Below are positions 1 to 58,213 of a stretch of DNA of 58,213 nt, one piece after another (the stretch's first letter is position 1; every line of letters begins with the position of its first letter). This DNA comes from a virus (taxonomy: Duplodnaviria > Caudoviricetes), in IMG/VR virus record IMGVR_UViG_3300043466_000797, positions 1 to 58,213 of that record, one strand, 5' to 3'. The position numbers and the translations under genes are program-made. A model generated the notes under the pieces. That model ran no database searches. It was not told the DNA's origin and saw only the letters and a program-made list of their open reading frames with translations.

Positions 1-97
1 TGAGGTTCATGGTTCCCACCCAATCTTAGATATGTTTGGAAATATTCAATATTATGAAAATCATCTAAGAAGAGTCCAGGTGCAGCCAAATGATTAG
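1..97 (+). CDS. partial CDS (3' end), probable head-tail joining protein
   Basis: Open frame from nt 2 (EVHGSHPILDMFGNIQYYENHLRRVQVQPND*) ending TAG 95-97; overlaps next gene; neck-module position. Confidence 0.55.
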   Translation, partial: EVHGSHPILDMFGNIQYYENHLRRVQVQPND

Positions 98-818
98 TGT
101 ATATTTAGATCCATCATCAAAAAGTAGGCTCTATGCAGAATTAGATGGAAAAGTTGATGGTATAAAAGAGTTAGCATCTAGAAATACTGAAAAAGAAATG
201 CTAGATGCAGCATATTCTATTGCTGCATTAAAGTTTATTAAATCAACTAATCTTTTAGCAAGATCAAAAAAAACCTCTTTCCATCATGTTTATGAATGGG
301 GAGAGACTGGTAAAGAAACTGGTAGATTATTTAGATTAATTAAAAGAAATAATGGCCTAGGTTCTGCAACAATATATACTAAGTTTAATTTATCTAAGAA
401 AAGATCACCTATATCTCCAATACTTAGAACTCCTGGAAATTCCGGTAGAGTTGTAAAAACTAGCGGAGTGTTTAAAAATAAAGCAGAGGTTATGGAATCT
501 GGAAAATCAGTAGGATTTATTACTACAAGAACTATTGCATTCGCAGATAAAAATAGAAATATAGTTTTTGTTCCTGCTGGGAAGTCTATAACAATTAGAA
601 ATCCAGGTGGACAAGATACCTCTGGTTCATTCAGTAAGCATTTTGCATTATGGTGGTCAACAAACTTTAACAATATACTTGATAATTCTGGTGTTATAAA
701 AAAGATAGAAACAAATGTCGCCAGAACACTAAATAGAAAAGGTGCTACTAGATCTGATGTTAGAAATGTTATTTCTAGCACCCTGGCTCAATATAAAACT
801 ATTGGAAGTGTTGTCTAA
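90..818 (+). CDS. putative neck/tail-completion virion protein
   Basis: 242-aa ORF coupled to neighbours; position before tail terminator and major tail gene. Confidence 0.5.
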   Translation: MISVYLDPSSKSRLYAELDGKVDGIKELASRNTEKEMLDAAYSIAALKFIKSTNLLARSKKTSFHHVYEWGETGKETGRLFRLIKRNNGLGSATIYTKFNLSKKRSPISPILRTPGNSGRVVKTSGVFKNKAEVMESGKSVGFITTRTIAFADKNRNIVFVPAGKSITIRNPGGQDTSGSFSKHFALWWSTNFNNILDNSGVIKKIETNVARTLNRKGATRSDVRNVISSTLAQYKTIGSVV

Positions 819-1327
819 TGGCTGATTATACACAAAATGCTAGAACAGTAATGAATTCATTTTTATGGCAAGAACTGCAATCGGAAGGAATATTAGAGGC
901 TAAAAATTATAGGCCAGATGGATCTACTAAGTCTCTTGTACCAATTGTTCCTATTCAGGAACTACCAGAATTTAATAATTTAATATCAACTCAGCCATAT
1001 TTACTTTATGATTATGAAGTAGAAGGCTATGGAGATCAATGGTGGATTTGTGAAGAAAGAATGCTTTATAGCATTATTGGAACTAGCGTTTCAAAAATAT
1101 CTGAAATAACTGAATTCATGATTGATTTATTTAGAAGATTAGACGACTCTGGTAAAGATGTTCAATTATCTAATAATAAAGATGATATTATAAAATTTTA
1201 TTCAGTAGGACTTCAGTCCGCTACTGCCCCAGCCCCCTTTGAGTCTGAGGGTGGAAGAATGATTGGAACAGTAGAAATTACATATAAATACTCTAGAATA
1301 CTAGATGATAATGGAAGATTCCAATAA
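818..1327 (+). CDS. putative tail terminator protein
   Basis: 169-aa acidic ORF immediately before major tail protein (synteny). Confidence 0.55.
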   Translation: MADYTQNARTVMNSFLWQELQSEGILEAKNYRPDGSTKSLVPIVPIQELPEFNNLISTQPYLLYDYEVEGYGDQWWICEERMLYSIIGTSVSKISEITEFMIDLFRRLDDSGKDVQLSNNKDDIIKFYSVGLQSATAPAPFESEGGRMIGTVEITYKYSRILDDNGRFQ

Positions 1328-1349
1328 TCTTTGTTTTAAAGTACTATCA

Positions 1350-1399
1350 TGTTATTATATAAAAGAGGAAAGATTTATGCCGGATACTAATAATATCCG
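1350..1399 (+). promoter_or_regulatory. extended -10 (TGTTATTAT) and leader hairpin upstream of major tail gene
   Basis: TGnTATTAT at 1350-1358; CGGATA/TATCCG stem at 1381-1399. Confidence 0.4.
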
Positions 1400-1421
1400 A
1401 AAGGTAGGTGTAAAGAAATAA

Positions 1422-2126
1422 ATGGCCGATAAAGGTGAAGTTCGTAATATTATCGTCGGTGCAGCACAGGTCTTCATTTCAAAGGGAGACTCAACTGATA
1501 CCGCTAACTACAAGAAAGTCATGCCAGTATTTGGTTCAACTGCTGCTGGAGATTACTTAACAAGTACAGGTACAGCAGACTGGAGAAACGTTGGATACAC
1601 ATCTGAGGGCTTCGAAATTTCATACGAACCACAATATGGCGAGGTTGAAGTTGACCAGTTGCTTGACTCTGCTCGTATCTTCAAGACGCAATTGCGCGTC
1701 ATGCTTCGTACTTCCATGAGTGAGGGAACACTTCAAAATGTTCGTACCGCTTTTGGTCAGTCAAATGCTTCACAGGTTAATACTGTATACAATACAGCAA
1801 GTACAACAAGTGCAGCATCAGCATATGGAGGAACACTCAATGCTGATGGTTCTGGAAACAACGTCTTGCAATTAGCCGCAGGCGCACTTGGAGAAGCACC
1901 AGTAGAAAGATCTTTGATCGCCGTTGGTCCTGGACCAACAACTGCTGCTGCTACTACAAAGACAGAGAGAATTTATCTCGCTCGTCGCGTTCTTTCTATG
2001 GAGACTGTATCTCACGCTCTCCGCAGAAATGAGGCATCAGTATACCCAGTTACATTCCGCTGCCTTCCAGATGATGATTATGCTGGAGCAGAATACGGAG
2101 AAATTCTAGACAGAGTTTATTCCTAA
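1422..2126 (+). CDS. major tail (tube) protein
   Basis: NIIVGAA...W.NVGYTSEG motif typical of siphovirus tail tubes; followed by terminator, chaperones and tape measure. Confidence 0.85.
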   Translation: MADKGEVRNIIVGAAQVFISKGDSTDTANYKKVMPVFGSTAAGDYLTSTGTADWRNVGYTSEGFEISYEPQYGEVEVDQLLDSARIFKTQLRVMLRTSMSEGTLQNVRTAFGQSNASQVNTVYNTASTTSAASAYGGTLNADGSGNNVLQLAAGALGEAPVERSLIAVGPGPTTAAATTKTERIYLARRVLSMETVSHALRRNEASVYPVTFRCLPDDDYAGAEYGEILDRVYS

Positions 2127-2147
2127 TAACTAAATATTTCAAGGTGC

Positions 2148-2186
2148 AACCCCGTCTATTAGGCGGGGTTCATCTTTATGTTTTTA
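2148..2186 (+). terminator. intrinsic terminator
   Basis: AACCCCGTCT-ATT-AGGCGGGGTT hairpin followed by T-rich tract. Confidence 0.75.
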
Positions 2187-2196
2187 CATCCTATTT

Positions 2197-2205
2197 TGAT
2201 ATAAT
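2197..2205 (+). promoter_or_regulatory. extended -10 promoter TGATATAAT
   Basis: Recurrent intergenic motif; AGGAGG RBS downstream. Confidence 0.6.
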
Positions 2206-2231
2206 TTAATTAAGTTATTAGGAGGAATACG

Positions 2232-2567
2232 TTGGCTACAAACGTTTATGATACTGCCGAATTAGAACTAGACAATGGAGAAATTGTCATAATTAAACCA
2301 CTTGCTATTAAGCAATTAAAAAAGTTTATGGCAGTAATTAGAGAATTAGACTCAGAAGAGATTAAAACAGAAGAAGATGCTATGGACATTTTTATCAAGG
2401 CATCTATGATTTGCTTAGAAAAGACCGCCCCATCTATTGCGTTCGATAGAGAGGCATTTGAAGAAGCAGTAAATGTCCCCACAATGATGAAGATCCTTGA
2501 AATTTGTGGAGGATTAAAAATGAATGACCCAAATCTACTGGGAGCGGCTCTAGTTGGAACGAACTAG
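2232..2567 (+). CDS. tail assembly chaperone (G-like, short form)
   Basis: Between major tail and tape measure; AGGAGG RBS; slippery C CCA AAT at 2528-2534. Confidence 0.85.
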   Translation: MATNVYDTAELELDNGEIVIIKPLAIKQLKKFMAVIRELDSEEIKTEEDAMDIFIKASMICLEKTAPSIAFDREAFEEAVNVPTMMKILEICGGLKMNDPNLLGAALVGTN

Positions 2568-2848
2568 ATCTAGCCGCTCTGGAATCTGAGGCATTTCTGT
2601 TGGGAAACTGGAAAAACTATGATGAACTGGAAGAAAACCTATCACTAGAAGAACTTCTAGCAGTCCTTAACGCTCAAAGGCGTCAAGAACGGGATAAACA
2701 AAAGTTTCTTGCAGCATTGCAGGGAGTCGATCTTTCTGATCCAGAACCATTAGATATAACAGAACTATCAGGATACGATGCTGTACAGGCAGGGTTCGGA
2801 ATTGGCATTGGCTTAGGCCATGCAACTCAGGAGGTAGTTGAAGTTTGA
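2232..2848 (+). CDS. tail assembly chaperone long form (GT-like) via -1 frameshift, about 205 aa
   Basis: -1 frame open from 2528 (PKSTGSGSSWNELDLAALESEAFLLGNW...) into ORF 2600-2848. Confidence 0.8.
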
Positions 2849-5800
2849 GTCGTATAGATATTAATGTAGTTGCTACTGGCAATTTTTCTACAATAGAAGC
2901 GCAGATTGCTAAATTAAAGGCAGACATTGCTGGGTTAAGTGCTGCTGGATTAGCAGTTAACCCACAGGCTACAAGGTCTATGCAGACCTATATATCTACA
3001 TTCTCAGACGCATTAAATGCTAGTGGTAACTTTACCACAAAGATGGTCAATCTTACCTCAGAGACAGAGAGATTTGGAAGAAGCCTTGAAAGAGGAAATC
3101 TAAGGCTCGGACAATACTTTAGAACAGCCACACAACATATTAGAAGTCAACAAGGAGAAATTTCTAAATTAGCCAAAGAAAACGTAAGGCTAATGAATTC
3201 CAGGACACTCGCTCTTGGTGACGGTAGGGCAATGGTTATTACTCCTACTGGGATTGATGAGGCTATTCATAAACAACAAATTCTTAATCAAGAATATAGA
3301 ATTTTCAGACAAGTTGTTGCAGGAGGATCTACTCAATTAATTAACTGGGGAAAGAATACCCAATGGGCAGGACGCCAATTAACCGTTGGCCTTACTGTAC
3401 CGCTAACCATATTTGGAGCGGCTGCAGGAAAAGTATTTATGGATGCAGATAAGCAACTAACAAGACTTGCTAAGGTTTATGGAGATGCTTCCAAGGGAAT
3501 GACAGACCAGTCTGAACTACAAGCAATCAGACAAGAGACACTTGGACTAGCAAAAGAAATTGCATCTACAATGGGTGTTGCTGTTACAGAAACATTGGGA
3601 TTAGCCGCAGACATTGCCGCTACTGGAAAGCAAGGAAATGAACTTCTCGCTGCAACAAATGAGGCAGTAAGACTATCTGTTTTGGGTGAAGTTGATAGGC
3701 AAGAAGCCATGAAAACAACTCTAGCAATTCAGACAGTATTTAAAAAAGATACCCAGGGTCTTGCAGATTCTATTAACTTTCTAAATGCTGTAGAAAACCA
3801 AACATCTACAAGCCTAAATGACTTGTCTACGGCTATCGTAAAGGCTGGTCCAGTTGTACAAGGTCTTGGAGGATCTGTTGAAGATCTAGCCCTGATGCTT
3901 GTTGCTATGCGTGAGGGTGGAGTTCCTGCATCAGAAGCAGCAAATGCTATTAAATCTTCATTAGGTGCATTGATTAATCCAACTAAGCAGACTACAGAGG
4001 TTCTAAGTAAGTTCGGAATCAATATCAATGAAATAGTCAATAAAAATGCTGGTAATGTTATAGGAACACTTACAGATCTACAATCTGCACTAGAAGGTTT
4101 AGATTCACTTTCTCGTCAAAGAGCAATCGAACAACTTTTTGGAAAGTTCCAATTTTCAAGAATCAATGCTCTTCTAAGCAATTTAAATAAGGCTGGAAGC
4201 CAGACTGAACAAGTCCTAGCCCTTGCTGGCATGAGTGCCGCTGATTTAGCAGCCAATGCTGATAAGGAATTAAAGGTTCTTACAGAATCTACAACAGTAA
4301 GATTCCAAAGAGCAGTAGAAACATTAAAGGCAAATCTTATTCCTATCGGTGAGGTTTTTGTCACTATTGCCACCGTATTGATTAATGTTGGAAATAAAAT
4401 TTTAGACGTATTCAATAATCTTCCAGAACCAATACAAGCACTTTTGAAGGGTCTAGGGTATCTAACCGCCTTTGCTGGCCCACTAATTATGATTACAGGT
4501 GTCCTAGGTAACTTCTTTGGCTATCTAATCAAGGGTATAAGTTTCTTTATGGGAATAAAGAGGGCTGGAAGAGGGATATTCCAGCACATCACAGAAGAGA
4601 CTATAGCCGCAGAAAGTGCGACTCTTTCATTAACAGATTCAGCGTTTAAAGAAGAAGAAGCATTTAAGCAATTAGCAGCAGCAATCGATATGCTAAATGC
4701 CAAACTTGAACAACTAGCACTTAATCTCAGAGAAGCCGCAGGAGCAGGGCAAGGAATTGCTACCATGGCTAATGCTGAAGCATCAGCCCTTGCAGGCGCA
4801 GGCGGGATGTATGGTGAACAAAGATTTAGATTTACAGGTGAGGGTGGAAAAACGAGTGGTATAAGCAAGCCACATTATTATTCCGCCGCTAAATTCCTTG
4901 CTGCTACACGCGAAACAGGTGCCCCAACAGAGTTTGCTGGATTAACTGATGCACAGATTAAGGGTGGATTAAGATCACAGCATATGATTGCTCCAGGTGG
5001 CGAATATGGTCTTATCCAAAGTCAATTAGGAAAGCAAACTGCAATATACAGTAATGAACAAGAAAGACAGGATTTCCTTAGCCAAATAACTGGAATTATT
5101 GGTAAGGGTGGATATACTGTAGATCCACAAGCAGCATTAAAGGCAGTTGTCGCAAGTAGAGAAGATTTTATTAAGAGGCAGGCTGAGTTTAGGGCAAGGT
5201 TAGAAGGACTTGCAGAGTTGCCAAGTGACGTATTAACTAGACTTAGTGCTTCATTAAATGAAGCATCAAAATCTGGTGGCGACGTTGCTGCTCAGGCTGA
5301 AAGGATTGTTTCACAAGCAATCGCAGAGGATAAAGCAGCGACTCGTAAATATGCTCAAACTCGCGCAGAAACAATTGACCATCTATCATCTATGCAGAAT
5401 TTAGGAACAGAAGATTTTGCAAAAGAGGCTGCTCTCTATACTGGCTCTAAAGAAGTTAGTGCTAGGGGGAAACTAACTGCTAAGGGAATGACAGCAGATA
5501 TAACTGCATCATTAGATGGTGCAGTTCAGGTTAGTATGGTGCAGTTAGGATCTCAGTTTGCTGCAGACTCAGAATTAATGTTAAAGACAGCGACAGATCA
5601 AGCGATTGGTCAAAGTCGCAGGACTTTCTTGGCTCAAGCAAGAAAGAATGGTCAAAAACTAGTACAATTTATTGATCGCTCTGGAAATAAATTTATAGCA
5701 GATATATCAAATGGATTAGAAAATGCTGTAGTTTACCAACTTGATGAAAAGGGTAGAGAAATTACAGGAGTTCTTTCAAAATCTCAGGCAAAAAAGAAAG

Positions 5801-8800
5801 TTGCATCATCAAGAGCCGCTGCCGCAATTGCTAGATTCCATGCTGCAGAAGATAGATTAGATGCTATGGTTGCTGCCGATATACAAGCGGCAGCCCTGGC
5901 AGAAGAGCAGGCTGCCGCAGGAGTTGATAATCCCAATGCTGGTAAGGGCAGATTTGGAGGCCGTGGAGCAGGGATTGCTATGGGATTAGGATCTATAGCA
6001 TCTATGGCAACCATGTTTGCCCCAACTGGAGATAACCAAGCATTAAATACTGGACTTAATATTCTTGGAGGCGCAGGGCTTGGTGTTTCTATGGGTGCTA
6101 TGGCTGGCCCTCCTGGAATGATCGTTGGAGGTATATTAGGAGCAATTATTCCTTCTGTATCTGCAATGGCAGAAGCCACTCAAAAAACATATGACGAGGC
6201 TAGGGCAAGAATAGAAGCAATCAGATCTCAATTTGGTCGCCTAACTGAACAAGAACAAAACTTGCTTGGTGTAGATATTAAATCTATGTCAGAAATGACA
6301 TTCAATGCGTTAAATAATAAAACTCAAGAAGCAGCAAGTGCTGTAGATGAATTTGCACAATCAATTAGAGATGCTGCTGCTGGAACAGCAGAATATAATA
6401 AGGCTCAAACATTTAGAAATGCAACTAGTGCAGAAGATATTATGAGTTCTGGAGCATTTAGATTGCTAGTAGGATCTGCATTAGCAACTGGTGCTGATCA
6501 ATCTGGGGTAAGAAATATTCTAGAGGCATATATGAAGGCTACAGATAAGCAAGTATATGCTGCAGAAGTTTTTGCTGGCGCAGAGGAATCTATGTCAAGG
6601 GGACTGGAAGGATTTATCCAGTCTGAGCGAGATAGAGTAAGTGGTGCAAATAAAGAGTTACTAGCAGGATTCAAACAATATATGCCTGGAACATATGGAG
6701 AATTAAGTCCAATTCAGGCTGGTAAAGATTTTGCCCAAGCATCAAGAAACTTTGAACAATTTATTGCACAAGGAATAAAAATAGAGGGCATGGATATTAC
6801 CTCCCTTGCCGCAGGGATAATAGATCCAAACTTTATAAGTCAATTAAGTAGAAATGCTACAGGTGCAGATGCTGGATTTGCTGGTCCACAAATATATCAA
6901 ATTCAATTAAATGGTCAAGATATTAGTGCAGAGCAAAGTCAAGCAATACTAGACTCTATTTCTCCAATTACTCAAAGCGTAACTGCTGGAAGTAATATAA
7001 AGATGATAAACCCAGCCATTAAACAGAATCTTGATTTGCTTCAAACCTATAGAGAAGAAGTTTCAGTAGTAGGTAAAGTAATTGCTGATGCATTTGCTAC
7101 TCAGCCATTAGAGGATTTTGAAGATAGTATTCTACCAGTAGTAGAAATGCTAGGACTTACTAGAGATGAAATGCAGCAGTTTAGATCAGAACTTCCACAA
7201 AATGGTAGAGAGGTCTTTGATCAGATATTTGCCAGCACTCAGAGTATGACGGCTGCTATGGCTGCAGCGAGACTTGCTGTTGCAGAAGTTGGATATGATA
7301 TTGATAAGTTGAGGGGTAAGACAGCAGGGGAAATCCTCCTTATTGTGAGACAAGTTATTGTTACAGAGCAGATCCAACAAGGTCTTGCAGACGTTACTTC
7401 TTCTGCAGAATTTAGTGGAAAGACTAGAGAGCAAAGATTACAAGATACTGGGTCAGGTAGCGGTGGTGGTGGATCTGCCGATACATCTGGAATAGAAGAT
7501 GCATATGATAGGCAGATTAAGAAGCAAGATGAATTAATCGAACGCATCAGAAAAGAAAGAGAAGAGCGTCAAAAGTTATTTGACCTAGAAAAGCAAGCAT
7601 TCGACTTTGCTATGCAAGAGCAGGATCTAAAGAATCAAATTGCTCGCGCTAGGGCTGAAGGAAATACTGCCGAAGCCGCCATGCTTCAATCCAGACTTGA
7701 TAATGCTAGGGCTACAAATAAAGAGCAAGAAAATGAAAGACGTAGACAAGAAATCGAAGATCGTAAGATTGAAGCAGCAGAAAAGAGGAAAGAGGCTCTA
7801 CAAAAGGCAAAGGAAATCGCTACCAAGGATGCTCAAGGCGGCGGTGGAGGTGGAGGATCTTCTGCAGAGAAGACTGCTAAAGAAGTAACATATCTTACTA
7901 GACAAGCAATTGATGGAGTGCTAGAAGAAGTTGCACAAGAAAATATATTCTTAAGTCCAGAAGAATTCCTTCAGACAGAACAAATTCAAAAGATGATGAA
8001 GCAATTGCGCGATGGATATGGTGCAACGGTAGAAGAAGCACAGGCATATGCAATGAACTTCTACAATGCCAGTAATCAGATGGTGCTTAGTGCAGTAACC
8101 GACCTTGACGCAATAAGAGATCGCTTCACTCAACAATTTAGCCTTTACGAAGAGTTTACTAATTTACCAGATGAACAAAAGGCACAGATTCAGTCTAATC
8201 TAGAATTTATAATGTTTAACCCAGTACTTTCCCGTGGAGAAAAGATAGATCAAGCAGTAGAATTGTTTAGGAACCTTGGTATGGGACCAAAGGAGGCTGC
8301 AGACGCTGCTAAAGAATCATATGATGTTATTAAGGGTCTATATGGGAAAAATGGGGCACAAACTGTTGTTGATGAATTCAGAAATGAATGGGCTAAGATC
8401 AAAGATGAGTTTGATCCAGAAACAGCAAAAACTGTGTCTACCCTATTCCTTGAGGGGATTAAGGAAGGAAGCACTAAGCCAGAAATTCTTAATGCAATAT
8501 CTGCTGAAATTTATAAATCTACATATACAGATGGCATAGAAAAGGGACTAAACCCAACAGTTGCAGCCGCACTAGCACAGGGCATGGCTGATGAAGTTAA
8601 GACTACAACATCTAATGCCTTAAAGAACTTTAACGTCCAAGTACCATTCGTTGCGACATATGATGATGGAGTTCTTCCTGACTGGCTAAAGAAAACAATG
8701 GGTCCAGGCGCACTTGGTGCAGCAAATAAAGGCATGAGAGCAATGGGCTTTGATGTATCCCATAAGTGGGAAGGCGATCTAGAAGTAACTGCTGATTTAG

Positions 8801-9264
8801 GAACATTGGGAACAGTAGATAATCCAATGTGGGTCCGTATGGCTGGTCCCGCTTCTGCTAACGGAGGACTTATTGCTAGAGGTACTGGCGGAATGATTTA
8901 TGGCCCAGGTGGACCTACAGCAGATATTATCCCAACAATGCTTTCTAATGGAGAATATGTTATTCGTGCATCTTCTGTCAAGAAGTATGGAATTCCATTC
9001 CTAGATATGATTAATAAAGGAATGCTTCCTGCCATGGCTGCAGGAGGATATTCTAGATATCCATCTATGGTTGCTAGAATGGGTGGCGGAGGATACGCTT
9101 ATCGTGGAATGTCTTCTGGCGGATTAGTAAATGAATCATCTGCAGAGTATAATATAAATGTTAACGTATCTGGAACAAATGCCTCTCCTGAAGAAATAGC
9201 ATCAGTTGTTATGCAAACCTTACAGCGTAGAGAAAAAATGAATCGGGCTGGTATTAGAATATGA
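2845..9264 (+). CDS. tape measure protein
   Basis: 2139 aa, Ala/Gly-rich helical; TP901-type core; C-terminal GPGGPTAD.IP.MLSNGEYV motif. Confidence 0.95.
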   Translation: MSRIDINVVATGNFSTIEAQIAKLKADIAGLSAAGLAVNPQATRSMQTYISTFSDALNASGNFTTKMVNLTSETERFGRSLERGNLRLGQYFRTATQHIRSQQGEISKLAKENVRLMNSRTLALGDGRAMVITPTGIDEAIHKQQILNQEYRIFRQVVAGGSTQLINWGKNTQWAGRQLTVGLTVPLTIFGAAAGKVFMDADKQLTRLAKVYGDASKGMTDQSELQAIRQETLGLAKEIASTMGVAVTETLGLAADIAATGKQGNELLAATNEAVRLSVLGEVDRQEAMKTTLAIQTVFKKDTQGLADSINFLNAVENQTSTSLNDLSTAIVKAGPVVQGLGGSVEDLALMLVAMREGGVPASEAANAIKSSLGALINPTKQTTEVLSKFGININEIVNKNAGNVIGTLTDLQSALEGLDSLSRQRAIEQLFGKFQFSRINALLSNLNKAGSQTEQVLALAGMSAADLAANADKELKVLTESTTVRFQRAVETLKANLIPIGEVFVTIATVLINVGNKILDVFNNLPEPIQALLKGLGYLTAFAGPLIMITGVLGNFFGYLIKGISFFMGIKRAGRGIFQHITEETIAAESATLSLTDSAFKEEEAFKQLAAAIDMLNAKLEQLALNLREAAGAGQGIATMANAEASALAGAGGMYGEQRFRFTGEGGKTSGISKPHYYSAAKFLAATRETGAPTEFAGLTDAQIKGGLRSQHMIAPGGEYGLIQSQLGKQTAIYSNEQERQDFLSQITGIIGKGGYTVDPQAALKAVVASREDFIKRQAEFRARLEGLAELPSDVLTRLSASLNEASKSGGDVAAQAERIVSQAIAEDKAATRKYAQTRAETIDHLSSMQNLGTEDFAKEAALYTGSKEVSARGKLTAKGMTADITASLDGAVQVSMVQLGSQFAADSELMLKTATDQAIGQSRRTFLAQARKNGQKLVQFIDRSGNKFIADISNGLENAVVYQLDEKGREITGVLSKSQAKKKVASSRAAAAIARFHAAEDRLDAMVAADIQAAALAEEQAAAGVDNPNAGKGRFGGRGAGIAMGLGSIASMATMFAPTGDNQALNTGLNILGGAGLGVSMGAMAGPPGMIVGGILGAIIPSVSAMAEATQKTYDEARARIEAIRSQFGRLTEQEQNLLGVDIKSMSEMTFNALNNKTQEAASAVDEFAQSIRDAAAGTAEYNKAQTFRNATSAEDIMSSGAFRLLVGSALATGADQSGVRNILEAYMKATDKQVYAAEVFAGAEESMSRGLEGFIQSERDRVSGANKELLAGFKQYMPGTYGELSPIQAGKDFAQASRNFEQFIAQGIKIEGMDITSLAAGIIDPNFISQLSRNATGADAGFAGPQIYQIQLNGQDISAEQSQAILDSISPITQSVTAGSNIKMINPAIKQNLDLLQTYREEVSVVGKVIADAFATQPLEDFEDSILPVVEMLGLTRDEMQQFRSELPQNGREVFDQIFASTQSMTAAMAAARLAVAEVGYDIDKLRGKTAGEILLIVRQVIVTEQIQQGLADVTSSAEFSGKTREQRLQDTGSGSGGGGSADTSGIEDAYDRQIKKQDELIERIRKEREERQKLFDLEKQAFDFAMQEQDLKNQIARARAEGNTAEAAMLQSRLDNARATNKEQENERRRQEIEDRKIEAAEKRKEALQKAKEIATKDAQGGGGGGGSSAEKTAKEVTYLTRQAIDGVLEEVAQENIFLSPEEFLQTEQIQKMMKQLRDGYGATVEEAQAYAMNFYNASNQMVLSAVTDLDAIRDRFTQQFSLYEEFTNLPDEQKAQIQSNLEFIMFNPVLSRGEKIDQAVELFRNLGMGPKEAADAAKESYDVIKGLYGKNGAQTVVDEFRNEWAKIKDEFDPETAKTVSTLFLEGIKEGSTKPEILNAISAEIYKSTYTDGIEKGLNPTVAAALAQGMADEVKTTTSNALKNFNVQVPFVATYDDGVLPDWLKKTMGPGALGAANKGMRAMGFDVSHKWEGDLEVTADLGTLGTVDNPMWVRMAGPASANGGLIARGTGGMIYGPGGPTADIIPTMLSNGEYVIRASSVKKYGIPFLDMINKGMLPAMAAGGYSRYPSMVARMGGGGYAYRGMSSGGLVNESSAEYNINVNVSGTNASPEEIASVVMQTLQRREKMNRAGIRI

Positions 9265-9770
9265 CACTTTTAACTCCTAGTATTATTAGATTAAAGTATG
9301 CTGCTGGGTCAGAATTTAATAGCGGTGCCAGCGTTGGTACAGGAACAATATTAACTCTATCTGATCATTCTAGATCTCCACTATCTGTTAACTATGAAAT
9401 TATAGATAAGATGGGAAGAATGGCAGATGGGACTATGCGTAGATATGTTGTAGGAAAGAAATCTAAGTATTCATGCCAATGGAATTTGCTACCCACTATT
9501 AGATCCCAAGTTTCTGATGGAAATGCTGATGCTAGAGATATGAAAGAATTCTACGATAAGTATTGCTACGCGCCTCTGGAGATGAGCATGTTCTATATGC
9601 AAAATGCTACAGAAAGAAGTAAGCCAACACAAAACTATGATAAAACATCAGATGCAAATCACTATATAGAAACAAAAAATGTTTTTTGGACAGGGTTCTC
9701 TTTTGATATAATTAAAAGATTCAGAAATTTTGATTACTGGAATATCACAGCAGAATTTACGGAGATCTAA
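9261..9770 (+). CDS. distal/minor tail protein
   Basis: Directly after tape measure; RMADGTMRRYVV motif. Confidence 0.7.
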   Translation: MTLLTPSIIRLKYAAGSEFNSGASVGTGTILTLSDHSRSPLSVNYEIIDKMGRMADGTMRRYVVGKKSKYSCQWNLLPTIRSQVSDGNADARDMKEFYDKYCYAPLEMSMFYMQNATERSKPTQNYDKTSDANHYIETKNVFWTGFSFDIIKRFRNFDYWNITAEFTEI

Positions 9771-12700
9771 TGCTTGGAGACAGCACAGTAAAAAATTATA
9801 TTAAGAATAATTACGCTCTTGATGTTAAGCCAAGAGTTTTCTTAGAATTTAATGGAAATGATATAGGCTCTCCATATTTTTATGGTACTGGAACAAATCC
9901 AAGTAGCACATATGCTTCTTTAAACTTATCGCTATCTGCCTCAAATGGGGGAACAGTATCTACTGTAGACGCACGCGGGATAGCAACAGGTCTTTCTAAT
10001 GACGTAAAAAAGGCTCAACTTATCTATGGCAGTAACCCACTAGGACAGGTAGAAAAGTCTTTTACTTTTACAACATTAGGCCCAGTAGGGGTAAGGTCTA
10101 TTAAATTTAATATGTTTTTGAAGTCTGACTATGCTTATCAAATATCTAATAATAATTCTACAGCACTAGAGTCATTCAATGTAATTTTAAAGGCGTATGG
10201 ATTAGACTCATCTAATAAGGTAGTTACATCAGAAATAGTAACAAAATCATTAACTGTAGATTCAGTAGATTGGCTTCCAGTTACACTTTCATTTGCTAAT
10301 CCAGATGATGCTGAAGATATTAATAGAGTTAAATTAGAGATTTCTATACATCCTACAAAAGAATACAGCGTGGGATTGCTGGTAGGTCAATTAATTTATT
10401 CAGAAGTATCTCCATACGAAGTGTTTGTTGAAAATAGACTGCCAGTAAAAGAAGTATTTGAAACTAATAGACCTGGAGAATTCTTAATTGATATGCCTTT
10501 AGCAGAAAGGCCAACAGTAAATATTGCTAATGTTGCATTAAATCAACAATGTAGTCCATTACAGATGTGTATGAGTTATGCCATTGGGCCGAAGTATGAA
10601 AACATGCAAAGATCTGTAGCCCCGTTTGAGGGAAATCCATACAGTTACTATGTTTCTGGTTCCACCAGCATACCGTCATCTTCTCAAAGAATGTGGTGCC
10701 TATACCAAAATAAATTTAAAACTAATAAGATAGTTTTAAAAATTAATTCTATTGCATTTACCACAACCAACTTTGCAGTTAAAATATTAACTTCATCGGG
10801 ATGGAGTTCAACATTAATTAGTAGCCAACAGTTTGATAATAACGGAATTTTAACTTTATATTATAATGGCACAGCCTGGACTACAACGAAGTGGTCCAAC
10901 CATCTTTACCCAAGAATAAGAAAAACAGATGGTCAAATATACGTTCAAAATGGTGCATCCGATCTTGCTGGCACAGTTGAAATTCATGGCATATATTTTG
11001 AATGCAATAATATTCAAGTCGTCAATGCAGATTTACAAGGTGTCGGAGCATCTACATTAAGACTAGAAATGATAGAAATTTCACCTAGGCTAGAAATAGA
11101 TGTAACCGATTACTTAGAATCTTTTAACATTATTAAAGAATTAGATTCTAGTGATAGTGTGCTACCAATTGGGAATATATCATCAAATAGTGCTAAGATT
11201 TCCCTGTCTAATATTCCTATCACTAGGACAGAGCCAGACGTTCTTACTGGAGATACAGATCCAGACATTCCACCAATTAGTAATTTTTCTTCACTATCTC
11301 CAATTAAAGGTATGCTTAAAAAGGGAGCAAAGGTTCGGGGAGGATTTGATGTTGACACATCAACATCTGGAACAGGAGTTTCATCATCTAAAGTATATAT
11401 CCCAGCATTTACTATGTATGTAGATGAATGGTCAGACAACGACTCTGCAATAGAAATCTCCGCGTTTGACATTATTAAAAACCTTCAAACTACCCTCTGC
11501 CGTCCAGTATATATGAGAAGCGTGAAGATCCCAGAGGCAATCAGAGCGGTCCTTGATCCAATAGGATTTGGAGACTATTATTATGAAGATCTATCTAACA
11601 TTAGAGTGCTATCATCTAATACTGATTCACAACTAGGGTTTTCTGATAATGAAAAGATATCACATTTTTGGACCTCTAAGGATAGTTCAGTATCAGAAGT
11701 TCTTCAAGATTTAGCAAGGGTCTATCAAATAGCAATGTATGCTGATGAGTATGGCGCTGTAAGGTTTAAGTCACTATATCAATATAGTTCAGACTATAAA
11801 AAATTAACTAGTAGCCCAGCAACAAAATCTGTAGATCTATATGTTCAGGATAAAACAGATGCAAATTCATTAAGCAATCTAGAGTCAGTTGACTTTGTTG
11901 AAAATGAAAAGCCACAATCAATTTCTATTAAATATAAAATCCCACAGGTTGGATTAGAAGAACCAGGAGCCAATACTAAAGAAGGAAAGAATCCAAGTTT
12001 ATTATCAACTAAAAAGGAATCAACTAAAATAGTATGGACATTGCAGGAAGATAATATATCTCTACCATATATTGCAATAACTGGCAATGGAATTTTAGGT
12101 GTTGCACAGAACTATATACCATATAGCCCACTACAATCTACAGTAATTTTTAGAGATATCCCGTATTCATCATTATTACTAATTGATACTGAAATTGTTT
12201 CATATAATGGGAAAGAATATGAATTTACTTATAAAACATCTCCTAGCGGAAGCACTATAAGTCGTAAATTATGCATAATCAAGCAAGAAGATATTGATAT
12301 GGTAGTTAGAAATCTCATGGCTAATGAAAGTGCTAGATATATCTCATATGGTGAAACTGGAAAATTAATGAATGTCCAGCGAGGACTGTATGGTACTACG
12401 CCAACTACTCATACTAAGACTTCTATATCTGGTGGAACTAGATGGAGGGCAAGACAGTTTACTAAGTCTAGCGGAGGATATAAAAATTCTACAGCGGTAT
12501 CTTTAAACTCTAAAAATTTCTCAAATACAGAATTCGGAATACAGGTATCATGCGCTGATAATGATAAAATCATATATGTAAGTCCTAATAATACTAACGA
12601 CAACAGCGACATTGTTGGAAACAAAAAACGACTTTCTGCATCATTTAATATTTCAGATATTCCAAATACAAAAGAGGGCTACCTAGGAGTGGCACTTGGA

Positions 12701-13489
12701 GTAACAATAGATGGTGGGGACGACATAGACTCTGGACTCATAGTTTGGTTTGGCAAGCAGGCAAATAAAAATAAAAAAGAGCCAGTAGTCTTTATTGAGC
12801 AGATAGTCAACGGAAATAGAAAAACTCTAGTTGCTAAAGATGAATTTGAATATAGCGAAAGGCTGTTTGAAGAGGGAGAAAACCTAGAAGTCTTTATATC
12901 TATAAATGATCAAAGAGATGAGTGCATGGTGCTTATTGGTGGCACATCAGCCTTTGCTAGAAAGATTACTGTTAAACCAAATAAGAATGAAGAGAAAAGC
13001 AAGGATGATAAAGATAAAAAAGAGTATAAGAATATGCCAGTTAAATTAGTTAAGCCGCTTCCAAAGTCTGGGTCATTTGGAATAGTCGCTAGCAACTTTG
13101 GATCTGGAATACTAGGACAATTCTTGTTTGGAGCATCAAAGAGGCCGGATGATATGAATGATTTAAATATTTATAATCTAAAGGATGATTATGCCATGTA
13201 TAATGGTAAAACAGCATCTTCAACATACTTCATTGGTGAAAATAATCTGCTAGAAAATATCGTTAGTAAGCAACTTATTCCAGGATTTAATGATTCAGCA
13301 TCAGATAACTTTACTTATACTGCAACACCAGTCGCCAGAGGCATGAGAGTTTTTGAAGTGGACTATGATACTTTCCCAGTAACTAGCACTCCTAAAGTAG
13401 AATTTTTGGGATACACATACAAAATAGATTCTTGGCAGGCTGCTCCATTATTTACAAATAAATACTCAAATTCAGAGGATGATAATTAA
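9770..13489 (+). CDS. large minor tail/baseplate hub protein
   Basis: 1239 aa, beta-rich, tail-tip position. Confidence 0.7.
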   Translation: MLGDSTVKNYIKNNYALDVKPRVFLEFNGNDIGSPYFYGTGTNPSSTYASLNLSLSASNGGTVSTVDARGIATGLSNDVKKAQLIYGSNPLGQVEKSFTFTTLGPVGVRSIKFNMFLKSDYAYQISNNNSTALESFNVILKAYGLDSSNKVVTSEIVTKSLTVDSVDWLPVTLSFANPDDAEDINRVKLEISIHPTKEYSVGLLVGQLIYSEVSPYEVFVENRLPVKEVFETNRPGEFLIDMPLAERPTVNIANVALNQQCSPLQMCMSYAIGPKYENMQRSVAPFEGNPYSYYVSGSTSIPSSSQRMWCLYQNKFKTNKIVLKINSIAFTTTNFAVKILTSSGWSSTLISSQQFDNNGILTLYYNGTAWTTTKWSNHLYPRIRKTDGQIYVQNGASDLAGTVEIHGIYFECNNIQVVNADLQGVGASTLRLEMIEISPRLEIDVTDYLESFNIIKELDSSDSVLPIGNISSNSAKISLSNIPITRTEPDVLTGDTDPDIPPISNFSSLSPIKGMLKKGAKVRGGFDVDTSTSGTGVSSSKVYIPAFTMYVDEWSDNDSAIEISAFDIIKNLQTTLCRPVYMRSVKIPEAIRAVLDPIGFGDYYYEDLSNIRVLSSNTDSQLGFSDNEKISHFWTSKDSSVSEVLQDLARVYQIAMYADEYGAVRFKSLYQYSSDYKKLTSSPATKSVDLYVQDKTDANSLSNLESVDFVENEKPQSISIKYKIPQVGLEEPGANTKEGKNPSLLSTKKESTKIVWTLQEDNISLPYIAITGNGILGVAQNYIPYSPLQSTVIFRDIPYSSLLLIDTEIVSYNGKEYEFTYKTSPSGSTISRKLCIIKQEDIDMVVRNLMANESARYISYGETGKLMNVQRGLYGTTPTTHTKTSISGGTRWRARQFTKSSGGYKNSTAVSLNSKNFSNTEFGIQVSCADNDKIIYVSPNNTNDNSDIVGNKKRLSASFNISDIPNTKEGYLGVALGVTIDGGDDIDSGLIVWFGKQANKNKKEPVVFIEQIVNGNRKTLVAKDEFEYSERLFEEGENLEVFISINDQRDECMVLIGGTSAFARKITVKPNKNEEKSKDDKDKKEYKNMPVKLVKPLPKSGSFGIVASNFGSGILGQFLFGASKRPDDMNDLNIYNLKDDYAMYNGKTASSTYFIGENNLLENIVSKQLIPGFNDSASDNFTYTATPVARGMRVFEVDYDTFPVTSTPKVEFLGYTYKIDSWQAAPLFTNKYSNSEDDN

Positions 13490-14499
13490 TGGCTACAGAT
13501 GCTGAAAGAATTGCAATAGTTGTATCGTATGCACTAGCGCAACTTGGAAAGCCTTATAGTTATACAGCCAGCCCTCCAAATTCATGGGATTGTTCTAAGT
13601 TAACAGCAGCAGCATATGCCCAAATAGGAATAAAACTTACTCCATATACCTATGTTCAAGAAAAAGAAATGGTTCCTATTCCTGGTGTGACACCAGGATC
13701 TACTGCTAATTTACAGCAAGGAGATCTATTATTTTTCTTTAAAAATAATACACATCATGTTTCTATGTATATCGGAAATGATGAAATTGTTGAAGCATCC
13801 TCACCAGCAACAGGAGTTAGAACCGCCGAGACATGGTATCAATGGAATGTAACTAATTTCAGTTTTGCCCGTAGAGCAAAGGGTATCGGATCTATTTCAG
13901 ATCCTGCACCAGATCCAGGAAATGGTGGAGGTGGCAATGATGGTGGCAATGATAGCAACCAAAGAGTAGTTAAAACTACAAGACAGGTTGGTCGCGGTGC
14001 TGTAGCATTATCTGGAGTATACGGAACTCCACAAACGGCAAGATTCGCTGCCCTAAATACTACTAATGAAACAGTATATTTAAATATATCTGATGGTGGA
14101 GATACAATAAGTGGTGCTGAAAACGGACTGCTTCAGGTAGTTGCTAATACTGTTTCTGCTGGAGATTCATATGAAATCGTAAGGAATATCTCTGGCGGTA
14201 AGAATAGTTATGAGATTTCTATAGATACTGAAATGATTCAAAGTCAATCTCAGGCAGAAGCAGTTGCATCAATGATTTCTAGATCATTCTCATATAGGTA
14301 TAAAGCAATAAATGTAAAGATCTTTGGTAACCCGCTAATACAAATAGGAGATATTGTTAAATTTAATTTTTATTCTGGAAAGGTCACGAGTTCTTCAGAT
14401 GAATATTATATAGTTACTAAAGTCTCTCATGATTTTAACCAGGGACTTGATACTACTCTGACAATAAAACCATTGATACAAACGGTTGCGGTGGTATAA
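13489..14499 (+). CDS. NlpC/P60 peptidoglycan hydrolase fused to tail-hub C-terminal domain
   Basis: QLGKPY, DCS catalytic Cys, HVSMYIG; G/P/D linker; C-terminal GNPLIQIGDIV tail-hub motif. Confidence 0.8.
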   Translation: MATDAERIAIVVSYALAQLGKPYSYTASPPNSWDCSKLTAAAYAQIGIKLTPYTYVQEKEMVPIPGVTPGSTANLQQGDLLFFFKNNTHHVSMYIGNDEIVEASSPATGVRTAETWYQWNVTNFSFARRAKGIGSISDPAPDPGNGGGGNDGGNDSNQRVVKTTRQVGRGAVALSGVYGTPQTARFAALNTTNETVYLNISDGGDTISGAENGLLQVVANTVSAGDSYEIVRNISGGKNSYEISIDTEMIQSQSQAEAVASMISRSFSYRYKAINVKIFGNPLIQIGDIVKFNFYSGKVTSSSDEYYIVTKVSHDFNQGLDTTLTIKPLIQTVAVV

Positions 14500-14519
14500 T
14501 ATAATGGGAGTTGGTCTAA

Positions 14520-14909
14520 TTGGGAAAGCCAGATAATCAAAAAATTGATATAGAAGCCTTAAAAAGAGAACTTCGTCAATACTTTAATTTAAGAATAAAG
14601 AGTGAAATTGATGAAGCATTAGATGAGGCCTTATTTCAAGGTTCCGACGATTCCCCATATGAAGATCCTACTGGAGATACAGAAGATGGTGGTACTGGAG
14701 ATGATCCAAGCAAGCCAGAGCCGTCCCCAACTATTGTTGTAAAATTTAGAAATAACAACAATATATTCACTCTTCCAACAGAAATAAACTCGTTTGGTAA
14801 CGTACTTATTTCAGGAGATGGAACTGCAGCAGTAAATGTAGTTGGCAGAATCTTTGATGAAACTACTGGCATAGAAAGTTATAAAGTGAGGATTAAGAGA
14901 ATTGGTTAA
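14520..14909 (+). CDS. hypothetical tail-region protein
   Basis: 129-aa ORF; TGGTATAAT at 14492-14500 and GGGAG RBS. Confidence 0.55.
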   Translation: MGKPDNQKIDIEALKRELRQYFNLRIKSEIDEALDEALFQGSDDSPYEDPTGDTEDGGTGDDPSKPEPSPTIVVKFRNNNNIFTLPTEINSFGNVLISGDGTAAVNVVGRIFDETTGIESYKVRIKRIG

Positions 14910-15837
14910 GGGTAAGTATATATTAAGAGTAGACAATAATGTTATTGCTGAATGCGATAATGTTATTACGGAAGATGGCCTTTCAATAATTAGAAACTAC
15001 CTTGCTGGATCTGCTAGATCATGGGCAGGCTCAATTGCTGTTGGCGCATTAAATTTAAATAATCCAACAACTACAGACTCCGCATTAGAATTCGAAATAT
15101 CAAGGGTTCCAGTTTTAATTTCTAGCGTTGACGATTCAGAGATAGTACTAAATTCAACTTTAGGGCAGGATCTGGAGGGAAGGATTTTTGAACTAGGACT
15201 TTACCCAGAGGTAGTAAATACTACATCGCTGGGCTTTGATGATAAAATAATTGCAACTTTTTCTGAGGTATGGACTGACTCTTCTGGGGTAGAACTAACA
15301 TCTGGTAATTTTTCTGGAACAGAAGCATCTGTTGATGGACGATCTGGATATAGAAACCTTATCATAGGAAATTCTGGAATTACTGCAATTCTAGAATCTG
15401 GAATTGATATCTCTGGCTACACACAACTTGATAGCATAACTATTCTTTATAATACATATTCAACAGGAAGTAACAAAACTGTCAGAATAACATTTTCAGA
15501 TGATCAACTTCCAACAGCAGGAACAAAGTATTATGACTTTACTCTAAGTGGATCTGCAACTGGATATAAAACTGTAACGACATTATTGGGTAATTTTATT
15601 ACTACTGGAGACTTTAATAATAATGTATCTAAAATTACAGTTTCTTCATCTGCAGCATCAGGAGCGATAGTTCATTTAGATGCAATTAAATTTAATGATA
15701 CTGATGAAACCAACCTAGACTTTGCCCTAGTTAGCCGTGCTTTAGTAGGATCTGCAGGAGGTAACACTTCTAATGATTATATTGTTAAGCCATCTGGCGT
15801 AGAAATGGATATAGAATATAGGTTGGAGATTAGTTAA
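14902..15837 (+). CDS. minor tail protein (collar/fibre-attachment-like)
   Basis: NVIT..G...IAVG...TD.ALEFEI.R pattern of tail-collar proteins. Confidence 0.65.
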   Translation: MVKGKYILRVDNNVIAECDNVITEDGLSIIRNYLAGSARSWAGSIAVGALNLNNPTTTDSALEFEISRVPVLISSVDDSEIVLNSTLGQDLEGRIFELGLYPEVVNTTSLGFDDKIIATFSEVWTDSSGVELTSGNFSGTEASVDGRSGYRNLIIGNSGITAILESGIDISGYTQLDSITILYNTYSTGSNKTVRITFSDDQLPTAGTKYYDFTLSGSATGYKTVTTLLGNFITTGDFNNNVSKITVSSSAASGAIVHLDAIKFNDTDETNLDFALVSRALVGSAGGNTSNDYIVKPSGVEMDIEYRLEIS

Positions 15838-15838
15838 T

Positions 15839-18550
15839 ATGGCTATAGAGCAGAATGGTAAAACTTTTACGCTTAAGGGACTAGCGCCTAATGCTACATA
15901 TATTGTAGAGGTTCTTGCAGTTCCTAAAGATGGAAAGCCTTCTGCATGGTCAAAGCCAATTAAATTCAATACTAATGGGAAAGATGTAGCCCCGCCAGCA
16001 ATTACTAATCTAGTAGCAGCCTTCGATGGAAATGGATTTAATGCTACCTGGGATGGAAGTGCGGCAAAAGCAGAGAAAGACTTTTCAGCATTTTCTGTAA
16101 CAATTACTTCTAGTGATTTCCCATTAATTACTAAAACATATGGGACAACATCAGAATCATTTAGTCTCTCCTATGATGACAATCTCTACCTATTTGGTAA
16201 TACTGCTACATCAATAACTATTTCTGTAAGATCATTAGATAGAAGTGGAAATTTAAGTGATGCTGTTTCGGCAACTGCAGAAAATGCTGCTCCTGCAGCC
16301 CCAGCAAATGTTTCAGTAATAGCAGAACCATTAGGATACTCTGTATCATGGGACAAACCATCAGAATCTGATTATGCCTTTAGCAACATATATGAAGCAT
16401 CAACAGTTAGTGGAACTTATACAGTTGTTGCAAGTTCATCATCAATTCCATCTTCTGTTAAAACTACTACCTTTACAGAAAGATTTGTTAAAGTATCCCA
16501 TGTTGACTGGTTTGGTAATGAATCTGATTTAGCACCAGAAGTTGGAATATCTGTAACACCTATTCAGCCAGTATCAGTTGATACCACCCCGCCAGATCAA
16601 AGAACTAGCATTTCATATACCCCAGGTGTAGGGTCTATGATAGTTTCATGGTCTAATCCATCATCAACAGTAAACCAAGATTTGGCTGGCATTACTGTAA
16701 GGTATGCTAAAACAGCATCACCCACCAACTATACTTGGGTAGATATTCCATTTACATATACCTCTCCACTAACTACTGCAACCGTAAATGGGTTATTACC
16801 ATTAACATCATATGATTTTTCAATAAGTACTTTCGATAAAACTCAAAATAGAACCTCATATTCTACTGCATCTACACAAGTAACTTTAGGAGATACTACT
16901 CCACCGCCAAGGCCCAAAGCGCCTACAGTAACTGCTGGGTCATCTGCTGGCGGCCCAATGCTTGTTATTATTTCTCAAGAATCAATAGAGTATGGAACAT
17001 CTACTGCGCTTCCGCTTGACATAGCAGACGTTAAAGTATTTATGCTAGATTCTGGCTATAATACAGCGCCAGGAACAGGAATTTCTACTAATACAAATGC
17101 TTCTGAAATTGGAATGTTTTCTGCTGGATATAATGGCGGCACTAACCAAGAAAAGTTTTATGTACCATTAGAGCAAAATGAACAAAGATATTTTTATACC
17201 CGTATAACTGATACGAGTGGTAATATTTCAGATGCCTCTCCAGCAGTACAATCATCTGCAATGACAGTATTTGATAGTGCGTATATCTCAAGTTTAACTG
17301 CAGATAAAATCGCTACTGGTACGTTAACGGCTGGAAGATATATTGATGTTGGACCATCTTCTTCAACTAGAATAAGAATAGAAAATGTTTCAGGTGGGGT
17401 AGGTAAAATTTTCTCAGGAACTGGGACGTATAATAATTCAGATACAGGATTTTATTTTGACAGCGATGGTAAATTCTCACTTAAAGATAGGCTTTCATGG
17501 AACCCATCTGGTATAGATCCAATTACTGGTGCATCTACTGGACTTTTAACTATTAAAGGATCTATAGAAGCACAAGCAGGATCATTTACTGGAAACATAA
17601 AAGTAGCAAGCCCTGGCTCTATATTTGTAGGCAATAGTGCATCATCTGGCGCTAGAGTTGTTATGAATTCAACTGGCATAGCATTTTTTGATAGCACATC
17701 AACAAATGATAATACTGGGGTTAAATTATTATTTAATACTGCTACGGGAGCATTAACAATAAATGGTTATATAGCAGTAGGTGGTGCAGAGGGGGATATC
17801 ACAACGATATCTGGAAATAAAGTCAGGACTGGCAATATAGAATCTAGCGCACCCACAGAATTTGTGTGGGGAAATAATATTAATAATCCAGATGGGAAAA
17901 ATATATTTGCTACACAAGGAATGAGAATTTCCCTAAGTGATGGTCAGATAATTAGCAAAAACTTCAGAATAAATTCTAGTGGCAGTACATTTTTAACTGG
18001 TCAAGTAACTAGTACTGGATTAATAGTTCAAGGAGGAACTGCAGAATATTCATATAGTAGATATGTTAATGGATCTCAGCAATCAATAATCGCACCACAG
18101 ACATATTATTCTTTGTTATCAAATGATGGAAAAGACTTATTTTTCATCAGTTCTGGTGGAGATCCAGCAAAATTAAGATGGATAGATTCAAGCAATAGGC
18201 AAAGAGGTACGGTAGGATGGGAAGTAAGTGCGGAGCAGGGCGGCGATGCAACTTACTCTAACACTATGGTACTTAGAGCAAATGCCATAGATAATGCTCC
18301 AAGTGCAGATACCCCTGGCAATGTATTAATTCATGCTCAGGGAGTAGGAGGAATTATTGATTTAAGAACTGGTACTAATGGTGTGGTAAGAATTAATGGT
18401 GATCAAATTGAAACTCCAACAACTATAAAAAACAGATATACTAATGGAATGGGCGCTCAGTCACAATCCAATAAAATTACATACGGAACAGGAACTGCTC
18501 CAACAACTAATCCAAATCCACAACCAGGCGACGTTCACTTGAGATATTAA
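15839..18550 (+). CDS. fibronectin type III repeat tail tip/host-specificity protein
   Basis: Repeated DTTPP..P...W...Y Fn3 units; ISSLTADKIATGTL motif seen in J-like tail tips. Confidence 0.75.
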   Translation: MAIEQNGKTFTLKGLAPNATYIVEVLAVPKDGKPSAWSKPIKFNTNGKDVAPPAITNLVAAFDGNGFNATWDGSAAKAEKDFSAFSVTITSSDFPLITKTYGTTSESFSLSYDDNLYLFGNTATSITISVRSLDRSGNLSDAVSATAENAAPAAPANVSVIAEPLGYSVSWDKPSESDYAFSNIYEASTVSGTYTVVASSSSIPSSVKTTTFTERFVKVSHVDWFGNESDLAPEVGISVTPIQPVSVDTTPPDQRTSISYTPGVGSMIVSWSNPSSTVNQDLAGITVRYAKTASPTNYTWVDIPFTYTSPLTTATVNGLLPLTSYDFSISTFDKTQNRTSYSTASTQVTLGDTTPPPRPKAPTVTAGSSAGGPMLVIISQESIEYGTSTALPLDIADVKVFMLDSGYNTAPGTGISTNTNASEIGMFSAGYNGGTNQEKFYVPLEQNEQRYFYTRITDTSGNISDASPAVQSSAMTVFDSAYISSLTADKIATGTLTAGRYIDVGPSSSTRIRIENVSGGVGKIFSGTGTYNNSDTGFYFDSDGKFSLKDRLSWNPSGIDPITGASTGLLTIKGSIEAQAGSFTGNIKVASPGSIFVGNSASSGARVVMNSTGIAFFDSTSTNDNTGVKLLFNTATGALTINGYIAVGGAEGDITTISGNKVRTGNIESSAPTEFVWGNNINNPDGKNIFATQGMRISLSDGQIISKNFRINSSGSTFLTGQVTSTGLIVQGGTAEYSYSRYVNGSQQSIIAPQTYYSLLSNDGKDLFFISSGGDPAKLRWIDSSNRQRGTVGWEVSAEQGGDATYSNTMVLRANAIDNAPSADTPGNVLIHAQGVGGIIDLRTGTNGVVRINGDQIETPTTIKNRYTNGMGAQSQSNKITYGTGTAPTTNPNPQPGDVHLRY

Positions 18551-18576
18551 CTAACATTTAGTAGAATGATAAAACT

Positions 18577-20787
18577 ATGCCACTAAGACTTTATGACAAT
18601 AATGACTGGAGAAGCCCTACATCTATTAGGATATATGATAATAGTGATTGGCAGACTGCAAAAGTAGGATATGTATATGATTTGGGAGTATGGAAAGTAG
18701 TCTTTCCAGACCCTATAATTCCATTAGTAAATGTTATAGATAATGGAAGTTGGGCGGAAGTAAATACTGTAGATAGATTTTATGTTCAGATGATTCTAAA
18801 TACTTCAGAACTAGAAAGCATGGTTGGTGAATTATATTCTGGAAGTACTGCCACCGGAACTCCTATACAAACTCAAAATTTTGATTATTCATTTATATTT
18901 GAGGGGTATGAGTACTATATTAGATTTTATGTTCCATCTCCAGGAACATACACAATAAAGGCTACTGCAACATCTATTACTGAAAATTCTGTTTCAGTAG
19001 TCAGCAATCCAATTAGTCCAATTGCTTTATCAGTTAATATTACTTCTGCAAACATTACGACAACATCATATTCAGTAACATGGGATGCTGTAGGTCAGGA
19101 AGAATATACCATTTATGCCAATCCTGTTAACCCAGGTCCGTCAGGCAACACCTTTGAGCAAGGAGTTTCTGCAACAAAGAGGGCGGCAAGCGGTGGAATT
19201 TCCCCACCATTAGCAGGATCGACCCCGTATAGAGTAACTGTTGGAATTCGAAGATCGGGACAGTTCTTATATACTACATCAGAAGTTATAAGAACAACTC
19301 CTGCAGGATATAATCCACAAATTACAAACTTTTCTGCAACATCTACTTGTAATTCAATTACAGCAACATGGACAAATAATGCTGATATTGATAATGGAGT
19401 TATAAGTATTTCAGAGGCAGTAGAGTTTCAACAGGGAATGCCTATTTTTGGGAACACACAAAACTTTAATTTTGTATCTCCTCAAAACTCTAAATCATTT
19501 ATAAGTCTTACTCCTTATGGGTATTTAAATAGTCCAACTGCTGGTATTTATAGGATAGAAATATTTGGAAGAAGCCTAGATAATACTGAAACTCCAGTTC
19601 AAACTATTGATATCAACACTCTTCCAGCATCAATTACTAATGTTCCAAGTTTTAGTGCAACATCATCAACTTACGGGGAGAGTGCTACACTTAACTGGAC
19701 CCATGCTACTGCAAACTGTACAACAAGAACTGGATATACTATACAGTATAAATTAGCAAGTTCTTCAACATGGTCATTAGTAAGTAATCAAATAATGGCA
19801 AATGTTACATCACTTAATATATCCTCGCAGGGAATAGTGCTAACTGCAAATACCGCCTATAACTTTAGAATATTTGCTAGAAGTGATGCTGGTAATAGTC
19901 CAGACTACACCTATGCTGATTTAACTACTAATAATACACCATATTCTATCACTTTATTTAGCGAACCTACTGAAACTACATTTAGTTCAATATCAATGAC
20001 TGCATATTTAGTAAATATTAGTGGTAGTTCAGTACCACTCTCTGGAGTAACAATTAATTTTTCTGCTCAAGAAACGGGAAGAGGGTCGTTTTCCGCCACC
20101 TCAGTAAGTACTAATTCTTTAGGGCAGGCATCCACTACATTCAATACTAATGCAACAAATGGTCCTATAAACTTTACAGCATCTTCTAGCGGCCTAGTAA
20201 GTGGAACAGATTTTACTCTAGTATCTCTATCCAACCCACTTATTCCATCATTATCAGTACTTAATAGGAATGCATTTGGTGTAGACATATCACACTCTAA
20301 TTATAATTCATCATGGTCTTATACTTCATCTGTATCTGGAACTGGCTTTATCTGGCCAGGACAAACAGTTGCATCCACTCAATTTTTACTATATATACAA
20401 ACACAGAATAATTCAGCCCCATCAGCGTCACAGGATGCAAATAATGTGTATTGTACTTCTGGCTCATGGACCTTTGCCCCATCAGTTTCAGTAACAGTTA
20501 ATTCATCTAGAACAGGATATACTAATGGATCAGCCAGCATATCCTCTTCCCCAATTGGGGGATTTAGTCAAAATTATACCTATACATGGTATTATTATGA
20601 TGGTAGTGCGTGGCAATTATGGGGTGCTGGAGATCCAGCGAATAACGGAAGAAGAGGAAAAGGAACCTTTTATGCCTCAAACATTAAAGGAAAGGCTATT
20701 CTGTGTACAGTAGAAGCGACTAGAAATTATTCTGGTACACTTTATGGAGCGAATAGTGCAAATAGTAATAAAATAACAGGGAGTTAA
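18577..20787 (+). CDS. Fn3/Ig-like tail fibre or adhesin
   Basis: S/T/N-rich; Fn3 (LTANTAYNFRIFA) and Big-1-like (VSTNSLGQAS) segments. Confidence 0.65.
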   Translation: MPLRLYDNNDWRSPTSIRIYDNSDWQTAKVGYVYDLGVWKVVFPDPIIPLVNVIDNGSWAEVNTVDRFYVQMILNTSELESMVGELYSGSTATGTPIQTQNFDYSFIFEGYEYYIRFYVPSPGTYTIKATATSITENSVSVVSNPISPIALSVNITSANITTTSYSVTWDAVGQEEYTIYANPVNPGPSGNTFEQGVSATKRAASGGISPPLAGSTPYRVTVGIRRSGQFLYTTSEVIRTTPAGYNPQITNFSATSTCNSITATWTNNADIDNGVISISEAVEFQQGMPIFGNTQNFNFVSPQNSKSFISLTPYGYLNSPTAGIYRIEIFGRSLDNTETPVQTIDINTLPASITNVPSFSATSSTYGESATLNWTHATANCTTRTGYTIQYKLASSSTWSLVSNQIMANVTSLNISSQGIVLTANTAYNFRIFARSDAGNSPDYTYADLTTNNTPYSITLFSEPTETTFSSISMTAYLVNISGSSVPLSGVTINFSAQETGRGSFSATSVSTNSLGQASTTFNTNATNGPINFTASSSGLVSGTDFTLVSLSNPLIPSLSVLNRNAFGVDISHSNYNSSWSYTSSVSGTGFIWPGQTVASTQFLLYIQTQNNSAPSASQDANNVYCTSGSWTFAPSVSVTVNSSRTGYTNGSASISSSPIGGFSQNYTYTWYYYDGSAWQLWGAGDPANNGRRGKGTFYASNIKGKAILCTVEATRNYSGTLYGANSANSNKITGS

Positions 20788-20789
20788 GC

Positions 20790-21011
20790 ATGAGTTTTGA
20801 ATTAAGTAATGAAGAGAAAAAACGCATATTAATTAATTTAATAAATAACTACGAGAATACAAGATTTCTTGTACAGTCTGAATTAGATGCAGAGTTGTCT
20901 ATAGATAACCCGCTTCCTAATGTAGCAGATGGATATTCTCAGCAAATACTGGATTTATCACAAAAAATAGAATACATAGAAAATAGAATAAATTTATTAA
21001 ATAATGAATAA
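20790..21011 (+). CDS. small helical protein, paralogue of 21455-21700
   Basis: Shared LS.E....I...I.N....R..V...L.AE.....P..N..D pattern. Confidence 0.6.
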   Translation: MSFELSNEEKKRILINLINNYENTRFLVQSELDAELSIDNPLPNVADGYSQQILDLSQKIEYIENRINLLNNE

Positions 21012-21432
21012 TGTCGGAACACCAGAAATTATTAATGGTATTGTTGTTGATAAATTTTTAATTGATAGGTGGCCAAATGAATTTAGTGATTGCTGGATAG
21101 CAATTACTAAAAATAATAATAAAGATACTACCTTTCATTTGATAAAAAATAATAGATTCAATGAGGGATCTATAGAAAATACTGATCACATTTCTGATTC
21201 TATATGTAATATTACATATAATAAATTTTACAGATATACATCAATATATACCATTGATGAGTATAGAAATCATGGAATTGCATATTTACTAGCCAGGTGG
21301 GTAAGAACATGGGTGGCTAAAAATTTAGGAATACAGATTCAGATGCCATATCCTCAAGAACGTGTTCCTCAAACACAAAAATTCATAGAGGACTGGAAAG
21401 AACGGTATAATGATATTACTACAAAAATATAA
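21004..21432 (+). CDS. GNAT-like acetyltransferase
   Basis: IYTIDEYRNHGIA resembles GNAT motif A. Confidence 0.45.
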   Translation: MNNVGTPEIINGIVVDKFLIDRWPNEFSDCWIAITKNNNKDTTFHLIKNNRFNEGSIENTDHISDSICNITYNKFYRYTSIYTIDEYRNHGIAYLLARWVRTWVAKNLGIQIQMPYPQERVPQTQKFIEDWKERYNDITTKI

Positions 21433-21454
21433 CTTATAGTATAATGGAGGTATT

Positions 21455-21700
21455 ATGAACGAAGAAGTATTAAGCGCAGAAGATAGATCTCATATCATAC
21501 GCCAATTTATTAGAAATTTAGTATACTCAAGATATAATGTTGAGATATCTTTAATTGCTGAGAATGCTGTAAGTAGTCCAAATCAAAATAATATCGATTC
21601 TTTTAGTATGCAGTTACAAGAAGCCGATGAAAAAATAGCAGCATTGCAAGAGGAATTAGCAGAAGTAGAAGCAGAATTAGCGACGATTGAAGGAGTATAG
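21455..21700 (+). CDS. small helical protein, paralogue of 20790-21011
   Basis: GGAGG RBS; similarity visible by eye. Confidence 0.65.
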   Translation: MNEEVLSAEDRSHIIRQFIRNLVYSRYNVEISLIAENAVSSPNQNNIDSFSMQLQEADEKIAALQEELAEVEAELATIEGV

Positions 21701-21867
21701 TGTCCAGCACACTTGAATTAGTTGTACAAGAACTACAAAATAGAATTGGTCAGATCACTTCTCAGTATGAAGTACAAATGGCAGTTCTTAAGGCTCAAGC
21801 AACTGAAGAAATTCAAAAAAGAGATGAGAGAATCAGCGAACTTGAGTCTCCATCTGACGGAGGCTGA
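21700..21867 (+). CDS. 55-aa coiled-coil protein (not in ORF track)
   Basis: AGGAG RBS, GTG start, MSSTLELVVQELQNRIGQ...; fills gap. Confidence 0.7.
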   Translation: MSSTLELVVQELQNRIGQITSQYEVQMAVLKAQATEEIQKRDERISELESPSDGG

Positions 21868-21869
21868 AA

Positions 21870-22268
21870 TTGTCAGCAATAAATGAAGCATATGCGCGTA
21901 TCGACTTTGCCACAATTCAGGAGTTGAAGAATAAGATCAATGATCTAGAGCGTAGGATTCCAACAGAACCTATTGCTAAAGTTCGTAATGAAGATTTATC
22001 AATCAAAGACACTAAGTTCTTTGCCACCGCGATACCAATTCCAAGTGGATCTTCAAACTCCATAAAGGTTAATTTTGGTAGTGGAACATTTTCTTCATGG
22101 CCTGTAGTTACAGCAACATTATATGATCCTACTGGATCAAGTGGTGATAATGAATTGCCTAGTTTAATGATGAGAGATATTTCTAGACTTTCTGTAACAG
22201 TTGATCTCAGAAGAAAAACAAAAAAGAGACTAGTTCTACACGTTATTGCTGTAGGCGAAGATGGATAG
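21870..22268 (+). CDS. hypothetical protein (possible virion protein)
   Basis: 132-aa ORF; GGAGG RBS. Confidence 0.55.
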   Translation: MSAINEAYARIDFATIQELKNKINDLERRIPTEPIAKVRNEDLSIKDTKFFATAIPIPSGSSNSIKVNFGSGTFSSWPVVTATLYDPTGSSGDNELPSLMMRDISRLSVTVDLRRKTKKRLVLHVIAVGEDG

Positions 22269-22528
22269 TGTCTTATAAGCCTATTTTAGATTGGCAAAAA
22301 AGAAATAAAAAAGTAAAAGATGGATACATTATTGTATGGACTCCAGAGCATCCCAAGTGCTTTGGAGGAGGATGGTATTACGAACACCGCCTTGTTATGG
22401 AAAAGAAATATTGTAGAATATTAAAGGACTGGGAAACGGTCCATCACATTAATGCTGACAAAGAATGCAATGAAGAGTATAATCTTTTTGTATGTACACG
22501 CGCCCAGCATATGAAGGCGCATAAATAG
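22268..22528 (+). CDS. HNH endonuclease (HNH_3-like)
   Basis: EHRLVME...VHHIN.DK..N...NL...H motif. Confidence 0.85.
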   Translation: MSYKPILDWQKRNKKVKDGYIIVWTPEHPKCFGGGWYYEHRLVMEKKYCRILKDWETVHHINADKECNEEYNLFVCTRAQHMKAHK

Positions 22529-22539
22529 ATAGGAATTTT

Positions 22540-23295
22540 ATGAATAACGACCTAAAGTGGATGATGGTTTCAGATGTTCACTTCCCTAGACATGACCCGC
22601 GTAAGGTTGATCTTTTTCTAAAGGTAATGAAATGGTTTAAGCCAGACGCAGTAGACTTGCTTGGTGATATTGACGACGCAGATTCCACTAGTAGGTGGGC
22701 GGCAGACAAGCCGTTAGAAATGTCAATATCTATAGATGATGGAGGAGTTCGTGAGACAAAGCAGTTCCTTAAAGATATCAGGAAGATCGTACCCAATGCT
22801 GATTGTCATTTTCACGATGGGAATCATGGCTGGACTCGCCACGGCGAGTACCTTGCTAAGAAAGCGCCACAGTTCCTTGAAATAGTAACGGCAGATACAC
22901 TATATGATTATTCTAATGCCGGATTTGAATGGCATAATTGGAACGAGCCTCCTGTTCAAAGATTTGGAGATATGTATGGTCATCATGGAGAATCTATCTC
23001 TAAGCACGCTGGAGAGTCAGTTCGTAATGACGTAAATAACTGGGGCGTGTCTCTAGTGCGTGGTCATTCACATAGAATGGGTGCGTACTTCCAGACATAT
23101 AATCTTTCTGGTCAAGAATTACGCGGGTATGAAATTGGGCATCTTTGTGATGAAGATCAGATGGATTATTCTATTCAAAAGAACTGGCAGGCAGGGTTTG
23201 CTGTAGCACATGTTGTTAATGATTACCCACATATGCAATTAATTCAGATACATGATTATACATGTGTAGTAGATGGGAAAGTATTTACTTCATGA
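22540..23295 (+). CDS. calcineurin-like metallophosphoesterase
   Basis: SDVH, GD.DD, GNH, HG, GHSH motifs. Confidence 0.9.
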   Translation: MNNDLKWMMVSDVHFPRHDPRKVDLFLKVMKWFKPDAVDLLGDIDDADSTSRWAADKPLEMSISIDDGGVRETKQFLKDIRKIVPNADCHFHDGNHGWTRHGEYLAKKAPQFLEIVTADTLYDYSNAGFEWHNWNEPPVQRFGDMYGHHGESISKHAGESVRNDVNNWGVSLVRGHSHRMGAYFQTYNLSGQELRGYEIGHLCDEDQMDYSIQKNWQAGFAVAHVVNDYPHMQLIQIHDYTCVVDGKVFTS

Positions 23296-23468
23296 TGTTT
23301 CATAAAAAATGTAATGGTGGTAATGTTTTCATTGATAGAGTATTTTCTCACGAACTTAGAATGGAACTATTCTGCCTTAGATGTGGCAAGAGATGGTTTA
23401 TTAAAAGAGACAAGGGCGCACTTGGTAAATGGCTAAGTCATCAAGAATTAGAAAAGGTAGTTCGTTAA
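23292..23468 (+). CDS. zinc-ribbon protein
   Basis: HKKC...CLRCGKRW; ATG overlaps upstream stop. Confidence 0.6.
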   Translation: MMFHKKCNGGNVFIDRVFSHELRMELFCLRCGKRWFIKRDKGALGKWLSHQELEKVVR

Positions 23469-23941
23469 GATTCTTTTTCATCAATGGTCAGCATCATAGA
23501 GTATTGAGATTAAGTCGTGCTGAAGATTTAATAACAGCGTGGAATTATGAAGAACATCGTCGCGTTAGTTATATATGGTCTGTAGCAAAACAAAATATGC
23601 AAAAAGCATTTACTATGAAACAAGTCTCAAAGATGTTTGATAGAGATCCATTAATGATTCATGAATACATTAAAGAGGGAAAGATAAGACGACCTAAACA
23701 AGCGTATTCCCTTGAAACAAAAGCACCAAGTAAATTTTTATTTAGTGAAGATGATTTAAGAGATTTACACTCATATCTCTTAACTGTACATCGTGGTCGT
23801 CCAAGAAACGATGGTCAGATAACTAATACTAAGTTGATGAGTAGGGCAGAGTTAGAAGCAATGATAAGGCAAGAAACAGTCTTATATACTAAAGATAATA
23901 GCGGCGAATATGTTCCCGTATGGAAACAGCCAGATTGGTAG
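23429..23941 (+). CDS. helix-turn-helix DNA-binding protein (MerR/excisionase-like)
   Basis: FTMKQVSKMF.R....I..YIKEGKI..P...FSEDDL. Confidence 0.6.
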   Translation: MAKSSRIRKGSSLRFFFINGQHHRVLRLSRAEDLITAWNYEEHRRVSYIWSVAKQNMQKAFTMKQVSKMFDRDPLMIHEYIKEGKIRRPKQAYSLETKAPSKFLFSEDDLRDLHSYLLTVHRGRPRNDGQITNTKLMSRAELEAMIRQETVLYTKDNSGEYVPVWKQPDW

Positions 23942-23944
23942 ATA

Positions 23945-24184
23945 ATGGGTAAAAAAAAGAAAGAAGAAGAGCCACTAGTTTTAGATCAGGATGGTATACT
24001 CAATGAGTGTGCTACATCTTTAATGGCAGCATTTGACTTTGCGATTGAGCATAGGGATGTTGATTCTATGCTGGCAGTTTCAGATAGGTGGCTTAGGTTA
24101 TATGCCATGCTCTCCCAGTTTGAAGAAGAAGGAAGTTCTGAACAACTAAAGTTAGGATTTATTGATGACAACCCACAATCATGA
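23945..24184 (+). CDS. hypothetical protein
   Basis: ORF in operon. Confidence 0.6.
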   Translation: MGKKKKEEEPLVLDQDGILNECATSLMAAFDFAIEHRDVDSMLAVSDRWLRLYAMLSQFEEEGSSEQLKLGFIDDNPQS

Positions 24185-24383
24185 ATCAACAAATGTTAGA
24201 GTTGAACTACAATTTGTAAGAAATCTTGGAAATTATGAGAGCCTTAGAGTATCTATCGGCGTGGAAGATTATGTTCGACAGGGAGAAACTGTTGACGCAG
24301 CAACCGATAGGGTGTATTCTTTTGTAGAAGAGAAGGTAATCGAAAAGGTTTCAGAAATTGAGAAGGAGTTGAAGAATGGCTAA
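24162..24383 (+). CDS. hypothetical protein
   Basis: ORF in operon; contains RNLGNYESLR. Confidence 0.65.
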   Translation: MMTTHNHESTNVRVELQFVRNLGNYESLRVSIGVEDYVRQGETVDAATDRVYSFVEEKVIEKVSEIEKELKNG

Positions 24384-24699
24384 GGCTGATACTAAACAGC
24401 CATATGCACTTCTAAGTCTTTATGAAAAACTGTATTCTGACAAATACAATAAGATTGCCCGACTTAACAAGTTTAAGGAAAAGTGGGCCATGCAAGATGT
24501 TATTGAATCAGTCGGCTATGACAGGGCGAGAGAATTGCTTGAGTATTATTTCCGTGTTACTAAGCAGGGGCATCCACTTCAATGGTTCTTCTATAATTTC
24601 GACAGATTAGATGACATGCTGCTACAATCAAACGAGGATGCTCGTCGTCGCCAAAAGTTGCGAGAGGCTACTAAGAAAATGGTGGAGGAAAGTTCATGA
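24376..24699 (+). CDS. hypothetical protein (pre-helicase)
   Basis: AGGAG RBS; coupled to helicase gene. Confidence 0.65.
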   Translation: MAKADTKQPYALLSLYEKLYSDKYNKIARLNKFKEKWAMQDVIESVGYDRARELLEYYFRVTKQGHPLQWFFYNFDRLDDMLLQSNEDARRRQKLREATKKMVEESS

Positions 24700-25922
24700 A
24701 TACAGAAGCAGCAGTAATTACATCAGTATGTCAGAACAAAGATATTGCTACTATCTTAGCAGATAATGTTGATGATATTTTCCAGTCTCACCGCGATGTT
24801 TGGGAAGGTCTAAAGTCTTATTATTACAAGTTTAAGTCTGTACCAGATGCCAATGTCCTTCAGGAAAAGTTTAGAGATTTTGAGCCTGTTAAGGTAACTG
24901 CTGAGACTGGGTACTATCTTGATCAACTAAAGAATGAATATCTTGCATCTCGTATGCGTAATTTACTCATGAAGAGTGGATCATCACTAAAAGAAAATGC
25001 TGCCGCTAGGGTTCTTGCAGATATGCAATCAGAAATTGCATCTCTTTCAAGGCTCACCAATAATGTGCGCGACGTTGATCTGACAGATTACGAACTTGCA
25101 GAAAAGCATATTATTGCTGTTCAAGAACGCTCTGCTGTAATGGGTGGTAGCCCAGGCATTAAGACGGGCTTCACGGCACTAGATTTAGCCTACCCTACTG
25201 GTATGGCACCTGGACATTTAATTGTTGCTATCGGCTGGCCTGGACGCGGTAAGACATGGCTCACAGCGTATCTTGCTTGCAAAGCGTGGGAGCAGGGATT
25301 CAAGCCTATGATTGTTTCTCTAGAGATGAGTCCAGAGAATATGCGTGACCGTATTTATACTATGCTTGGAAGCGGAATGTTTAGAGCCTCCGACTTTTCC
25401 CGTGGCAATATTAACATTGATGACTTCCACAATTGGGCAAAGAAGCGTTTTGATGATAAGAATAGTTTTATTCTAGTATCTAACGAGGGGACAAATGAAG
25501 TTACACCGCAGACAGTACAGGGTAAAATCGATCAGCATCGCCCCGACCTTGTTATCTTGGATTATCACCAGTTGTTTAATGATACTAAGCGATCTAATTC
25601 TGAAGTTGAGCGGAACCGTAATATCTCGCGGGAATTCAAACTATTAGCCGTTCGTAATAATATCCCCGTCATTGATATTACAGCAGCCACAATGGACGAT
25701 GTATCAGATCAAGATTCACCACCACTACTATCACAGGTAGCATGGTCAAAGGCTATTGAATATGATGCTGATATGGCAATGGCTGTACATCGTCATCCAG
25801 ATACAAATATCATTGAAGTCGTTAGCCGAAAGAACCGTCATGGAACAGAATTTGCATTCTATCTAGACTGGGATATTGATCGCGGAGTAGTAAAAGAGAT
25901 CTATGACGATGTACCCGTTTGA
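24696..25922 (+). CDS. dnaB: DnaB-like replicative helicase
   Basis: Walker A GWPGRGKT, SLEM, LVILDY, IEYDAD, KNRHG. Confidence 0.92.
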   Translation: MNTEAAVITSVCQNKDIATILADNVDDIFQSHRDVWEGLKSYYYKFKSVPDANVLQEKFRDFEPVKVTAETGYYLDQLKNEYLASRMRNLLMKSGSSLKENAAARVLADMQSEIASLSRLTNNVRDVDLTDYELAEKHIIAVQERSAVMGGSPGIKTGFTALDLAYPTGMAPGHLIVAIGWPGRGKTWLTAYLACKAWEQGFKPMIVSLEMSPENMRDRIYTMLGSGMFRASDFSRGNINIDDFHNWAKKRFDDKNSFILVSNEGTNEVTPQTVQGKIDQHRPDLVILDYHQLFNDTKRSNSEVERNRNISREFKLLAVRNNIPVIDITAATMDDVSDQDSPPLLSQVAWSKAIEYDADMAMAVHRHPDTNIIEVVSRKNRHGTEFAFYLDWDIDRGVVKEIYDDVPV

Positions 25923-25947
25923 TGATATAATGATTTCAGGTATCATC

Positions 25948-26226
25948 ATGGGTAAAAAAATGAAAAGTTTTGGCATTAGTGGTCAAATAAACGATGACTC
26001 ATCTATCCCAAGACTAAGACAAGAATATCAATATCTTATGGAACAAGATATGAGAAGTCAGGGCTACGTCCCCATGCTAGACCTTGACGTACAATTCTGG
26101 TTAGACTATAATGAAGAACAAGACATATACAATTTTGAGATAGTATTATATGGAGTGTATGTCGGTAAAAAGAAAGCCTATCAGTATGAAGGCTTCTCAG
26201 GACAGTCCTTGATACCTAAGCAATAA
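25948..26226 (+). CDS. hypothetical protein
   Basis: ORF; start placed after TGATATAAT at 25923-25931. Confidence 0.6.
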   Translation: MGKKMKSFGISGQINDDSSIPRLRQEYQYLMEQDMRSQGYVPMLDLDVQFWLDYNEEQDIYNFEIVLYGVYVGKKKAYQYEGFSGQSLIPKQ

Positions 26227-26234
26227 GGAAGCAA

Positions 26235-27194
26235 ATGCTCTTGGAAACTTACAGCCCCTCGCACATGCGAGCAATAGTAAGGCAACTTGGCCTGCACGTT
26301 GTAAGCGAAACATCTAATGACTTTTTATGCTTATGTCCATTCCATGGCAATAGGCATACACCATCATTTTCTGTAAGCCATCAGAAGGGCTTATATCTAT
26401 GCTTTAATCCATCATGTGGAGCCAGCGGAACTATTGTTGAGTTAGTAAAAAATATTACACATCGTAATGAATTTGAGGCATTAAGATTTATTATTTCTGC
26501 ACAGCAGACTGCACAGGAAAATTTCGAAGAAGAACTTGCAGAAATTCTAGACGAAAAGCCTGAGTACTCCGACTTTGACCAGAATGTCTTAGATCGCCTG
26601 CACTCCCAGATAAATGATAGATCTAGAGAATATCTAAATGGGCGCGGTATAAATGATGAATCAATAGAGCACTTTAAACTTGGATATTCTGCAAGCCAAG
26701 ACATGGTAATTGTTCCAGTACATTCACCAGATGGAATTCCAGTAGGTCTTGTAGGTAGATCAATAGAGGGTAAGTCTTTTAAAAATAGTACAGGGCTGCC
26801 AAGAAACAAGACTATGTTTAATATTCATCGTGCCAAAAGAATGGGCGGGACTGCCATCATAGTAGAGTCCTCCTTTGATGCTATTAGAGTACATCAGTCT
26901 GGATATCCAAATGTTGTTGCTACTCTAGGAGGCTCCATGTCAAAGATAAATCTTAGTAATCTTAATAGAAACTTTAGTAAGATTATCATCATGACTGATG
27001 CTGACGAGGCGGGAAGAAGCCTTGGGAAACTCATAGCAAATACATTAAAGACAAAAGAAGTCTTGTGGGCACACTACTCAAATGATATTCTATATCCACA
27101 TGATGCGAAAGATGTTGGGGATATGACAGAAGAAGAGATTAGAACTTGTATAGAAAATTCCCTTGCAGACTACGAATACAGAATGGTACAATAG
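26235..27194 (+). CDS. dnaG: DNA primase (CHC2 zinc finger + TOPRIM)
   Basis: CPFH...C...C; IVES.FDA; D.D.AG; KD.GD. Confidence 0.9.
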   Translation: MLLETYSPSHMRAIVRQLGLHVVSETSNDFLCLCPFHGNRHTPSFSVSHQKGLYLCFNPSCGASGTIVELVKNITHRNEFEALRFIISAQQTAQENFEEELAEILDEKPEYSDFDQNVLDRLHSQINDRSREYLNGRGINDESIEHFKLGYSASQDMVIVPVHSPDGIPVGLVGRSIEGKSFKNSTGLPRNKTMFNIHRAKRMGGTAIIVESSFDAIRVHQSGYPNVVATLGGSMSKINLSNLNRNFSKIIIMTDADEAGRSLGKLIANTLKTKEVLWAHYSNDILYPHDAKDVGDMTEEEIRTCIENSLADYEYRMVQ

Positions 27195-27238
27195 TTATAC
27201 AGGGCATAATATAGCCCAATATATATAGGAGATATACA

Positions 27239-27904
27239 ATGGGATTAGTAAAAGGTCTTAAGGCCATGAACCAAACAATTGATCGCCCCGCTGCTTCTTC
27301 AGACGGTCCTCGCGGTCGCTGGCTAAAGTTAAACGATGGTCAGAGTGTAAAGATTAAGTTTCTTCAGGAACTAGATCCTGATTCACCAAATTATAGCGAT
27401 AAGGCTGGATTAGCATTTATTGCTGTTGAGCATACCAACCCATCCGATTACCGTCGCAAGGCTCTCTGTAGCATTGAAGACCAGGGTCGTTGCTTTGGAT
27501 GCGAGATGCATCGTCGTGACCCAAAGGCTGGTTGGAAGGGTCGTAGCCGACTCTACTGCAACATCCTTGTAAACGATGGTAATGAAGATCCATACGTTGC
27601 AATTTTCTCTCAGGGTACTGGCCCCAAGTCAGCCACACCTGAGATTATCCAGTACGCTGGAGAAACTGGAAGTATCACTTCCAACACCTGGCGATTGAAG
27701 CGCACAGGAGAGCGTACCGATACAAACTACAGCATCATTCCATTACCTACGGATTCAGATCCAGTAGATATTGACGAACTAGAACTGTTCGATCTTGAGA
27801 AGATCGCAGTTCGTGACGTTCCTTACGATGAGCAAGAAGGCTTCTATACAGGCGTTTCTGGTGGAGAAGATAGCGGTTCATCATCATCAAATGTTGAATG
27901 GTAA
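27239..27904 (+). CDS. single-stranded DNA-binding protein (gp32-like)
   Basis: WLKL.DG...KFL, Cys/His Zn ligands, acidic tail; between primase and polymerase; TGGTACAAT at 27184. Confidence 0.7.
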   Translation: MGLVKGLKAMNQTIDRPAASSDGPRGRWLKLNDGQSVKIKFLQELDPDSPNYSDKAGLAFIAVEHTNPSDYRRKALCSIEDQGRCFGCEMHRRDPKAGWKGRSRLYCNILVNDGNEDPYVAIFSQGTGPKSATPEIIQYAGETGSITSNTWRLKRTGERTDTNYSIIPLPTDSDPVDIDELELFDLEKIAVRDVPYDEQEGFYTGVSGGEDSGSSSSNVEW

Positions 27905-27920
27905 ATAGAAGTTATGTTAC

Positions 27921-27948
27921 GCTAGGGCGGTAGAAATACCGCCCTAGC
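27921..27948 (+). terminator. perfect 12-bp hairpin with GAAA loop between SSB and DnaE genes
   Basis: GCTAGGGCGGTA-GAAA-TACCGCCCTAGC; no U-tract. Confidence 0.55.
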
Positions 27949-27965
27949 AGCATTATAGGAGAAAA

Positions 27966-30900
27966 GTGACTGATTTAGTACATCTACATGTTCATAGCCA
28001 TTACAGTCTAATGGATGGCCTTTCCTCGCCAGCAGAATTGTTGTCAGCAGCGAAGGATCTAGGTCAGACGGCTCTTGCTGTGACTGACCACGGCACACTA
28101 TCTTCCCACCGCGATATGCAGAAGTCAGCACGCGAGGCGGGATTAAAGCCAATCCTAGGCGTAGAGGCTTATATCTCAGAGACAGACAGATTCGACAAGC
28201 GAGACATTAAGAGTCGTGACGACAATACTCAGGTATTCAACCACATCATCTTGCTTGCTAAGAATCAGGATGGGCTACAGAATCTTCAGAAGTTGTCTGA
28301 GTTAGCCTGGAATGAAGGTTTCTACCGTAAGCCGCGAATCGACTTTGAAGTGCTAAGTGATTATGGTGACGGCCTTGTGGTTCTTTCAGGATGCCTTAAT
28401 GGTCTTATCTCTAAAGCGATTCAGCGTGGGGATGAAGAGAAGGCACGAAACATGCTCAAGTGGTTTAAGAACCGTTTTGACGATGACTTCTATATGGAAG
28501 TGCAGCCGCATAATCCGCCAGAGATTAATCATCAGTTGCTTAACCTAGCAGATGAATACAAGATAAAGCCAGTCACTACCTCAGATTGCCATTTTGCGCG
28601 GGAAGATCAGAGAGCGGTAGAGGAAGCACTACTTATCCTTTCCACTAAGCCTAATATGAACAAAGATGCATCATACGCATCTGGAAAGCAGATTAAGGAC
28701 GTATTCGAAAGACTTAATCATCTTTACCCAGAACGTCCCATTTCTTTTGAGGGCTGGGATCTATTTATTCAGAATCGTCTGGACATTGATACTTGGTATA
28801 AGAATTCTGGAATTGATCGCACAGACATTTATGAAAGTACTCTAGAAATTGCTGATAAAGTTGGAGAGTATGAGTATTACGAAAATCTATCATTACTTCC
28901 CAAGCCAAAGAAAGATCCTAATGTTCAGTTAGCAGAGATGTGTGGATATGCTCTTATCGCTAAGGGTCTAGAGACTGAAGAATATATTAATAGACTTAAT
29001 GAAGAACTAGAGGTAATTAAGGACAAGGATTTTGCCTCTTACTTCCTAGTTGTTGCAGACATGATTCAGTATGCCAAGGGAAACGATATTCTAGTTGGCC
29101 CAGGAAGAGGCTCTGCAGCAGGGTCACTAGTTTGCTATCTATTGGGAATTACAGAGGTAGACCCAATTGAATATGATTTACTGTTTTTCCGATTTATTAA
29201 TCCAGAGCGCAATGACTTCCCCGATATCGATACAGACTTTATGGATAGGCGTCGTAACGAGGTTAAGGAGTATCTACGCAAAAAGTTTAAGAATGTTGCT
29301 AGTATCTCTACCTTCCAATATTTTAAGGATAAGGGTGTTGTTCGTGACGCCTCTCGCGTGTTTGCAGTACCTTTAGGAGATGTTAATAAGGCTCTTAAGG
29401 GAATCGAAACATGGGAGGACTTTGAATCGAATAAGAATACCCGATGGTTCCGTGACAAATACCCAGAAGTCACAGACTTGGCTGCAAAATTGCGTGGTCG
29501 CATTCGCGCAGTTGGTGTCCATGCAGCAGGAGTTGTAGTTGCTAAAGAGCCAATCTCAAAGTACGCTCCGATGGAAACTAGGAGTGACGCTAACGATAAG
29601 GTTAGTGGAAGGGTTCCAGTTATAGCCTATGACATGGAGCAGGCAGCAGATATTGGATTGATCAAACTAGATGCGCTAGGACTTAAGACTCTATCTGTAG
29701 TGAAAGATACTTTAGATATTATCAAAGATCGTCGCGGCAAGGATATTGATCTACATTCTATTTCATTAGACGATGAATTAGTTTACCAAGATCTGTCTAA
29801 TGGATTTACCAAGGGTGTATTCCAGGCAGAAGCAACTCCGTACACCAATCTGCTAATTAAAATGGGTGTAGAAAGATTTGAGGATCTTGTCGCTTCTAAT
29901 GCTCTAGTACGTCCTGGCGCTATGAATACTGTAGGAGCAGCGTACATTGCACGCAAGCAGGGGCGGGAACAAATTAAATACGTCCATGAGATCATGAAGC
30001 CATTTACTGAGCGTACATATGGTGTTATTATCTATCAGGAACAGGTTATGCAAGCCTGCGTCCACCTGGGAGGAATGACTTGGGCAGAGGCTGATAAGGT
30101 TCGTAAGATTATTGGCAAGAAGAAGGATGCCAAGGAGTTTGATGCATTCAAAGATAAGTTTATTTCAGGAGCAGTAAATCATATTAGTGCAGAGGATGCA
30201 GAACATCTATGGCACGACTTTGAGGCACACGCAGGATATTCATTTAATCGCTCCCACGCTGTTGCATATTCAATGTTGTCATACTGGACTGCATGGCTTA
30301 AGCATTACTATCCACTAGAGTTCATCTTTGCTATTCTTAAAAACGAGGGCGACAAGGATGCTAGAACAGAGTACTTGCTAGAGGCAAAGAGATTGAACCT
30401 AAAGGTTTTACTTCCTCATGTTAATGAATCTGACATAGATTTTAGTTTACAGGGAGATAGCATTAGATTCGGACTTGCAGATATTAAGTTTATTAGTGAA
30501 AGTATTAGCAATAAATTAATTGCAGCAAGGCCATTTAGTAATTACGCAGAGTTAATTGAATTTTCCCAGAAGAAGGGGAGTGGTGTTAACAGTCGTGCCA
30601 TTTCTGCACTTAACGCAATCGGTGGCGCGGCCTTCGATGATAATCCCCGTACTGGAAATGAATCTGAGAATTACTATGAGTATCTAAATATTCCTAAGTT
30701 TGACGTTAAGGGAATTACTCCGTATGTAAGATCACAAGTATCTCCACTAGAAGACTTTACAGAAGACGGTTGCTACGTTCTTCTTGCTATGGTTAAGTCA
30801 ATTAAGAAGGGGCAGGGATGGTCAAGAGTAGAATTGGTAGACGATACTGGAGCAATCGGGATCTTTCATTCCGAAAATACACAGATCGAAACAGGAAACA

Positions 30901-31241
30901 TGTACTTCTTCTTAGTAGGGGACAATCGAATTCATCGATATGTTACTATAGAGGACGTAGTTGATCGTAAGGCAGATCCCTTTATTGAATTCCTTTATAT
31001 GGAAGAAGTCCTTGCTGGAGAAGGAGAAAAGTTTATAGTAGATTTTACTAACTATAAAACAAAGGCTGGCAAGATGATGGCACACGTTATTGTGTCTAAT
31101 AAAGATAAAGAAATGCAGAGACTGATTGTGTTCCCCAAACTATATGCACAAGCATTAGGAAAGATGAAGTCGGGAACAATTGTTGATTTGCAAATAGGTA
31201 AAATGGAAGATGGAACACTAACAGTTAGGAATGTAGGATGA
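27966..31241 (+). CDS. dnaE: DNA polymerase III alpha subunit
   Basis: PHP HLHVHS.YS.MDG; GRGSAAGSLV; PDIDTD; HAAG; YSFNRSHA; C-terminal OB fold. Confidence 0.97.
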   Translation: MTDLVHLHVHSHYSLMDGLSSPAELLSAAKDLGQTALAVTDHGTLSSHRDMQKSAREAGLKPILGVEAYISETDRFDKRDIKSRDDNTQVFNHIILLAKNQDGLQNLQKLSELAWNEGFYRKPRIDFEVLSDYGDGLVVLSGCLNGLISKAIQRGDEEKARNMLKWFKNRFDDDFYMEVQPHNPPEINHQLLNLADEYKIKPVTTSDCHFAREDQRAVEEALLILSTKPNMNKDASYASGKQIKDVFERLNHLYPERPISFEGWDLFIQNRLDIDTWYKNSGIDRTDIYESTLEIADKVGEYEYYENLSLLPKPKKDPNVQLAEMCGYALIAKGLETEEYINRLNEELEVIKDKDFASYFLVVADMIQYAKGNDILVGPGRGSAAGSLVCYLLGITEVDPIEYDLLFFRFINPERNDFPDIDTDFMDRRRNEVKEYLRKKFKNVASISTFQYFKDKGVVRDASRVFAVPLGDVNKALKGIETWEDFESNKNTRWFRDKYPEVTDLAAKLRGRIRAVGVHAAGVVVAKEPISKYAPMETRSDANDKVSGRVPVIAYDMEQAADIGLIKLDALGLKTLSVVKDTLDIIKDRRGKDIDLHSISLDDELVYQDLSNGFTKGVFQAEATPYTNLLIKMGVERFEDLVASNALVRPGAMNTVGAAYIARKQGREQIKYVHEIMKPFTERTYGVIIYQEQVMQACVHLGGMTWAEADKVRKIIGKKKDAKEFDAFKDKFISGAVNHISAEDAEHLWHDFEAHAGYSFNRSHAVAYSMLSYWTAWLKHYYPLEFIFAILKNEGDKDARTEYLLEAKRLNLKVLLPHVNESDIDFSLQGDSIRFGLADIKFISESISNKLIAARPFSNYAELIEFSQKKGSGVNSRAISALNAIGGAAFDDNPRTGNESENYYEYLNIPKFDVKGITPYVRSQVSPLEDFTEDGCYVLLAMVKSIKKGQGWSRVELVDDTGAIGIFHSENTQIETGNMYFFLVGDNRIHRYVTIEDVVDRKADPFIEFLYMEEVLAGEGEKFIVDFTNYKTKAGKMMAHVIVSNKDKEMQRLIVFPKLYAQALGKMKSGTIVDLQIGKMEDGTLTVRNVG

Positions 31242-31426
31242 GTGAGCAGGCAGTAGATCTTAATCTAGGTAAAGTGCTTATGGCTATTCTTAAAAGATAT
31301 AAGAAAGTAGAAGTAAGTCCACAAGCACTACTAGAAGAAGTAGATGAAAACTATCAATTAAGAATTGATTTTAATGACGAGACAGAGATGTTTGAGATAA
31401 CATTGGAGGAGACAGATGAATCTTGA
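31238..31426 (+). CDS. hypothetical protein
   Basis: Coupled ORF. Confidence 0.6.
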   Translation: MSEQAVDLNLGKVLMAILKRYKKVEVSPQALLEEVDENYQLRIDFNDETEMFEITLEETDES

Positions 31427-31754
31427 TAAGTTAGCAGAGCAGTTACATGTAACGGCTATAGAAAAAGGATTTTGGACTCCATTAGCATTTATGGAGCCAG
31501 GAGATGATTTTATTTTCTATTGCAAGCAATTAGCAATGGTACATTCAGAAGTGACAGAAGTCCTAGAGGCTTTGCGTAAGGATAAGGGTCAGGATGTTGT
31601 AGTTGAAGAACTTGCTGATATTATCATTCGCGTACTTGATTTATATGCTGGTCTATATGATAATGGAATCGTTACTGATTCATTAAACAAAACAGTTAGA
31701 AAAAAGGCAAGAGTAAATAAGGATAGGCCAAGACTTCACGGTGTTCGTGGATGA
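31416..31754 (+). CDS. MazG-like nucleotide pyrophosphohydrolase
   Basis: HSEVTEVLEALRK...EELADIIIR. Confidence 0.85.
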   Translation: MNLDKLAEQLHVTAIEKGFWTPLAFMEPGDDFIFYCKQLAMVHSEVTEVLEALRKDKGQDVVVEELADIIIRVLDLYAGLYDNGIVTDSLNKTVRKKARVNKDRPRLHGVRG

Positions 31755-31769
31755 TATAATAGTAATATA

Positions 31770-32039
31770 ATGGAAGGCTATGTCTTAAAGGGCATCGAAG
31801 ATGAATATTTATTAGTTATTAAATCTAGTGAATATGAGGAAATTCTTTACCTTATCGACAGAATTGCCGCTAGTAGACTTAAAAGATATAAAGAGTTTGC
31901 CATAGAATTAGAAAAGAGTTTAAATGATGATGGTCGCAGAAGAGATTCTGGCAAAACTAGACCCAAAAACACGACAAAGAATACAACTAGCAACAGAAGT
32001 AGACGTAAAAAAACAAGCAACTCCAAGCATTGGTCTTAA
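31770..32039 (+). CDS. hypothetical protein
   Basis: Follows TGATATAAT 31752-31760; 3' part overlaps recA. Confidence 0.5.
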   Translation: MEGYVLKGIEDEYLLVIKSSEYEEILYLIDRIAASRLKRYKEFAIELEKSLNDDGRRRDSGKTRPKNTTKNTTSNRSRRKKTSNSKHWS

Positions 32040-32922
32040 TTTATCACTTAAAGGTGGACTAGGCTATGGCAGACAGGTCATGGTCTGGGGAAACAAGAGT
32101 GCTGGAAAATCTTCATTCTGCCTACAAATGATTGGTATGGCACAGAAAGAAGGAAAGACTTGTGCCTGGATTGATTCAGAATCATCATATTCAGCATCAT
32201 GGGCAGAGGGTCTTGGGGTGGATTCATCTCAATTAATTTATTCTCCAGCCAAGACTATTAATGACATGGTAGATGTAGGAACAAGTCTAATGACTGCTGG
32301 TGTTGATATTATTGTAGTTGACTCTATCTCCGCACTACTTCCAGCCATTTACTTTGACAAAGATGGCGATGAATTAAAGCAACTACAGGATACAAAACAG
32401 ATCGGTGCGGAAGCAAAGGACATGACACATGCAGTCAAAATGCTTAATTACGCTAATCAGGATACTCTCCTGGTACTCATCAGCCAACAAAGAAATCAAT
32501 TTGGCAGTATGCACGCATCACATATCCCAACTGGAGGAATGGCCGTTAAGTTCTTCTCCAGCACGGTTATCAAACTCTGGTCATCAGAAGCAGAAGCAAA
32601 CCAAATAAAAGATGAAGTACAGGTTGGCGATAAATTAATTCAACAAAAAGTTGGTCGTCCAGTAAACTGGATTGTAGATTATAACAAACTTGGGCCTCCA
32701 AATCTTTCTGGACAATATGACTTTTATTACCAAGGATCTCATGTTGGAATAGATAGAGTAGCAGAGGTACTAGACGTAGCAGAAATGATGGGTAAGGTAG
32801 AGCGCGGTGGTGCCTGGTATACAGTACTTGGTGAAAGGCTCCAGGGAAGGGCTAAGGCAGTTCAATATTTAAGAGATAATCCACAAGCAGTAGATACATT
32901 AGAGGCTATGATTTATGGCTGA
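31924..32922 (+). CDS. recA: RecA/UvsX-like recombinase
   Basis: GNKSAGKS Walker A, IVVDSISAL, PTGGMAVKF, GAWY. Confidence 0.92.
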   Translation: MMMVAEEILAKLDPKTRQRIQLATEVDVKKQATPSIGLNLSLKGGLGYGRQVMVWGNKSAGKSSFCLQMIGMAQKEGKTCAWIDSESSYSASWAEGLGVDSSQLIYSPAKTINDMVDVGTSLMTAGVDIIVVDSISALLPAIYFDKDGDELKQLQDTKQIGAEAKDMTHAVKMLNYANQDTLLVLISQQRNQFGSMHASHIPTGGMAVKFFSSTVIKLWSSEAEANQIKDEVQVGDKLIQQKVGRPVNWIVDYNKLGPPNLSGQYDFYYQGSHVGIDRVAEVLDVAEMMGKVERGGAWYTVLGERLQGRAKAVQYLRDNPQAVDTLEAMIYG

Positions 32923-33097
32923 GTCGCTAGAGGAATTCTTGGGATTAAATAAATCAACTAATAATATCGTAAAGGTAAATGGATCACTCTCCTGCCGCGA
33001 CTGTGATGAAATAGTTGCAGAAGGAGAAATTAATGAAGATACTAGAATTCTTTCATTTATTTGTAGCGTAGGACATAAATCAGAGGTAAGTATTTAG
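32915..33097 (+). CDS. small Zn-binding protein
   Basis: CRDC...CSVGH. Confidence 0.55.
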   Translation: MAESLEEFLGLNKSTNNIVKVNGSLSCRDCDEIVAEGEINEDTRILSFICSVGHKSEVSI

Positions 33098-33408
33098 TGT
33101 CTGAGGCAAATGAGATTAAAAGGGATGGTGCCAAGGGTCAAAAGAATTCAGGCCGTGGGCAGTACCAAAAGGGAGATGCCAAGTGGCATAACTTTGTAGT
33201 TGATTATAAAGAAACTGCTAAGTCAGTAGCAGTAAATAAGGAAATGTGGGCAAAGATTTGCACAGATACATTTCGCGTAGATAGAAGTATGCATCCACTT
33301 TTAAAATTAATTATTGGTGAGGGTGCATCAAAAGTCAGGCTGGCAGTAGTAGAGTGGGATATTCTAGAAGAATTGGTAGAGGCTTATGAACGTGATAGAA
33401 GCAGTTAG
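33097..33408 (+). CDS. PD-(D/E)XK nuclease, Holliday junction resolvase-like
   Basis: NSGRG...KGD...VDYK. Confidence 0.7.
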   Translation: MSEANEIKRDGAKGQKNSGRGQYQKGDAKWHNFVVDYKETAKSVAVNKEMWAKICTDTFRVDRSMHPLLKLIIGEGASKVRLAVVEWDILEELVEAYERDRSS

Positions 33409-33703
33409 TGAGATTACAGAGTTTAATGAACTCTCAGAGTTTATGCAAGACCCAGACCTTGATGCGGCAATGGAATTAATTATTAAGTTGATAGCCAAGC
33501 CAGATGTTCCAGCAGCCAAGGCACCAGAGATTATTACTAGGCTGCAGGCCATTGCTGCCAAGTTATCAATTATGTCTAGGTACTATACAACTTTTGAGAA
33601 AGGGCCAGAAGCCTCTAAGAAAAAAAATGTTTACTATACAACAGCAGAAGCAATTAATAAGTTAGTAGATGCACTCAAATACAATGCGAGGTTTGGTCTG
33701 TGA
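33386..33703 (+). CDS. hypothetical helical protein
   Basis: ORF in recombination operon. Confidence 0.6.
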   Translation: MNVIEAVSEITEFNELSEFMQDPDLDAAMELIIKLIAKPDVPAAKAPEIITRLQAIAAKLSIMSRYYTTFEKGPEASKKKNVYYTTAEAINKLVDALKYNARFGL

Positions 33704-34485
33704 GTAAAAATGTAGTTAAGAGTTTAAAGTTTAAAAAGGTAGACGGTTTCGATTATGCAGAGTTTTCTGCAATGATTGATAAGGCTTACAACGATAGAAA
33801 ACGTGGTAAGCGGGACATGCAGAAGAAAACATTTAGCCCTAGTACCGTAGGATATGGTCATGGAAACTGCCCAAGATACTGGTTTATTGCCTTTAATGGT
33901 GAGGAATTTGATGAGAAATTCGATGCAACCGCTATTGCTAACATGCTTAACGGAACATACGCTCACGAAAGACTGCAAAAGATCATAGAAGAAACAGGCG
34001 TTCTAAAAGAAACAGAGCGAGAGATTATCTCAGAAGATCCTCCAATTAGAGGCTTTGCAGACGTTGTGCTGGATTGGAATGATACAGAGATCGTTGGTGA
34101 AATTAAGACTACGAAAGAAGAGCAATTCATCCATCGTCAGTCATCTATGAAGCCATCGTCCAACCACCTTTTGCAGATACTCACCTATATGAAGGTGGAA
34201 GGTGCGACAGAAGGATTTTTGTTGTATGAGAATAAAAATACTCAAGAAATCTGTATCATCCCTGTCAGCATGAATGAGCGAAATGAGAAGATCATCAACG
34301 ACACATTCGACTGGATGCGCGAGGTTTACGCTATGTATGTTGATAACATCATACCAGCGAGAGGTTTCGCAAAAACGTCATATGCGTGTGCTAATTGCCC
34401 AGTTAAGAAACATTGCTGGGCTGCGAGAAATAATAAATATGGCGAGGGTGTGGAAAAAGTTAGGACATTGGTGCCACCCAAATGA
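33700..34485 (+). CDS. Cas4-family/RecB-like exonuclease
   Basis: N-terminal CPR, GT..H, G.AD, EIKT, Q..Y, C-terminal C..CP....C. Confidence 0.85.
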   Translation: MSKNVVKSLKFKKVDGFDYAEFSAMIDKAYNDRKRGKRDMQKKTFSPSTVGYGHGNCPRYWFIAFNGEEFDEKFDATAIANMLNGTYAHERLQKIIEETGVLKETEREIISEDPPIRGFADVVLDWNDTEIVGEIKTTKEEQFIHRQSSMKPSSNHLLQILTYMKVEGATEGFLLYENKNTQEICIIPVSMNERNEKIINDTFDWMREVYAMYVDNIIPARGFAKTSYACANCPVKKHCWAARNNKYGEGVEKVRTLVPPK

Positions 34486-34766
34486 TATGTGCGAATGATG
34501 GGTGTGAGAATACATTTAACAAATCTACCCATAATCAAAAATATTGCTCTGATGAATGTTGTAGAGAAGCAACAAATAGAAAGATCAGAGATAAATACTA
34601 TGAGCAAAAAGAGCGTCTGGCTGGAAAGAAAAGAAAATGCTCTACTAAGTCATGTAAAAACATATTAAGCAGATATAATGAAGATAACATTTGCAATGAA
34701 TGCTTATCAAAATCAGAAAATGAAAAAAGAGCAGAACTGTTCAGGATAATAAATGTCTCTCGCTAA
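34482..34766 (+). CDS. Cys-rich zinc-finger protein
   Basis: C....C...YCS..C and second Cys cluster. Confidence 0.6.
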   Translation: MICANDGCENTFNKSTHNQKYCSDECCREATNRKIRDKYYEQKERLAGKKRKCSTKSCKNILSRYNEDNICNECLSKSENEKRAELFRIINVSR

Positions 34767-35316
34767 ATTAGCCAAGTCGTCCGAAACCTCAGTATTAGGA
34801 ATAGATGCCTCTACGCGCAGCGTTGCGTTCTGTCTTTTTCAGAACAATAAGCCAGTAAAATGGGGCGAGGTATTCTTTGATGGTGGCGATGTGTACGAAA
34901 GGATTCTAGACGCAAAGAAAAAGGTGCGTGGGATTATGAATCAAATCCCGTCCGACTTTGTGGCTATTGAAGCAGCCGTCATGGTTCGTAGTGCTAATAC
35001 AGGATTAAAGATGGCATATATATTTGGTGCTATAATGGCAGAGTTGATATTTGATGGTCGTAAGGTCGTAGAGGTTCATCCTATAACTTGGCAATCATAT
35101 ATTGGAAATAAGAACTTCACTAAGGCTCAGAAAGAACAGGTTAAGAAAGACTTTCCAGGAAAATCTGAGAATTGGTATAAAGCAAAGATTAGAGAGATGC
35201 GTAAGCAAAAAACAATTGACTTCTGTCAGAGTCTAGGGGTTACAGTAGAAAGTGACAATGTTGCTGATGCCTGCGGCATTGGGTGGTACGCAATGAATAA
35301 TATGGTGCGCTCATGA
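34753..35316 (+). CDS. RuvC-like resolvase
   Basis: VLGIDAS, AIE, DN.ADA. Confidence 0.8.
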   Translation: MSLAKLAKSSETSVLGIDASTRSVAFCLFQNNKPVKWGEVFFDGGDVYERILDAKKKVRGIMNQIPSDFVAIEAAVMVRSANTGLKMAYIFGAIMAELIFDGRKVVEVHPITWQSYIGNKNFTKAQKEQVKKDFPGKSENWYKAKIREMRKQKTIDFCQSLGVTVESDNVADACGIGWYAMNNMVRS

Positions 35317-35474
35317 AGTTATATGAAGACGTAAATTGGCTACGCAAGAGATATATCATAGAAAAAAAGACGACTCAGCAAATGGCTAAAGAGGCTGGAT
35401 GCTCTCACATGACAATCCAAAGAGCATTAGAAAAATATGGACTGATTAAAAATCAGAGAAGGTGGACTAAATGA
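35313..35474 (+). CDS. 53-aa HTH protein (not in ORF track)
   Basis: WLRKRY..EKKT.QQMAKEAGCS..TI.RAL.KYG; ATGA overlaps at both ends. Confidence 0.75.
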   Translation: MKLYEDVNWLRKRYIIEKKTTQQMAKEAGCSHMTIQRALEKYGLIKNQRRWTK

Positions 35475-36883
35475 ATACAATGTCCTATGTTGTTTGTTGG
35501 GACTCAGTTTACGAAAACTGTCTTAATATTGAAATGAATTTAAAGTCTAATAATTTAGATTATAAAATAATTAATTCATCAAGTTCCCCATCATTAAATA
35601 ATCAATGGATGGACATTGGCAATATTTGGTACTACCGACAGTTTCATGCCGCCCTAAAAGATTTTTCAAATACCGACCATGAACTATTTTGTTTTATTGC
35701 GGGAGATCTAGTAGGAGATTTCGCACAAGTAATTATAACTGCCCAGGAAGAATTAAAAAATGAAAAAATTGGAGTATACGCACCATATTTCACTCATGAG
35801 GCTTGGGGAGAAGGATGCTCTTCTATATCAGAATTAGATAATAATTTAATTATATCAACGCAAACAGATGGCATATTCACAATTCTTAATAAAGAATTGG
35901 CTAGCGAGATGCTTAGTTTTTTTGATTATCTATCTCAAACAGTTGATCTATCACAGATGAAATCTGGCTGGGGTGTAGATTATGTGTATAACATAATGGC
36001 TATCTATAAAGATTTCTATATTTGTAGAGATAGAAGATTTGTTATTACCCATCCAGTAGGAAGTAGTTATGATCATGGTCCAGCCACTTCTGAAATGAAT
36101 GCAGTTCTAGAAACATTTAGCAGTTTTTGTGAAAATAATTTTATCTCCCGCGCAGAGATAAATAGATTATTCAGATTAATAAATCATCGTCGTGATGGTG
36201 GTAGTGTAACTATTTCTGAATTATACCCATCTTCAAATGCTTTCCCCTATCACCTGATTAGTATTAATGATGATAGGATTAAGAACAAGCAAAATATTCA
36301 TCAAATAATGGGTGATAGAGATTATCTAGGTTTAGCCTGTTTAAATGGTAACGATCAGTCAGCCCGTGAGAAGTTCTTTGCGGATAACCCAGAATTTAAG
36401 ATAACATGGGATGGATTCAAGGTAGGCGAGATAGGCAACTTTGCTAGCCATTTCATTGCCTGGAAGTATCTTGTTAATTCGTCAATGGACCGCGTATTAA
36501 TTTTTGAGGATGATTCAGTAGTTGAAGAAGACTTTATTGAAAGAGTTTCTAAGATGATGGAAGAACTTCCTAGAGACTGGGATATTTTTAGTATTTTCGT
36601 GCATCCAAATCAACATGATAGATATAATGATAAAGACTCTGGAGATGTTGTTAAGGCTTACCAGGATTGGTCAACACTATGCTATGTTATATCTAAGTCT
36701 GGGGCTAGAAAACTATATAAGTATGTTTGCGATAATGGAATGGACTATCCAACAGATTGGTTTATATTCCGACATGCAGAGGAGCATAATTTTAATGTAT
36801 TTACTCTTCACCCAAAATGTGCGCTTCCAGTAGTAATTGATGAAAGTCAGCCATCTCTAGTTCAGAATACTGAGAAAATATGA
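35471..36883 (+). CDS. two-domain glycosyltransferase (C-terminal GT25-like)
   Basis: GEIGNFASH..AW, LIFEDD, YVIS..GA.KL, P.D; N-terminal domain with SGWGVD may be a second GT-A fold. Confidence 0.75.
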   Translation: MNTMSYVVCWDSVYENCLNIEMNLKSNNLDYKIINSSSSPSLNNQWMDIGNIWYYRQFHAALKDFSNTDHELFCFIAGDLVGDFAQVIITAQEELKNEKIGVYAPYFTHEAWGEGCSSISELDNNLIISTQTDGIFTILNKELASEMLSFFDYLSQTVDLSQMKSGWGVDYVYNIMAIYKDFYICRDRRFVITHPVGSSYDHGPATSEMNAVLETFSSFCENNFISRAEINRLFRLINHRRDGGSVTISELYPSSNAFPYHLISINDDRIKNKQNIHQIMGDRDYLGLACLNGNDQSAREKFFADNPEFKITWDGFKVGEIGNFASHFIAWKYLVNSSMDRVLIFEDDSVVEEDFIERVSKMMEELPRDWDIFSIFVHPNQHDRYNDKDSGDVVKAYQDWSTLCYVISKSGARKLYKYVCDNGMDYPTDWFIFRHAEEHNFNVFTLHPKCALPVVIDESQPSLVQNTEKI

Positions 36884-37530
36884 TACTAGGAGTTCTTCCC
36901 GCCTCAGGTAAAGCATCAAGACTTAGTGGTATCCCAAAGTTTTGTTTACCTATAAATGATAATCAGACCCTTCTTGAGTGGCATGTAAATAAAATGAAAG
37001 AAGTTTGTGATGATGTTAGAATTTCTACAAGAGAAATGTGGTTACCAATAGTTGAAAGATTGAACCTTGATGTAGAAATAGTTATTGTTGAGCCGTCAAG
37101 TATGGCTGATGCAATATTAAAAACATCTAATAATAAATCTGATAATATTATAGTTGGAATGCCAGATACTTTTATTTTAAAAAGTAAAGATAATTTCTAT
37201 GGAAGAATGATAGAAAAGGACTCCCCAGTAGTCTTAGCCTCATGGGAATGTGATAAATTCTTAAAGGGAAGGGTCGGACAGATAGAATTATCAGGCGATA
37301 GGGTATTAAGTATTGTTGATAAGGATGAGAACTGTCCCTTTGAAAGAATGTGGGGAGCGATATATTTAAATGGTACGGTAGGGCTACTGGACCCTAAACA
37401 AGATGTTATAGGCGATCAGTTCAATTCTTGGATAAGAGATGGGGTAGTGACTACTCATGTTCCATGCTCTGGTAATTATGTTGACGCTGGTAATTTTATT
37501 GGATTGAAGAGGATGTATTCTGAATTATGA
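36880..37530 (+). CDS. sugar-phosphate nucleotidyltransferase family protein
   Basis: GVLPASGKASRL..PK..LP; Y.DAG. Confidence 0.8.
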   Translation: MILGVLPASGKASRLSGIPKFCLPINDNQTLLEWHVNKMKEVCDDVRISTREMWLPIVERLNLDVEIVIVEPSSMADAILKTSNNKSDNIIVGMPDTFILKSKDNFYGRMIEKDSPVVLASWECDKFLKGRVGQIELSGDRVLSIVDKDENCPFERMWGAIYLNGTVGLLDPKQDVIGDQFNSWIRDGVVTTHVPCSGNYVDAGNFIGLKRMYSEL

Positions 37531-38174
37531 AATCTTTAAATGAATATTTAAAATCTGGCAGACTGTCGTATTCACAAAATAATCAAGACTTGCTAGTAAC
37601 TTATTATTATGGAGATAAGCCTGGGTTTTTTGTGGAATTTGGCGCGATGGATGGGATAGAGTTAAGTAATACTCTACTTCTAGAAAAATATTATGGATGG
37701 AATGGTATAGTAGCAGAACCAATACCTATGTTCTCTGATAAAATATCTAAAAATAGATCTTGCAGTATAGAATATAATTGTGTATCAAATAGAAGCGGGG
37801 ATATTGTAGAGTTTTATGAAACATCTTTCCCAGCACTTTCAACAATTGCAGATTATGCATATAGTGATCATTGGGGTCAGACAAGAGAAGATCATGTAGT
37901 TCATAAAATTGAAACTATATCTTTAAAGGATATGCTTAGTAAGCACAATGCACCAAGTATTGTTGACTATTTATCAATTGATACTGAAGGCTCCGAATTT
38001 GATATTTTATCCGCTTTTGATTTTTCTACAAGGTTTAACATAATAACGTGCGAGCATAATCACTCAAGTATGAGGGAGCCAATATATCAATTATTAACTT
38101 CACATGGGTATAAAAGAATATATGAAGACATATCTGCATGGGAAGATTGGTATATTCATGAAGATTTTAGATAA
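37527..38174 (+). CDS. FkbM-family methyltransferase
   Basis: YSQ..QD, FVEFGA.DG...SNT, LSIDTEGSE. Confidence 0.88.
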   Translation: MKSLNEYLKSGRLSYSQNNQDLLVTYYYGDKPGFFVEFGAMDGIELSNTLLLEKYYGWNGIVAEPIPMFSDKISKNRSCSIEYNCVSNRSGDIVEFYETSFPALSTIADYAYSDHWGQTREDHVVHKIETISLKDMLSKHNAPSIVDYLSIDTEGSEFDILSAFDFSTRFNIITCEHNHSSMREPIYQLLTSHGYKRIYEDISAWEDWYIHEDFR

Positions 38175-38204
38175 TAAATTAAAGAATAGTATAAGGACTA
38201 ATCA

Positions 38205-39245
38205 ATGAAGATGTATAAAGATTCATCAATGTGCTTTGATGATATTTTATTAGTACCACAGCACTCTACGGTTTTAAGCCGCCGCGAAGTAGATATTTCT
38301 ACAATTATTGGAACTAATGGTAGAAGCATAAGAATGACTGTTCCAGTTATTGCTGCACCTATGGATACGGTATGTGATGGAAATATGGCATATTCCATAA
38401 GAAAGTTAGGCGGCTTTGGAATTATACATAGGTATATGTCAATAGAATTTATGAGGAGAGAACTTGACTTTATAAGTTCTACAGATGCTGTTTCTTTAGG
38501 AGTGGCAGTTGGCGCTAAGGGAGATTACTTAGAGAGGGCTTTTGTTGCCGTTTCTCACGGTGCCCATTTAATTTTAGTAGATACCGCTAATGGTCATAGT
38601 GAATATGCAATTAAGGCAGTTAAAGAGATTCGTCGTAATGTCGGAAATAAGGTCCACGTTATGGCTGGAAATGTTTCAACTTATGAAGGATTTATGAGAC
38701 TTCAGGACGCTGGGGCAGATTCTATTAGAGTTGGAATCGGTGGAGGATCTGTATGTACTACTAGAATTGTTAGTGGTCATGGTATGCCAACACTAGCATC
38801 TATTTTAGATGTAAGATCTAAGATACCGTATGGTGATGGCGCATCCTTAGTTGCTGATGGAGGTATCAGAAATAGTGGCGATGCTGTTAAGGCTTTAGCC
38901 GCAGGAGCAGATGCGGTGATGCTTGGAAGTTACCTTGCTGGTACTGATGAGTCTCCTGGAGAAGTGCATGTAAGTGGTGGTAAAAAATATAAAATCTTTA
39001 GAGGCATGGCTAGCGCAGAAGCACAGTTGAGTGCAATTGGTAATGTTTCAGTTGCAGAAGGAGTAGAGACAACAGTATCCTACAAAGGCACGCTAGAGTA
39101 CGTCATTGAAGAATTTAAGGGTGGTCTAGGTAGTGGACTTTCATATACTGGCGCTCATAATCTAAAAGAATTATATGAAGATTCTATGTTTATCAAAGTA
39201 AGTCAGGCAAGTCTTAGTGAAAGTAGGCCACATGCCCAACATTAA
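38205..39245 (+). CDS. IMP dehydrogenase/GMP reductase family protein (no CBS domains)
   Basis: FDDILLVP, APMDTV, VGIGGGSVCTTR, ADGGI, AEGV. Confidence 0.9.
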   Translation: MKMYKDSSMCFDDILLVPQHSTVLSRREVDISTIIGTNGRSIRMTVPVIAAPMDTVCDGNMAYSIRKLGGFGIIHRYMSIEFMRRELDFISSTDAVSLGVAVGAKGDYLERAFVAVSHGAHLILVDTANGHSEYAIKAVKEIRRNVGNKVHVMAGNVSTYEGFMRLQDAGADSIRVGIGGGSVCTTRIVSGHGMPTLASILDVRSKIPYGDGASLVADGGIRNSGDAVKALAAGADAVMLGSYLAGTDESPGEVHVSGGKKYKIFRGMASAEAQLSAIGNVSVAEGVETTVSYKGTLEYVIEEFKGGLGSGLSYTGAHNLKELYEDSMFIKVSQASLSESRPHAQH

Positions 39246-39504
39246 TACTGAAAAAGAAATCTCTAGAGTGTGTAAAGAAATAGAAGAATTACTTATTAAA
39301 AAGAATCGTGCCTACGGAAACTCCGCACTTGATCCAGTAAGAATATTTTCACAGGCAAACGCTACAGAGCAAATTAAAGTTCGGATAGATGATAAACTTA
39401 GCAGATTTGCCAACGGTGGGGAATTCCCTGGAGATAATGATATTGACGACTTAATAGGTTATCTGGTATTATTAAAGGTAGCGAATAGCGACAACTGGAG
39501 ATAG
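39232..39504 (+). CDS. nucleotide-modification-associated domain protein (DUF1599/Nmad1-like)
   Basis: KKN.AYGNS...RIDDKL.R...DDLIGY. Confidence 0.65.
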   Translation: MPNINTEKEISRVCKEIEELLIKKNRAYGNSALDPVRIFSQANATEQIKVRIDDKLSRFANGGEFPGDNDIDDLIGYLVLLKVANSDNWR

Positions 39505-39505
39505 G

Positions 39506-39679
39506 ATGCCTCTTTATACTTATTATTGCAAAGTATGCGATTTAGACTTAGAAGTAATGTCTAAAATTTCAGATAGAGATGATCAGCGTTGTGAAGACTG
39601 TGGATATTCAATTATCAGGAATATAGATAGGCCAGGTATGGTCTGGAGTCCCACTCGTAATAATGGATACTCTCTTTAG
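39506..39679 (+). CDS. FmdB-like zinc-ribbon protein (not in ORF track)
   Basis: MPLYTYYCKVC...CEDCG. Confidence 0.8.
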   Translation: MPLYTYYCKVCDLDLEVMSKISDRDDQRCEDCGYSIIRNIDRPGMVWSPTRNNGYSL

Positions 39680-39687
39680 GAGATAAC

Positions 39688-39987
39688 ATGCCTCGTAAGA
39701 AAAAAGAATATGACTACGTTCCATATAGCATTAATCCAAATATTCATGTGTATTATGAATTAGAATTTTTAAAAGATGTTATAAAACCAGGAGATAAAAT
39801 TACCTTTAAGAATGTTCGTGGAGAATTTGTCTTTATCTTAATGGCACATAATTCAGAAAAAGATGTTACTTGGATCGATTGTAGGAATCCTGCGACCGGA
39901 GAGTATCGTGCATTTTATGTAGATAGACTTAAAGGTTTAGTAAGGGCTAAAAAGAGTAGAAGGAAGAAGCAACTTGTCAGAGATTGA
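39688..39987 (+). CDS. hypothetical protein
   Basis: AGGAG RBS; basic termini. Confidence 0.65.
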   Translation: MPRKKKEYDYVPYSINPNIHVYYELEFLKDVIKPGDKITFKNVRGEFVFILMAHNSEKDVTWIDCRNPATGEYRAFYVDRLKGLVRAKKSRRKKQLVRD

Positions 39988-40489
39988 ACTAACTAGTTCA
40001 TTTGATCAGATGAATTTAGTTGTAGAAGAATTACTTAAAGGTAAGAATCCTACAGACATTTCTAAATTCTTAGGTATAAAAAGGTCTGAAGTATTAGAGC
40101 ATATAGATACCTGGCGAGAATTGGTGTCTGGAGACTCTAGAATTAGAGAGCGTGCAAAAGAAGCCCTGGCTGGCGCAGATCAGCATTACTCTATGATTAT
40201 ACAACGTGCCTGGGAGACAGTAGATCAGGCAGATGCTAATCAGCAATATAATACTAAGGCTTCTGCTTTAAAAATGATTGCTGATGTAGAGCAAAAGAGA
40301 ATTGATATGCTCCAAAAGGCGGGTCTACTAGAGAATAATGAAATGTCTGCACAACTCCTTGAGACAGAAAGAAAGCAAGAAGTTTTAGTTAGCATATTGA
40401 AAGAGGTTACATCTAACTGCAATGTTTGTAGAGTAGAAGTAGCAAAAAGACTTAGTGAAGTTACTGGTAAGGTAGAAGAAGTTGGTTGA
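39974..40489 (+). CDS. HTH protein, probable terminase small subunit
   Basis: N-terminal HTH; directly upstream of and overlapping large terminase. Confidence 0.55.
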   Translation: MSEIELTSSFDQMNLVVEELLKGKNPTDISKFLGIKRSEVLEHIDTWRELVSGDSRIRERAKEALAGADQHYSMIIQRAWETVDQADANQQYNTKASALKMIADVEQKRIDMLQKAGLLENNEMSAQLLETERKQEVLVSILKEVTSNCNVCRVEVAKRLSEVTGKVEEVG

Positions 40490-42272
40490 TTTCTCTGACT
40501 TTCTTGATGCGCTAGACGGAGATCTTTTTGAAGAAAGTCCAGTAACGATAGAAGAATTCGTTACTGATAATAATTATCTAGACCTACCTCCATTGTCTGA
40601 TTACCAATACCAGGCAATTAGAGCCATGACTCAGGTTTATAAAAAAGAAACACTAACCAAGTGGTTGGGTACAGAAAATGGAGAAAAAAGATGGACGCAG
40701 ACCTGTAATGAAGTAATCTTGCAGATTGGAAAAGGTGGAGGTAAAGACTTTATTTCCACCATTGGTTGTGCATATGTAGTTCACTTGCTTCTATGCCTTA
40801 AAGATCCAGCAAAGTATTATGGCAAACCACCAGGAGATTCAATTGATATTATTAACATTGCTATCAACGCAGTTCAAGCGAACCGCGTCTTTTTTAAAGG
40901 AATTAAAAGAATCGTTGAACGATCTCCCTGGTTCCAGGGAAGATATATTCCAAAGGCGAACTCTATCGAATTTGATAAATCCATCACTATTCATTCAGGA
41001 CACTCAGAAGCAGAATCATGGGAAGGATACAACGTACTAATAGCGATCCTTGACGAGATATCAGGATTTGAATTAGAAAATACTACTGGTAGACAAAGCC
41101 CAAAAACATCTTCTGCTATTTATAAAATGTATAAAGGATCGGTAGATTCACGATTCCCAGATTTTGGGAAGGTTGTTATGCTTTCATTCCCAAGATTTAG
41201 GAATGACTTTATCCAACAAAAATATAATGAAGCGGTAGCAGAAAAAGAAACAGTTATTAGAGCGTACACCTTTAAAATAGATCCAGATCTACCAGATGGT
41301 CAAGAAGAGAATGAATTCTCTATTGAGTGGGAGGAAGATCATATTGCTTCATATACCCTGCCAAAGATGTTTGCATTAAAGAGGCCAACGTGGGACTTTA
41401 ATCCTACTAGGAAAATAACAGACTTTACAGTTGCATTCTACAAAGATCCGCTAGACGCCTTTACTAGATTTGCTTGTATGCCTCCAGAAGCAACAGATGC
41501 ATTCTTTAAGTCACGGGAAAAGATAGAAATTGCATTTTCTAATCCTAAGATTCTTGTAGATACAGATGGAAGATTTGATAGTTCGTTTATCCCACAACAG
41601 GATAAAGAATATTTTGTCCACGTTGACTTAGCGCAAAAACATGACAATTGTGCAGTATCTCTTTCCCATGTAGATTCATGGGTTCAGATGAAGATCGCTG
41701 GAACATTTACTGAGGCTTCTCCCCGTGTAATTGTAGATGCAGTTAGATACTGGCAGCCTACCTCTACACAAAGTGTTGACTTGTCTGAAGTAAAAGACTA
41801 TATTATTCAATTGCGTGAGCGCGGATTTAATTTAAGGATAGTCACATTTGACAGATGGAATTCTCATGACATGATGCAACAGTTAAAGGCATATGGCATA
41901 AATACAGAAATTCTTTCTGTTGGAAAGAAACATTATGAAGACTTTGCCATGTTAATAACTGAAGAAAGAGTTCATGGTCCAAACCTTAAACTATTAATTG
42001 ATGAACTACTACAACTAAGAATTCGCGGAGATAAAGTAGATCATCCTAGAAAGGGAAGTAAAGACTTAGCAGACGCCGTGTGTGGATCAATATATAATGC
42101 TATTGCTAAGACCCGCCGCGACCAAATGCAGGAAATAGAAATATACTCCTACGATATGCTTGAATCTGATAGCGATAGAGAGTTACAATTAAGAGGTGGA
42201 AGGATAAGGAATGAAAATCTTATTATGCCACCAAATATATCAAATGCTCTAGACAGCATGGAAATAATATAA
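40482..42272 (+). CDS. terminase large subunit
   Basis: GKGGGKD Walker A, ILDE Walker B, HVDLA, FDRWNS, DHP...SKDLADA. Confidence 0.9.
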   Translation: MVDFSDFLDALDGDLFEESPVTIEEFVTDNNYLDLPPLSDYQYQAIRAMTQVYKKETLTKWLGTENGEKRWTQTCNEVILQIGKGGGKDFISTIGCAYVVHLLLCLKDPAKYYGKPPGDSIDIINIAINAVQANRVFFKGIKRIVERSPWFQGRYIPKANSIEFDKSITIHSGHSEAESWEGYNVLIAILDEISGFELENTTGRQSPKTSSAIYKMYKGSVDSRFPDFGKVVMLSFPRFRNDFIQQKYNEAVAEKETVIRAYTFKIDPDLPDGQEENEFSIEWEEDHIASYTLPKMFALKRPTWDFNPTRKITDFTVAFYKDPLDAFTRFACMPPEATDAFFKSREKIEIAFSNPKILVDTDGRFDSSFIPQQDKEYFVHVDLAQKHDNCAVSLSHVDSWVQMKIAGTFTEASPRVIVDAVRYWQPTSTQSVDLSEVKDYIIQLRERGFNLRIVTFDRWNSHDMMQQLKAYGINTEILSVGKKHYEDFAMLITEERVHGPNLKLLIDELLQLRIRGDKVDHPRKGSKDLADAVCGSIYNAIAKTRRDQMQEIEIYSYDMLESDSDRELQLRGGRIRNENLIMPPNISNALDSMEII

Positions 42273-42288
42273 TATAGTAATACTGTAC

Positions 42289-42362
42289 GGGGCGGTGGCG
42301 CAGTCGGTGAGCGCAGTACTCTTATAAGGTAAAGGTCGTGGGTTCAAGTCCCACCCGCCCTA
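42289..42362 (+). tRNA. tRNA-Ile(UAU)
   Basis: Cloverleaf GGGGCGG/CCGCCCT; anticodon loop CT-TAT-AA; TTCAAGT T-loop. Confidence 0.85.
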
Positions 42363-42363
42363 C

Positions 42364-42499
42364 GGTTGCAGATGGCAATATCTTAGGATGGTGTAGTTAC
42401 ATACAAATATCCCGTTAATGCGAGTCTGTGCGAGTTGAAAGCGTTGAATTCGTTTCTAGCGTCTTTCGTGCGTAAGAGGGTTCGTAGCCGTCTGCAACT
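42364..42499 (+). ncRNA. unidentified structured RNA between two tRNAs
   Basis: 13-bp terminal helix with G-U pairs and internal hairpins. Confidence 0.55.
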
Positions 42500-42501
42500 T
42501 A

Positions 42502-42575
42502 CGGGATGTGGCGCAGTTTGGTAGCGCACCTGCTTTGGGAGCAGGGGGTCGGAGGTTCAAATCCTCTCATCCCGA
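42502..42575 (+). tRNA. tRNA-Pro(UGG)
   Basis: CGGGATG/CATCCCG; loop TT-TGG-GA. Confidence 0.95.
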
Positions 42576-42576
42576 C

Positions 42577-42864
42577 ATGGAAATATTATTTGGTTTAACT
42601 ATAGTTATGGTAGCAATAGAGGCTATATCGGTCTATTACATTATTAGGCATGTTAAACAAATAAGTTCTGGGTTTAATAAATATGTGTCAAACATTAATG
42701 ACAGTAGTGAAATTAATGAAACAATAAATATATACCAAGAAAAGATTTTAGAATTAGAAGAAAAGAATAAAAAACTTAGTTTAGAGAATAAACTGCTTCA
42801 GGAAAAAATAAGCAAGATAAGCAAGCAAATGAAACAAATTAGTGATCATTTTAAACCAAACTGA
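42577..42864 (+). CDS. membrane-anchored coiled-coil protein
   Basis: ATG right after tRNA-Pro; N-terminal hydrophobic helix. Confidence 0.6.
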   Translation: MEILFGLTIVMVAIEAISVYYIIRHVKQISSGFNKYVSNINDSSEINETINIYQEKILELEEKNKKLSLENKLLQEKISKISKQMKQISDHFKPN

Positions 42865-42876
42865 TATAATTAATGT

Positions 42877-43113
42877 ATGGGAGACTCAATGGAAACTGAA
42901 GTTCAGGAAGAAGTAAGAGTTCTTACCAGAAGCGATAGGTGTGATGCTCCAAAGTGTCCTGCCCAGGCATGGGTTATCGCTAAGTTTGTAACAGGCGAGT
43001 TGTATTTTTGTGGTCACCACTTTGATAAGTATGAAGTTAGCATTATTCGTGATGCTTATGATATTGTAGATGAAAGAGAATTTATCAATGCTAAATCAGA
43101 ATCTTCTGCTTAG
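42877..43113 (+). CDS. small Cys/His protein of actinobacterial type
   Basis: LT..DRCD..C.AQA...L.FC.HH; TGATATAAT 42862-42870. Confidence 0.65.
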   Translation: MGDSMETEVQEEVRVLTRSDRCDAPKCPAQAWVIAKFVTGELYFCGHHFDKYEVSIIRDAYDIVDEREFINAKSESSA

Positions 43114-43597
43114 TAAAAAAGATAAAATAAAACTTGTCAGAGAACGTGATGGATTTACATGTGCTATATGCTCAAAGGATTTTAAGGCAAACTCTGATGT
43201 AACATTAGATCATTGGATTCCCCGATCAGCGGGAGGGTCAGAAGATGTATCTAATTTAAGACTTGCTCATAAAAAATGTAACGCATGGAAAAGTGATAGG
43301 ATTCCAAATGAAGATGGAACAATTCCTCCGCGCCCTCCAAGGGCTAATTATCAGGATAGAAAGCGGAGAAAGCAGGAAATACTAGAGGCTTTATGTACTG
43401 ATTGTTATGACGGCAGACTACTTCTTGAAGGAGAAAACTGTCCGATATGCGGAATTCCTGCTGGTCCACACGACTGGCCCCATTGGGCAAAGCGTCCAGC
43501 AAATAAATGTGATCATACACCGCCAGAATGGTGCTGGGCATGTTCTATTGGCATAGTTGACAGGAAGCCAGTATTTTTGGTACTCTTAGAGGGATAG
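43070..43597 (+). CDS. HNH endonuclease with C-terminal Zn cluster
   Basis: RDG..C.IC, TLDHWIPRS.GG, NLRLAH..CN..K. Confidence 0.85.
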   Translation: MKENLSMLNQNLLLSKKDKIKLVRERDGFTCAICSKDFKANSDVTLDHWIPRSAGGSEDVSNLRLAHKKCNAWKSDRIPNEDGTIPPRPPRANYQDRKRRKQEILEALCTDCYDGRLLLEGENCPICGIPAGPHDWPHWAKRPANKCDHTPPEWCWACSIGIVDRKPVFLVLLEG

Positions 43598-43601
43598 GTA
43601 A

Positions 43602-43672
43602 TCCCCGTTGGTGTAATGGCAGCACAAATGTCTTTGGAACATTTAGTCGAAGTTCGAATCTTTGACGGGGAG
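43602..43672 (+). tRNA. tRNA-Gln(UUG)
   Basis: TCCCCGT/ACGGGGA; loop CT-TTG-GA. Confidence 0.92.
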
Positions 43673-43686
43673 CGGGAGGAGATAAT

Positions 43687-44082
43687 ATGCCTTGGAAAAT
43701 AGTAAGAGACTTTGGTGACTGCAATGGATATGCAGTAGTCAAAGAAGGAACGAGTGAAATTGAAGGTTGTCATGCAACTCGCGCAGCAGCAGTTGCACAA
43801 CAACGTGCGCTATATGCTTCTGAGAACAAATCAATGCATAGTGATGAAGAAGACGAGCGCAGAGGAAAGCGTAAGAATGAACTACGCAAAAGGTCTGTAG
43901 TAGAAAATCATCCTAATTGTGACGGAGGATTTGGCGTAGTTTCTGACGATGACGGAGAATTAAAAGGATGCTATCCAACAAGAAGCGCCGCTGAAGAAGC
44001 CATTCGTCAGCACGATATGGAAGATGATGATGGTATTGATAATGTATGGAGCGGGGCGTTTAGTCCTAAAAAGAAGAAATAA
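43687..44082 (+). CDS. hypothetical protein with two internal repeats
   Basis: C.G..VV....E..GC..TR.AA unit twice; GGAGGAG RBS; ends NVWSGAF. Confidence 0.7.
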   Translation: MPWKIVRDFGDCNGYAVVKEGTSEIEGCHATRAAAVAQQRALYASENKSMHSDEEDERRGKRKNELRKRSVVENHPNCDGGFGVVSDDDGELKGCYPTRSAAEEAIRQHDMEDDDGIDNVWSGAFSPKKKK

Positions 44083-44501
44083 TGGCTATTATTATTTGTG
44101 ATATTGATGATACGCTATTAAGGAATGGAACCCAGCCAATTAGATCAACAATTGACTGGATTAATTCTCATCAATCATATACAATTGCATTAGTAACTGG
44201 GCGTCCAAGATCAACAAGGGCAAAAACTATAGCAGCATTACGAAGTGCTGGAATTAAATATAATAGTTTATATATGAATCCATATAGTACTCAAGATTCA
44301 GATAAGTGGAAGTATGAAAAAGCAGTATCATTAAATTCCCGTGGCAATGTAGTACTTGCAATTGAGAATGATGAATCTGCACGCGCAGCATATAGAAGAG
44401 CGGGTGTGCCAAAGGTGGTTTCTCCTGGCTCTTTGTCCGATAACACATTAGAAAAAGATATTTTTAAAGGTGCTTTTATAATAGAAAAGGGATACAATTG
44501 A
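44082..44501 (+). CDS. HAD phosphatase (PNK 3'-phosphatase-like)
   Basis: CDIDDTL, VTGRP, L.M.P, K. Confidence 0.75.
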   Translation: MAIIICDIDDTLLRNGTQPIRSTIDWINSHQSYTIALVTGRPRSTRAKTIAALRSAGIKYNSLYMNPYSTQDSDKWKYEKAVSLNSRGNVVLAIENDESARAAYRRAGVPKVVSPGSLSDNTLEKDIFKGAFIIEKGYN

Positions 44502-44635
44502 CACGCGATAAGGTAATTGAAAAACTTAAGGCAAAGAAGATGAAAAACTCAGCGTCTTCTACTGAGATTAGTTCTTTTATTGCAGGATGGAACCAGGCAA
44601 TCAAAGAGGCGATTGATCTTTTAGAAAAAGATTAA
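44498..44635 (+). CDS. 45-aa hypothetical protein
   Basis: TTGA overlap with upstream stop; MTRDKVIEKL...GWNQAIKEA. Confidence 0.5.
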   Translation: MTRDKVIEKLKAKKMKNSASSTEISSFIAGWNQAIKEAIDLLEKD

Positions 44636-44641
44636 TCTTCC

Positions 44642-44712
44642 GCGAGTGTGGTGTAGAGGTAACACATCTGCCTTCCAAGCAGTTATCGCCAGTTCGATTC
44701 TGGTCACTCGCT
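44642..44712 (+). tRNA. tRNA-Gly(UCC)
   Basis: GCGAGTG/CACTCGC; loop CT-TCC-AA. Confidence 0.93.
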
Positions 44713-44716
44713 CTAG

Positions 44717-44789
44717 GTGCCTGTGGCGCAACGGAGAGCGCAAATGGTTTCTACCCATTAGGTTGGGGGTTCGAATCCCTCCAGGCACA
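44717..44789 (+). tRNA. tRNA-Arg(UCU)
   Basis: GTGCCTG/CAGGCAC; loop TT-TCT-AC. Confidence 0.92.
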
Positions 44790-44790
44790 C

Positions 44791-44907
44791 ATGAAAAAGA
44801 TATGTCACAATTGTAAAGTTGAAAAAGATCTAGAGCAATTTTTATTAGTGCCAGGACAAAGAGTTGGTGTCAGAGGAGTTTGCTCAGACTGTCTTAGGGC
44901 CAGATAG
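44791..44907 (+). CDS. 38-aa CxxC...CxxC zinc-finger peptide
   Basis: MKKICHNCKVEK...VCSDCLRAR; starts after tRNA-Arg, stop lies inside tRNA-Tyr. Confidence 0.45.
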   Translation: MKKICHNCKVEKDLEQFLLVPGQRVGVRGVCSDCLRAR

Positions 44908-44980
44908 TCCCCAAGGTGGGGAAGGTGACTGTAAATCACCCGCGAAAGCATGGGGAGTTCGATTCTCTCATCTGGCACCA
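44899..44980 (+). tRNA. tRNA-Tyr(GUA)
   Basis: GCCAGAT/ATCTGGC, loop CT-GTA-AA, long variable arm, encoded CCA. Confidence 0.85.
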
Positions 44981-44981
44981 T

Positions 44982-45068
44982 GGAAGTATGGCAGAGTGGT
45001 TATTGCAACGGTTTGCTAAACCGTGATCGGGTAATACTGATCCATAGGTTCGAATCCTATTACTTCCG
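44982..45068 (+). tRNA. tRNA-Ser(GCU)
   Basis: GGAAGTA/TACTTCC, loop TT-GCT-AA, long variable arm. Confidence 0.92.
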
Positions 45069-45077
45069 CTCTGCTTA

Positions 45078-45154
45078 TGGCGTGTAGCACAATTGGCAGT
45101 TGCAGTCGGCTGTTAACCGACAGGTTGTAGGTTCGAATCCTACCACGCCAGCCA
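45078..45154 (+). tRNA. tRNA-Asn(GUU)
   Basis: TGGCGTG/CACGCCA, loop CT-GTT-AA, encoded CCA. Confidence 0.9.
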
Positions 45155-45233
45155 TGATATAATCGTACTGTAAGAATTCCCATTTTCTTATGATGGTAAC
45201 AACTTTCATTAAAAAAATAGGAGAATTTGAAAC

Positions 45234-45623
45234 ATGAAGAAAAATAAAAAAATTATTTTAATAGCAGGAGCCTTCCTCTCTGCCATGGCCTTATCAAGTG
45301 TCGGGACAGCATATGCTATAGAAATGATTAACGTTACAATACCCGTATTCCCTGCTCTTGGAGAGGCAACAGCAGTAGGCTGTGATACTAATGGAGTAGG
45401 AACAACATATACATACGGTAATAGCAGTTCTAATGGAGTTAAGGTTACTGGAATAACTGTTTCTGGAATAGATGCACAATGTAAAAACACTATGGTAGAG
45501 TTTCTTCAATCTGGTGTTGTTGTAGCAACCTATAATTCAGCAGTAACAAATAATGCATCAACAATGACCACAAATATTTTTACTGGTCAGTTTAATGATG
45601 TTCGTGTAACTCTTACACCATAA
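45234..45623 (+). CDS. secreted protein (signal peptide, two Cys)
   Basis: MKKNKK-hydrophobic-AYA; AGGAG RBS; TGATATAAT 45155-45163. Confidence 0.7.
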   Translation: MKKNKKIILIAGAFLSAMALSSVGTAYAIEMINVTIPVFPALGEATAVGCDTNGVGTTYTYGNSSSNGVKVTGITVSGIDAQCKNTMVEFLQSGVVVATYNSAVTNNASTMTTNIFTGQFNDVRVTLTP

Positions 45624-45624
45624 A

Positions 45625-45670
45625 TTATTGTGTCCCATGCCCTGAATATTCAGGGTATGGGATATAATAA
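45625..45670 (+). terminator. about 21-bp hairpin overlapping next -10 box
   Basis: TTATTGTGTCCCATGCCCTGA / TCAGGGTATGGGATATAATAA with G-U pairs. Confidence 0.55.
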
Positions 45671-45674
45671 AGTT

Positions 45675-45800
45675 ATGAATAATGTTATCACTACCGAAAC
45701 AATAAGACAGGGCGGTGGAGGAATAACAAATCCAGAACATAAAGATGGAAAAATAAAAATAGGAAAATCTCCATTAAAAGTAAGGCGTGGTAAGAAGTAA
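45675..45800 (+). CDS. 41-aa basic protein
   Basis: ATG 6 nt after TATAAT; MNNVITTETIRQGGGG...RRGKK. Confidence 0.45.
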   Translation: MNNVITTETIRQGGGGITNPEHKDGKIKIGKSPLKVRRGKK

Positions 45801-45904
45801 TGTTTACATTTTATTGCCTCGTTAAACACAATGGTAACTACTACCTCAAGCCTTACATTACTATTTATAATAATATGATTGAAATAGTAAATTATCCAAA
45901 ATCG

Positions 45905-45933
45905 TTGACCATATCGTAATATTCCCGTATAAT
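45905..45933 (+). promoter_or_regulatory. housekeeping-sigma promoter
   Basis: TTGACC-N17-TATAAT. Confidence 0.75.
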
Positions 45934-45965
45934 AGAATTCATGTTGCCGCCACAAGGAGGTCAAT

Positions 45966-46580
45966 ATGACGACAATAAACCGATTTGGTGCTGCATTAGT
46001 ATCAACAATAACAGTATTATCAATGATACTAATCTCTCCAAACCTGGCGTATGCTAAGTCTACGCCTTTGGCGGAAGGTACAGGAAACCTTGCCACCGCT
46101 GATACATTAGAAAGAAGGGCAATAACAGATAGAAACTGGACATTGCCATCTAATTGTAATGATAAGCAAGCAAAGATATTGTTTAAGGCGGGTTTTAATA
46201 GACCTGGGATGCTTAGAGGAGCCTGGGCAATTACCTGGCGTGAATCAAAGCACCAGTCACTTGATGAATCTAGCAGATATTTTACAGGTGCCCTAGGAAC
46301 TTGGCAAATCCAGACAAGTGCATGGTCTGGTAGATCCTGGTGGTCTAGAGATAATATGTTAGACAAGGAAAAGCAATCAGAAATTGTAAGGAAGCATTTC
46401 CTTAATGATGGAATGCATAATTGGGGCTATGGATATTCATTTAAGAATGATTCATGGTACGAGAATGCAGGAATGTATTATTCCCTCTGGGGATCTGGAT
46501 TAACTTATTCATGGGTTATTGCACCATTCAATACTGGATGGTCTTTATTCCCAAAGAAATGTACCCCAGAAAAGATTTAA
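45966..46580 (+). CDS. secreted lysozyme-like/lytic transglycosylase
   Basis: Signal peptide (AYA); AWAI.WRES catalytic Glu; G.WQI; AGGAGG RBS. Confidence 0.7.
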   Translation: MTTINRFGAALVSTITVLSMILISPNLAYAKSTPLAEGTGNLATADTLERRAITDRNWTLPSNCNDKQAKILFKAGFNRPGMLRGAWAITWRESKHQSLDESSRYFTGALGTWQIQTSAWSGRSWWSRDNMLDKEKQSEIVRKHFLNDGMHNWGYGYSFKNDSWYENAGMYYSLWGSGLTYSWVIAPFNTGWSLFPKKCTPEKI

Positions 46581-46633
46581 ATGATAGAATTGTATTCTAG
46601 GCGCAAATAAAATTGCGGCAACAGCCTAGGATC

Positions 46634-46707
46634 GCCTCAGTAACTCAGTTGGCTAGAGTATCCGCCTTGTAAGCGGAAAGTCATCGGTTCGAATCCGATC
46701 TGAGGCT
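46634..46707 (+). tRNA. tRNA-Thr(UGU)
   Basis: GCCTCAG/CTGAGGC; loop CT-TGT-AA; TGATAGAAT at 46582-46590. Confidence 0.95.
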
Positions 46708-46708
46708 C

Positions 46709-47023
46709 ATGGATCATAGTAATGATGAAATAGAACACTTCATGAATTACTTAGAAGATGAAGGTGTCCTAGAATGGGTAGGAATGACTCTTGACGGGGA
46801 TAGAACCTTTGTTTTTAATTTTGAAAAAATGTATGATATATTTCCAGAATTATATGATGCATTAGTAGATGAATTAAATAATGAATTACTTCATTTATAT
46901 GAACTGGGAATGATTACAATAGAATATAATACTGACCTTACTCCTAAATTTAGGATTACAGAGCAAGGTAGGGAGTATTTAGAGGCAAACGGAATTCCAA
47001 TACCAGAGGATTTAGAAGAATGA
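46709..47023 (+). CDS. acidic hypothetical protein (winged-helix-like)
   Basis: L.LYELG.I...FRITEQGREYL; starts right after tRNA-Thr. Confidence 0.6.
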   Translation: MDHSNDEIEHFMNYLEDEGVLEWVGMTLDGDRTFVFNFEKMYDIFPELYDALVDELNNELLHLYELGMITIEYNTDLTPKFRITEQGREYLEANGIPIPEDLEE

Positions 47024-47550
47024 ATGACAGCCGCAATGTTATTGATTATTACAAAGAATGGGAAACAGATCAGATTAAGGCTGATCTAGATACCCGCCGA
47101 CTTCCATTTATTGTCGGATTTGAGAATCTTTCTGGAGACTTTAATAAGGCTACAGGAATTCGTAATGCTAATGCTTTTATGGCGAAGGAGTGCTGGATTG
47201 TTGGAGCGCGTAAGTGGGATAAGCGTGGTGCAGTAGGAACCCAACACTATAATCACTTGAAATATGCTCCTAACCTAGATAATATTTATCTTCATGAGCC
47301 TTATGTTCGTGATGCAAGATGGGTAGCCATTGATAATGTTCCTGGCGCTATTCCAATTAATGAATATGAATGGAAGCCAGAATCTTTCATGATCTTTGGA
47401 GAAGAACAGCGTGGGCTTAGTCCAATGGCTTTGGGGATGGCAGATGATATTGTTTATATCCCCCAACTTGGAAGTGTTCGTAGTTTAAATGTAGGAACAG
47501 CAAGTGGTATAGTCATGTACGACTATATAAGTAAACTTGGCATGATATAA
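47020..47550 (+). CDS. SpoU/TrmH-family RNA methyltransferase
   Basis: IFGEEQRGLS, YIPQLGSVRSLNV..A. Confidence 0.9.
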   Translation: MNDSRNVIDYYKEWETDQIKADLDTRRLPFIVGFENLSGDFNKATGIRNANAFMAKECWIVGARKWDKRGAVGTQHYNHLKYAPNLDNIYLHEPYVRDARWVAIDNVPGAIPINEYEWKPESFMIFGEEQRGLSPMALGMADDIVYIPQLGSVRSLNVGTASGIVMYDYISKLGMI

Positions 47551-47556
47551 TAAATT

Positions 47557-48237
47557 ATGGCTAAAACATATTTACCAACTGATGGCATGGCGGCTGCTGC
47601 GCGTAGAGCCTTGCAATGGAAAAAAGAAGGAAAGCGCGGCGGCACTAGAGTAGGATTAACTAGGGCAAACCAGTTAGTTAATAAAGAACAACTATCAGAA
47701 GATACTGTTTTAAGAATGCATAGTTTCTTTTCTCGTCATGAGGTAGATAAAAAGGCTCAAGGATTTAGCCAGGGAGAGGATGGATTTCCTAGCCCTGGAA
47801 GAGTAGCATGGGATTTATGGGGCGGTGATGCAGGAGCATCATGGTCATCACAGAAAAGGGATCAAATAATGAAGGATAGAATGGAAAAGTCAATTTGGTC
47901 TGGGGTCTTTTTCCCAGCAGATAAGCCATCAGAGATGGCACTTATTCAAGAAGATGTAGAAGATGCTCCGCTAGATACAGCGGAAGTTGTTCCTACAGAT
48001 TTTGAGGTACAAAGAGAAGATATCTCTGAAGGAACTTCAGTAACGAATGAAGTACAAGAAACACCAGTATTAGATAATGTCAATGATGCTGAAGAAAAAG
48101 TTGTAGAATTATCTGAAGTTGATACTGAGCCAGTCCAACAAACTGAAGTTGTTGAAGAAACTACTACACCAGAAGTATCACAGGTTGAAGAAGTTGTAGA
48201 AACTCCTGTAGTAGAGAATGTAACAGAGACAGAATAA
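47557..48237 (+). CDS. phage head-associated-type domain plus acidic E/V/T/P tail
   Basis: RM.SFFSRHEVDK...AWDLWGGDAG domain; TGATATAAT 47543-47551. Confidence 0.55.
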   Translation: MAKTYLPTDGMAAAARRALQWKKEGKRGGTRVGLTRANQLVNKEQLSEDTVLRMHSFFSRHEVDKKAQGFSQGEDGFPSPGRVAWDLWGGDAGASWSSQKRDQIMKDRMEKSIWSGVFFPADKPSEMALIQEDVEDAPLDTAEVVPTDFEVQREDISEGTSVTNEVQETPVLDNVNDAEEKVVELSEVDTEPVQQTEVVEETTTPEVSQVEEVVETPVVENVTETE

Positions 48238-48253
48238 TTAGTTAGGTAATATA

Positions 48254-48634
48254 ATGAAGGTGCTTATTGGTGGCAGCCGTAATTGGGTTGACTACAATCA
48301 TATTGTACGAAAAATGACAATCTTGTTAGAAGACTGGGTAAGAAATAATCCAGAAGACAAGCGAATTATTTTCATACACTCAGCATCTACGCCTGCAGAA
48401 AATATGGTAACAGAATATATCGGCAAGGTTGATAAACTTTTAAAGCAAAAGGGTTACCATATAGACGAAAAGATTGTAAAGAATAATAAGCCAATTTCTG
48501 AAAACATATTTACTTCATCTAACTTAGATATTGATAAGGCAATATTTTTTATCAGAGACTCTTGCAAAAAAACACAGTCTATTGCTAATATAAGTAGTGC
48601 AATAGGAATTCCAACGGAAATAGTGAAAGGGTGA
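48254..48634 (+). CDS. SLOG/DUF2493-like protein
   Basis: MKVLIGGSRNW.DY. Confidence 0.55.
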   Translation: MKVLIGGSRNWVDYNHIVRKMTILLEDWVRNNPEDKRIIFIHSASTPAENMVTEYIGKVDKLLKQKGYHIDEKIVKNNKPISENIFTSSNLDIDKAIFFIRDSCKKTQSIANISSAIGIPTEIVKG

Positions 48635-48688
48635 TGATGATGCCAAAAGGAGATCTTTTCTCGTCTAAGTCGGCGTGACCAAAAGTTT

Positions 48689-49009
48689 TTGGATCTCGCA
48701 GTTAACGTAGCACAGTCTTCTGAATGTAGAATGAAGCACGGTGCAGTAGTAGTTAGAGGCGGTAGTGTAATCAGCGTAGGCATTAATAAAAATAGAAATC
48801 ATCCAACTGTAGTTTCTTCAGAGCATATTAAAACACATTGTTCTGTACATGCTGAAATTGATGCATTGCGTAAGGTAAAGAATGCTAAGGGAGCCACAAT
48901 TTATGTGGCAAGAGTTAATAGAAAAGGTCAGGATAGGTTGTCCAGACCATGCGACCGCTGCCACGATGCTATTCGTGAGGCGGGTATTAGAAAAGTGGTT
49001 TATACATGA
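48689..49009 (+). CDS. cytidine/deoxycytidylate deaminase family protein (start uncertain)
   Basis: HGAVVV, HAE, SRPCDRC. Confidence 0.85.
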   Translation: MDLAVNVAQSSECRMKHGAVVVRGGSVISVGINKNRNHPTVVSSEHIKTHCSVHAEIDALRKVKNAKGATIYVARVNRKGQDRLSRPCDRCHDAIREAGIRKVVYT

Positions 49010-49155
49010 GTGATATTAGAAATCTAGAAGTAGTTCTAGACGGAATTAGAGAAGAACTAGCAAGGATAAGAATTGTTCTTGAGCAAGATGCTTATAAGAA
49101 GACAATGATTCTACAGAAAGCGAATGATGAAAACTTTAACACTAAACTATTCTGA
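49006..49155 (+). CDS. 49-aa hypothetical protein
   Basis: ATGA overlap; MSDIRNLEVVLDGIREEL... Confidence 0.45.
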   Translation: MSDIRNLEVVLDGIREELARIRIVLEQDAYKKTMILQKANDENFNTKLF

Positions 49156-49360
49156 GGCTCACGATTTTGTGGGTAAGAACAGCCATCGTGGATACTTCTG
49201 GGATGGCTGGGATATCAATAGATGGGTTCCTAATCCTTCAGGATTCATGTCAAAGAATGGCATGTATCGTAATGGCAAGTGGGGAATGTCTTACTCGTAC
49301 CCGCTTCAAGATTCAGGTTCCTGGGAAGTAAAGGTTCCTGCCAATGTCGAATATAATTGA
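49124..49360 (+). CDS. hypothetical protein
   Basis: Trp/Gly-rich ORF in operon. Confidence 0.6.
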   Translation: MMKTLTLNYSEAHDFVGKNSHRGYFWDGWDINRWVPNPSGFMSKNGMYRNGKWGMSYSYPLQDSGSWEVKVPANVEYN

Positions 49361-49697
49361 TGATCTTGGCTTAGATGCCGATAATCTAAAATGGTATCAG
49401 TTGGCTGCATGTATAAATGCTGATATTAATATGTTTTATGATGATTATGAAACAGATAAATTTGTATCTGCACAGGTAGATGAGATGTGTCTTCATTGTC
49501 CAGTTATCAAACAATGCTATAATGAAGGTGTAAGAAATAAAGAACGTGGTGTCTGGGGCGGTGTGTATATGGACCTTGGACGAATAGACAAAGAATATAA
49601 TGCACATAAGACACAAGAAACATGGAAAAGACTGAAGGCTATACATGGATCAAGTATTCTACACAAAAGAAATGGCGAAAGCGATAAGGCAAGTTAA
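49344..49697 (+). CDS. whiB: WhiB-family Fe-S transcription factor
   Basis: W...AAC...C.HCPV...C...GVWGG. Confidence 0.85.
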   Translation: MSNIIDDLGLDADNLKWYQLAACINADINMFYDDYETDKFVSAQVDEMCLHCPVIKQCYNEGVRNKERGVWGGVYMDLGRIDKEYNAHKTQETWKRLKAIHGSSILHKRNGESDKAS

Positions 49698-49890
49698 GCC
49701 GCCGTTCTCTGGGATTAAACTAGATATAAGAAAGCGTCCAAATTATATAGCACTAACAATTCATGAAGATAATATCATGGAAATGTCTGAATCTAAGCGT
49801 ATGCAAGTAATGGAATACCTCCTTCAGATCCGCGCTATGGTAGAGAACTTTGGCGTCAGATGTGAAATAGAGGGCATAAAATATGTCTAG
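49645..49890 (+). CDS. hypothetical protein
   Basis: ORF in operon. Confidence 0.6.
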   Translation: MDQVFYTKEMAKAIRQVKPPFSGIKLDIRKRPNYIALTIHEDNIMEMSESKRMQVMEYLLQIRAMVENFGVRCEIEGIKYV

Positions 49891-50080
49891 TCGTTCTATA
49901 CATCACTACCTTGTTTATATAGAGGAAGATGATTGCTATGGAGTTACTGAAAATATGGGAGCATACGCTAGTTTAGTAAAATACCATAAAGATGGAATTG
50001 AATATAAAGTCATGATATTAAATGAAGATTTAATATTTTTAGAAGATATAAGTATCGGCATAGAGGAAGAAGAAATTTAA
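49883..50080 (+). CDS. hypothetical protein
   Basis: ORF in operon. Confidence 0.55.
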   Translation: MSSRSIHHYLVYIEEDDCYGVTENMGAYASLVKYHKDGIEYKVMILNEDLIFLEDISIGIEEEEI

Positions 50081-50310
50081 TGGTTTGCTATTCATGTGGT
50101 CAGCCTAAGAACGATCTAACGGCTAAGAAATCCTCCCTTCTGGGTGGCATGAATTTGCTTCTTTGCAAAAAGTGTATAGAATCTAAGTATGAGCCACGAT
50201 GGATTATTATCCTGGCAGGAAGAAAGTTTGGTCCAGATTCAGTAAGGGAGTATGTGGTTCGTCACAGATATGTCGGCAAAGAAATCTCAGCGAGTGAACT
50301 CATCTCCTAG
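50080..50310 (+). CDS. zinc-finger hypothetical protein
   Basis: CYSC...CKKC. Confidence 0.6.
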   Translation: MVCYSCGQPKNDLTAKKSSLLGGMNLLLCKKCIESKYEPRWIIILAGRKFGPDSVREYVVRHRYVGKEISASELIS

Positions 50311-50551
50311 CACAAAGCGTTGCAGGGATATAATAAATCAAATTAATCAATTAGCATCACTAATTAGATCTGGAGATGCTACTCAGACAGATGTTAGCGT
50401 ATGCATGTCACTTACCAATAAATTAATTAAATTTATGAATAAGTCAAAGGACATAGACGATTTTTATAAATGGGTCGCAAACGAGACTATAGAAATGTCT
50501 ACAAACATATGCAAAATATATGATAGAACTAGGATAGATGATAAAATATAA
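50252..50551 (+). CDS. hypothetical protein (start uncertain)
   Basis: ORF fills gap. Confidence 0.4.
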   Translation: MWFVTDMSAKKSQRVNSSPSTKRCRDIINQINQLASLIRSGDATQTDVSVCMSLTNKLIKFMNKSKDIDDFYKWVANETIEMSTNICKIYDRTRIDDKI

Positions 50552-50582
50552 GTAGCAATCTTTATCTAGGGGAGACAGGCTA

Positions 50583-50876
50583 CTGAATATTCCAGACGCA
50601 ATTCTAATAGCACTAATCGGTTTGATTGGTGCTTTATCTACTGGCGCGGTCGCTAAGTTATTTGATTATAGGCTAGGTAGACTCAAGCACGAATTTGAAA
50701 AGGGCGTGCAGGATAAAGCCGTAGAGGTTGAAGAATTAAAAACTCTGAAGCAGGAATTAGAAAATAGAAAAGAAGAAATACGAAGTCTTGAAGAAGAGTT
50801 AGATAGATGGAAGGGCAAATATTACGAGATGCTTGAACATTTAATTAATCTTAAAGGGCAAATAGAAAAAAAATAA
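50583..50876 (+). CDS. membrane coiled-coil protein, probable CTG start
   Basis: GGGGAGA RBS then in-frame CTG giving a full TM helix. Confidence 0.55.
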   Translation: MNIPDAILIALIGLIGALSTGAVAKLFDYRLGRLKHEFEKGVQDKAVEVEELKTLKQELENRKEEIRSLEEELDRWKGKYYEMLEHLINLKGQIEKK

Positions 50877-50942
50877 TATCCTAGAAATTGATTACAATTT
50901 AAGATATAATATAAATAGACAAATGCTAGATATTGGAATGTT

Positions 50943-51476
50943 ATGACTTGTATAGTAGGAATAGCCGATGGTAAAAAAGTCTATATGGGTGGAGATTCTG
51001 CTTCTGTAGATGAAGACAATTCTCTAGTATCTTCTAGGAAAGAACCTAAAATTTTTATAAATGGTGGATATTTAATAGGATACGCTGGAAGTTTTAGATT
51101 TGGTAAAATTCTTCAGCACTCCTTTATTCCTCCAAAAATATCTAGCGACAACATAGATAAATTTTTAAATACTACATTTGTGAATGCTCTTAGAGAATGT
51201 TGTGAATTAAATAAGGTAGATCCTGGGTCGGAAGAAGATTCTTCAGAAATGCTTATAGGAGTTTCGGGCAGAGTATTTGAATTCTGTAACGATTGGCACT
51301 TTGGCGAAGATATTAATAATTTTAATTCCATAGGATCGGGAACAAAGTTCGCTCTAGGATCTTTGTATTCTACTAGACGATTAAAGTCTCCAAATGCTAG
51401 AATACAACTAGCACTTGAATCAGCGGAGAAATTCTCTACATCTGTAAGAGGACCATTTACTATATTGGAGTTGTAA
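50943..51476 (+). CDS. Ntn-hydrolase protease (HslV/proteasome beta-like)
   Basis: MTCIVG N-terminal Thr, GDS, K, IGSG..FALG. Confidence 0.8.
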   Translation: MTCIVGIADGKKVYMGGDSASVDEDNSLVSSRKEPKIFINGGYLIGYAGSFRFGKILQHSFIPPKISSDNIDKFLNTTFVNALRECCELNKVDPGSEEDSSEMLIGVSGRVFEFCNDWHFGEDINNFNSIGSGTKFALGSLYSTRRLKSPNARIQLALESAEKFSTSVRGPFTILEL

Positions 51477-51667
51477 TGCTAGATGCTAGAGGTCTTCCGA
51501 CCCCAGAGTGTCCTAGTTGTGGAAGTTGGTTGCTTAAAGTAACCCTTAATTTTGATGAAGAATATAATATATGCTCGTATTTACTTGAAGGAGAGTGTGC
51601 CATGTGTGGTACACTTCTTACTGTACCCACCCCACTAGATCATCCAGACTATGAGGAGATGTTGTGA
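51476..51667 (+). CDS. zinc-ribbon protein
   Basis: CPSCG...CAMCG..PTP.D. Confidence 0.65.
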   Translation: MLDARGLPTPECPSCGSWLLKVTLNFDEEYNICSYLLEGECAMCGTLLTVPTPLDHPDYEEML

Positions 51668-52119
51668 AAACAGCAGTCATATTCGATATGGACGGAACGC
51701 TTGCAGATGTGTCATCTATTCGTCATCATCTGACTAAATATGATGAGGGTAAGCGCCGCGTTATTAAGCATTTCGATAACTTTCATGCTGAATCTGTTAA
51801 TGTTCCTTCTCATAGTCATGTAGTTAATGCTGCTCAGATTGCCCACATACTAGGACATGCGGTACTAGTTGTTACTGCCCGTAAGCATATGTGGAGAAAT
51901 CACACAGCCTGGTGGCTGGCAATGCATGAGGTTCCTAGCGATATGCTAATGATGCGCGGGGATGAAGACAATCGCAAAGACTATGAAGTCAAGAAAGATA
52001 TGCTTGACACACTCCGTAAGGCATACGATATAATTCATGCATGGGATGATAATCCAAGTATTATCAAACTATGGGAAGAAAGTAATATACCAACTACAGT
52101 AGTTCCAGGATGGGATTAA
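51664..52119 (+). CDS. HAD phosphatase (PNK 3'-phosphatase-like)
   Basis: FDMDGTL, VTAR, LMMR..D.RKD..VK, WDD. Confidence 0.85.
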   Translation: MKTAVIFDMDGTLADVSSIRHHLTKYDEGKRRVIKHFDNFHAESVNVPSHSHVVNAAQIAHILGHAVLVVTARKHMWRNHTAWWLAMHEVPSDMLMMRGDEDNRKDYEVKKDMLDTLRKAYDIIHAWDDNPSIIKLWEESNIPTTVVPGWD

Positions 52120-52217
52120 TCATGGACGGAATAGATGACTACTTTGAAATGAAATGGACCAAGCAATAGCCCATTTCTAATTAGCCCCTATGCTACAATG
52201 AGCATAGGGGTTTAATT

Positions 52218-52577
52218 ATGACTAAAAATAATAGAGCAATGATGTTTGATTATATAAACATTAGATTATCAGATATGATATTGGCAATAAATAACAGATT
52301 TGAGCAAAATGAAAAACAGGTAGAAAGAGCAGAAAGAACACTAAATGAAAGATTGGCTTCTGTTAATGAATTTAGATTAGTTCTTACTGATCAGCAAAAA
52401 CTATTAGTAAATAGAACTGAATACCAGAATCTATCTGATCGTGTGGATAGAATAGAATCTAGGCTAAGTCTACTAGAAGGTAGAGGAAAAGGTCTTAGTG
52501 CTGGCTGGGGGTATCTAGTCGGGGCAATTGGTCTGATTGTAGGATTTATAACAATATTAAGTATAGATTTAATATGA
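52218..52577 (+). CDS. coiled-coil protein with C-terminal TM helix
   Basis: Heptads then WGYLVGAIGLIVGFITIL. Confidence 0.65.
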   Translation: MTKNNRAMMFDYINIRLSDMILAINNRFEQNEKQVERAERTLNERLASVNEFRLVLTDQQKLLVNRTEYQNLSDRVDRIESRLSLLEGRGKGLSAGWGYLVGAIGLIVGFITILSIDLI

Positions 52578-52691
52578 CTGGTCAATGACTGGTTATTTTT
52601 TCCGATTTACGAAGATTGTGTGGATTTCTATGATATAATAGATATATAGAGGCACCCCATTCCTTTAAAATAAAACTAAAGGAGTTTTCTG

Positions 52692-53252
52692 GTGCAAGAT
52701 AAGACAAGTAATTTAATTATATGGCTAGTAATTGGAGCGATATTCATCGTTACAGTTGGCGCTCTAATTTTTATGTTTAGTTCTTCCGCAAATGCTGGTG
52801 GAGATAAAGTAAGAATATGTCACGCCACCGCATCACAATCTAACCCATATGTAAACATAGAAATTGATTCTTCAAGTATTGAGAATCCTAATGATAAGAA
52901 GTATTTAAACGGACATGGAGATCATGAAAAGGATATCATTCCTCCATTTTCGTTTAATGAATCATCTTTCCCTGGCATGAATTGGGACGATACTGGTCAA
53001 GTGATCTGGAATAATGACTGTAAAGTAGTCACTCCAACACCTACACCAACGCCCACTCCAACGGAGCCAACTCCAACCCCAACACCAACGGAGCCAACTC
53101 CAACACCAACGCCGACAGAGCCAACTCCAGAACCAACGGAGCCAACTCCTACGCCAGAACCAACGGAGACAAATCCAACACCAATCCCAATCCCAACAGA
53201 CATACCCGCTGGTGGGGGAGGCATGGCTGTGGAAGTCCCCGTTTTAAAATAA
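52692..53252 (+). CDS. exported surface protein with Pro/Thr stalk and IPAGG motif
   Basis: N-terminal signal/TM; KVRICHAT...NPY domain; (PTPTPTE)n; IPAGGGG at 53202-53222. Confidence 0.75.
   Translation: MQDKTSNLIIWLVIGAIFIVTVGALIFMFSSSANAGGDKVRICHATASQSNPYVNIEIDSSSIENPNDKKYLNGHGDHEKDIIPPFSFNESSFPGMNWDDTGQVIWNNDCKVVTPTPTPTPTPTEPTPTPTPTEPTPTPTPTEPTPEPTEPTPTPEPTETNPTPIPIPTDIPAGGGGMAVEVPVLK
53031..53198 (+). repeat. coding tandem repeat (Pro-Thr-Glu)
   Basis: Repeated CCAACGGAGCCAACTCC-like units. Confidence 0.85.
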
Positions 53253-53713
53253 ATGCTGAAATAGTTCCTGTTGGAATAACTTCTAATAACTCAATAGAAA
53301 TACCTGATGATATCTCAAAGGTAGGCATTTATAAATATGGAGCCGCCCCTGGGTCTAATGGGGGATCTACAATTCTCGTGAGTCACCGCGATGGAGTAGG
53401 TTCAGACCCAGGGGCTTTCTATAATCTGGAAACACTCGCTATGGGGGATAAGGTCGATATTTCCTATATCAATTATACCTCACATTATATAATTATTGAC
53501 CGATTTATGACCAAAAAAGATTCTTTTTATAAGAAAGCACCGAAACTTTTCAGGTATAAGGGTCCTCCACAATTAGTTATGATTACCTGTGGCGGCGGGT
53601 TCGATTTTGAAGCGGGATCATACAAGAAAAATGTAATAGTCATAGCAATCCCATTGACTTATTCACATACAAATATATATAATGGTAAACATACAACATT
53701 AATATTTAACTGA
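53243..53713 (+). CDS. class F sortase domain, reached by -1 shift from upstream ORF
   Basis: INAEIVPVG...P.D...VG.Y..G..PG...HRD...F..L..L..GD...LVMITCGG.FD...Y..N. Confidence 0.8.
   Translation, partial: FKINAEIVPVGITSNNSIEIPDDISKVGIYKYGAAPGSNGGSTILVSHRDGVGSDPGAFYNLETLAMGDKVDISYINYTSHYIIIDRFMTKKDSFYKKAPKLFRYKGPPQLVMITCGGGFDFEAGSYKKNVIVIAIPLTYSHTNIYNGKHTTLIFN
53654..53683 (+). promoter_or_regulatory. housekeeping-sigma promoter
   Basis: TTGACT-N18-TATAAT; GAAAGG RBS before 53723. Confidence 0.6.
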
Positions 53714-53722
53714 AAGGTTAAA

Positions 53723-54172
53723 ATGATTATTCGTAATGCTGTGAGATGTAATAAGTGTCAGGAAGTTCTTCAGTCCACCCATGTTCATGACTATGTTCAA
53801 TGTATGTGTCAGGAGACTATGGTCGATGGCGGGAATGAATACTTTAGGTACGGTGGAAATGACGTAGAGACTCTATTCGTAGAAACACATAGTCCATATG
53901 TACCACATTCTGTACAACTTGAGAATAGTGATGTTATTTTAGCCGCCCACCATCCAGATACATGTGTTGGATCTATCTGTGCATTGCATAAGCGAACAGA
54001 CCATGTAATGCGTGATTGGGAGCAGAGCCTTGAAATGATCGGTAAAGTATTCATCATGACAAGAATTTGTCCACATGGCATTGCACATACAGATCCAGAT
54101 GACTTCTTTGTTTATGACATTGGATACTGTAAGGACTGTGAACCCCCTCGTAAAGAGGTTATTTATGTATGA
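53723..54172 (+). CDS. Cys/His-rich hypothetical protein
   Basis: NAVRC.KC...S.H.HDY..C.C....DGG; second CPHG..H.DPD domain. Confidence 0.65.
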   Translation: MIIRNAVRCNKCQEVLQSTHVHDYVQCMCQETMVDGGNEYFRYGGNDVETLFVETHSPYVPHSVQLENSDVILAAHHPDTCVGSICALHKRTDHVMRDWEQSLEMIGKVFIMTRICPHGIAHTDPDDFFVYDIGYCKDCEPPRKEVIYV

Positions 54173-54371
54173 ACGCGCTAAAGTTACTCTAAAAAAACGA
54201 CCTGGAAGCACAGAAACGTTTGATATCCTCTGGGAAGAGGGCGGGGTAGAAAAGAATGTCGGTACAGGACAATATATTGAATCAGCCATCTGGTTTTATA
54301 TGCGGGAAAAAGATCTTGACATTTGGATTGACGATGGAGATAATATAACTCAAATAAGAGGAGATTGGTGA
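54165..54371 (+). CDS. hypothetical protein
   Basis: GAGG RBS; start MYERAK. Confidence 0.55.
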   Translation: MYERAKVTLKKRPGSTETFDILWEEGGVEKNVGTGQYIESAIWFYMREKDLDIWIDDGDNITQIRGDW

Positions 54372-54847
54372 TGCAAGTTTTTCTACCAGAGAGCGATTTT
54401 GACATAGCCGCCCAACAACTAGACACAAAGCGTCTAGTTAAGCAGTTGTTGGAGGGTCGCCAGATTATGACAATTCTAGTCGGTGAGTCTAAGTCTAACG
54501 CTTGGCGCAATCACCCTGCCGTTAGAATGTTTGACGGTCACCCAATTACCCTATATAATTATCTAGCGGCTATCCGCAAGGAGATGGAGCGTCGTGAGTA
54601 TAAGTGGGAGAAGAATTGGCATGAGATTGAGCGCATGGCAGAAGGTATCACAGACACGGGTCTACCGAACTGGATGGTTGACGAGGATACGTTTTATCAT
54701 GTCCTTACTACCCATCGTGGTAGACTATATGAAAAAGCCCCAGAACTTTACCCACAATACAGGGCGGAATATGAAATCTACCAGAACTATGTATGCTGCC
54801 CAGGAAAATGCACATACTACTGGCCCACACACTTAGGAGAAAAATGA
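54371..54847 (+). CDS. pyrimidine-dimer DNA glycosylase/endonuclease V family protein
   Basis: MQ.FLP...LD.KRL.KQ..E..QI...W.NHPAV.M...H...L. Confidence 0.75.
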   Translation: MQVFLPESDFDIAAQQLDTKRLVKQLLEGRQIMTILVGESKSNAWRNHPAVRMFDGHPITLYNYLAAIRKEMERREYKWEKNWHEIERMAEGITDTGLPNWMVDEDTFYHVLTTHRGRLYEKAPELYPQYRAEYEIYQNYVCCPGKCTYYWPTHLGEK

Positions 54848-55167
54848 CATATCTATCAGGTAATATTAATATGGCAGACGTTACAAAGTCTGAGCCTGTT
54901 TATTCTAGTAACAATATCACTATCACCGCATCCGATCTAAAGTCTAATGACAGGCCATGGATGGCCTATTATGTAACTGCCGATGAATTCTTTGAGGTTC
55001 TGCGTATTGCATACGATGATACTTATGGCGGTGGATCAGATACCCCCTGGCACCCAGAGGATATGTACGTCAATGTCTCTTGTGTCCTAGAGGTCGTTAC
55101 CAATACTCTTTCAAATATGGCAAAACTAAGGTCTGGTCGGCAAGTAAAAGGAATTAAGGAATCATGA
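54844..55167 (+). CDS. hypothetical protein
   Basis: AGGAG RBS; ATGA overlap. Confidence 0.55.
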   Translation: MTYLSGNINMADVTKSEPVYSSNNITITASDLKSNDRPWMAYYVTADEFFEVLRIAYDDTYGGGSDTPWHPEDMYVNVSCVLEVVTNTLSNMAKLRSGRQVKGIKES

Positions 55168-55349
55168 CAGAGGTACAATATGTAGCGAATGCCTTGATGG
55201 AGTCATGGTTCCCTAAAAGAAATAAAGATCCTGAGTGGCTAAAAAGCGAGGATGGTCAGAACTGGCAGGAAATAGCCATTCTAGACGCTACAATAGCCAT
55301 AGATGCCCATTTAAAATGGCAGGAACTAAATGGGGACGACCTTAAATAA
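55164..55349 (+). CDS. hypothetical protein
   Basis: Coupled ORF. Confidence 0.55.
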   Translation: MTEVQYVANALMESWFPKRNKDPEWLKSEDGQNWQEIAILDATIAIDAHLKWQELNGDDLK

Positions 55350-55546
55350 TGTACGTTAAATGCTGGCAATGCTCAGAAAGTATTGATACAATTTCAGTAG
55401 AGAAGCAAGTCTACAGTAATGTAATCAATGATCTGCGCGGGATGCTCTGTAAGAATTCAATGGGAGATTCCTGCGACCTTGATTGGCGGCATGAAGATTG
55501 TAGAGTTATTTCAGCATTAATAAAACACTATAAGGAAAAACTATGA
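55349..55546 (+). CDS. Cys-rich hypothetical protein
   Basis: Coupled ORF. Confidence 0.5.
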   Translation: MYVKCWQCSESIDTISVEKQVYSNVINDLRGMLCKNSMGDSCDLDWRHEDCRVISALIKHYKEKL

Positions 55547-55731
55547 AAGTTACAGATTTAGAAGATATTGTAAGTCGCGTGGCCCTTGAATACTTCCAAT
55601 ACAAGAATCCAGGATTTTCTGCTACAGAAAACCCAAATACTGTACATTCATGTATTGATGATACGGCTTTTATTATTAATAAATTTATCAAATATTTCAA
55701 TGATTTAGCAGAGGAGCAGTTGAATGACTGA
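55543..55731 (+). CDS. hypothetical protein
   Basis: Coupled ORF; AAGGA RBS. Confidence 0.55.
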   Translation: MKVTDLEDIVSRVALEYFQYKNPGFSATENPNTVHSCIDDTAFIINKFIKYFNDLAEEQLND

Positions 55732-55897
55732 CGATGAGAAGGATACCCTCCTAAGGGATCTAAATATTGCTAGCCAGGATGTTAAGAAGAATATCGCAGG
55801 CAAGTCTGGTGAGGGTGCTGAAAAGAAGTACGGTCAGGCTTACGCAGCATGTGTTAAGGCAGGACTCAAGCCAGCACTTAAGCGCAAGTACCGCTAA
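55724..55897 (+). CDS. 57-aa basic protein (not in ORF track)
   Basis: GAGGAG RBS; ...EKKYGQAY..CVKAG....LKRKYR. Confidence 0.65.
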   Translation: MTDDEKDTLLRDLNIASQDVKKNIAGKSGEGAEKKYGQAYAACVKAGLKPALKRKYR

Positions 55898-56127
55898 TGA
55901 AAAGCCCATGCACTAGTAATAAGCACTCTGAATATACATGCCTCATAAAATGGGGAGTGAGCAGTAAGAAGTTCGCAGTAAATAAATGGTGTAAGGAATG
56001 CATTCAGCACCATTCCCACACTCATCTCGTACAGGAATATCTAGCCACGAATGAGCGCGAAAGTAAGAAAGAAATATCAGATATTGAGTCTAAGCCGCGA
56101 CGCGGCAGGAAGAAGAAGGTGGCATGA
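55897..56127 (+). CDS. hypothetical protein
   Basis: Coupled ORF. Confidence 0.5.
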   Translation: MKSPCTSNKHSEYTCLIKWGVSSKKFAVNKWCKECIQHHSHTHLVQEYLATNERESKKEISDIESKPRRGRKKKVA

Positions 56128-56366
56128 GAAATTTTGCCATTACCACAGGACGATGGACTGGCATATGGGCATGGATCTGGTATGCTGATGTAATGCATGA
56201 ATCTGATGATGTACCCTATACGTCATTTAATGCACTCACCAGGCGCGGGGCATTAAGAAAGGCTACCAGATACATTAGAAGGCTTACCTCTCCCATAGAG
56301 AATAAGCAAGCATTCATTTATGCATATGATCAATCACGATTTACATTGGAGAAGATAGATGTTTAG
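56124..56366 (+). CDS. hypothetical protein
   Basis: Coupled ORF. Confidence 0.5.
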   Translation: MRNFAITTGRWTGIWAWIWYADVMHESDDVPYTSFNALTRRGALRKATRYIRRLTSPIENKQAFIYAYDQSRFTLEKIDV

Positions 56367-56568
56367 TTTTGTAGGAGATGCCGTCAATAATATGGTCGAT
56401 AAGTTTATTGACTGGGCTATCCCACTTGATAACTTTGGACCATTGACTGACGATGATGAAGTCTCTTGGTAAGTATCTTCTATTTCTTACCATATTCTAT
56501 TTTGTTACTTTTCAGGTGACAAAGGTTATTTTGAGAAGGAATAAGAAGCAATATAATATCCAACATTA

Positions 56569-57172
56569 TTATCCACAGAATGCGATAAATATATGAATGA
56601 ATCACCGCAAGGCGGGGATTGCCTGACGGCAATTCTGGGCGGGACTTTTACAATTGTCTTCATTACTATAGTAATAATAAGTATACTAGGATGGATCTTC
56701 TAACATGACCAATAAGGAAACAATCAAGATAGTTATCTATTCAGCAGTAGTTATCTATTTGACAGCAAGAATAGGCTATCTTTTATCCACATAGGGCCAT
56801 ATAGGTGTGGATAAGTTGTGCATAAAATACTAAGAAATGTGGAAAAACCTATACAAACAAATTAAAAATAGTATAGGTGTAATTAGGCGCCCCGTCCGAT
56901 AATCGTAATGTCAAGGAAAAATGGGTGATTTTCCCTAAAAATTGCATAAATTTGCCCCCAAAATAGGAAATTTCCCAGAAAAATGTAAAATTCTGGGAAA
57001 AAATAGGGTTCTTCGTAATATCAAATGTGGGCGGGGTATCTTGGAAAATTCTGCGATATTCTTTACTCTTCGTAATATGTATTATATATACTATAGGGGG
57101 AATCATATACTTATCCCGCCCTGTGGATAAATAAAATTAGTTATTCATATACTGTGGATAACATGTGGATAA
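56569..57172. promoter_or_regulatory. cluster of DnaA boxes
   Basis: TTATCCACA/TGTGGATAA at 56569, 56783, 56806, 57122, 57153, 57164; near-matches at 56817, 56838. Confidence 0.75.
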
Positions 57173-57179
57173 ATTTGCC

Positions 57180-57279
57180 AAAAATTCCAGCCGATTTTTT
57201 GACTCGTCGTAATATCAAATTTTAAAAATATCGGGAAATCCCGAAAAATTCCAGCCAATTTTTAGGTTCGTCGTAATAT
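57180..57279. repeat. 36-bp direct repeat pair
   Basis: AAAAATTCCAGCC-N11-TCGTCGTAATAT at 57180-57215 and 57244-57279 (32/36 identical). Confidence 0.85.
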
Positions 57280-57318
57280 GTGTATTAGATTAATTTGATC
57301 GGGCTGCCCCGAAACTTC

Positions 57319-57543
57319 CTATTTGTCAACATACTTCTGGAAAATGTAAATCCAAACGTAGTCAAATCGGATCTTTTCTTCCTCTGTCCATGTGCCCCAC
57401 TTCTTCTTGATGATATCCCTGGTATCAGAAATATCTCCAAGTTCCTTGTCATCCTTGGCAACGGAGATGTATTCATCCCACCGCTCAGGGGTAAAGGCAG
57501 CACCGCTGCTCATGAAGATCTCAAACATTCTAATTGCTTTCAT
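57319..57543 (-). CDS. hypothetical protein (probably leaderless)
   Basis: 74 aa; TGGTAGAGT (57558-57550) 6 nt upstream of ATG. Confidence 0.55.
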   Translation of the reverse strand: MKAIRMFEIFMSSGAAFTPERWDEYISVAKDDKELGDISDTRDIIKKKWGTWTEEEKIRFDYVWIYIFQKYVDK

Positions 57544-57577
57544 GTCTTTACTCTACCATACCCCTCTGACATTGGTC

Positions 57578-57672
57578 AAGAAAAGTGGTTGGCTGCTAGG
57601 AGTTTTCGAGGCTCCTGCTTTAGTTAACGACTAGGGCGTCCCCTGATAGCCGCACCAACCTTACCTACATAC
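57578..57672 (-). ncRNA. candidate small structured RNA
   Basis: TTGACG-N18-TACAAT promoter, multibranch fold, U-tract. Confidence 0.5.
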
Positions 57673-57725
57673 TTGAATATTGTAGCACTTCTATGTTTTT
57701 TACGTCAAGCCCTGGCTTGATGTTT

Positions 57726-58085
57726 CTAAGAGTCAAAGCCTCTGCGAACGAACGACGGAGAATAGCGGGATTCATAGTCTTCCCAAGTTCCTCTATTACC
57801 TCCACCGTTATCCGCAAATCCGCGACCAGGGTTATAGTCGGGTACTTCTTCGTAGTCATTCAGCACCTCATGTACGATACGGGAGCCAAGTTCTCCGATA
57901 ACAGGATCACCCACTCCATAGCGGTATTCGATCTCCATTAGCCTAAACCATCCGATAGCAACTTTATTCAGAGCACTCGCAGGAATGACCCCTGCCAGCC
58001 TGACAGCATCAGCAAACTGGTACGGACTGAACATTCGGTTATACGATGCGTCTACGAACGCCTTGATAGCCTTATCCTCTGCCAT
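57726..58085 (-). CDS. hypothetical protein
   Basis: 119 aa; GAAAGGA RBS; TATAAT upstream on minus strand. Confidence 0.65.
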   Translation of the reverse strand: MAEDKAIKAFVDASYNRMFSPYQFADAVRLAGVIPASALNKVAIGWFRLMEIEYRYGVGDPVIGELGSRIVHEVLNDYEEVPDYNPGRGFADNGGGNRGTWEDYESRYSPSFVRRGFDS

Positions 58086-58213
58086 GTTATCCTTTCGATG
58101 GGGAGTATAAATTATACACGAACGAGCGGGTCTTTGCTAGTGGATATGGAAGATGGAGCCTTTACTCCCCCCTCGCATGAGCAATACATCATGTGATAAT
58201 GACAGTCAAAACA

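Follow-up and report, generated by a model that had tools for sequence, protein, structure and literature searches.

A candidate programmed -1 frameshift joins a phage surface protein to a class-F-like sortase

A single gene of the phage IMGVR_UViG_3300043466_000797 appears to encode both an exported surface protein and, through a programmed -1 ribosomal frameshift at a T TTA AAA heptamer that abuts the stop codon, a fusion of the same protein with a class-F-like sortase. From the conservation of the slip signal and of both reading frames, we estimate the probability of the frameshift and the substrate-sortase fusion at roughly 85%, and we lean slightly towards the whole explanation, in which the IPAGG motif of the surface protein is in addition a substrate of the sortase. 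The window, that is, the whole stretch of DNA analysed (58,213 nt), carries tape measure, tail, terminase and WhiB genes, which support the phage origin, as does its IMG/VR record. The host of the phage belongs to the freshwater Actinomycetota.

Results

The short product is located on the plus strand, where a zero-frame ORF (52692–53252) opens with a GTG start codon and encodes a surface protein of 186 aa with the C-terminal end ...IPAGGGGMAVEVPVLK. A Shine-Dalgarno-like AAAGGAG (52678–52684) can be read from the sequence 7 nt upstream of the GTG, and an identical Shine-Dalgarno and start arrangement is present in a relative. A scan for promoters and terminators around the gene returned 9 promoter sites, compared with 8.9 in shuffled sequence; as this is no excess, we do not claim a transcription unit of its own for the gene. 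Among 376 candidates, 131 homologues of the short product were found at E ≤ 0.001.

The architecture proposed in an earlier, sequence-only reading of this ORF, namely a signal or transmembrane segment, a Cys/His domain, a Pro/Thr stalk and the motif IPAGGGG, is borne out by inspection of the sequence. The hydrophobic N-terminal segment (residues 1–35, 52692–52796) is a signal peptide or signal anchor that ends SSANA|GG, and judged by eye it may be cleaved after ANA; if so, the sortase would be left without a membrane anchor. In cellular homologues, ordinary signal peptides stand immediately N-terminal of the domain. The conserved Cys/His domain (CHAT...NGHGDH...DIIPPF...NW...C; 52797–53027) is without a named family, with searches of Pfam, NCBIfam and PHROG returning no family and the ESM Atlas no usable match. 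Its C, H, DIIP, W and C columns are invariant in a 92-sequence alignment. The AF2 model of the domain has a pLDDT of 81.7, and comparison with PDB folds gave none at E ≤ 0.001, the best match having an E of 1.5. The stalk, recognisable in the sequence as a Pro/Thr-rich stretch (53028–53201), leads into the putative sorting motif IPAGGGG (53202–53222), of which AGGGG is invariant across 17 phage-type sequences within a stalk that is otherwise variable.

In the short form, IPAGGGG is followed by nine residues, and in the long form by the sortase domain. These nine residues, MAVEVPVLK (53223–53249), are encoded in the zero frame and form the beginning of the sortase domain, in its first strand, as judged by comparison with cellular class F enzymes and with the profile match of the in-frame relative L006 described below. 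The motif itself lies only a few residues N-terminal of this strand. C-terminal of IPAGG, the phage protein has neither the membrane helix nor the basic tail of a canonical cell-wall sorting signal, an absence that had already been remarked upon and that our check of the sequence upholds.

The last codons of the short product read GTT TTA AAA TAA, so that the heptamer T TTA AAA (53243–53249), of the X XXY YYZ type, is in frame and adjoins the zero-frame stop TAA (53250–53252). Within the ORFs of the window, an in-frame X XXY YYZ occurs at 92 of 17451 codon positions (0.53%), and a heptamer directly abuts the stop in 2 of 80 ORFs. The -1 frame is open from 53024 to a TGA at 53711–53713, and the portion from 53249 to 53713 comprises 154 codons of a class-F-like sortase domain followed by the TGA; a -1 slip would yield a fusion product of 340 aa. 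The first ATG, GTG or TTG of the -1 frame is a GTG at 53378, two codons 5' of the codon for the catalytic His (53384–53386). Moreover, the first strand of the sortase is divided over the shift, with VEVPVLK|INAEIVPVG of the window aligning with VRIPAIDVDTVVVPVG of cellular class F enzymes. The heptamer next to the stop, the lack of an earlier start and the straddling strand had all been proposed from the letters of the window, and they withstand, respectively, a check of the sequence, a check of the frames, and comparison with cellular class F sortases together with the point at which the profile match of L006 begins.

As would be expected for a programmed -1 frameshift, the in-frame heptamer lies inside the overlap of both frames, the downstream frame has no start of its own and continues a domain begun upstream, and the slip signal and both frames are conserved among diverged relatives. 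The same phage carries a classical tail-chaperone -1 overlap, with C CCA AAT at 2528. U_UU.A_AA.A is one of the Y_YY.A_AA.R heptamers reported to be shift-prone in E. coli (PMC4066793).

An extremely improbable alternative, in our estimation, is that the sortase part is translated from an internal or non-canonical start, with the MAVEVPVLK strand of the short product supplying the missing piece in trans (split-protein complementation). Gene callers did begin the relatives P0121 and P0125 at an internal Met or GTG, and relative L015 has an ATG five codons past the junction, but such starts are not conserved, with none in the window before 53378, they have no Shine-Dalgarno sequence 5' of them, and folding is improbable for a domain without its first two strands.

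No stimulatory RNA structure downstream of the slip site was found to be shared across the lineages compared. Single folds of the downstream region are moderately stable in three lineages (z -2.6 to -2.9), with z values of +0.5 in L015 and -1.2 in L008, and the consensus fold (-7.74 kcal/mol) has a positive covariation term. Shine-Dalgarno stimulators act from about 10 nt upstream, and GGGGGAGG, which is located 21 nt upstream of the slip site, is too distant by the dnaX rule. The sole conserved flanking feature of the slip site is the abutting stop, and stops near some shift sites are known to matter (PMC5009743). The adjoining stop, which is present in all T TTA AAA lineages, would also suit a change of frame by another form of recoding, either transcriptional slippage that adds a base within the T/A run or a P-site-only slip on A AAA, as would a run of six T residues in the relative L008 and the lack of a shared downstream structure. 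Runs of four T and four A are, however, short for polymerase slippage, and all four lineages verified at the DNA level retain the wobble T that precedes TTA, although the latter observation is relevant to tandem slippage only. We therefore regard these other forms of recoding as quite unlikely, and by every route the protein would be identical.

The conservation of heptamer and stop, proposed earlier as a check to be made in related phages, is seen in divergent relatives. The 10-nt signal TTTAAAATAA is identical in four of seven distinct junction sequences (window, L002, L005 and L015), its carriers besides the window being L002, L005/L013/L014 and L015/L016. The codon 5' of TTTAAAATAA varies between these sequences (GTT, GCT, GCT and AAT) and ends in T each time; every lineage with T TTA AAA also has the stop directly adjoining the run. 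Since the open stretch of the -1 frame starts just two codons ahead of the junction in L015, the shift in that lineage is fixed at the heptamer. L008 likewise requires a -1 shift at this position, where the slippery run is a different one (CCT TTT TTA ACA TCA AAG, with T6). The C-terminal VPxLK is found in all nine of the closest protein homologues; other homologous protein families end EIPFLTSKPR, EIPFLR, SIPSLK or KISSLK. Neither blastn of 52000–54500 nor tblastn with the sortase part matched any GenBank phage, and a further scan of IMG/VR with the sortase alignment returned no contigs beyond those already collected.

Two relatives depart from this arrangement. L006 encodes an in-frame fusion that is collinear residue for residue and has one extra base at the slip site, and its class F profile match begins at the Met immediately after GGGG. 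In L004, about 80 nt are gone after the heptamer, which probably leaves this lineage without a working sortase. A search for longer homologues retrieved tandem-domain surface proteins and no sortase fusions, a weak result since L006 itself was missed.

The sortase frame is open for 139–154 codons in all complete lineages, with dN/dS values of 0.19–0.51 at dS values from 0.27 to over 1.5, and the +1 frame over the same stretch is full of stops. Comparison of the lineages shows the zero and -1 frames both to be under purifying selection. Those lineages that keep TTTAAAATAA identical are separated by dS values of up to about 1.5. The tree unites the phage sortases in a single clade (98/95), with TTTAAAATAA present in both sub-clades, and nests L006 beside L008 on a distant, derived branch. 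The shift would thus have arisen at the base of the phage clade and is ancestral on this tree.

At the junction itself, contigs from three other DNA runs, which stem from different studies, bridge 53243–53252 with 0 gaps (X2, spanning 52700–53700; X3, 53075–53700; X4, 52783–53409). The possibility of an indel, which the sequence-only reading had wished to see excluded, is answered by these independent assemblies, which show none: the junction is not an assembly error. The sole RNA contig (X19, 52963–53215) ends before the junction and is no proof of transcription.

These data also bear on whether the gene is simply broken, i.e. an L006-like fusion with a 1-nt deletion or sequencing error, from which only the truncated protein is made while the sortase decays. 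The in-frame form of L006 does differ by a single base at the slip site, and L004 illustrates that the sortase part can be lost. Set against this are the agreement of the three assemblies, the preservation of an identical 10-nt signal across lineages so far diverged, a sortase frame that is open and constrained next to a +1 frame full of stops, and the ancestral placement of the shift. On these comparative grounds we reject a broken gene or dead sortase, the probability of which we consider very small. A homologue with an extra base had been named beforehand as a finding that would speak against the frameshift. L006 is formally such a homologue, but close relatives all keep the shift; as L006 is distant and derived, it validates the fusion reading and shows no error. 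Since L006 has the fusion alone, two products are not strictly required.

The -1 product matches the Pfam Sortase family PF04203 with an E of 1.3e-13 and 51.3 bits, above the cut-off of 26.6, and has 7096 relatives at E ≤ 0.001. The best NCBIfam model is class_F_sortase (NF033748) with 82.9 bits, the next scoring 22.3, and the curated cut-off of 166 is not reached by the window, by L006 (109.9) or by the cellular neighbours L063 (110.7) and L097 (130.1). Because class F far outscores the other models each time and the cut-off is missed, class-F-like is the safe label; the class F assignment of the sequence-only reading stands as a best match, but not at the curated threshold.

Alignment places the catalytic residues at 53384–53386 (His of HRD), 53588–53590 (Cys of ITCGG) and 53630–53632 (Asn), in agreement with the earlier proposal that the -1 frame up to 53713 encodes a sortase with these residues, to which the PF04203 match also attests. 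All three occupy invariant or near-invariant columns in an 81-sequence alignment, and the His of HRD and the Cys of TCGG are invariant also among seven phage-type sequences. The near-invariant Asn is positioned 14 residues after the Cys in the window and in cellular class-F-like relatives, which we take to be the position of the Arg in class A sortases. The triad of these proteins is not the His-Cys-Arg given for sortases in PMC8225981. A sortase fold is predicted by AF2 for the in-frame relative L006 (pLDDT 86.8), and the highest-ranking Foldseek matches of this model belong to sortases E, C and A (E about 3e-10), out of 128 matches at E ≤ 0.001.

Towards their C-terminal ends, cellular proteins homologous to the N-terminal domain carry either LPXTG/LAXTG or a [VI]PAGG-like motif, and after this motif come a membrane helix and a basic tail. 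A class-F-like sortase gene is located ≤1.6 kb downstream at 4 of 12 distinct '[VIL]xAG' loci, but at none of the 20 LPXTG/LAXTG, 4 xGAG and 17 other loci. An adjacent sortase is absent from the remaining eight '[VIL]xAG' cellular loci, five of which have <1 kb of downstream sequence. That the class-F-like sortase is found downstream only of [VI]PAGG-type cellular homologues supports IPAGG as a sorting motif, and for IPAGG being the substrate motif of the encoded sortase we see the odds as about even. Complex prediction for the sortase domain of L006 with its own 40-residue stalk-plus-motif segment, run without controls, gave a score of 0.16 relative to a mark of 0.34, a result that is neutral as to binding.

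Alternatively, the frameshift may be real and IPAGGGG a mere conserved hinge, such that an anchored, stalk-borne sortase acts on other proteins, either host LPXTG/LAXTG proteins or phage proteins encoded elsewhere, and the short product does something different, such as serving as a free or competing domain on the surface. In cellular class F sortases, too, the first strand is preceded by an N-terminal membrane helix and a long linker, the h-region of the phage protein, at about 22 residues, could serve as an anchor, and L006 makes the fusion only; furthermore, about 48% of the phage genome is covered, so further substrates may lie elsewhere. However, in cellular homologues to which no sortase is fused, the motif occupies the position of a sorting signal, ahead of the helix and basic tail, and it is these [VI]PAGG-type homologues alone that have a class-F-like sortase gene beside them. 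A hinge would also have to be reconciled with AGGGG being invariant inside a variable stalk, and no other exported protein of the xPAGG or LPXTG type is encoded within the 58 kb. We consider the hinge a possible but on balance unlikely explanation.

Discussion

According to the frameshift-and-fusion reading, most ribosomes would halt at the TAA at 53250 and release the 186-aa exported protein with its nine-residue tail after IPAGGGG, while a minority would shift into the -1 frame at T TTA AAA. Slippage could occur in tandem, or by the P-site Lys-tRNA alone while the stop waits in the A site, and either mode would produce ...VPVLK-INAEIVPVG..., so that the 340-aa product consists of the same module running into a complete class-F-like sortase domain. 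We suggest that this domain recognises [IV][PD]AGG both in the short product and in the fusion to which it belongs, and that cleavage there would transfer the domain-plus-stalk to the peptidoglycan of the infected actinobacterial cell. Action in cis and a part in receptor masking, superinfection exclusion or adhesion, as put forward in the sequence-only reading, may also apply. By analogy with Gag/Gag-Pol, the frequency of slipping would fix the ratio of enzyme to substrate. More tentatively, and at somewhat less than even odds, the gene could constitute a self-loading display, in which the rare fusion cleaves its own IPAG|G and thereby charges the sortase Cys with the domain-plus-stalk. Such self-cleavage would release a soluble sortase that starts with oligo-glycine, by which numerous copies of the short product could then be fixed to the infected cell's wall.

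In retroviruses, -1 programmed frameshifting generates abundant Gag, a structural product, and the rarer Gag-Pol, a fusion with an enzyme that processes both. The phage gene resembles this system in that its upstream frame has an X XXY YYZ heptamer close to its end, that the rarer fusion contains an enzyme and, as proposed here, that slipping sets the product ratio. It differs in belonging to a bacterial virus, in employing a transpeptidase (sortase) instead of an aspartic protease, the processing by which is predicted, and in that the region downstream of the slip site revealed no conserved pseudoknot or hairpin. Sortase fusion tags engineered to cleave themselves likewise combine enzyme and recognition motif in one polypeptide, permitting self-processing; these are man-made, use class A and LPXTG, and place the motif after the enzyme.

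Closer to phage biology, the genes for the tail chaperones gpG/gpGT (PMC5009743) resemble the present one in having a conserved -1 slip site close to the 3' end and in encoding a short and a long protein with a common N-terminal part. Here, in contrast, the extension is an enzyme domain with its first strand laid over the shift, and the product is exported and is no virion-assembly factor. We found no printed case in the literature of a surface protein and a sortase joined by a frameshift.

Phage sortases were first reported in an October 2026 preprint, where they are class B enzymes of gut huge phages whose modules are proposed to display phage proteins on the host wall (bioRxiv 10.64898/2026.10.24.761521). 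In both systems a phage sortase is paired with an exported protein carrying a sorting motif; in the present case the two reside in one gene. According to the preprint (bioRxiv 10.64898/2026.10.24.761521), the gut huge-phage enzymes have a His-Cys-Arg triad and are encoded separately from their substrates, which end in PXTG with a hydrophobic segment and basic tail, and their hosts are Bacillota; by comparison, the enzyme described here is class-F-like, has Asn and is fused by frameshift, IPAGG lacks the helix and tail, and the phage, which has a WhiB gene, infects freshwater Actinomycetota.

The phage domain resembles the cellular class F sortases of Actinomycetota (PMC13251363 and PMC8225981), with which it shares the best-matching profile, the HRD/TCGG/Y..N signature and the sortase fold. 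Some cellular class-F-like homologues directly follow a protein that has the N-terminal domain and a [VI]PAGG-type tail. Each cellular enzyme possesses a start and a membrane helix of its own, both of which are missing from the phage domain. In a 2026 study, LPXTG is reported as the motif used by the sole characterised class F enzyme (P. acnes), and the substrates and physiological roles of other class F sortases are reported as unknown (PMC13251363).

The phage gene extends phage-encoded sortases to another sortase class, host phylum and habitat, and provides a testable candidate recognition motif, together with substrates, for class-F-like sortases. Its compact module of signal peptide, cargo, stalk, motif and sortase might serve as a surface-display tool in Actinomycetota. 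If the self-loading display holds true, the missing natural sorting signal for a large class F branch in Actinomycetota would be [VI]PAGG with a helix and basic tail behind it. If confirmed, the gene would put programmed frameshifting to a new use among bacterial viruses, coupling an enzyme to its own substrate in fixed proportion and carrying the logic of Gag-Pol over to cell-wall anchoring.

Results

The zero-frame ORF (window 52692–53252, plus strand) starts with a GTG codon, 7 nt downstream of AAAGGAG, and encodes 186 residues comprising a hydrophobic N-terminus ending SSANA/GG, a Cys/His domain, a Pro/Thr stalk, IPAGGGG and MAVEVPVLK before the stop. Its final codons are GTT TTA AAA TAA, such that an in-frame X XXY YYZ heptamer (T TTA AAA, 53243–53249) sits immediately before the stop. 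The −1 frame stays open between 53024 and 53713, and its earliest ATG, GTG or TTG is a GTG at 53378. The statements of the sequence-only reading about the ORF, heptamer, stop and −1 frame all hold on rechecking. X19, a freshwater metatranscriptome run, has a 253-nt contig identical to positions 52963–53215 in the stalk region; this contig ends before the junction and may reflect DNA carry-over.

The −1 product scores 51.3 bits against Pfam Sortase (cut-off 26.6), and His, Cys and a near-invariant Asn are conserved, as had been proposed. Its assignment to class F stands as the best NCBIfam match (82.9 bits, runner-up 22.3), but falls short of the curated 166-bit cut-off. An exhaustive search returned 7096 relatives at E ≤ 0.001, the best 150 of which are nearly all 200–260 aa long and align from query residue 2–5 onwards, and thus homology reaches right up to the junction. 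Cellular enzymes carry VRIPAIDVDTVVVPVG where the window has VEVPVLK in frame 0 followed by INAEIVPVG in frame −1, with identical spacing, in agreement with the earlier suggestion that the first sortase strand spans the shift. For L006, a relative with the fusion in frame, the class F profile match starts at the Met that follows GGGG directly. These alignments indicate that the start of the downstream-frame sortase lies in the upstream frame.

A sequencing or assembly error is largely excluded, since contigs from three other DNA runs, belonging to different studies, cross the junction without a gap. All three differ from the window by G>T at 53599, a synonymous third-position change in a Gly codon of the sortase frame. 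Scans of IMG/VR and JGI metagenomes yielded seven distinct junction sequences, four of which (the window, L002, L005=L013=L014 and L015=L016) contain an identical TTTAAAATAA, which answers the earlier question of whether heptamer and stop are conserved in relatives. The preceding codon varies among the four, yet ends in T in all, and each is followed by a full −1 sortase frame. The heptamer is singled out as the site of the shift by L015, where this frame opens just two codons ahead of the junction. L008 requires a −1 shift within CCT TTT TTA ACA TCA AAG, where the slip site could be T TTT TTA or A AAG. L006 encodes an in-frame fusion of 413 aa that is collinear at every residue and has a single additional base precisely at the slip site. 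L004 retains the heptamer and lacks ~80 nt after it. In this IMG/VR contig, a near-twin of L005, T TTA AAA is followed by TAG (about 3055–3100); the missing stretch codes for the first sortase strands, and the remaining sortase is encoded in the zero frame past the stop. L004 may be genuine natural variation, the enzyme probably having been lost, or it may stem from misassembly.

The junction could alternatively mark a dead gene; this is countered by the open sortase frame (139–154 codons in every complete lineage), by its dN/dS of 0.19–0.51 with dS up to 0.9 to >1.5, and by a signal shared between divergent lineages. The +1 frame across the same stretch is full of stops. The VPxLK ending is found in all nine closest protein homologues, and more distant ones end in EIPFLTSKPR, EIPFLR, SIPSLK or KISSLK. 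In a maximum-likelihood tree, the phage sortases form a single clade (98/95) with two sub-clades; because TTTAAAATAA is present in both and L006 is nested beside L008, the frameshifted state is ancestral and long kept, and the in-frame form derived.

Of the codon positions in the window, 0.53% carry an in-frame heptamer, and two of its 80 ORFs end in a heptamer plus stop. U_UU.A_AA.A belongs to the Y_YY.A_AA.R group, which Sharma et al. (PMC4066793) report to be prone to shifting in E. coli even though the P-site codon is heterogeneous. No conserved downstream RNA structure was found at the junction among the lineages, the abutting stop being the sole conserved flanking feature; nearby stops are described as affecting some shift sites (PMC5009743). 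The protein made would be identical whether both tRNAs slip in tandem or only the P-site tRNA slips while the stop occupies the A site. Taken together, the comparative evidence strongly supports programmed −1 frameshifting (probability about 0.85).

The same phage has a second −1 overlap, with C CCA AAT at 2528–2534 within ORF 2232–2567 and a −1 frame continuing to about 2845, the start of the tape measure gene; 2232–2845 is a probable tail assembly chaperone pair in the classical gpG/gpGT arrangement. TTTAAAATAA also occurs at 52664–52673, in the 5′ leader of the sortase gene, and at 50867–50876 (three copies versus 0.78 expected; at least three in 5 of 100 shuffles). ORF 50622–50873 ends A AAA AAA TAA, with no coding continuation in its −1 frame.

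PHROG matches identify a tailed phage, with a 2139-aa tape measure protein, minor tail proteins, a DnaB-like helicase, primase, DNA polymerase, a UvsX-like recombinase and a match to a terminase fragment; completeness of the 58,213-base IMG/VR virus record is estimated at ~48%. A WhiB-like regulator (49344–49694, PHROG match) points to an actinobacterial host, and this DNA is present in runs labelled as lake or fresh water. The upstream neighbour (52218–52577) encodes a coiled-coil protein of 119 aa that has a membrane helix at its C-terminus, after LSAGWG, and lacks a signal peptide and basic tail; the likeness of LSAGWG to [VIL]xAG is probably chance. The region's top promoter-like match (TTGACT-18-TATAAT, 11/12, 53654–53683) sits inside the sortase frame near its 3′ end, a short way before the DUF7695 gene (53723).

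The Cys/His domain (52797–53027) has 131 similar-length homologues at E ≤ 0.001 and many longer ones, of which Actinomycetota supply the majority and Chloroflexota and Patescibacteria some, and no match among Pfam, NCBIfam or PHROG families or PDB folds. With its pattern, CHAT..NPY..NGHGDH..DIIPPF..NW..C (loci L017–L172), it forms a widespread, nameless family, often in tandem, that heads wall-anchored proteins. The cellular members are stalk proteins whose end motif is either LPXTG/LAXTG or of the [VI][PAD]AGG type (e.g. SVPAGGGPGD..., SIPAGGGGEF..., AVPAGDG...); either way, a membrane helix plus basic tail comes next. Counting distinct complete loci, four of 12 [VIL]xAG loci (L024, L063, L097, L147) have a class-F-like sortase gene ≤1.6 kb downstream, with five of the eight negatives having <1 kb of downstream sequence, as do none of 20 LPXTG/LAXTG, four xGAG or 17 other loci. 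Same-strand pairs in which a class-F-like sortase gene comes after an N-domain protein whose C-terminal signal is of the [VI]xAG type occur at L024, L063/L066–L069, L097, L147 and L171, candidates for a non-LPXTG class F sorting signal. Across 17 phage-type sequences AGGGG is invariant within a variable stalk, and no exported protein of the xPAGG or LPXTG type other than that of ORF 52692–53252 is encoded in the 58 kb. Together with the cellular association, this makes it likely that the phage gene derives from a cellular substrate-plus-sortase pair, a descent in which the helix and tail of the substrate, as well as the helix of the sortase, would have been deleted. The motif would then be the recognition target of the fused sortase.

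Discussion

We propose that termination at the stop would yield an exported short protein and slippage a 340-aa fusion, whose sortase domain would cut the short protein at the motif in trans, perhaps also its own chain in cis, and transfer domain-plus-stalk to peptidoglycan. The slip rate would set the enzyme-to-substrate ratio, as it does in Gag/Gag-Pol. Difficulties for this scheme are that the fusion carries no membrane retention signal, the motif lies very near the first sortase strand, L006 encodes only the fusion and L004 has lost part of the sortase. On balance, we regard this substrate–enzyme relationship as plausible, at roughly even odds, with independent genomic support.

The first class F sortase characterised, from P. 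acnes, acts with LPXTG; the roles of other class F enzymes are reported as unknown, and deleting four class F genes together in Actinoplanes missouriensis gave no phenotype (PMC13251363 and PMC8225981). On phage-encoded sortases, the one relevant item found was a preprint dated 24 October 2026 (bioRxiv 10.64898/2026.10.24.761521); a frameshift-joined substrate and sortase, or a PAGG-type signal, was not found in searches of openly accessible main texts. Phage programmed frameshifting and sortase–substrate modules are known kinds, and the phage gene would be a variation on both. The phage might benefit by surface remodelling, by excluding other phages or through adhesion.
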